Below are positions 1 to 40,742 of a stretch of DNA of 40,742 nucleotides, in pieces; the first letter of the stretch is position 1, and every line of letters begins with the position of its first letter. The notes under the pieces are model-generated. The model did not search any database. It was not told where the DNA came from and saw nothing but the letters and a program-made list of their open reading frames with translations. The position numbers were made by a program, and so were the translations under genes. Source of the DNA: Polyangia bacterium. GTDB lineage: Bacteria; Myxococcota_A; Polyangia; Palsa-1104; SHYY01. The DNA is taken from the NCBI GenBank assembly GCA_036263495.1, contig DATAGU010000185.1, forward strand, positions 1 through 40,742. Reading direction: 5' to 3'.

Positions 1-29
1 CGCCTGTCCCTAGCGCCGCTGTGTTGGGG

Positions 30-602
30 TCAGGTCTTCGGGCGGGAGAGGGCGGCGTGGCACAGATCGATGATCTCTTGGAGGCTCGTGATCTGGACCG
101 GGCGATCGACGTAGTCCTTGGTTGTCGTCCTGGCGAGAGAGAGCCCCTGCTCGACATACGGTAGACCGCGTGCCGGGTCGCCCTGGTCAAGGCAGAGCCG
201 CCCGAAGGACCCCAGGAAGTCTATGTTCGAATCGACCTCGACCTCGAACTCAAGCAGCTCGCGCAGCGTCCGTTCGGCGTCATCCACTTGGCCCTTCTCG
301 TGGGCGAAGTGATATCGCCAAAAGGCGACACACCTTCGGAGCTCGCGTTCTCGTGCAGGCGATCCTTCGACCTCGGGGCGATATTTTTCATAGACCTCAT
401 CGAGCGAAGCGAGCAGCCGCTCGTAGGTCCACTTCCGCATATGTTTGGAAACATATGTCAGGTCATCGCACAGGTCGCCGATGACCAGCTCGTTGAAGTC
501 AGCGTCATCGTGGCTTTTCATAGTCCCACCATCGGCAGGTATAACCTCCTGCCTGATCGGGCCAGCGCCCTTCGGTAGTACATGCATGGATACATTGCCC
601 AC
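30..602 (-). CDS. hypothetical protein in a lower-GC segment; true start may be the internal Met at ~521
   Basis: A 190-aa ORF at the window edge. The region ~280–620 is visibly lower in GC (~55%) than the rest (~70%). Composition is protein-like (D/E/L-rich, helical). A GGAGG lies upstream of the internal Met (MKSHDD...) but at long spacing. I recognise no family. Confidence 0.45.
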   Translation of the reverse strand: MGNVSMHVLPKGAGPIRQEVIPADGGTMKSHDDADFNELVIGDLCDDLTYVSKHMRKWTYERLLASLDEVYEKYRPEVEGSPARERELRRCVAFWRYHFAHEKGQVDDAERTLRELLEFEVEVDSNIDFLGSFGRLCLDQGDPARGLPYVEQGLSLARTTTKDYVDRPVQITSLQEIIDLCHAALSRPKT

Positions 603-893
603 AGATTGTCATATTGGGCCCAGCCGAGCCCCGCCTCCCGAGAGGTGTTTCAACGCAACGTGAGTAGTTTTCCGTGCAATCTCCCGGCAGTGGCCGTGGC
701 TTCCAGGTCCCCGCGGCGGCCTCCAACGCGACCACCAGCATCACGCGTAGGTCCATTGTGCGAGAGCGTACCACGGGCTTCTTTCACCCTCTGAGAACCC
801 CAGGTCCGCGGTGGTGTCGAAAGGATGTGCAGCGGGCCCCCCGCGGTTCGGTGGGCGGCTGAAATGGTAGAGTGACCACGTCAGAGACACGCA

Positions 894-2051
894 ATGGCCG
901 AACATCAGGAACAAGACCCGAAAGCACCGCCCTCCGAGGGCGGCTCGTCCGGCGGCTCGCCACCGGGGCCGCCAGTGGATCCCCCGCAGGATCCGGAGCT
1001 CGATCCCGAGCTCGTCCGGCTGCCTCCGCCGCGGCCGCCGCGCAGCCCGATCGTGGCGCTGGCCGTGCTCCTCATCGGTACGGTGCTGCTCGTGCACCTG
1101 CGCACGGACATCCGCTATGCGCTCTCGCCCACGACGCCGATGGAGCTGCCCGAGAAGGTGCCGCCGGGCATGGCGCTGCCGGACAACCGCCTGGTGGCGG
1201 TGCGCGGGATCCCCGACTATCGCTACGCGCTCCTGCTCGATCCCCGCGAAGATCAGTACCGTCGCTCGTTCTTCCGCCTGCTCGGCACGGGGGATCGTCT
1301 GCTCGTGCACGCGGATCAGACGGCGTCGCGCCACGAGCTGAGCGAGCGGTATGTCGGGCGGCTGCGGCGGTTCGATGCGCTGCCCTACGCGGACGAGATC
1401 CGCGACTACTACGCCCGCCAGCAGGTCACCCGCTTCGTCGACGTCGGGGCGCTGCGCGCGTGTCTGCCCAAGCTCCTCGATTGCAGCACGCTGCGCGACG
1501 CCACGGGGGAGCCGCTGCGGCTCGAGCCCGCGCGGCCGCTCCTATGGGTGGTGGACTTCCCCGATGAGCTCACGATCACGCTGTCGCGCGATCGTTTCCT
1601 GGTCGAGGAGGACGCGCGCCACGAGCTCGAGCGCATGGGGCAGCCGCTCCGCGGGCCCGGGCGCGAGACGACGGACGGGTACGTCTACGTCGTCGAGGTG
1701 CCGGCCGAGAAGCGCGACGCGTATCTCACCAAGCTCGAACCCCTGAAGGCGAGCTTCGCCGTGCACCGCGAGCGCCTGACGGTGCCGCTCACGGGCATCA
1801 CCACGCTCGGCGACACGCTGGCGCTCCAGCCCGAGGGGGCGAAGGCCACGACCTACCCCTGGAGCCGCATCGTCTCGGTGCAGGTGGAGGCGCCGGTGCG
1901 CATCCCCGCCGATTCGTGGGTCCTGCTCGAGGGCAAGATGCCGTGGGACTACAAGTGGATGCCGTTCTTGGCCGGCGGGCTCGCGCTGTTCATGCTCTTC
2001 AACCTGTGGCTCATCGTGCGCTGGCTGCTGGCGCGGCGGGCGGCGGCGTAG
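894..2051 (+). CDS. hypothetical membrane protein with a Pro/Gly-rich N-terminus, one N-proximal TM and one C-terminal TM
   Basis: A 385-aa ORF with high GC3. The N-terminus is a low-complexity Pro-rich stretch (PPGPPVDPPQDPELDPEL). Hydrophobic segments are IVALAVLLIGTVLLV and FLAGGLALFMLFNLWLIV. No recognisable catalytic motif. Confidence 0.55.
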   Translation: MAEHQEQDPKAPPSEGGSSGGSPPGPPVDPPQDPELDPELVRLPPPRPPRSPIVALAVLLIGTVLLVHLRTDIRYALSPTTPMELPEKVPPGMALPDNRLVAVRGIPDYRYALLLDPREDQYRRSFFRLLGTGDRLLVHADQTASRHELSERYVGRLRRFDALPYADEIRDYYARQQVTRFVDVGALRACLPKLLDCSTLRDATGEPLRLEPARPLLWVVDFPDELTITLSRDRFLVEEDARHELERMGQPLRGPGRETTDGYVYVVEVPAEKRDAYLTKLEPLKASFAVHRERLTVPLTGITTLGDTLALQPEGAKATTYPWSRIVSVQVEAPVRIPADSWVLLEGKMPWDYKWMPFLAGGLALFMLFNLWLIVRWLLARRAAA

Positions 2052-2066
2052 ACAGCCGTCGCGTCT

Positions 2067-3548
2067 TCAGCGCACGTCGTCGCGGATGGCGTCGAGGAGG
2101 GCGGCGAGGTCGGCGTCGCTCGTGAGCGGGTTGATGAGCGTGGTGCGGAGGTAGACGCCGTCGGCGAGGCGGGTCTGCACGAGGTAGAAGCGCCCCGACT
2201 CGACGAGACGCTGGCGGATACGGGTCTGGAGCGCGTCGCGCTCGGCGGGCGCGAGGCCGACCGGCGCGTAGCGGAAGCACACGATGTTGGCCTCGGGGGA
2301 GGTGGCGAGCTCGAAGCCGGGGGTCTCGGTGATGCGACGGGCGAAGCGGCGCGCGAGGTCGAACGTGGCGTCGATGTGGTCGGCGAAGAGCCGCGTGCCG
2401 TGCACGAGGAGCGACAGGTAGAGCTTGGCCACCATGACGTCCTTGGTGCACTCGAGCGTGCGCACGCCGAGGTTGAACCACTCCTGCGGGCGCTCATGCG
2501 CGGGGGCGAAGAGGTACGAGGCCTCCTGCGCGAAGGTTTGATAGGAGTGCCGCCCCTCGCGGAACAGGACGGCGGTGACGAGCGAGGGGACGAGCATCAT
2601 CTTGTGGGCGTCCCACACGACCGAATCGGCGCGCTCGATGCCTCGCAGGAGCTCGCGGTAGCGCGGCGAGAGGATCGCGCTCGCGCCGTGCGCGCCGTCG
2701 ACGTGGAGCCAGAGGCCGCGCGCGGCGCAGAAGTCGGCCATGGGTTCGAGCGGATCGAAGGCGCCGGTGGCGGTAGAGCAGGCGCTGGCCACCACCGCCA
2801 CCACGCGGCGTCCGGCCCGCTCGGCGGCGGCGAGGGCCGCGGGCAGGGCCTCGGGGCGCAAGCGATACTGCGCATCGACGGGCACGGGCACGGCGCCGCC
2901 CTGGCCCCAGCCCATGATCTGGACCGCGCGCGAGACGCTGTAGTGCGCCTGCTCCGAGACGAGGAGCGCGAGCGGGGGGCCGCCGTGGTCGCCCTGGCTC
3001 CAGATGTCGAAGCCGGCGGCCGCCTGCCGCGCCGCGAGGAGCGCGGTGAGGTTGCCGGCCGAGCCGCCCGAGGTGAAGATCCCGTCGGCGGCGTCGCCGA
3101 GGCCGAGCGTGCGCGCCATCCAGAGGACGAGGCGTCGCTCCATGGCGGCCCCCACCGGGCCCATCTCGTAGATGGCGGTGCCGTTGTTGAGGAGCGACAC
3201 CACGAAGTCGCACAGCGCGGCCGTGGGCAGGGGCGCCGAGACCTGATGTCCGGTGTAGCGCGGGTGGTGCAGGTGGTGTGATTGATCGATGAGACGGCCG
3301 AGCTGCTCGATGAGGGTCTCAGGCGCCGCCGGCTCGGCGGGGAACTCGCCCTGCCAGCGGCCGAGCATCTCGTCCGGCGCGGTCCAGGGCAGCACCGGCA
3401 GCTCGCGCGCCTCGACCCGCGTGAGGTACTCCGTCAGATGATCGATCAAGCGATGGCCGAGGGTGCGGAAGGTCTCGGGGTCGAAGGCGGCGCGCGGAGC
3501 GTCCTGGGGAGGACGTTCGGGGTGGCTGGACATGCCCTGTGATACCAC
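2067..3548 (-). CDS. pyridoxal-phosphate-dependent group II amino-acid decarboxylase (aromatic-L-amino-acid/glutamate/DABA decarboxylase family)
   Basis: 493 aa. Fold-type I PLP decarboxylase hallmarks are present: TSGGSAGNLTALLAAR, HVDGAHGAS and the PLP-lysine motif DAHKMMLVP. The first codon of the ORF is GTG; an ATG at ~3533 (MSSHPE) is an alternative start. Confidence 0.85.
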   Translation of the reverse strand: MVSQGMSSHPERPPQDAPRAAFDPETFRTLGHRLIDHLTEYLTRVEARELPVLPWTAPDEMLGRWQGEFPAEPAAPETLIEQLGRLIDQSHHLHHPRYTGHQVSAPLPTAALCDFVVSLLNNGTAIYEMGPVGAAMERRLVLWMARTLGLGDAADGIFTSGGSAGNLTALLAARQAAAGFDIWSQGDHGGPPLALLVSEQAHYSVSRAVQIMGWGQGGAVPVPVDAQYRLRPEALPAALAAAERAGRRVVAVVASACSTATGAFDPLEPMADFCAARGLWLHVDGAHGASAILSPRYRELLRGIERADSVVWDAHKMMLVPSLVTAVLFREGRHSYQTFAQEASYLFAPAHERPQEWFNLGVRTLECTKDVMVAKLYLSLLVHGTRLFADHIDATFDLARRFARRITETPGFELATSPEANIVCFRYAPVGLAPAERDALQTRIRQRLVESGRFYLVQTRLADGVYLRTTLINPLTSDADLAALLDAIRDDVR

Positions 3549-3630
3549 GAGGCATCGAGCTCGCTGGGGGCTTGCGGCGGTGGAGCGTGTGAAGGGAGGA
3601 GGGAGAGGCGGAAGGCCGCGGGTCTACGGC

Positions 3631-5046
3631 CTACGGGAAGATGCCGAGGTCGAGGTAGGACTGCGCGACCTTGTTGATCGCATTGATCAGCGAGGCCGTG
3701 CGTAGATCCACGCGCGGGCCCTTCTGCTTCTGGATCTCGCGGGTGGCGTGATAGGCCATGATCATCGTGTCCTCGAGGCCCGAGTTGACGAGGTCCTCCT
3801 CGTCGGCGCCGTGGGCCAGTGCCTTGATCTCCTGCTCGGAGAGCTTGGCCCCGGTGGAGCGCTGCATCGCCTGCAAGAGGCCCTCGTAGGTGCGTTGCTC
3901 GAAGCGCTTGCCCATGCGGCCGAAGCGCACGTGGTTGATGTTCTTCAGCCACTCGAAGTAGGACACGGTCACGCCGCCGGCATTCAGATAGATGTCGGGG
4001 ATGATGAGGATGTTGCGCTCGGTCAGGATCTCCGAGGCGCGGCTCGAGGTCGGTCCGTTGGCCGCCTCGGCGATGATCTTGGCCTTGATGCGCGCGGCGT
4101 TGTCGACGGTGATCTGGTTCTCGAGCGCGGCGGGCACGAGGACGTCGCAGTCGAGCTCGAGCGCCTGCGCCGGGTTCTCGAGGTTGGTGGCGCCGGGGAA
4201 GTTGAGGATCGACTTGGTCTCCTGGCGGAAGCGGATCACCTCGTGGATGTCGAGGCCCGAGGGCTTGTAGATGGCGCCTTCGACCTCGGCGAGACCGACC
4301 AGGATGGCCCCGCCCTCCTGGAGGTAGAGGGCGGTGTGGTAGCCGACGTTGCCGAGGCCCTGCACGACCACGCGCTTGCCCTTGAGGCCGGCCGAGAGGC
4401 CGAGCGAGCGCATGTCCTCGGGGAGCTCGCAGGCTTCGCGGATGCCGAAGAACACGCCGCGGCCGGTCGCCTCCTTGCGTCCGCGCACGCCGCCCTGTCC
4501 GACGGGCTTGCCGGTGACGCAGGCGAGGGCGTCGAGCTTGTCGGGCGCCATGGCCTGATAGGTGTCGGCGATCCAGGACATCTCGGCCGGGCCGGTGCCG
4601 TAGTCCGGGGCGGGGACGTCGATGCCGGGGCCGATGAAGTTCTTCTTGAGGAGCTCGGCGGCGTAGCGCCGGGTGATGCGCTCGAGCTCCGAGCGCGAGT
4701 AGTTCGAGACGTTGATCTTGATGCCGCCCTTGGCGCCGCCGAAGGGCACGTCGACGATGGCGCACTTGTAGGTCATGAGCGCGGCCAGCGCCATCACCTC
4801 GTCTTCGTTGACCGAGAGGCTGTAGCGGATGCCGCCCTTGGTCGGGAGCTTGTGGTGGCTGTGCTCGGCACGCCAGGCGTGAATGACCTCGATCGAGCCA
4901 TCGTCACGCCGGATGGGGAACGCGATCCGATAGACGTGATTGCAGACCTTGATCTGATCCAGGATGCCGCGGGGGAATTGAGTGTGTGCAGCTGCTTTTT
5001 CGAAATTGTGGGAAACTTGTTCCCAGAAACTGATGTGTGTCGTCAT
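3631..5046 (-). CDS. gdhA: glutamate dehydrogenase (Glu/Leu/Phe/Val dehydrogenase family)
   Basis: 471 aa. Carries the GDH signature KGGIRYS...VDVPFGGAKGGI and the Rossmann NAD(P) motif VVVQGLGNVGYH. Lies 82 bp upstream (on the minus strand) of the decarboxylase gene. Confidence 0.88.
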   Translation of the reverse strand: MTTHISFWEQVSHNFEKAAAHTQFPRGILDQIKVCNHVYRIAFPIRRDDGSIEVIHAWRAEHSHHKLPTKGGIRYSLSVNEDEVMALAALMTYKCAIVDVPFGGAKGGIKINVSNYSRSELERITRRYAAELLKKNFIGPGIDVPAPDYGTGPAEMSWIADTYQAMAPDKLDALACVTGKPVGQGGVRGRKEATGRGVFFGIREACELPEDMRSLGLSAGLKGKRVVVQGLGNVGYHTALYLQEGGAILVGLAEVEGAIYKPSGLDIHEVIRFRQETKSILNFPGATNLENPAQALELDCDVLVPAALENQITVDNAARIKAKIIAEAANGPTSSRASEILTERNILIIPDIYLNAGGVTVSYFEWLKNINHVRFGRMGKRFEQRTYEGLLQAMQRSTGAKLSEQEIKALAHGADEEDLVNSGLEDTMIMAYHATREIQKQKGPRVDLRTASLINAINKVAQSYLDLGIFP

Positions 5047-5299
5047 GGGCGCATCTTAACCGCTCTTCCGCCGGGAAGTAAACGGAACAGAGGAAGGATT
5101 TTCGGCAGTTGCTCCTCGGTCGGCCGTCCCGCGGGCCGCGTCGGGATGTGAATGCAAGAGACACCGTGGGTGCGCGGGCGTTAGTGCACTGCGTCAATAG
5201 TTCAGAGCACTGATCTACTGATCTATTGTGGAGAAGGAGAGCGACTGCGGTTGCTGTCTGCAGGTGTGCGGCGGATGCGCGGCGGCGGACGTCGTGCGG

Positions 5300-6553
5300 T
5301 CAGTACACGCCGGGCAGGATGCGCCAGCGCACCCGGCGGCAATACTCGTCCCAGTCGGCGCCATAGTGCTCGGCGCAGCGCCGGTGGTCGCGGCGCTCGC
5401 GGTCGACCAGGAGCACAATGAAGTAGGTGATGTAGAAGTAGGGCAGCGGGTGTGAGAAGCCGCAGGGCAGGCACCAGGCGAGCCCCATCATGAGGTCGCC
5501 GAGATAGTTGATGTGCCGACCGACGCCCCACCACCCCGAGACGAGCAGGCGCGTGCCCCGCGCTGTCTGGAGGAACTCGGGCTTCTTGCCCCAGATGGGC
5601 CGGTCGGGATCGGTGCGGAACCGGTGCTTCTGCAGGTTCGAGCTGCGGAAGACGTAGTAGCCGGCGAGGTTGAGGGCGACGATGCCGGCCACGGCCGGAG
5701 CGGGGAGATCATGGGCGTGGTGCAGGAGGTAGTACGCCTGGAGCGAGTACATCGCCGGCACCCACAGGAGGTCGCCCCAGCACAGCATCCAGCCGAAGTT
5801 CTCGTGCTTGATGTCCCAGGTGGTGAGGATCGCCTCCTCATGAAAGAAGTAGTCGGCCACGTAGAGGATGTGGAAGACGTTGACCAGGATCATGGGCACG
5901 GTCACCTGGCCGTGGAGCTCGTACTGCTTGGCCGCGAGCGACAGGTTCACCGCCACCCAGCCGACCAGGCCGGGGCGGCTCTCGCAGAAGAACTTGAAGT
6001 CGAAGTCGCCGCTGCGGGGGTTGAGTGAGGCGCCGATGCAGAAGTCGGTGAGCGGGTCACCGGTCACGCGCTCGGCCCTCGGTGAGCTGCGTCCCCGGAA
6101 GTAGAGGAACACGCTGAGGATGAAGACGAACAGGTTGACGGTGGTGACGAGGGAGCCGAAGTGGTCGTGGATGAGCGTGGGCTTGAGCCATCCGGAGAGG
6201 ACGAGGCCGCCCAGGCACAGCCAGGTGATCCAGAAGCTCAGCCAGCCGTTCATCTTGTAGCGAAGGCGCGTGCCGTCGGCGAGCTGGGTGCCCTCGACCC
6301 AGCGGCCGGGGACGAGGAGCTGGAGCAGCACCTGGAAGCCGAACCAGGCGAGATAGATGAGGATGGATGTGGTGGTCGGTCCCGGGATGCGCGCCATCCA
6401 CTGGCCGAGCTCGGTGAGCGAGCGCGGCGCGATGAGCGCGCCCTGGTTCTGATCGACGCACAGCCAGGCGTAATAGACGAGCGACGGCAGCCCCACCAGC
6501 ATGGCGAGGGCGCCGAGGCGTTTGGGTCGAGGGGTCGCGTGGGTGGAGGTCAT
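5300..6553 (-). CDS. sterol reductase, ERG4/ERG24/DHCR7 (lamin-B-receptor-type) family
   Basis: A polytopic membrane protein carrying the C-terminal signature of the family: GWWGVGRHINYLGDLMMGLAWCLPCGF and LLVDRERRDHRRCAEHYGADWDEYCRRVRWRILPGVY. The track ORF begins with GTG at 6577. I prefer the ATG at 6551–6553 (MTSTH...), which has a GAGGA 10 nt upstream. Confidence 0.85.
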   Translation of the reverse strand: MTSTHATPRPKRLGALAMLVGLPSLVYYAWLCVDQNQGALIAPRSLTELGQWMARIPGPTTTSILIYLAWFGFQVLLQLLVPGRWVEGTQLADGTRLRYKMNGWLSFWITWLCLGGLVLSGWLKPTLIHDHFGSLVTTVNLFVFILSVFLYFRGRSSPRAERVTGDPLTDFCIGASLNPRSGDFDFKFFCESRPGLVGWVAVNLSLAAKQYELHGQVTVPMILVNVFHILYVADYFFHEEAILTTWDIKHENFGWMLCWGDLLWVPAMYSLQAYYLLHHAHDLPAPAVAGIVALNLAGYYVFRSSNLQKHRFRTDPDRPIWGKKPEFLQTARGTRLLVSGWWGVGRHINYLGDLMMGLAWCLPCGFSHPLPYFYITYFIVLLVDRERRDHRRCAEHYGADWDEYCRRVRWRILPGVY

Positions 6554-6821
6554 GGGTCGTTCATCCTCGCGGCGCACCTTCGCATGGTTGCCGGGTCGAA
6601 ATCCATCCCCTGGCCCTTCGGGTTTCTGAGGCGCGGGCCATTCACTGTCCTGCGGTCGTCTCGTGTCCGCGATCGGTGACTGAACGATTGCTGCAGCAGC
6701 GCTAGAAAGTTCTGCTGATTTCGTCTTTTACCGACCGGATGCTTCATCGGCCATCGCGTTTTCCCCTCCCAGGGGCCCCGGGAGGGCTCTGCCAAAACGT
6801 CAATCCGCTATTTGTTGAGGG

Positions 6822-7115
6822 GTGTTCTTCATGGAGAGCGTAGCGGAGCCCGGAGCCAATACTGTCGAGGCGGCCCGGTCGGGCCTCGCCATGGATTCCG
6901 TTCACCGAGAACTCGTCACTCGCATCCGCGAGATGGTGCGCCGCAAACACTGGTCGGCCAATCAACTGGCCGACTTCAGCGGCGTGGGGCGGGGCTATCT
7001 CTCCGACATCTTGTCAGGGAAAAAGTCCCCTACAGTGCGTACGCTCGTAAAGATCGCCGAGGCCCTGGAGGTCGACGTCAGAGATCTCTTCGGCGCGGGG
7101 CCGCGCACGCGCTAG
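6822..7115 (+). CDS. XRE-family helix-turn-helix transcriptional regulator (Cro/C1-type)
   Basis: 97 aa. HTH motif NQLADFSGVGRGYLSDILSGKKSPTVRTLVKIAEAL. Divergently oriented from the sterol reductase gene across a 268-bp intergenic region. Confidence 0.75.
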   Translation: MFFMESVAEPGANTVEAARSGLAMDSVHRELVTRIREMVRRKHWSANQLADFSGVGRGYLSDILSGKKSPTVRTLVKIAEALEVDVRDLFGAGPRTR

Positions 7116-7196
7116 ACGCTTCTACATATAGATAGAGGAAGGAGGGGGAGTTCGTGGGGGCGAACGAATGGGGGGTACTGCTCGTCCGTCAGGTGA

Positions 7197-8324
7197 TCAG
7201 GCGCGGCGGGAGCGGGCGAACTCGTCCATCATGCCGACCAGCGCCTCCACCCATTCGAGGGTCACCGCGTTGTAGAGCGAGACGCGGATGCCACCCACCG
7301 AGCGGTGGCCCTTGAGGCCGGCCATGTTGGCCTTCTTGGCCGCGGCGAGGAACGCCTCTTCGAGCTCGGCGCTCGGCAGGCGGAACACCACGTTCATCAC
7401 CGAACGGCTCTGCGGCTCGACGGGGCAGCTGTAGAGGTCGGGGTAGCGGTCGATGGCGCCGTAGAGGAGCGCCGCCTTCTTGCGGTTCCATGCTTCGATC
7501 TGCGCGAGGCCGCCCGACGCCTTGATCCAGGCGAGCACGTTGCGGACGAGGTAGATGCCGAAGGTGGGAGGCGTGTGATAGAGCGAGTTGTTCTCGGCGT
7601 GGACGCGGTACTGGAAGATCTTGGGGATGTCGGTGCGCCCCGTGGCGAGGAAGTCCTTGCGCGCGAGCACCACCGCGAGCCCGCTCGGCCCGACGTTCTT
7701 CTGCGCCCCGGCATAGATGAAGGCGAAGCGCGAGACGTCGAAGGGCCGCCAGATGAAGTCGCTCGACATGTCGCACACGAGCGGCACGCCGGCTCCGGCG
7801 AAGGTGGAGGCGAAGTCGAAGAACTCCACGCCGTGGATGGTCTCGTTGCTGGTGAAGTGGAGATAGGCGGCGCCGGCATCGACCGATAGCTCGCCGGGCG
7901 TCGGCACGCGCGTATACTGCTTCTCCTTGCCCTCGCCGACGCCGGTCGAGCCCGCCAGGCGCACGCGCCCGCCCACCATTTGCGCCACCACCTTGGCCTC
8001 GCTGTGGGCCTTCTCGCCCCAGGCACCGGTGAGGACGTAATCGGCGGAGCGGTCCTTGGCGAGGAAGTTGAGCGGCACCTGGGCGAACTGCTGCGAGGCG
8101 CCGCCCTGCAGAAAGAGCACTTCATAGGTGTCGGGCACGGCGAGGAGCTCGCGCAGGAGCGAGATCGCCTCGTTGTGCACCGCCTCGTACTGCTTGCCGC
8201 GGTGGCTGTGTTCCATGACCGACATGCCGCTGCCCTCGAAGTCGAGGAGCTCGCGCTGGGCGCGTTCGAGCGCGGGGAGCGGCAGGGCGGCGGGACCGGC
8301 ATTGAAATTGAGGGTGCGTTTCAC
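7197..8324 (-). CDS. serC: phosphoserine aminotransferase
   Basis: 375 aa. SerC motifs are present: [22 protein letters not shown], and [19 protein letters not shown] (PLP lysine). GTG start with an AGAGGAGGAG RBS 7 nt upstream. Confidence 0.9.
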
Positions 8325-8525
8325 GGCGTGCCTCCTCCTCTAACAATGGCCCTGGCGATAAGCGATCGGCCGGGCGATGTCAACGGAGAGGCTGTACTTC
8401 CGTTCGGTGCTCTGGACCCCTGACTCCGCGCTTCGGTATTGCGCCCGCGCATGGACCGGCTACATTGCGCGCCCCGGAGCCCTCCTACGTGCTCCAGGTA
8501 CGACCTACACGATGAGAGGAGCCAC

Positions 8526-10136
8526 ATGACCTCGCCCCGCTTTCGCGTGCTCATCGCCGATGAACTCTCGCCCCGCGCCACCGAGATCCTGAAGTCTCAT
8601 CCGGACATCGACGTCCGCACGGCCACGGGGCTCGCCCCCGCGGCGCTCATTCGTGCGCTCTCCGAGGATGGAGGCGTGCACGCGCTGGCCGTCCGCTCGG
8701 CCACCAAGGTGACGGCCGAGGTGATCGAGGGCGCGCCCGCGCTGCGGGTGGTCGGCCGGGCCGGCATTGGTGTCGACAACATCGACGTCAAGGCGGCCTC
8801 GCGGCGGGGCATCGTCGTCATGAACACGCCCTCGGGCAACGCCGTGACCACGGCCGAGCACGCCATCTGCTTGATGGCGGCGCTGGTGCGTCACATCCCC
8901 CAGGCCACGGCCTCGATGAAGGCGGGCAAGTGGGAGAAGAAGAAGTTCCAGGGCAACGAGCTGTGCGACAAGACGCTCGGCCTCCTCGGGCTCGGCAACA
9001 TCGGCCGCATCGTGGCCGACCGGGCGCAGGGGCTGAAGATGAAGGTGATCGCGCACGATCCGGTGCTGACCGCAGAGGCCGCTGCGCGCCTCGGCGTGCG
9101 TCTCCTGCCCTTCGAGGAGGTGCTGCGGCAGGCGGACGTCATCTCGGTGCACACGCCGCTCTTGCCGGAGACGAGGAACCTCATCGACGCGGCGGCGTTC
9201 GCCAAGATGAAGCGCGGGGTCTTCCTCATCAACGCCGCGCGCGGCGGCATCGTCGACGAGATGGCGCTCGTCGAGGCGCTGCGCTCGGGCCAGGTGGCCG
9301 GGGCGGCGCTCGACGTGTTCAGCGAGGAGCCGCCGCCCAAGGATCACCCGCTCCTGCAGATGGAGCAGGTGATTGTCACCCCGCACCTCGGGGCCTCGAC
9401 GGATGAGGCGCAGGAGAAGGTGGCGGTGGAGCTGGCCGAGCAGCTCGTGGCGATCCTCGTCCGCGGCGAGGTGAAGAACGCGGTGAACCTGCCGCCGCTG
9501 CCGGTGGAGCTGCAGGCACGGTTGCAGCCGTACCTCGAGCTGGCGGCGCGCCTCGGTAGCGCGGCCGCACAGCTGTGTAGTGGCATCGACTCGGTCAACG
9601 TGGAACTCGTGGGCGAGGTGGCCGACGCCGGCAGCTCGCTGCTGGCGTCCACGGCTGTGGCGGGGATCCTGCGGCCGCACCTCGACACGCCGGTCACGGC
9701 GGTCAACGCCATGCTCCTGGCCGAGGAGCGGGGCATCCGCGTGAGTGAGACCAAGCAGTCGCGCGGTGGCGACTTCACGTCGTCGATCGCGCTGCGGCTC
9801 GATGGCCGCTGCGGCGTGCGGGTGCTCAAGGGCACGGTGTTCCGCACCGATGGCGGGCTCGAACCGCGTCTCGTGCAGATCGACAACTTCCTGCTCGAGG
9901 CCATCCCGGAGGGCCGCATCCTGGTCATCCGCAACGATGATCGTCCGGGAGTCATCGGCGCGGTGGGCACGATCCTCGGGCGGCGCGGGCTCAACGTGAG
10001 CCGTATGCAGGTGGGGCTCGATCGCCAGACCGGGGAGGCGCTGCAGCTGTGGAACATCGATGGGGACGTGGCCGCGGCGCTCGACGAGATCCGTACCCAG
10101 GCGCACGTGCGCTCGGCGCTGGTGGTGACGCTGTGA
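8526..10136 (+). CDS. serA: D-3-phosphoglycerate dehydrogenase with C-terminal ACT domain
   Basis: ATG at 8526 preceded by a GAGAGGAG RBS; the longer track ORF from 8439 is an N-terminal artefact. Contains the 2-hydroxyacid dehydrogenase NAD motif GLLGLGNIGRIVA and a C-terminal ACT domain (ILVIRNDDRPGVIGAVGTILG). Divergent from serC. Confidence 0.9.
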   Translation: MTSPRFRVLIADELSPRATEILKSHPDIDVRTATGLAPAALIRALSEDGGVHALAVRSATKVTAEVIEGAPALRVVGRAGIGVDNIDVKAASRRGIVVMNTPSGNAVTTAEHAICLMAALVRHIPQATASMKAGKWEKKKFQGNELCDKTLGLLGLGNIGRIVADRAQGLKMKVIAHDPVLTAEAAARLGVRLLPFEEVLRQADVISVHTPLLPETRNLIDAAAFAKMKRGVFLINAARGGIVDEMALVEALRSGQVAGAALDVFSEEPPPKDHPLLQMEQVIVTPHLGASTDEAQEKVAVELAEQLVAILVRGEVKNAVNLPPLPVELQARLQPYLELAARLGSAAAQLCSGIDSVNVELVGEVADAGSSLLASTAVAGILRPHLDTPVTAVNAMLLAEERGIRVSETKQSRGGDFTSSIALRLDGRCGVRVLKGTVFRTDGGLEPRLVQIDNFLLEAIPEGRILVIRNDDRPGVIGAVGTILGRRGLNVSRMQVGLDRQTGEALQLWNIDGDVAAALDEIRTQAHVRSALVVTL

Positions 10137-10193
10137 AGCATGTGGGCGCGCCGCCGCCGTCCATGTCCATGCCGCACGAGGCGCAAGGGTGAC

Positions 10194-11612
10194 ATGAGCC
10201 AGAAGACCCGAGCGAGCGAAGAGCTCCCGGAGGGCCTGGGAGGGGCCGAGGCGTGGCCCGGTGGGTTGGTGGTGCCGGTGCCGGCCGAAGCGGCGGCAGC
10301 GGTGCGTCTGCCCTATGGGGTGCGCGATTACCTGCCGGCCGCGGCGGCGCGGCGGCGCGGCATTGCCGAGGGGCTCCTCGGGGAGTTCGAGCGCTGGGGC
10401 TATCGCCGCATCATCACGCCCATGTTCGAGTACGAGGCGGTGCTCGGCCGCGGTCTCGGGCGGGCCACGCGCGCCCAGGCCGTGCGTTTTGTCGAGCCCA
10501 CGAGCGGCGAAGTGGTTGCGCTGCGGCCGGACATCACTCCGCAGGTGGCGCGCCTGGTCGCGACGCGGCTAGCTAGCGAGCCGGGTCCGCTGCGGCTGGC
10601 CTATGAAGGTAGCGTGGTCCGCCTGGGCGGCAGCGCGCTGGGCGGCTCGGCCGAAGGGCAGCGCGAGTTGTTCCAGGCCGGTGTGGAGCTGGTGGACATG
10701 CCCGCGCCGGCCGGCGACGTCGAGGTGATCGCGCTCGCCGGTGCGGCGCTGGAGGCGGCCGGGCTCCGCCGCTACACCATTGATCTGGCCGAAATCTCGG
10801 TCGTGCGCGCGGCCCTTGGGGGCATCGCCGGGGCGGCGCTCGGGCCGCTCGAGCGGGCGGTGGCCAAGAAGGATGTCGAGGAGGTGGAGCGGCAGGCGCG
10901 GGGGCTCGATCTCGAGCCGGGTCGCCGGCGCCTGCTCGCGGCGTTGCCGTCGCTTTATGGCGGACCGGAGGTCCTCGATCGAGCGCAAGGGCTGCTCGAG
11001 GAGATCGAGGACACGGCGGCGCTGTCGGCCCTGGCCGGGCTGGCGGCGGTGGTGCGCCTCCTTCTACAGATGGATCCGGCCTGGGAGGCGCGCCTGGCCA
11101 TCGATCTCGGCGAGGTGCGGGGCTTCGATTACTACACCGGGCTCCGGTTCCAGGGATATGCGCCGGGCGTGGGGGCGGCGCTCGTCTCGGGTGGGCGCTA
11201 CGATCATTTGATCGAGCGGTATGGCCGGCGGCGCGGCGGCGCGGCGGGGTTCGCCGTGGACGTCGAGCGAGTGGCCGAGGCGCTCGATGCGCATGGCGTG
11301 CCGCATGCCGCACGGCCCAGTGGCGTGCTGGTGGCGGGCGACCTCTGCGTGGCCTCGCAGCTGGCGCGCGCCCTGCGGGCGGGCGGGACGCGGGTGGTGC
11401 AGGAGCTCGATCGAGGAAGTACCGATGAGGCGCTCCGCACGCGGGCGGCGCAGGCTGGTCTCGCCCATGTGCTCGTGCTCGAGCCGAGCGGGCAGGGAGG
11501 GCGCTGGTTGTCAGTAGAGAATGGGATCGAGGGGACCATCCCCGAGCCGGCGCTTGCCGCGGCCCTCGCAGCTGCACAGACACGGCTCGACGCCCTCGTG
11601 ACAGCGCGCTAG
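10194..11612 (+). CDS. hisZ: ATP phosphoribosyltransferase regulatory subunit (HisRS paralogue)
   Basis: Class-II aaRS-like motifs (RDYLP, RIITPMFEYEAV, LRPDITPQVAR, GGRYDHLIERYG) are present but there is no anticodon-binding domain. The gene lies immediately upstream of purA, the classic hisZ–purA arrangement. An alternative ATG at 10140 directly abuts the serA stop. Confidence 0.8.
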   Translation: MSQKTRASEELPEGLGGAEAWPGGLVVPVPAEAAAAVRLPYGVRDYLPAAAARRRGIAEGLLGEFERWGYRRIITPMFEYEAVLGRGLGRATRAQAVRFVEPTSGEVVALRPDITPQVARLVATRLASEPGPLRLAYEGSVVRLGGSALGGSAEGQRELFQAGVELVDMPAPAGDVEVIALAGAALEAAGLRRYTIDLAEISVVRAALGGIAGAALGPLERAVAKKDVEEVERQARGLDLEPGRRRLLAALPSLYGGPEVLDRAQGLLEEIEDTAALSALAGLAAVVRLLLQMDPAWEARLAIDLGEVRGFDYYTGLRFQGYAPGVGAALVSGGRYDHLIERYGRRRGGAAGFAVDVERVAEALDAHGVPHAARPSGVLVAGDLCVASQLARALRAGGTRVVQELDRGSTDEALRTRAAQAGLAHVLVLEPSGQGGRWLSVENGIEGTIPEPALAAALAAAQTRLDALVTAR

Positions 11613-11653
11613 AACCACGGTTCACCATGACCGAGAAGGTAAGGTAACGGCCC

Positions 11654-12937
11654 ATGGCCAATGTCGTGATCGTCGGTGCCCAGTGGGGCGATGAAGGCAA
11701 GGGAAAGGTCGTCGATCTCTACAGCGAGTTCGCCGATGTGGTCGTGCGCTACGGCGGGGGCGCCAACGCGGGCCACACCCTGGTGGTCGATGACCAGAAG
11801 GTCGTCACGCACCTCATTCCATCGGGCGTCCTGCGGGGCCGCGGCAAGCGCTGTGTGCTCGGGGATGGCATGGTCATCGACCCGCGCACGCTGCGGGAAG
11901 AGATCGAGACCCTCAAGTCGCGCGGGCTGCTGAGCGATGATCGCGACCTCCTCGTGAGCCGAGGCGCGCATGTGATCCTGCCCCTCCACCGCGAGCTCGA
12001 TCGGGTGCGCGAGCAGGGCAAGGCCGCGATCGGCACGACCAAGCGGGGCATCGGTCCGGCCTATGAGGCCAAGATGGCACGCCGGGGCGTGCGCATGGCC
12101 GACCTCCTGCAGCCCGAGCGGCTGCGGGAGCTGCTCGGACGCAATCGTGAGGAGGTGCAGCCGTACCTGACCGAGGACGTCTCGCTGCCGCCCCTCGAAC
12201 AGGAGCTCGAGGAGTACCTTGGACACGGTGCGGCGCTGCGGAAGTACCTCGGCGATGCCTCACGGTTCGTGTATGAGGAGATCCGGCGCGGGCAGCACGT
12301 GCTCTTCGAGGGTGCGCAGGGCACGCTGCTCGACGTGGATCATGGCACCTATCCGTACGTGACCTCGTCGTCGACGCTGGCCGGCGGGGCGTGCACGGGC
12401 GTGGGGATTGGCCCGACCGTGATCAATGCGGTCATCGGCATCTCCAAGGCCTACACGACGCGGGTCGGGCGCGGGCCGTTCCCCACCGAGCTCAACGACG
12501 AGATCGGCACGCGGCTGCGCGAGGTGGGTCAGGAGTTCGGCTCCACGACCGGGCGGCCGCGCCGCTGCGGCTGGCTCGACCTGGCCGCCTTGCGGCGGGC
12601 GGTGCGGCTCAATGGTCTCACGGGCCTCGCGCTGACCAAGCTCGATGTCCTGCGGGGCCTGCGCAAGATCAAGGTATGCGTCGGCTATACAGTAGAAGGG
12701 GAACAGCGCGACGAGATGCCGGTCGAGGCTGAAGAGCTGGCGGTCGCCAAGCCGATCTATGAGGAGCTGGATGGGTGGGACGTAGATCTCCGCGGGGCGC
12801 GGGACGCGGACGATCTGCCGGCGGCGACGCGGCGGTACGTGCGCCGCGTCGAGGCGCTGGCAGGGGTGGACGTGTGCCTCATCTCAGTGGGGCCGAGCCG
12901 CGCCGAGACCATCGTGCTCAAGAATCCGTTTCGGTGA
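11654..12937 (+). CDS. purA: adenylosuccinate synthetase
   Basis: 427 aa. The N-terminus MANVVIVGAQWGDEGKGKVVD is the canonical P-loop. GIGPAYEAK and GTTGRPRRCGWLD are also present. Confidence 0.95.
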   Translation: MANVVIVGAQWGDEGKGKVVDLYSEFADVVVRYGGGANAGHTLVVDDQKVVTHLIPSGVLRGRGKRCVLGDGMVIDPRTLREEIETLKSRGLLSDDRDLLVSRGAHVILPLHRELDRVREQGKAAIGTTKRGIGPAYEAKMARRGVRMADLLQPERLRELLGRNREEVQPYLTEDVSLPPLEQELEEYLGHGAALRKYLGDASRFVYEEIRRGQHVLFEGAQGTLLDVDHGTYPYVTSSSTLAGGACTGVGIGPTVINAVIGISKAYTTRVGRGPFPTELNDEIGTRLREVGQEFGSTTGRPRRCGWLDLAALRRAVRLNGLTGLALTKLDVLRGLRKIKVCVGYTVEGEQRDEMPVEAEELAVAKPIYEELDGWDVDLRGARDADDLPAATRRYVRRVEALAGVDVCLISVGPSRAETIVLKNPFR

Positions 12938-13291
12938 AACACTCTCCGCTGCCGATGCATGGCATTCGCCAGGAGAGGAGCCTCCCGGGATGTAAGGGAC
13001 GGGAGTGGGCGGGGCCCGCATGGAATCGGCCACTGATCAACAGGTAGATCGATCCCGTCGCGGCGGCGTTATAAATGTCCGGACGATGTGCTCGCGAGGA
13101 GGAGAGAGCCGTGTTTCGCAGCCCGACACTGATAACGGCGGCGATCCTGCTAGCCTTCGGGGCAGGCTTTGCATTTCTCGCCTTGCGATCGTGCGGCAGC
13201 TAGCTTGCCTGTTAACTCCAACCCGTCTACACTCTCGATTCCGAATCGATAATCCAGGGTCACAGCATCTCCCAACCAAGGACGCCACTCG

Positions 13292-15049
13292 ATGAAGATC
13301 GTATGCGACAACTGCGCGACCAAGTACTCGATTGCCGATGAGAAGGTCCGCGGCAAGGTCTTCAAGATCCGTTGTAAGAAGTGCAGCCATGTCATCGTCG
13401 TGAAGGGTGGAGAAGGCGGGCAATCCGAGATCATGCCCGGCGATCCTTCTGCCTACGACGGCGAGGACGCGACCGCGATGGCCACTGCGGCTCCTTCGGG
13501 CGAAGGGGTCTGGCATCTGGTGATCGATCGCGAGCAGGTCGGCCCCATGACACCCGAGGAGGTTCGGGCCAAGGTCGCCGCGGCTCAGGCCGATGCAGAC
13601 ACCTATGCCTGGCGCGAGGGGTTTGGCGATTGGGTGCGCCTCGGCTCGATCGATGAGTTCCGGGATCTCGACACCGGCGCCGTCCCGCCCCCGTCGATGG
13701 GCATGGGCACCAACGGGGCCGAGGAGATCCGGCCGCAGGCCACGCCGGCGGCGGTGGCCGCGACGGCGGCGAGCATGAGCAGCTCGAATGATGATTTCTT
13801 CTCTGCGCCGGCGAGCTTCCCTGGGATGGGCGGTGGCAGGGATCAGGTGGCCGCGGAGCGGCCAGGGGCCTTTGGTTTCGATGCTGGTAATGGAGCGAAC
13901 TCCTCGAGCAGCAAGCTCACCGGCCAGCGCAACGAGAGCTCGGTCCTGTTCTCTCTGAACAATTTGCAGGGTCTGGCCACGCAGGCCAAGCCTGCCGCCG
14001 CAGCGCGTCCCGGAGGGGGGATGGCGGCGGCCGGCCCTGCGCCAGCCCCGAGCGGCAACACCGAGGGGTCGGGTCTCATTGATATCCGGGCCATGGCTCA
14101 GCAGACGATCGGCGCGCCGGGCGGACCCTCCGCCTCGAGCGGCATGGAGCCGCCGATCGTGAGCGCCGCACCGGTGATCTCGTCCATGATGGCGGCGCCG
14201 ATCCTGATGCCGGCACAGTCGACCGGCACCCCCAAGTGGATCTGGGGCGTGGTGGGCGGCGGCGTCCTCCTCGTGGGCGGCATCGTGGCCATCCTGGTGG
14301 TCCTCCTGACTCGCAAGCCGGAGACCATCACCGTGCAGCAGCCGACAGGAACCCAGCCGACGGCGGTGGCGGCGAATCCCGCCCAGCCGCAGCCCGCGGC
14401 GACCGGGACGCAGCCGGCAGGGACGGGAACGACCGCAGCGCCGGCGGCGCCGAATACGGCGGCTGGTACGGCGGTGGCTGACAAGGGTGGCGATAAGCCC
14501 CGGTCGGGCAAGCCGGACAAGGGCAGCAAGCCGTCGTCCAGTACCACCAAGCCGGGCGACAAGGGGGGGAAGGGTGGTGATGTGGTGGCCGCTGCCGCTC
14601 CGCCGGTCAGTTCGACCCCGGCTCCCTCGAGGGGGGGCGGCAGCTCCTCGAAGCCCTCGAAGGGCGGCGATACGACGCTCGACGATCTCCTGGATGGGGC
14701 CACTGGAGGCAGCGGCAAGACCAGTTCGCGCAAGCCCGCACAGGAGGATAGCGGTGGTGGTGGCAGCGATTCGAACCTGCCCGACCAGCTCGGCCGCGAC
14801 GACATCAAGAAGGGTATGGGCTCGGTCCAGAGCAAGGCGAAGGCCTGCTTCCAGCAGTACCATGTGCCCGGGACCGCGCTGGTGGCCGTGGTCATCGGTC
14901 AGAGCGGCAAGGTTCAGGAAGCCGACGTCAAGGGTGTGCTCGCCGGCACGCCGACAGGGGATTGCGTCCAGAAGGCCGTCAAGGGCGCTTCCTTTGGGCG
15001 GTTCAAGGGGTCGCCGATGTCGGTGACCTACCCCTTCGTCCTGCCATAA
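13292..15049 (+). CDS. GltJ/AgmX-like protein: N-terminal MJ0042-type zinc ribbon, GYF-like domain, low-complexity linker, single TM, Pro/Ala/Thr-rich periplasmic region, conserved C-terminal globular domain
   Basis: The zinc ribbon reads MKIVCDNCATKYSIADEKVRGKVFKIRCKKCSHVI. The GYF-like segment is WHLVIDREQVGPMTPEEVRAKVAAAQADADTYAWREGFGDWVRLGSIDEF. The TM helix is WIWGVVGGGVLLVGGIVAILVVLLT. The C-terminal ~90 aa (QSKAKACFQQYHVPGTALVAVVIGQSGKVQEADVKG...) resemble the TonB-C-like domain of myxobacterial gliding-motility GltJ/GltG. RBS AAGGA. Confidence 0.55.
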   Translation: MKIVCDNCATKYSIADEKVRGKVFKIRCKKCSHVIVVKGGEGGQSEIMPGDPSAYDGEDATAMATAAPSGEGVWHLVIDREQVGPMTPEEVRAKVAAAQADADTYAWREGFGDWVRLGSIDEFRDLDTGAVPPPSMGMGTNGAEEIRPQATPAAVAATAASMSSSNDDFFSAPASFPGMGGGRDQVAAERPGAFGFDAGNGANSSSSKLTGQRNESSVLFSLNNLQGLATQAKPAAAARPGGGMAAAGPAPAPSGNTEGSGLIDIRAMAQQTIGAPGGPSASSGMEPPIVSAAPVISSMMAAPILMPAQSTGTPKWIWGVVGGGVLLVGGIVAILVVLLTRKPETITVQQPTGTQPTAVAANPAQPQPAATGTQPAGTGTTAAPAAPNTAAGTAVADKGGDKPRSGKPDKGSKPSSSTTKPGDKGGKGGDVVAAAAPPVSSTPAPSRGGGSSSKPSKGGDTTLDDLLDGATGGSGKTSSRKPAQEDSGGGGSDSNLPDQLGRDDIKKGMGSVQSKAKACFQQYHVPGTALVAVVIGQSGKVQEADVKGVLAGTPTGDCVQKAVKGASFGRFKGSPMSVTYPFVLP

Positions 15050-15068
15050 TCCCTCGTCCTCCCTCCCC

Positions 15069-15812
15069 TTATTCTTCGCTGCGAATCGCCTTCCGCCGCC
15101 GCATCTCGCGGCGGCGGAACCATACGATCACCGAGAGGGCCGAGATCGCGCTGATGACGGCGCCCATCAAGGCCACGGGGAGAGACCTCGGTCTGAGCCT
15201 CACGGTGTGATCGATGAAGCGGAAGCCGACCGAGCGATCTTCGAGCAGCGAGAACTTCGGTCCCTGGAACAAGAAGCGCACCTGCCGGCCGTTGTCTTCG
15301 CGCCCCTGCCATGCAGCGATCAGATCGACGCCCGGGCCTTCTTCGAGCCGGATCTCGGTCTCGCCCAGCTCTTCGATGGGGGTGGTATCGTCGAGGTGGA
15401 TGCGGTGCTCGCCGCCGCCGGCAGCGACGCGGCCGACCAGATCGATGGAGAAGGGGATGGGGCCAACCTGGGTGTCGGTAGAGAAGCCGGGCGTGGGCGG
15501 CTCCCAGCGGATCGGTCTCCGAGTGCCGTCCACCTCGACCGTCAGGCCGCGGTTGACCGCTTCGCGCAGCGCGTTGGCGGCGGCCTGCTGCTCGCTCGGA
15601 TCGACCCGGCCGTTGCCATTGGCGTCGGCGCCTTTGCGCGCCCGCAGCGCCGGCACTTCGCCCACCATCAGCGTGTAGGCCAAGCGGATCTCGCCTTTGC
15701 CGACCAGCGTCACCTTGAGATAGCGGTTCTGGCCGGTGGGTGAAAACTGGGGGTGCGCCGCGGCCGTCGCCGTCAGGCCGAGGAACGGGAGAGCACGAAA
15801 GAGGCGTCGCAT
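15069..15812 (-). CDS. secreted protein with a canonical EF-hand Ca2+-binding loop and a C-terminal TM anchor
   Basis: Start taken at MRRLFRALPFLGLTATAAAHP (signal peptide). The upstream part of the track ORF is Arg/Pro-rich junk. The EF-hand loop DANGNGRVDPSE fits D-x-N-x-N-G-x-V-D-x-x-E. The C-terminal hydrophobic helix VALMGAVISAISALSVIVWF is followed by a basic RRREMRRRK tail. Confidence 0.55.
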   Translation of the reverse strand: MRRLFRALPFLGLTATAAAHPQFSPTGQNRYLKVTLVGKGEIRLAYTLMVGEVPALRARKGADANGNGRVDPSEQQAAANALREAVNRGLTVEVDGTRRPIRWEPPTPGFSTDTQVGPIPFSIDLVGRVAAGGGEHRIHLDDTTPIEELGETEIRLEEGPGVDLIAAWQGREDNGRQVRFLFQGPKFSLLEDRSVGFRFIDHTVRLRPRSLPVALMGAVISAISALSVIVWFRRREMRRRKAIRSEE

Positions 15813-16063
15813 CGGCAGGTGATCCAGGGAAGGTCGAAGGGTGAGACCGCCCGTGCCGATGAGCGCAGCGGCGGGGCGGCGCTGGGGATGGAGGCCATGC
15901 GCATGGCTGCGGTACGGCCTCCTATCTGGGACGCAGGGTGATGTAGCACGCGCCGAGCGCACGTCGCAAGCAAGCCCCCGGTGATGTTTGGGCCGGCCCG
16001 GCTCGCCTTCCGCGTGTGGCTTGACCAGTCGGCGGAGGGCGTGCGACCCTGCCGGCGCTCTCA

Positions 16064-16069
16064 AGGAGG
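16064..16069 (+). promoter_or_regulatory. Shine-Dalgarno AGGAGG for the biotinyl-domain ORF
   Basis: AGGAGG lies 5 nt upstream of the GTG at 16075. Confidence 0.6.
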
Positions 16070-16074
16070 CAGAC

Positions 16075-16290
16075 GTGGCGATCGAGGTCTATGCGCACAT
16101 CACCGGGACCGTGTGGAAGATCGAGGTGCAGCCCGGCGCGAACGTGAACGAAGGCGAAGTGCTGGTCATCCTCGAGTCGATGAAGATGGAGATGCCGGTG
16201 GAGGCGCCGTCGTCGGGGACGGTGCGGGAGATCCTGGTGTCGGAGGGGCAGCCCATCGCCGAGGGCGCTGTCATCGCGGTGTTGGAGTAG
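16075..16290 (+). CDS. standalone biotinyl/lipoyl-attachment domain protein (BCCP-like, ~72 aa)
   Basis: GTG start with a perfect AGGAGG RBS. Contains the biotinylation motif ESMKMEMPVEAP (E-[AS]-M-K-M) inside a hybrid-motif beta-sandwich sequence. No carboxylase or carboxyltransferase partner in the window. Confidence 0.7.
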   Translation: MAIEVYAHITGTVWKIEVQPGANVNEGEVLVILESMKMEMPVEAPSSGTVREILVSEGQPIAEGAVIAVLE

Positions 16291-16302
16291 CGCGGCAGTT
16301 AC

Positions 16303-16339
16303 CGCGTGGCGGAGCCGTCGAGGACCGCTCCGCCACGCG
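16303..16339. terminator. GC-rich 13-bp perfect inverted repeat between the convergent biotinyl-domain and MVP genes (bidirectional terminator candidate without a U-tract)
   Basis: CGCGTGGCGGAGC, an 11-nt loop, then GCTCCGCCACGCG. Located between the stop at 16290 and the stop at 16367. Confidence 0.4.
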
Positions 16340-16366
16340 TTGGCCACCCTGGATGCGGTGGCCCGA

Positions 16367-29098: not shown

Positions 29099-30214
29099 AT
29101 GCTCCGTGCCCGCATCCTCTACTTCATGATCCTCGTGGTCCTGCCCGCGGCCTCTGTCACGGGTTGCAGCCAGGGGCGGGGCGCGCAGCTCGAAGAGCCG
29201 CCGGCGCTCGAACGCCACGGCGACCGCCTGACCGTGCCGGCGAACTCGCCCCTGCGCTCGCGCCTGCACGCCGAGGCGGTGGAGCTGCGCACGGTGCGCC
29301 GTCACTTCGTCGCCCCGGCCTCGGTGGAGGCGGACCCGGCGCGCGCGGCGCGCATCACCCCGCCGCTCGCCGGCCGCGTGGTGCGCCTGTTGGTGCACTT
29401 CGGCGAGTCGGTGCAGAAGAACGAGCCGCTCCTCGCGCTCGATTCGCCGGATCTCGTCGCGGCCCAGACCGATTACCTCCGCGCCAAGAGCGCCCTCGGT
29501 CAGGCCGAGCGCACGCTCGCGCGCCAGAAGGACCTCTTCGAGCACGGCATCGGCGCCAAGCGCGAGCTCGAGCAGGCGCAGACCGAGCGCGAGGTGGCCC
29601 AGAGCGAGCTGCAGCGCGCCGAGATCCGGCTCCATCTCCTCGGCATCGACCCCGGGCACCTCGGTGAGCCGCTGATGGTGCGCTCGCCCATCACCGGCCG
29701 CGTGATCGAGTTCTCGGTCGCGCCCGGCGAGTTCAGGAACGACCTCAGCATGCCGCTCATGACCGTGGCCGACCTCTCGACGGTGTGGGTCACGGCCAAC
29801 GTGCAGGAGAAGGACATCCGGCGCGTGCGCCCGGGGCAGGACGCCATCGCCACCTTCGCCGCGTACCCGGGTGAGTCCTTCCCGGGCAAGGTGCTCTTCG
29901 TCGGCGACCTCCTCGACCCCGAGACCCGCACGATCAAGGTCCGCATCGCCTTCGCCAACCCCAACCAGTGGCTCAAGCCCGGCATGTTCGCCACCGTCAC
30001 CTTCACCGAGACCGCGGCGGCCGAGGTGCTCGTGCCCACGAGCGCGCTCGTCCTGGTCGGCGACAAGAGCTACGTCTTCGTGGAGACGGGGCCCTTCGCC
30101 TTCGAGCGCCGCATCGTCGAGGCGGGCGAGCAGATCGACCACGCCACCATCATCACGAGCGGTCTTTCGGCCGGCGAGCGCATCGTCACCCGCGACGCGC
30201 TGCTCCTGCAATGA
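29099..30214 (+). CDS. efflux RND transporter periplasmic adaptor subunit (membrane fusion protein, CusB/CzcB-like); probable lipoprotein
   Basis: Start MLRARILYFMILVVLPAASVTGCSQ, a lipobox-like motif. HlyD/MFP architecture with the coiled-coil hairpin LRAKSALGQAERTLARQKDLFEHGIGAKRELEQAQTEREVAQSELQRAE and beta-barrel/MP domains. Immediately followed by the RND pump gene. Confidence 0.85.
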   Translation: MLRARILYFMILVVLPAASVTGCSQGRGAQLEEPPALERHGDRLTVPANSPLRSRLHAEAVELRTVRRHFVAPASVEADPARAARITPPLAGRVVRLLVHFGESVQKNEPLLALDSPDLVAAQTDYLRAKSALGQAERTLARQKDLFEHGIGAKRELEQAQTEREVAQSELQRAEIRLHLLGIDPGHLGEPLMVRSPITGRVIEFSVAPGEFRNDLSMPLMTVADLSTVWVTANVQEKDIRRVRPGQDAIATFAAYPGESFPGKVLFVGDLLDPETRTIKVRIAFANPNQWLKPGMFATVTFTETAAAEVLVPTSALVLVGDKSYVFVETGPFAFERRIVEAGEQIDHATIITSGLSAGERIVTRDALLLQ

Positions 30215-30224
30215 GGTGCGTCTG

Positions 30225-33200
30225 ATGTCCGGCCCCGCGGGAACGCCTCCAGCAGGACTCATCGAACGGTTCGTCTCCGTCTGTCTCCAGAAGCGGTGGC
30301 TCGTGCTGGCGGTCTTCGGCCTCATCGCCATCTTCGGCTATTACTCCTGGACCACGCTGGCCATCGAGGCCTACCCCGACATCGCCGACACCACGGCGCA
30401 GGTCATCACCCAGTACCCCGGCCACGCCGCCGAGGAGGTGGAGGAGCAGATCACCATCCCCATCGAGCGCGAGCTCAACGGCATCCCGGGCCTCCAGGTC
30501 ATGCGCTCGAGGAGCACCTTCGGGCTGTCGCTCGTCACGCTGGTCTTCCGCGACGGGGTCGAGGACTACTGGGCGCGGCAGCGCATCCGCGAGCGCCTGC
30601 TCGGGGTGGAGCTCCCGCCCGGCGCCGATCCCGGGCTCGACCCGCTCACCTCCCCCATCGGCGAGATCTACCGCTACACGCTGGAGTCGGAGTCGCGCGG
30701 CGAGCGCGAGCTCAAGGAGCTGCAGCAGTGGGTGGTGGTGCCCACGCTGCGCCAGGTGTTCGGCGTCGCCGACGTCACGAACTTCGGCGGCGAGACGACC
30801 CAGTTCCAGCTGCTCCTCGACCCGGCGCGCCTGGCCGAGTATGGCCTCTCGCTCCGGCAGGTGATCGACGCGGTGCAGGCGAACAACGCCAACGCGGGCG
30901 GGAGCGTGCTCGCGCGCGGCGACCAGAATTTCGTGATCCGCGGCATCGGCCTCATCCGCTCGCTCGAGGACCTCGGCAACATCGTGGTCACCCAGCAGGA
31001 GGGGACGCCGGTGCTCCTGCGCAACCTCGGCAAGCTCCAGCTCGGGGCGCTGCAGCGCAACGGCATCCTCGGCCGCGACAAGAACCCCGACGCGGTGTCG
31101 GGCATCGTGCTCCTCCTCCGCGGCTCGAACCCTTCGGTGGTGCTGGAGGGCGTCCACGAGAAGGTGGAGAAGCTCAACCACGGCATCCTGCCGCCCGACG
31201 TGCGGGTCGTGCCCTACCTCGACCGGACGGACCTCGTGCACACCACGCTGCACACGGTGTCGCACACGCTCCTCGAGGGGATGGGGCTCGTGCTCCTCGT
31301 GCTCCTCCTCTTTCTCGGCAGCCCGCGGAGCGCGCTCATCGTGGCCCTCACCATCCCGATGGCGCTCCTCATCGCCTTCATCCTGATGGCGGTGACGAAC
31401 ATCCCGGCCAACCTGCTCTCGCTCGGCGCCATCGATTTCGGCATCATCGTGGACGGCGCGGTGGTGGTGATGGAGAACATCCTCAGGCGCCGCGAGGAGC
31501 GGCCGACCGAGGTGCTCACCGAGGGGGACGCGCTCGGTGCGGCGCGCGAGGTGGCGCGGCCCATCTTCTTCGCCAAGGCGATCATCATCACCGCCTACAT
31601 CCCGCTGTTCGCGTTCCAGCGCGTGGAGAAGAAGCTCTTCTCCCCGATGGCCTACACGGTGGGCTATGCGCTCGGCGGGGCGGCGCTGCTCGCGCTCTCG
31701 CTCATCCCGGGCCTGGCGCTGGCGGCGCTCACCAAGCCGCGCCCGGTGTTCCACAACCCCGTGTTCCGCTGGCTCGAGGCGCGGTACAAGGCGCTCCTCG
31801 GTCGCGTGCTCGAGCGGCCCTGGCGCGCGCTCGGGCCGGGCCTCGCGGCGGCGGGGTTGGCGATCGTGCTCGGCATGGCGATCGGCAAGGAGTTCTTGCC
31901 GGAGCTCGACGAAGGGTCGATCTGGCTGCAGGTGCAGCTCCCGCCCGGGGTGACGCTCGCCAAGGGCAGCGAGATGGCGAGCGAGCTGCGCGCGGCCACG
32001 CTCGAGTACCCCGAGGTGGCGCACGTGGTCACGCAGCTCGGCCGCAACGACGACGGCACCGATCCCTGGACGCCGTCCCACATCGAGTGCTCGGTGTCGC
32101 TCCACCCCTACGACACCTGGCCGGCGGGCATGAACAAGCGCGATCTCATCCGTCAGCTGGCCGAGCGCTACCGGCGCATCCCCGGGCTGCAGGTGGGCTT
32201 CTCGCAGCCGATGGTGGACGGCGTCAACGACAAGATCTCGGGCGCCCACAGCGAGCTCACGGTGAAGGTGTTCGGCCGCGAGTTCGACGAGACGCGCCGC
32301 CTGGCCAACGAGATCGCGCGCATCCTCACCTCCATCCCCGGGGCGGTCGACGTGGCGGTGGACCAGGAGCCGCCCCTGCCGCAGCTGCGCATCGAGGTCG
32401 ACCGCGCGGCGGCGGCGCGCTACGGCATCAACATGTCCGACGTGGCGGACCTCATCGAGATCGCCATCGGCGGGCGCGCCATCGCGCAGGTCTTCCGCGG
32501 CGAGCGCCACTACGCCATCGTGGCGCGCTTCGTCGAGTCGGTGCGCAACAGCCCGGAGGCGATCGGCAACCTCACCCTGACCACGGCCAAGGCGCGCATC
32601 CCGCTCGCGCAGGTGGCCCGGATCGAGCTGCGCACGGGCGAGAGCACGATCACGCGGGAGTCGAACCGGCGCCACCTCACGGTCAAGCTCAACCTCCGGG
32701 GCCGCGACCTCTCGCGCTTCCTCGGGGAGGCTCGCGGCCGGCTCGGCCGCGAGCTCCACTACGACACGGAGAAGAACGAGATCGTGTGGGGCGGGCAGTT
32801 CGAGAACCAGCAGCGGGCGCAGGCGCGGCTCGGGCTCATCCTGCCGATGGTGCTGGTGCTCATCTTCCTCCTTCTGTATGGCGCGTTCGGCACGCTGCGC
32901 CACGCGGCGATCATCCTGGCCATGGTGCCGCTCGCGCTGCTCGGCGGCATGGTGGCGCTCATGCTGCGCGGGATGACGCTCAACGTGTCGAGCGCGGTGG
33001 GTTTCATCGCCCTGTTTGGCGTCTCGGTGCAAAACGGGGTCATCATGGTGTCGAGCATCCAGCAGCACCTGCAGGCCGGCCGCTCGGTGCTGCAGGCCAT
33101 GGCCGAGGGGGCGCAGGAGCGGTTCCGTTCGGTGCTGATGACGGCGACGATGGCGGCGCTCGGGCTCATCCCGGCGGCGCTGGCGCGCGGCATCGGCAGC

Positions 33201-33410
33201 GACGTGCAGCGGCCGCTGGCCACGGTGGTGGTGGGCGGGCTGGTCTCGGCGACGATCCTGACGCTGGTGGTGCTGCCGCCGCTCCTCTGCGTGGTCGAGC
33301 GGCGCTTCGGCCCGGGCGGCGCGAGGCGCGGCGGCAAGGACCGGGAGGCCGGGGCCTCGGAGGCGTCGGTGTCACTCGGCGAGGCGCAAGGCGAGCGGGT
33401 GGCGGGATGA
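30225..33410 (+). CDS. CusA/CzcA-family heavy-metal-efflux (HME) RND transporter permease
   Basis: 1061 aa with 12 TMs and two large periplasmic loops. The N-terminal region aligns with E. coli CusA as recalled: TQYPGHAAEEVEEQITIPIERELNGIPG...DYWARQRIRERL vs TSYPGQAPQIVENQVTYPL...DPYWARSRVLEYL. The ATG sits 10 nt after the MFP stop. Confidence 0.9.
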   Translation: MSGPAGTPPAGLIERFVSVCLQKRWLVLAVFGLIAIFGYYSWTTLAIEAYPDIADTTAQVITQYPGHAAEEVEEQITIPIERELNGIPGLQVMRSRSTFGLSLVTLVFRDGVEDYWARQRIRERLLGVELPPGADPGLDPLTSPIGEIYRYTLESESRGERELKELQQWVVVPTLRQVFGVADVTNFGGETTQFQLLLDPARLAEYGLSLRQVIDAVQANNANAGGSVLARGDQNFVIRGIGLIRSLEDLGNIVVTQQEGTPVLLRNLGKLQLGALQRNGILGRDKNPDAVSGIVLLLRGSNPSVVLEGVHEKVEKLNHGILPPDVRVVPYLDRTDLVHTTLHTVSHTLLEGMGLVLLVLLLFLGSPRSALIVALTIPMALLIAFILMAVTNIPANLLSLGAIDFGIIVDGAVVVMENILRRREERPTEVLTEGDALGAAREVARPIFFAKAIIITAYIPLFAFQRVEKKLFSPMAYTVGYALGGAALLALSLIPGLALAALTKPRPVFHNPVFRWLEARYKALLGRVLERPWRALGPGLAAAGLAIVLGMAIGKEFLPELDEGSIWLQVQLPPGVTLAKGSEMASELRAATLEYPEVAHVVTQLGRNDDGTDPWTPSHIECSVSLHPYDTWPAGMNKRDLIRQLAERYRRIPGLQVGFSQPMVDGVNDKISGAHSELTVKVFGREFDETRRLANEIARILTSIPGAVDVAVDQEPPLPQLRIEVDRAAAARYGINMSDVADLIEIAIGGRAIAQVFRGERHYAIVARFVESVRNSPEAIGNLTLTTAKARIPLAQVARIELRTGESTITRESNRRHLTVKLNLRGRDLSRFLGEARGRLGRELHYDTEKNEIVWGGQFENQQRAQARLGLILPMVLVLIFLLLYGAFGTLRHAAIILAMVPLALLGGMVALMLRGMTLNVSSAVGFIALFGVSVQNGVIMVSSIQQHLQAGRSVLQAMAEGAQERFRSVLMTATMAALGLIPAALARGIGSDVQRPLATVVVGGLVSATILTLVVLPPLLCVVERRFGPGGARRGGKDREAGASEASVSLGEAQGERVAG

Positions 33411-34705
33411 GGCGCCGCGTCGCCGGGCTGGTGCTCGTGTTGTGGATGTTCGGCGGGGGGCGGGCCGCGGTGAGGTGCGGCGGGCCGGCCTGGGCCGAGG
33501 AGGCGCGCGCGCTCCAGCTCGGCGAGTACATCGATCTCGTGGAGCGGCACAACCTGGCGTACGCGGCGCAGGGCTATGACCCGCGCATTGCCACGGCGCA
33601 GATCGACATCGCGCGCATCTTCCCGGACCCGCAGCTGAGCGGGGGCGCCGCCGCCCTCGAGATCACCCGCTCGGGCTACAACCCCACCACCACGCTGCAG
33701 CTCGAGTGGCCCATCGAGCTCGGCGGCAAGCGCGGGCACCGCATCGACGTGGCGATCTCGCAGCGCGAGGTGGTGCGCGCCGGGCTGGCCGACGCGCTGC
33801 GCCTCCTCCGGCGGGACGCGGCGCTCGACTTCATCGAGGCGCTGCGCGTGCGCCTCGTGCTCGAACGCAAGCGGCAGACGCTCGAAGGCTTCCGCAAGCT
33901 CGTGCACTTCAACGAGGAGAGCTTCCGCGCCGGGCAGGTGGGCGAGATCGTGGTCGTCCAGGCGCGCGTGGAGGCGCGGCGCTTCGCCGTGGAGGTGACG
34001 CGCGCCGAGGCCGACGTGCGCGCCGCGGACCTCCAGCTGGCGCTGCGCATGGGGCTCGGCGCGGACGCCGCGCTGCCGGGCGAACCCGCGGCCGACCTGC
34101 GCGTGGCGCCGCGTCACTTCGAGCTCGCGGCGCTCCTCGCCACGGCCGAGGAGATGCGGCCCGATGTCTTGGCCGCGCGGCGCAGCCAGGAGACCTCGGA
34201 GCGGCAGGTCGGGCTCGCGCGCGCCAACCGCTGGATCGACGTGTCGCTGACCGCGGGCTGGCAGCACGGCTTCGCCGGCGTGCTCCCCAACTACCCCAAT
34301 GTCCCCTTCGACATCCTCTTCTTCACGCTGGGCGTGCCGCTGCCCCTGTCGCGCGCGTACTACGGCGAGCTGAACGCGGCGCGCTTCGGCGCCGCGCAGG
34401 CGGACGTCCGGCGCAAGGCGGCCGAGCAGCAGGTCGCGATCGAGGTGCGGACCGCGCTCGCGCGCTACGAGGGGGCGGCGGCGGCGCTCGGGGAATACAG
34501 CGCCGGCCTCTTGGCCGATGCCGAGAAGGTGCTGGCCGCGAAGCTCTACGACTACGAGCGCGGCGGGGCCACGCAGCTCGAGGTCATCACCGCCCAGCGC
34601 GCGGTCAACGACGTGTACCTCGCCTACTTCGACGCGCTCGCCGAGCACGCCCGGGCGCTCGTCACCGTGCAGGCCGCGGCGGGTCTCTGGGACGCGCCGT
34701 TCTAG
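33407..34705 (+). CDS. outer-membrane efflux factor (TolC/CzcC/CusC family)
   Basis: The ATG overlaps the RND stop in an ATGA arrangement. Signal peptide MRRRVAGLVLVLWMFGGG. Two OEP-type repeats with coiled-coil segments. This completes an MFP-RND-OMF operon. Confidence 0.8.
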   Translation: MRRRVAGLVLVLWMFGGGRAAVRCGGPAWAEEARALQLGEYIDLVERHNLAYAAQGYDPRIATAQIDIARIFPDPQLSGGAAALEITRSGYNPTTTLQLEWPIELGGKRGHRIDVAISQREVVRAGLADALRLLRRDAALDFIEALRVRLVLERKRQTLEGFRKLVHFNEESFRAGQVGEIVVVQARVEARRFAVEVTRAEADVRAADLQLALRMGLGADAALPGEPAADLRVAPRHFELAALLATAEEMRPDVLAARRSQETSERQVGLARANRWIDVSLTAGWQHGFAGVLPNYPNVPFDILFFTLGVPLPLSRAYYGELNAARFGAAQADVRRKAAEQQVAIEVRTALARYEGAAAALGEYSAGLLADAEKVLAAKLYDYERGGATQLEVITAQRAVNDVYLAYFDALAEHARALVTVQAAAGLWDAPF

Positions 34706-34707
34706 CG

Positions 34708-34727
34708 CCCGCTCTAGGGTGAGCGGG
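34708..34727 (+). terminator. hairpin CCCGCTC–tagggt–GAGCGGG immediately after the OMF stop (terminator candidate without a U-tract)
   Basis: A 7-bp GC stem with a 6-nt loop, 3 nt after the TAG at 34703–34705 and followed by a G-run. Confidence 0.35.
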
Positions 34728-34789
34728 GGGGGTAGCGAGCGGGGAGCGGGCGGCGATGGCCATCGCCTGTCCGAGAGTCGGCAGATACA

Positions 34790-36697
34790 ATGCGCGCCAT
34801 GGCCTTCTCTCGTCTCTCCCTGTGGCTGCCGGTGACGGCGGCGCTCAGCGTCGCTCTCTCGGCCTGCGCGCCGCGCTTTCCTCGTCCCTTCACCGCGACG
34901 CAGTTCGCGACCGTGGGGACCGGCCAGGCGCTGGTGTTCTACTTGAGCCAGCCGGACGCGAGCGCCTCGGTCTGCGAGCCCAAGAACAACGGCCCTCACC
35001 TCACCCGCTTCGACGCGCCGACGATGCAGGCGCTGGTCACGGGGCTCGTGCGCGGCCGGATCGCGCCGCCGCTCTGGCAGCGCTGCGCCACCGCGCTCCT
35101 CGACGGGATGGACCCGCAGGGCGCGAGCCTCCTCCTCGACGCCATGGAGCAGGCCTACCTCAAGCTCGTGCGCGCCGGGAACCTCGACCGGGACGTGCTG
35201 CGCCAGCAGCAGCTCTCGGCGCTCCATGAGGTGCTGCTCAACCGCCCGTCGGGCATGCAGGCCAACCCGCGCACGCAGGAGCGGCTCACCCACGAGCTCG
35301 GCAAGGCCCTGGCCAGCGGTAGCCTCGGGACCACGGGGCGCAGCTACGCGAGCGACTTCGTGGCCACGATGGAGCTCGAGCGCGAGACCTGGCGCGGCCG
35401 GCCGGTGGACGAGGCCGCGCTCGATGCGCTCCAGGCCGAGAAGAACGAGCGCGTCCTGCGCCGCTTCGTGGCCCGCCTGTCGAACCCGGCGCTGCGCGAC
35501 CAGGCCAAGCGGCGCATCATCCGGCTGCGCATCGAGGCGTCACCCTTCCCCGAGGTGAAGGAGAGCGCCCAGGCGGTCGAGGACATCGTGCTCCAGAACG
35601 GCCGCTACCCCATCTCGACGCGCGACTTCCCGCCCGTGCGCGGCTGGCTGGATGGCGCCAAGGTGCCGCTCCGCGGCGTGCTGGTGCGGCAGCACGTGCT
35701 CGCCCGCGAGATGACGCTCTTCGGTCTGGGCGGCAGCCCGAAGGCCGAGCCGTCGGTGCTGCCGGAGCTCGATCTACGGGGGGCGCTGCAGATCGAGCTC
35801 ACCGGCCTCCCTCACCCGGTGACCCTGTGCGGCCCGCCCAAGGAGCTCGATCCCGCGCCCTGCGTGCCGGCCGAGGAGCTCATGATCGACAACCCCATGG
35901 CCTACCTCGACCGCGACGGCCGTTTCCACTTCGCCGAGCACATCCGCGCCGCCGACGTGCTGCCGCTCCTCGAGCGGGGCGGCAACTTCCTGTTGCCCGT
36001 GAACCTCGCCGGCCAGCAGCTGTTCACCATCCCGTGGTCCCTGTCGTTCGAGCGACCCAAGGACATCATCCTCACGGGCACCGGCCCCGGCGCGCCCGGG
36101 CCGAACCTCGGCATCGGCGTGGATCACAGAAACCCGCAGCGGCTCGTCTACACCATCAACACCGGGAGCGAGCCTCATTACGCGGTGGTGGAGCTCGCGG
36201 ACGCGAGCAAGTTCCACGTGACGAGCCAGGGGAACCCGGGCGTGGAGGGCGTGCCCGGGGGGCCTGGCTACAACGGCCGCCCCGGCCGTCCCGGGCGGCG
36301 CGCGCTGTGCCCCTCGGTCCCCGGGGAGCCTGGGGGCCCCGGCGAGAATGGCGGTCCGGGCGGCCCGGGCGGCCCCGGCGGTCCCGGCGGGCCGGGAGGC
36401 GACATCTCGGTGAGCGTCGATTGCGGAGGCCGCGGGTGCAATGACGTCCTGCCGCTCCTGTCGCGCTCGATCATCAGCCGCGGTGGGCTCGGAGGGCCTG
36501 GCGGCCCCGGCGGCCCCGGCGGCATCGGCGGACCCGGTGGGCCTGGGGGGCGTGCCACGAGCTGTGTGGCAGGTGGGCGGAGCTTTATCCTCCCGGCCGG
36601 GCGCAGTGGTCCTCCCGGACTCCCTGGCCCCACAGGGCCGCAAGGGCTGCGGGGACCCGACGGCCCGCCGGGCCGCATCGCGGTCCAGGTCCAGTAG
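34790..36697 (+). CDS. lipoprotein with a C-terminal collagen-like (Gly-X-Y / GGP) repeat region
   Basis: Signal plus lipobox LSVALSAC. The first ~470 aa form a globular, largely helical domain. The C-terminal ~150 aa contain [13 protein letters not shown] (x2 blocks) and a bona fide G-X-Y run, [22 protein letters not shown]. Confidence 0.7.
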
Positions 36698-36775
36698 TCG
36701 CTGCAGTGAAGCGGGGGCGCCGGCGCATCCAACTGGCGGCTGCCCCTGGGAGACGGACGGTTGTAGAATGAGCCT

Positions 36776-37519
36776 ATGATCATCGTCTACGGGAACCGCC
36801 TCTACGGCACTGTCGAGCGCTGCGGCACGAGCCGCATCGCCACCCGGTTCTTCCACATCTATGGAATGCCGCTCTTGCCGCTCGGCTCGGTGCTGGTGAC
36901 CGAGGAAGGCGAGGACAACAGCTACCGCGGCATCCCGCTCGGCCTACACCTCCGCTCGCTCCTCGCGGGCTACGCACGGCTGTGGCTGCCGCTCGTCGCC
37001 GTGGGGATGCTCATCGCCGCCCTGTCGGGCTCGGAGACGTACGCCATGGACGAGGAGGGGATCTCGGGGAAGGTCGTGGCCCTGGCAGGGCTCGGGATCG
37101 CGGGGCTGGTGGGCTCCATCTGGGCCTGGGTGCGGTTCGGTAAGCTGTCCCTCGAAGAGCGCGCGCAGCGGATGGTCTACGCCGACTTCACCGGCATCCC
37201 TGCGGACGTGGCGCTCCTCGGCGAGTCGCGGTCCTCGCTGCGGGAGAAGCTGCTCGCGCTGCTCGAGCAGCGCGCCCCGGAGGTGGCCGCCACCGGCTAT
37301 CGCATCGGCGTCGACGCCGCGGCGGGTTGGGACCGGGTCGCGCTCGAACCGTCGGTGCGCGACCGCAACTTCGTGGCCACGGCCTTCACGGTGGCCCGCC
37401 TCGAGTGGGCTCTGGCGCGCGGCCCGCGTCGCGCCGCCAGCGCCGAGCTGCACGCCCGGCTCTGGAGCAAGCTGCGGGAGCTCGATCCGAACGTCCTGGT
37501 GCAGGCCGAGACGATTTAG
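36776..37519 (+). CDS. hypothetical membrane protein (two TM helices)
   Basis: 247 aa. TM segments [17 protein letters not shown] and [20 protein letters not shown]. No recognisable family. Confidence 0.5.
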
Positions 37520-37735
37520 CGCGCGGCACGGGTCCCTCGAACCACTCGACCCCCCGCCGCCTCGCCTCCGCCCTCGCTCCTCGTCCGTCCTCTGCTACGC
37601 CCCTCTGCTTCGCCTGGGCCAAGTCCCCCCCGCCGCCATGCATTCGCAGCCGGGCTGACGTGGTTTTCTGTTCATGGCAACTTGATCGGTCCAGGGCTTC
37701 CTGCCACGCTTGCCGTATCGGGTCGGGGTGTATGG

Positions 37736-40700
37736 ATGTCGTCGGTAGAGCTTCCACAACTCAGTGAACCGCCAGACGTGCTGCAGGAGCAGATGCGCCG
37801 TCTGCGACGCCTCACTGAAGGCCTGATCAACGCGCTGCGGGTGGAGGAGGTGGTCCAGGTGATCCTCGACCACGGCTTCGACTCCATCCCCGAGCTGTCT
37901 GTCGGCGCCATCAACCTCCTCACCGAGGACGGCGTGGCGTTGCGCATCGCCGGCATGCGGGGCGCCCCCACAGGGCTCGTGATGTCGCGCGAGCGGCTCC
38001 TCCTCTCCTTCGACACGCCGGGGACACGCTCCGCCCGCACCGGCGAGGCCGTGTGGCTGCCCACCCGCGAGGCGTACCTCGCGGCCTACCCACACCTCGG
38101 CGGCAGCAGGCTGCCCGCCGACATGGTGCAGGCCGTGGCGGCGATCCCGCTGCAGGTCGAGCGCCGCGTGCTCGGCACCCTCGCCTTGACCTTCCACCGG
38201 CCGCAGAGCTTCGCGCTCGAAGAGCGGGAGTTCTTCATGACCCTCGGCCGGCTGTGCGCCCAGGCGCTCGATCGCGCCCGGCTCTACGAAGAGGAGCGAT
38301 CGGCGCGGCACCAGCTGGCCGCCGCGGCCACGCGCCTGGCGCGGCTGCAGCGGCTCACCGCGTCGCTCTCCGAGGCGCTGACGCCGCTCGACATCGCCCG
38401 CGTCGTGGTCGAGGAGGCGAGCGCGCTCCTCGGTGCCGGGCAGGCGCTCCTCGTCGTAGCGAGCGAGGACGGACACAACCTCGTCCTCCTCGGGCACCAC
38501 GGCCTCACCCCCGAGGCCGCCGAGCGCTGGGCGCAGTTCCCCACCACCGCCGCGTTGCCGCTCGCGACCGCCTACAAGATCTGCGTACCGCTGTGGCTCG
38601 AATCGCCCGAGGACATCATCGAACATTACCCGCGGGCCTCCGGCGCCGGCCTCGAGACGCAGGCCCTCGCCTGCGTGCCGCTCCTGGTCCAGGGCAACCC
38701 CTTCGGCGCCATCGGCTTTGGCTTCAAGGCGCCGCGTCGCTTCGGGGAGGAAGACCGAGCGCTCCTCGGGGATCTCGCCCGGCAGACGGCGCAGGCGCTC
38801 GAGCGCGCCCGCCTCTACGACGCCGAGCAGCGCGCCCACTCGCGGCTCCAGGTGCTGGCCGACGCCGCGGCGGCGTTCAGCGAGCACGGGTTCGATCTCA
38901 CCGCCGTGGTCGAGACCGCCACGCGCATGGTGTCCGAGGAGCTCGGCGACGCGTGCATCTTGCGCCTCGTCTCGCGCGACGGCCGGTGGCTCGAACCGGT
39001 GGCGGCGTATTACCCGACGCCCGAGGGCCGCGCGGTGCTGCACGGCCTCTTGCCCTCCGCGCGCCAGCGCACCGACCAGGGGCTGCTCCAGACCGTGATG
39101 GAGCGCGGCGAGACCCTCTACCTCCCATCCGTCCCGCGCGACGCCCTGCGGGGCCAGCTCTCGCCGGCCTACGAGGTCTGGCTCGATCGGTTCCCCTTCT
39201 ACAGCGTCCTCGTGGTGCCGCTCGTCTTCAAGGGCCGTGTGCTCGGCACGCTCGGCGTGGTGCGCCACAGCGGCGATCGCCCGCTGTCGCGCGAGGACCG
39301 GCTGCTCGCCGAAGGGATCGCGGCGCGCGCCGCGCTGGCCATCGAGAACGCGCGCCTCTACGAGGCCCACGCCGAGGCGCGGCGCCAGGCCGAGCGCGCC
39401 GCCGAGCGCACCGCACGGCTCCAGGCCGTGACCGCGGCCCTCTCGGAGGCCGTGACCCCGGACGACGTGGCGCGGGTGATGCTCTACCAGGCCGTCAGCA
39501 AGGTGGGCGGGATGGCCGGCGTCGTGTTCCTGGTCGGCGAGGGCGGGGCCGAGCTCGAGCTCCTGGCCGCGAGCGGCTACTCGGACGCGGTGATGGCCGA
39601 ATACCGGCGCCTGCCGCTCGTGCAGCCGAGCCCGGTGTGCGACGCCGTGATCTGGGGCCGCGCGCTCTACTTCGAGGACGCGGCGACCCTCACCAGATCC
39701 TACCCCGACGCACGCCCCCCGAGTCTCGACCTCGGGGGCCAGGCGCTCGCGGTCATCCCGCTCGTCAGCCCCGGCGGGATCCTCGGCAGCCTCGCCCTGC
39801 GCTTCGCCGAGGAGCGGCACTTCGACGCGGAGGAGCGCGCCTTCCTGCAGAGCATGGCCGATCAGTGCGCGCAGGCGCTCGAGCGGGCCCGCCTCTACCA
39901 GCGGGAGCAGAAGACGCGCGCCGAGGCCGAGGCGGCGCGGCGGCGGCTCGAGGTGCTCGACCAGGTGTCGCGTCTCCTCGCCGAGTCGCAGCTCGACCTG
40001 CAGGCCACCTGCAACGCCATCGCGCGCTCGGTCGGCGAGTCGCTCGGCGATCTGTGCCTCGTGCTCCTCCTCTCGACCGATGGCCAGCGCCTCGAGCCGG
40101 TGGGCCGCTATCACCGCGATCCGATGGTGTGCGCGCGGGTCGTGGACGCGGTCTGCAAGACACCGAGCCGCGCTCGCGGCGGCCTGGCCCAGCGGGTCCT
40201 CGGCACCGGCGAGCCCCTGCTCCTCCCGGTGGTCGCGCCCGAGGAGCTACGCATCCTGGTCCACCCCGACGCGGCCCCCGCTGCCGAGCACGTCAGCGTC
40301 CACAGCCTGCTCTTCGTCCCGATCTGGTCGCGGCAGGCCGTCCTCGGCGTGCTCGGCATCACGCGCGATCGGCCGGACCGGCCCTACACGCTCGACGATC
40401 AGCGGCTGCTCCAGCAGGTCGCGGACCGCGCCGCCCTGGCCATCGAGAACGCCCGCCTGTACTCGGCCCTGCGCGACAACGAGGCGCGCCTCGCGGCGAT
40501 CCTCGGCTCGGCCATGGACGCCATCGTCACCATCGACGAGCGCCAGCGGGTCGTGCTGTTCAACACTGTCGCCGAGTACATCTTCGGCATCTCTCACGGT
40601 GAAGCGCTCGGGCAACCGATCGAGCGCTTCATCCCGGGCGGCTTCCCCACGCGCCCCGGCGCGGACGACGAAGGCGAGGGCGGCCCGGGCCCGGGCCCAG

Positions 40701-40742
40701 GCCGAGGGCACGACAGCCAGGGCGTCCTCGTCGCCCGGCGCG
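37736..40742 (+). CDS. multi-GAF (about five tandem GAF domains) plus PAS sensor protein, 3' partial (continues beyond the window)
   Basis: This frame is absent from the ORF track because it has no stop inside the window. I translated it by hand from ATG 37736: MSSVELPQLSEPPDVLQEQMRRLRRLTEGLINALRVEEVVQVILDHGF... Repeated GAF modules each end in a conserved linker helix: LDRARLYEEE, LERARLYDAEQ, IENARLYEAH, LERARLYQREQ, IENARLYSAL. A PAS-like segment (AILGSAMDAIVTIDERQRVVLFNTVAEYIFG) follows. Confidence 0.8.
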   Translation, partial: MSSVELPQLSEPPDVLQEQMRRLRRLTEGLINALRVEEVVQVILDHGFDSIPELSVGAINLLTEDGVALRIAGMRGAPTGLVMSRERLLLSFDTPGTRSARTGEAVWLPTREAYLAAYPHLGGSRLPADMVQAVAAIPLQVERRVLGTLALTFHRPQSFALEEREFFMTLGRLCAQALDRARLYEEERSARHQLAAAATRLARLQRLTASLSEALTPLDIARVVVEEASALLGAGQALLVVASEDGHNLVLLGHHGLTPEAAERWAQFPTTAALPLATAYKICVPLWLESPEDIIEHYPRASGAGLETQALACVPLLVQGNPFGAIGFGFKAPRRFGEEDRALLGDLARQTAQALERARLYDAEQRAHSRLQVLADAAAAFSEHGFDLTAVVETATRMVSEELGDACILRLVSRDGRWLEPVAAYYPTPEGRAVLHGLLPSARQRTDQGLLQTVMERGETLYLPSVPRDALRGQLSPAYEVWLDRFPFYSVLVVPLVFKGRVLGTLGVVRHSGDRPLSREDRLLAEGIAARAALAIENARLYEAHAEARRQAERAAERTARLQAVTAALSEAVTPDDVARVMLYQAVSKVGGMAGVVFLVGEGGAELELLAASGYSDAVMAEYRRLPLVQPSPVCDAVIWGRALYFEDAATLTRSYPDARPPSLDLGGQALAVIPLVSPGGILGSLALRFAEERHFDAEERAFLQSMADQCAQALERARLYQREQKTRAEAEAARRRLEVLDQVSRLLAESQLDLQATCNAIARSVGESLGDLCLVLLLSTDGQRLEPVGRYHRDPMVCARVVDAVCKTPSRARGGLAQRVLGTGEPLLLPVVAPEELRILVHPDAAPAAEHVSVHSLLFVPIWSRQAVLGVLGITRDRPDRPYTLDDQRLLQQVADRAALAIENARLYSALRDNEARLAAILGSAMDAIVTIDERQRVVLFNTVAEYIFGISHGEALGQPIERFIPGGFPTRPGADDEGEGGPGPGPGRGHDSQGVLVARR

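Follow-up and report, generated by a model that had tools for sequence, protein, structure and literature searches.

The reductase locus

The window analyzed here is a 40,742-nucleotide (40.7-kb) contig of an uncultured Polyangia bacterium, and the features around its single sterol reductase gene are listed in Table 1. The gene has an in-frame GTG at 6577 as an alternative start. Downstream, on the same strand and across a gap of 253 nt, lies gdhA, which is also the downstream neighbor in two further contigs, L001, whose reductase is 92% identical, and L127, an independent JGI metagenome contig that is 99.83% identical to positions 2364-7690 of the window. Because L127 shows the same order independently, an artifact of assembly can be dismissed. 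Upstream and divergently oriented is a gene for a small XRE/Cro-C1-type HTH protein; the gap between the two genes measures 268 bp from the GTG of the XRE gene, precisely the length given in the first-pass annotation, and 277 bp from its ATG. That annotation was also right in placing the reductase beside gdhA and a small HTH regulator, and in describing it as not clustered with cyclase, monooxygenase or demethylase genes: no cyclase, epoxidase, CYP51, ERG2, or SdmA/B gene was found anywhere in the 40.7-kb contig. No Rfam match was found over the whole length of the window, and the promoter and terminator scan of positions 5000-7300 revealed no sigma70-like promoter or terminator pattern.

Table 1 Features at the reductase locus, with positions numbered along the window
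Feature	Positions	Strand	Remarks
Glutamate dehydrogenase (gdhA)	3631-5046	-	ELFV_dehydrog domains, NCBIfam GdhA-like; not part of the sterol function
Sterol reductase CDS	5300-6553	-	417 aa; ATG at 6553-6551; stop codon 5300-5302; MaSR1-type, probably delta14-sterol reductase
Possible 18-codon uORF	6550-6606	-	MDFDPATMRRCAARMNDP, then stop; read directly from the sequence
Conserved 63-nt leader	6554-6616	-	Directly upstream of the reductase start; GAGGA Shine-Dalgarno at 6568-6564
Remainder of divergent intergenic region	6617-6830		About 80% conserved in L001 (window 6640-6870 vs. L001 1-260)
Dyad 1	6688-6700		TTGCTGCAGCAGC; core palindrome GCTGCAGC at 6690-6697
Dyad 2	6705-6722		GAAAGTTCTGCTGATTTC; 4-nt arms GAAA/TTTC
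GC-rich inverted repeat	6764-6786		CCCTCCCAGGG/CCCCGGGAGGG; 11-nt arms, 91% complementary; from repeat search
XRE/Cro-C1-type HTH protein	6831-7115	+	94 aa from ATG; 97 aa from GTG at 6822; HTH_3
Class-V aminotransferase, serC-like	7197-8324	-	Followed by serA, hisS, purA; housekeeping context

Family, fold and integrity of the reductase

The reductase matches the Pfam profile ERG4_ERG24 (PF01222) across profile positions 11-432 of 432 (E = 1.1×10−131; score 440 bits, cut-off 27), and no NCBIfam model matched it in the NCBIfam profile search. A search of the PDB returned two matches only, 4QUV (MaSR1; E = 9×10−149, 53% identity without gaps across residues 16-417) and 9l5r (E = 3×10−78), the latter a eukaryotic delta14 reductase structure. 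The AlphaFold model (pLDDT 88, pTM 0.87) aligns with 4QUV in Foldseek (E = 5×10−33, TM-score 0.83-0.89) and has the ten-helix membrane fold of MaSR1, and the nearest structure outside the family reaches a TM-score of only 0.35. The full-length PF01222 match and the MaSR1 alignment uphold the first-pass assignment of an ERG4/ERG24/DHCR7-family sterol reductase in a myxobacterium. It had also been called eukaryote-like, of which the sterol reductase family stands; since the nearest characterized protein is the bacterial MaSR1 at 53% identity, however, the gene is better placed in the large bacterial clade to which MaSR1 belongs. The reductase is an ordinary addition to an already known enzyme family.

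The NADPH-pocket residues N359 and R395 of MaSR1 correspond to N547 and R583 of LBR (PMC4951196). Their counterparts in the reductase, N349 and R385, are both invariant among 203 bacterial homologs. The C-terminal string of the reductase, LLVDRERRDHRRCAEHYGADWDEYCRRVRWRILPGVY, fits the pattern that had been proposed for it, and the two deviations H384D and K396H fall at unspecified positions of that pattern. Against the family's C-terminal signature in PROSITE-like form, LL-x-H-R-x2-R-D-x3-C-x2-K-Y-G, every position is kept except for the same two. Of the 203 bacterial homologs, 177 have H and 16 have D at position 384, and 159 have K and 5 have H at position 396, so that both are minority variants and do not break the family. 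A third substitution, F267A, is shared with none of about 200 homologs, which have F or Y instead. All eukaryotic references and most bacteria have F/Y, H and K at positions 267, 384 and 396, and the three substitutions could shift substrate or cofactor handling.

The gene is intact and under purifying selection, with dN/dS = 0.098 against the reductase of L001 (dS = 0.43). Among the 129 columns conserved in at least 90% of the family, the reductase deviates at two, which equals the family median. A degenerating gene was considered and is ruled out by these two results.

Sterol-gene neighborhoods and the target double bond

In a scan of genomes for homologs, in which the best match showed 63% identity, close homologs (47-63% identity) were found inside the sterol gene clusters of many bacteria, which bears out the earlier suggestion of a plausible part in biosynthesis. 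One or more sterol genes lie within 10 kb of the homolog at 44 of the 80 genome loci, and at 36 of the 42 closest loci. The sterol neighbors are genes for ERG2-like C8 isomerase, CYP51, oxidosqualene cyclase (OSC), and SdmA/B. An ERG2-like gene is present at 31 of the 80 loci, CYP51 at 15, and OSC at 15; the identity of the CYP51 neighbors was verified by comparison with PDB CYP51 (E = 1×10−115). ERG2-like genes that share the strand of the reductase match end 7-201 nt upstream of it. Two examples of cluster order are SMT-SdmA-SdmB-SdmB-squalene epoxidase-reductase and SdmB-SdmA-OSC-ERG2-reductase. MaSR1 itself, the C14 reductase MEALZ_1312 of Methylomicrobium/Methylotuvimicrobium alcaliphilum, adjoins the ERG2-like C8 isomerase MEALZ_1311 (PMC10202945, Supplementary Data; loci L033-L035 and L072), whereas the window gene has no such neighbor. 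The window lineage has lost this usual upstream partner, the reductase now lying between gdhA and serC, and it illustrates that ERG2 and the reductase, although usually paired, can become separated. Myxobacterial ERG24 homologs have been treated as ancestral pathway genes (PMC8237579). Scattered sterol genes, including a C14 reductase homolog, are known from the myxobacterium Enhygromyxa salina (PMC10202945; Lee, Wei and Welander 2023), a layout like that of the window, although its whole genome and sterol products are known and the window organism is represented here by one contig. The unclustered position of the gene is therefore not remarkable, since such a layout has already been reported.

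Pairwise identity with the reductase is 53% for MaSR1, 46% for TM7SF2, 45% for LBR, 42.5% for DHCR7, and 33% for ERG4, the reference sequences having been validated by exact database look-up. Like MaSR1, which shares its family, length, predicted fold, pocket Asn/Arg and broad bacterial clade but has F, H and K at the three substituted positions, the eukaryotic C14 reductases are closely comparable. TM7SF2, the LBR C-terminal domain, yeast ERG24 and plant FACKEL (FK) belong to the same Pfam family (36-46% identity) and share with the reductase the motifs NxQKxxFR, RHxNYxGD, and LLxxRxxRDxxxCxxxYG. In contrast to these proteins, the window reductase is of bacterial origin and its gene lies outside a eukaryotic context, and it is without LBR's N-terminal nuclear domain. 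DHCR7 and ERG4 belong to the same superfamily and have the same C-terminal signature, but their identity to the reductase is lower than that of the C14 types MaSR1, TM7SF2 and LBR.

A neighbor-joining tree was built from Kimura distances with 200-300 bootstrap replicates, using as references DHCR7, TM7SF2, LBR, ERG24, ERG4 and six plant FK sequences, without plant DHCR7. As to placement among the C7, C14 and C24 reductases, the tree excludes the ERG4 (C24) type, but the groupings of the bacteria with TM7SF2/LBR/ERG24, FK or DHCR7 are supported at 11-39% (300 replicates). Because the relevant nodes are all below 40%, the choice between C14 and C7 rests on MaSR1 and on the gene context of relatives. 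The closest characterized homolog, by both the PDB search and pairwise identity, is a C14 reductase, and the reduction of the C14 double bond by MaSR1 in vitro was reportedly described by Li and colleagues in 2015. From MaSR1 and the neighbors in relatives, the specificity is most likely of the C14 type. Taking these results together, we assign a probability of about 0.7 to the reading that the gene encodes a functional NADPH-dependent sterol C14 reductase of the large bacterial clade containing MaSR1, with the other pathway genes elsewhere in the genome. The protein would be an integral-membrane enzyme with the 10-TM fold of MaSR1, and it would use NADPH to saturate the C14=C15 double bond left by CYP51 after 14-alpha-demethylation, the predicted reaction being delta8,14-diene to delta8-sterol. 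This would be a single step in a sterol pathway, the remaining genes of which are presumed to lie elsewhere in this Polyangia genome.

It is also conceivable, at odds of roughly one in eight by our judgment, that the enzyme acts on another sterol bond, be it delta7, the target of DHCR7, or a different nuclear or side-chain bond. The identity to DHCR7 is only slightly below that to TM7SF2 and LBR, the tree leaves these groups unseparated, and the lineage has lost the linkage to ERG2 and CYP51 that characterizes the clade. The substitutions F267A, H384D and K396H could be read in the same way, as could the finding that D384 is common to a Polyangiaceae subgroup in which, in one metagenome-assembled genome, it occurs in a second paralog beside an ERG2-linked copy (L037, L057). 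Nevertheless, the best characterized relative, aligned without gaps, is a C14 reductase, and the ERG4 type is clearly excluded. Furthermore, the CYP51 clusters of relatives hold a single ERG4/ERG24-family gene, and a C14 reductase is required in such clusters; these neighborhoods, which hold CYP51 and ERG2, do not favor the DHCR7 type.

The adjacent XRE gene and the divergent intergenic region

The XRE protein matches HTH_3 at residues 35-89 (E = 1×10−13; score 51 bits, cut-off 23), and its gene has a Shine-Dalgarno sequence, GAGGGG, 8 nt before the ATG. The G+C content of the gene is about 61%, compared with 70% for the contig, and its GC3 is 0.79, compared with about 0.9 in neighboring genes. 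Only 32 homologs of the protein were found in the database, and the closest are located in Mu-like transposon, prophage or defense-island settings in all four contexts checked. The small Cro/C1 HTH proteins of Mu-like prophages and defense islands are 61-77% identical to the window protein over the HTH domain; like them, it is small and its gene lies divergently beside an unrelated gene, but it differs from them in having an N-terminal extension of about 30 aa and no flanking transposase, phage or defense genes. In the scan of 80 genome loci, no reductase had an XRE gene next to it. The adjacency was found only in the window, in L127 (99.8% identical) and in L001 (92% amino-acid identity); it is restricted to the window lineage rather than kept across divergent lineages. 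Most likely, the XRE gene is a mobile-element-derived HTH gene that landed at the reductase locus.

Two dyads in the divergent region (Table 1) had been proposed as the operator of the XRE protein. The intergenic footprinting compares two sequences, window and L001, as the scans found no further close relatives; in the metagenome scan, no closer relative exceeded about 69% identity. In L001, the DNA matching 6617-6830 does not adjoin the reductase but precedes the window-type XRE gene, and about 590 bp and an additional XRE gene lie between it and the reductase; of its upstream DNA, the L001 reductase keeps only the 63-nt leader. The best-conserved blocks of the gap are 6786-6830 and 6686-6712 (CTGCAG..GCGCTAGAAAGTTCTG). 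The CTGCAG core of dyad 1 is kept in L001, with 7 of 8 positions matching, and the outer arm of dyad 2 is broken (TTTC to TCTC), only its inner AGAAAGTTCT being conserved. The GC-rich inverted repeat is absent from the conserved positions of L001. The repeat search did not report dyads 1 and 2. The gap contains two perfect 8-bp palindromes, against 0.96 ± 0.99 in shuffled sequences (25% of shuffles reach two), and 19 dyads with 4-nt arms, against 13.6 ± 4.6. No operator-like dyad was found in the gap that is both beyond chance and conserved between regulator and target.

These results leave little room for the view that the XRE protein specifically represses or activates the reductase gene by binding to the dyads (6688-6722) of the divergent region between them, and we consider it about as improbable as activity on another bond. 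The view draws on the divergent adjacency in the lineage's three available contigs and on the conservation of CTGCAG..GCGCTAGAAAGTTCTG, with its AGAA-N2-TTCT dyad, between the window and L001. However, the three contigs are closely related (dS ≤ 0.43), and the claim that the dyads form an operator is not supported in view of the lineage-only adjacency, the mobile contexts of the closest XRE homologs, the low G+C content of the XRE gene, the chance-level frequency of the dyads, the poor conservation of dyad 2, and the layout in L001. The conserved gap DNA is best explained as part of the region upstream of the XRE gene itself, and we infer that regulation of the reductase by the XRE protein is lacking.

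Sterol synthesis and other roles

Bacterial sterol synthesis, in particular that of Myxococcota, bears on the reading of sterane biomarkers and on origin scenarios for eukaryotic sterols. The reductase adds one uncultured Polyangia lineage that probably carries a post-cyclization sterol step; the picture itself is unchanged, since the family, its bacterial distribution and the dispersed layout have been described already. A different role is possible if the organism makes no sterols de novo and its lone reductase modifies sterols acquired from the environment or from eukaryotic prey, a role that has been suggested for the single sterol reductases of Coxiella and of some non-sterol-producing eukaryotes. 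The isolation of the gene among housekeeping genes, the predatory habit of myxobacteria, and the retention of single reductases in organisms without sterol synthesis (PMC2817430) speak for such salvage. Against it, delta8,14-dienes are transient intermediates that are unlikely to be obtainable from outside, most close homologs lie in de novo pathway clusters, and the cholesterol-producing myxobacterium mentioned above has dispersed pathway genes (PMC10202945); we regard salvage as unlikely. The strong purifying selection on the reductase fits both readings.

Similarly doubtful is the proposal that the lineage of the window and L001 has a neofunctionalized stand-alone sterol reductase, decoupled from ERG2 and CYP51, with a unique pocket change (F267A) together with H384D and K396H in the cofactor signature. 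Such an enzyme might act on another double bond or on prey sterols, and it might be controlled through its leader, for example by translational coupling to the uORF or by XRE binding. A non-sterol isoprenoid or polycyclic-triterpenoid reductase sharing only the fold is very improbable: the contig is without other sterol genes and the wider fold class does include non-sterol reductases (among them the steroid 5-alpha-reductase PbSRD5A, which gave a weak structural match), but the strong match to the sterol reductase family, the identity to MaSR1, the embedding of the clade in sterol clusters, and the low TM-score of the nearest non-family structure all argue against it.

A conserved leader upstream of the reductase

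The value of the locus for follow-up lies only in the lineage-specific active-region substitutions described above and in an unusually conserved leader. Between the window and L001, the 63-nt leader has about four mismatches, only one of which falls in 6567-6616, while the flanking coding sequence has dS = 0.43. Of this conservation, only the ribosome-binding site, a GAGGA 10 nt before the ATG, is accounted for. A structured RNA or riboswitch was considered and rejected, as the leader folds less stably than shuffled sequences (z = +1.06 and +1.40) and has no Rfam match. Neither is the leader an ERG2 remnant, none of its three frames resembling ERG2 C-termini (...ELLxGKI followed by a stop). 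We have further noticed a putative uORF, considered only possible because no good Shine-Dalgarno sequence precedes it, whose TGA overlaps the ATG of the reductase as ATGA. In L001 this uORF stays open (MDFDPAAMRRCAARMNCP, then a stop) and overlaps a GTG start.

A sterol reductase encoded apart from other sterol genes

The reductase on this contig of an uncultured Polyangia bacterium matches Pfam ERG4_ERG24 over nearly the entire profile (E = 1.1e-131) and has no matching model in NCBIfam. Its assignment to the ERG4/ERG24/DHCR7 family in the first-pass annotation is thus borne out, and the C-terminal signature pattern claimed for it is found in the protein. Only two solved structures are matched by the sequence, both of them delta14-sterol reductases: MaSR1 of Methylomicrobium alcaliphilum (4QUV; E = 9e-149, residues 16-417 aligned without gaps onto 26-427) and the eukaryotic enzyme 9l5r (E = 3e-78). 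The AlphaFold model (pLDDT 88, pTM 0.87) resembles 4QUV with a TM-score of 0.83-0.89, and the second-best fold, steroid 5-alpha-reductase, reaches only 0.35. N359 and R395 in the NADPH pocket of MaSR1 correspond to N547 and R583 of LBR, both of them disease residues (PMC4951196); they align with N349 and R385 of the window protein, both invariant across 203 bacterial homologues. Of the 129 columns with at least 90% conservation, the protein deviates from consensus at 2; this equals the family median, and judged by its sequence the protein is a typical family member. Compared with the 92%-identical reductase on L001, a contig of a relative, dN/dS is 0.098 at dS = 0.43, and the gene is therefore under strong purifying selection. 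We conclude that it is a genuine and, by prediction, functional sterol reductase that belongs to the MaSR1-type bacterial clade.

As first described, the reductase gene is flanked by gdhA and a small divergent HTH gene; around them are amino-acid and nucleotide housekeeping genes. The divergent gap is 277 bp from the XRE ATG, or the 268 bp originally given when counted from the GTG at 6822. The rest of the 40.7-kb window carries PLP decarboxylase, serC-like, serA, hisS and purA genes, genes for a GYF/zinc-ribbon protein, a major-vault-protein homologue and a giant kinase-GAF-GGDEF protein, and SDR, hemerythrin and HlyD/AcrB efflux-pair genes. None of the genes in the window other than the reductase is a sterol gene, which confirms that it is not clustered with its pathway. 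This gene order does not stem from misassembly, since L127, an independent JGI metagenome contig, is 99.83% identical across window 2364-7690. The window, L127 and L001 all have the reductase without sterol partners. The arrangement is not novel, given the explicitly dispersed sterol genes of Enhygromyxa salina (PMC10202945).

Features of the window discussed in the text
Feature	Position	Strand	Remarks
Glutamate dehydrogenase	3631-5046	-	reductase neighbour
Sterol reductase CDS	5300-6553	-	417 aa; ATG at 6553; alternative in-frame GTG at 6577
K396H codon	~5366-5368	-	rare minority variant
H384D codon	~5402-5404	-	minority variant, shared only with a Polyangiaceae subgroup without sterol neighbours
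F267A codon	~5753-5755	-	WVPFTY motif; Ala in no other of ~200 homologues
Candidate uORF in leader	6606-6550	-	18 codons; TGA overlaps reductase start codon (ATGA)
Reductase leader	6554-6616	-	63 nt upstream of reductase start; goes with reductase in L001
GC-rich inverted repeat	6764-6786		not kept in L001
HTH_3/XRE protein	6831-7115 (or from GTG at 6822)	+	divergent from reductase
Major vault protein (MVP) homologue	16367-19393	-	1008 aa
Signalling protein	19464-24851	+	1795 aa; Ser/Thr kinase, AAA_16 (STAND-like) ATPase, two GAF, GGDEF

Predicted double-bond specificity

The reductase shares 53% identity with MaSR1, 46% with TM7SF2, 45% with LBR, 42.5% with DHCR7, 40-42% with plant FACKEL-type (FK) reductases, 36% with yeast ERG24 and 33% with ERG4. 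The human (DHCR7, TM7SF2, LBR) and yeast (ERG24, ERG4) references were checked by exact look-up, and the FK references are genuine sequences fetched separately. In neighbor-joining trees with 200-300 bootstraps, ERG4 is set cleanly apart, and the bacterial clade is not resolved from the DHCR7, FK and TM7SF2/LBR/ERG24 groups (support 11-39%). Placement by phylogeny, as the first-pass annotation had proposed, therefore excludes the C24(28) type and does not tell C14 from C7. The poor backbone separation fits earlier work, in which eukaryotic ERG24 homologues were not monophyletic and were nested among myxobacterial ones (Hoshino and Gaucher, PMC8237579) and the Plesiocystis homologues were placed with FK (Desmond and Gribaldo, PMC2817430).

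Since the tree alone does not separate C14 from C7, the functional argument is based on the genomic context of relatives. Scanning one genome per species gave 80 homologue loci with 47-63% identity to the window reductase (best match 63%), from Myxococcota, Methylococcales, Rokubacteria/Methylomirabilota, Acidobacteriota, Planctomycetota, Latescibacterota, Spirochaetota and others; the metagenome scan yielded no close relatives. Probing within 10 kb with the sterol proteins of two annotated clusters found at least one sterol gene at 44 of the 80 loci, and at 36 of the 42 closest. An ERG2-like C8 isomerase is present at 31/80 loci, CYP51 and oxidosqualene cyclase (OSC) at 15/80 each, and at least one of OSC, CYP51, SdmA and SdmB at 22/80. 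Same-strand ERG2-like genes end 7-201 nt upstream of the reductase match, and M. alcaliphilum has such an ERG2-reductase pair (MEALZ_1311 and MEALZ_1312; PMC10202945 Supplementary Data 1). The CYP51 neighbours were confirmed against PDB CYP51 (E = 1e-115), and a CYP51-ferredoxin fusion directly follows the reductase in two Polyangiaceae loci. In the CYP51-bearing clusters the reductase is the sole ERG4/ERG24-family gene. MaSR1 reportedly reduces the C14 double bond of the cholesterol pathway. Because these clusters need a C14 reductase and hold no other candidate of the family, and because of MaSR1, C14 reduction is the best-supported activity; we predict that the window protein is most likely a C14 reductase (probability about 0.7).

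At 36 of the 80 loci, mostly with 47-54% identity, no recognisable sterol gene lies within 10 kb. A subset of these (L047-L083) comprises a Spirochaetota/Leptospirales group, from phyla not known for sterol synthesis, and many Myxococcales/Polyangiaceae. The substitutions F267A, H384D and K396H are all carried by the L001 reductase too. It is improbable that these lineage-specific changes, together with the lost linkage to the pathway, point to a salvage role or an altered substrate.

Several relatives have further features. One Pseudomonadota MAG has an ERG2-linked H384 reductase (L037) and an unlinked D384 paralogue (L057), and two ERG2-reductase pairs occur in one Polyangia MAG (L030, L031); such paralogues hint that the bacterial clade contains functional sub-types. 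The Latescibacterota sterol cluster L002 (chromosome OZ252228; 19-1725, 4441-5340), with interspersed IS elements, encodes a sterol methyltransferase (Sterol_MT_C) as well as an FAD_binding_4 protein of 568 aa that may be a DHCR24-like C24 reductase. FAD-binding, geranylgeranyl-reductase-like genes in several reductase/OSC clusters (L003 2866-3963; L011, L018, L019, L023) probably encode Bsr, a C24 sterol reductase of bacteria (PMC12004948).

The divergent XRE gene and intergenic DNA

The XRE protein has only 32 homologues in the database. One homologue cluster has the identical sequence and pointed to L127; for the others, identity across the HTH domain is 45-77%. The four homologues whose context was examined all lie beside Mu-type transposase genes (rve/Mu-transpos_C; Mu-transpos_C_2 with IstB), in a Mu-like prophage (Portal_Mu, methyltransferase, resolvases) or in a defence island (SMODS, type I restriction-modification system). 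Both the G+C content (~61%) and the GC3 (0.79) of the gene are below those of its surroundings (70% and ~0.9), and an XRE homologue adjoins the reductase at none of the 80 genome loci. The gene probably encodes an HTH protein of mobile-element origin, not a sterol regulator.

Dyads in the divergent region had been proposed as the XRE operator. They are statistically unremarkable, and in L001 the second dyad (GAAA..TTTC) is disrupted. Window 6640-6856, which holds the XRE start, its upstream DNA and both dyads, is ~80% identical to L001 1-215, the far end of that contig, where the window-type XRE gene is cut. A second XRE gene (239-565; only 59% identity over 66 aa) and ~590 bp of unrelated DNA then precede the reductase, so the dyad-bearing DNA accompanies the XRE gene, not the reductase. 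In L001 1-870, two tandem XRE genes thus separate the reductase from serC-side DNA, so HTH genes are gained or lost at this structurally plastic site. Conserved between the two contigs is CTGCAG..GCGCTAGAAAGTTCTG, containing an AGAA-N2-TTCT element. The simplest reading of this DNA, from the comparison of two contigs, would be XRE autoregulation. A role in controlling the reductase, suggested by the divergent arrangement in the window, is unlikely and unsupported.

The leader shows ~4 mismatches to L001, only one of them in 6567-6616, and is far better conserved than the synonymous sites in the CDS next to it (dS = 0.43). Position 6553 is supported as the start by a GAGGA Shine-Dalgarno sequence 10 nt ahead of the ATG; the corresponding codon in L001 is GTG. 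Possible roles of the leader are those of a coupled uORF, of a site for protein binding, or of a promoter together with a ribosome-binding site. It does not form a stable RNA structure (z = +1.06 and +1.40), a relic of an ERG2 3′ end was rejected, and no Rfam family was matched.

Elsewhere in the window, the MVP homologue has MVP_shoulder (2e-19) and Vault_3 and Vault_4 repeats in Pfam and matches rat/human MVP structures over residues 400-925 (phmmer E = 7e-27); bacterial MVP homologues have been discussed before (bioRxiv 10.1101/872010). The gene for the 1795-aa signalling protein is divergent from it.
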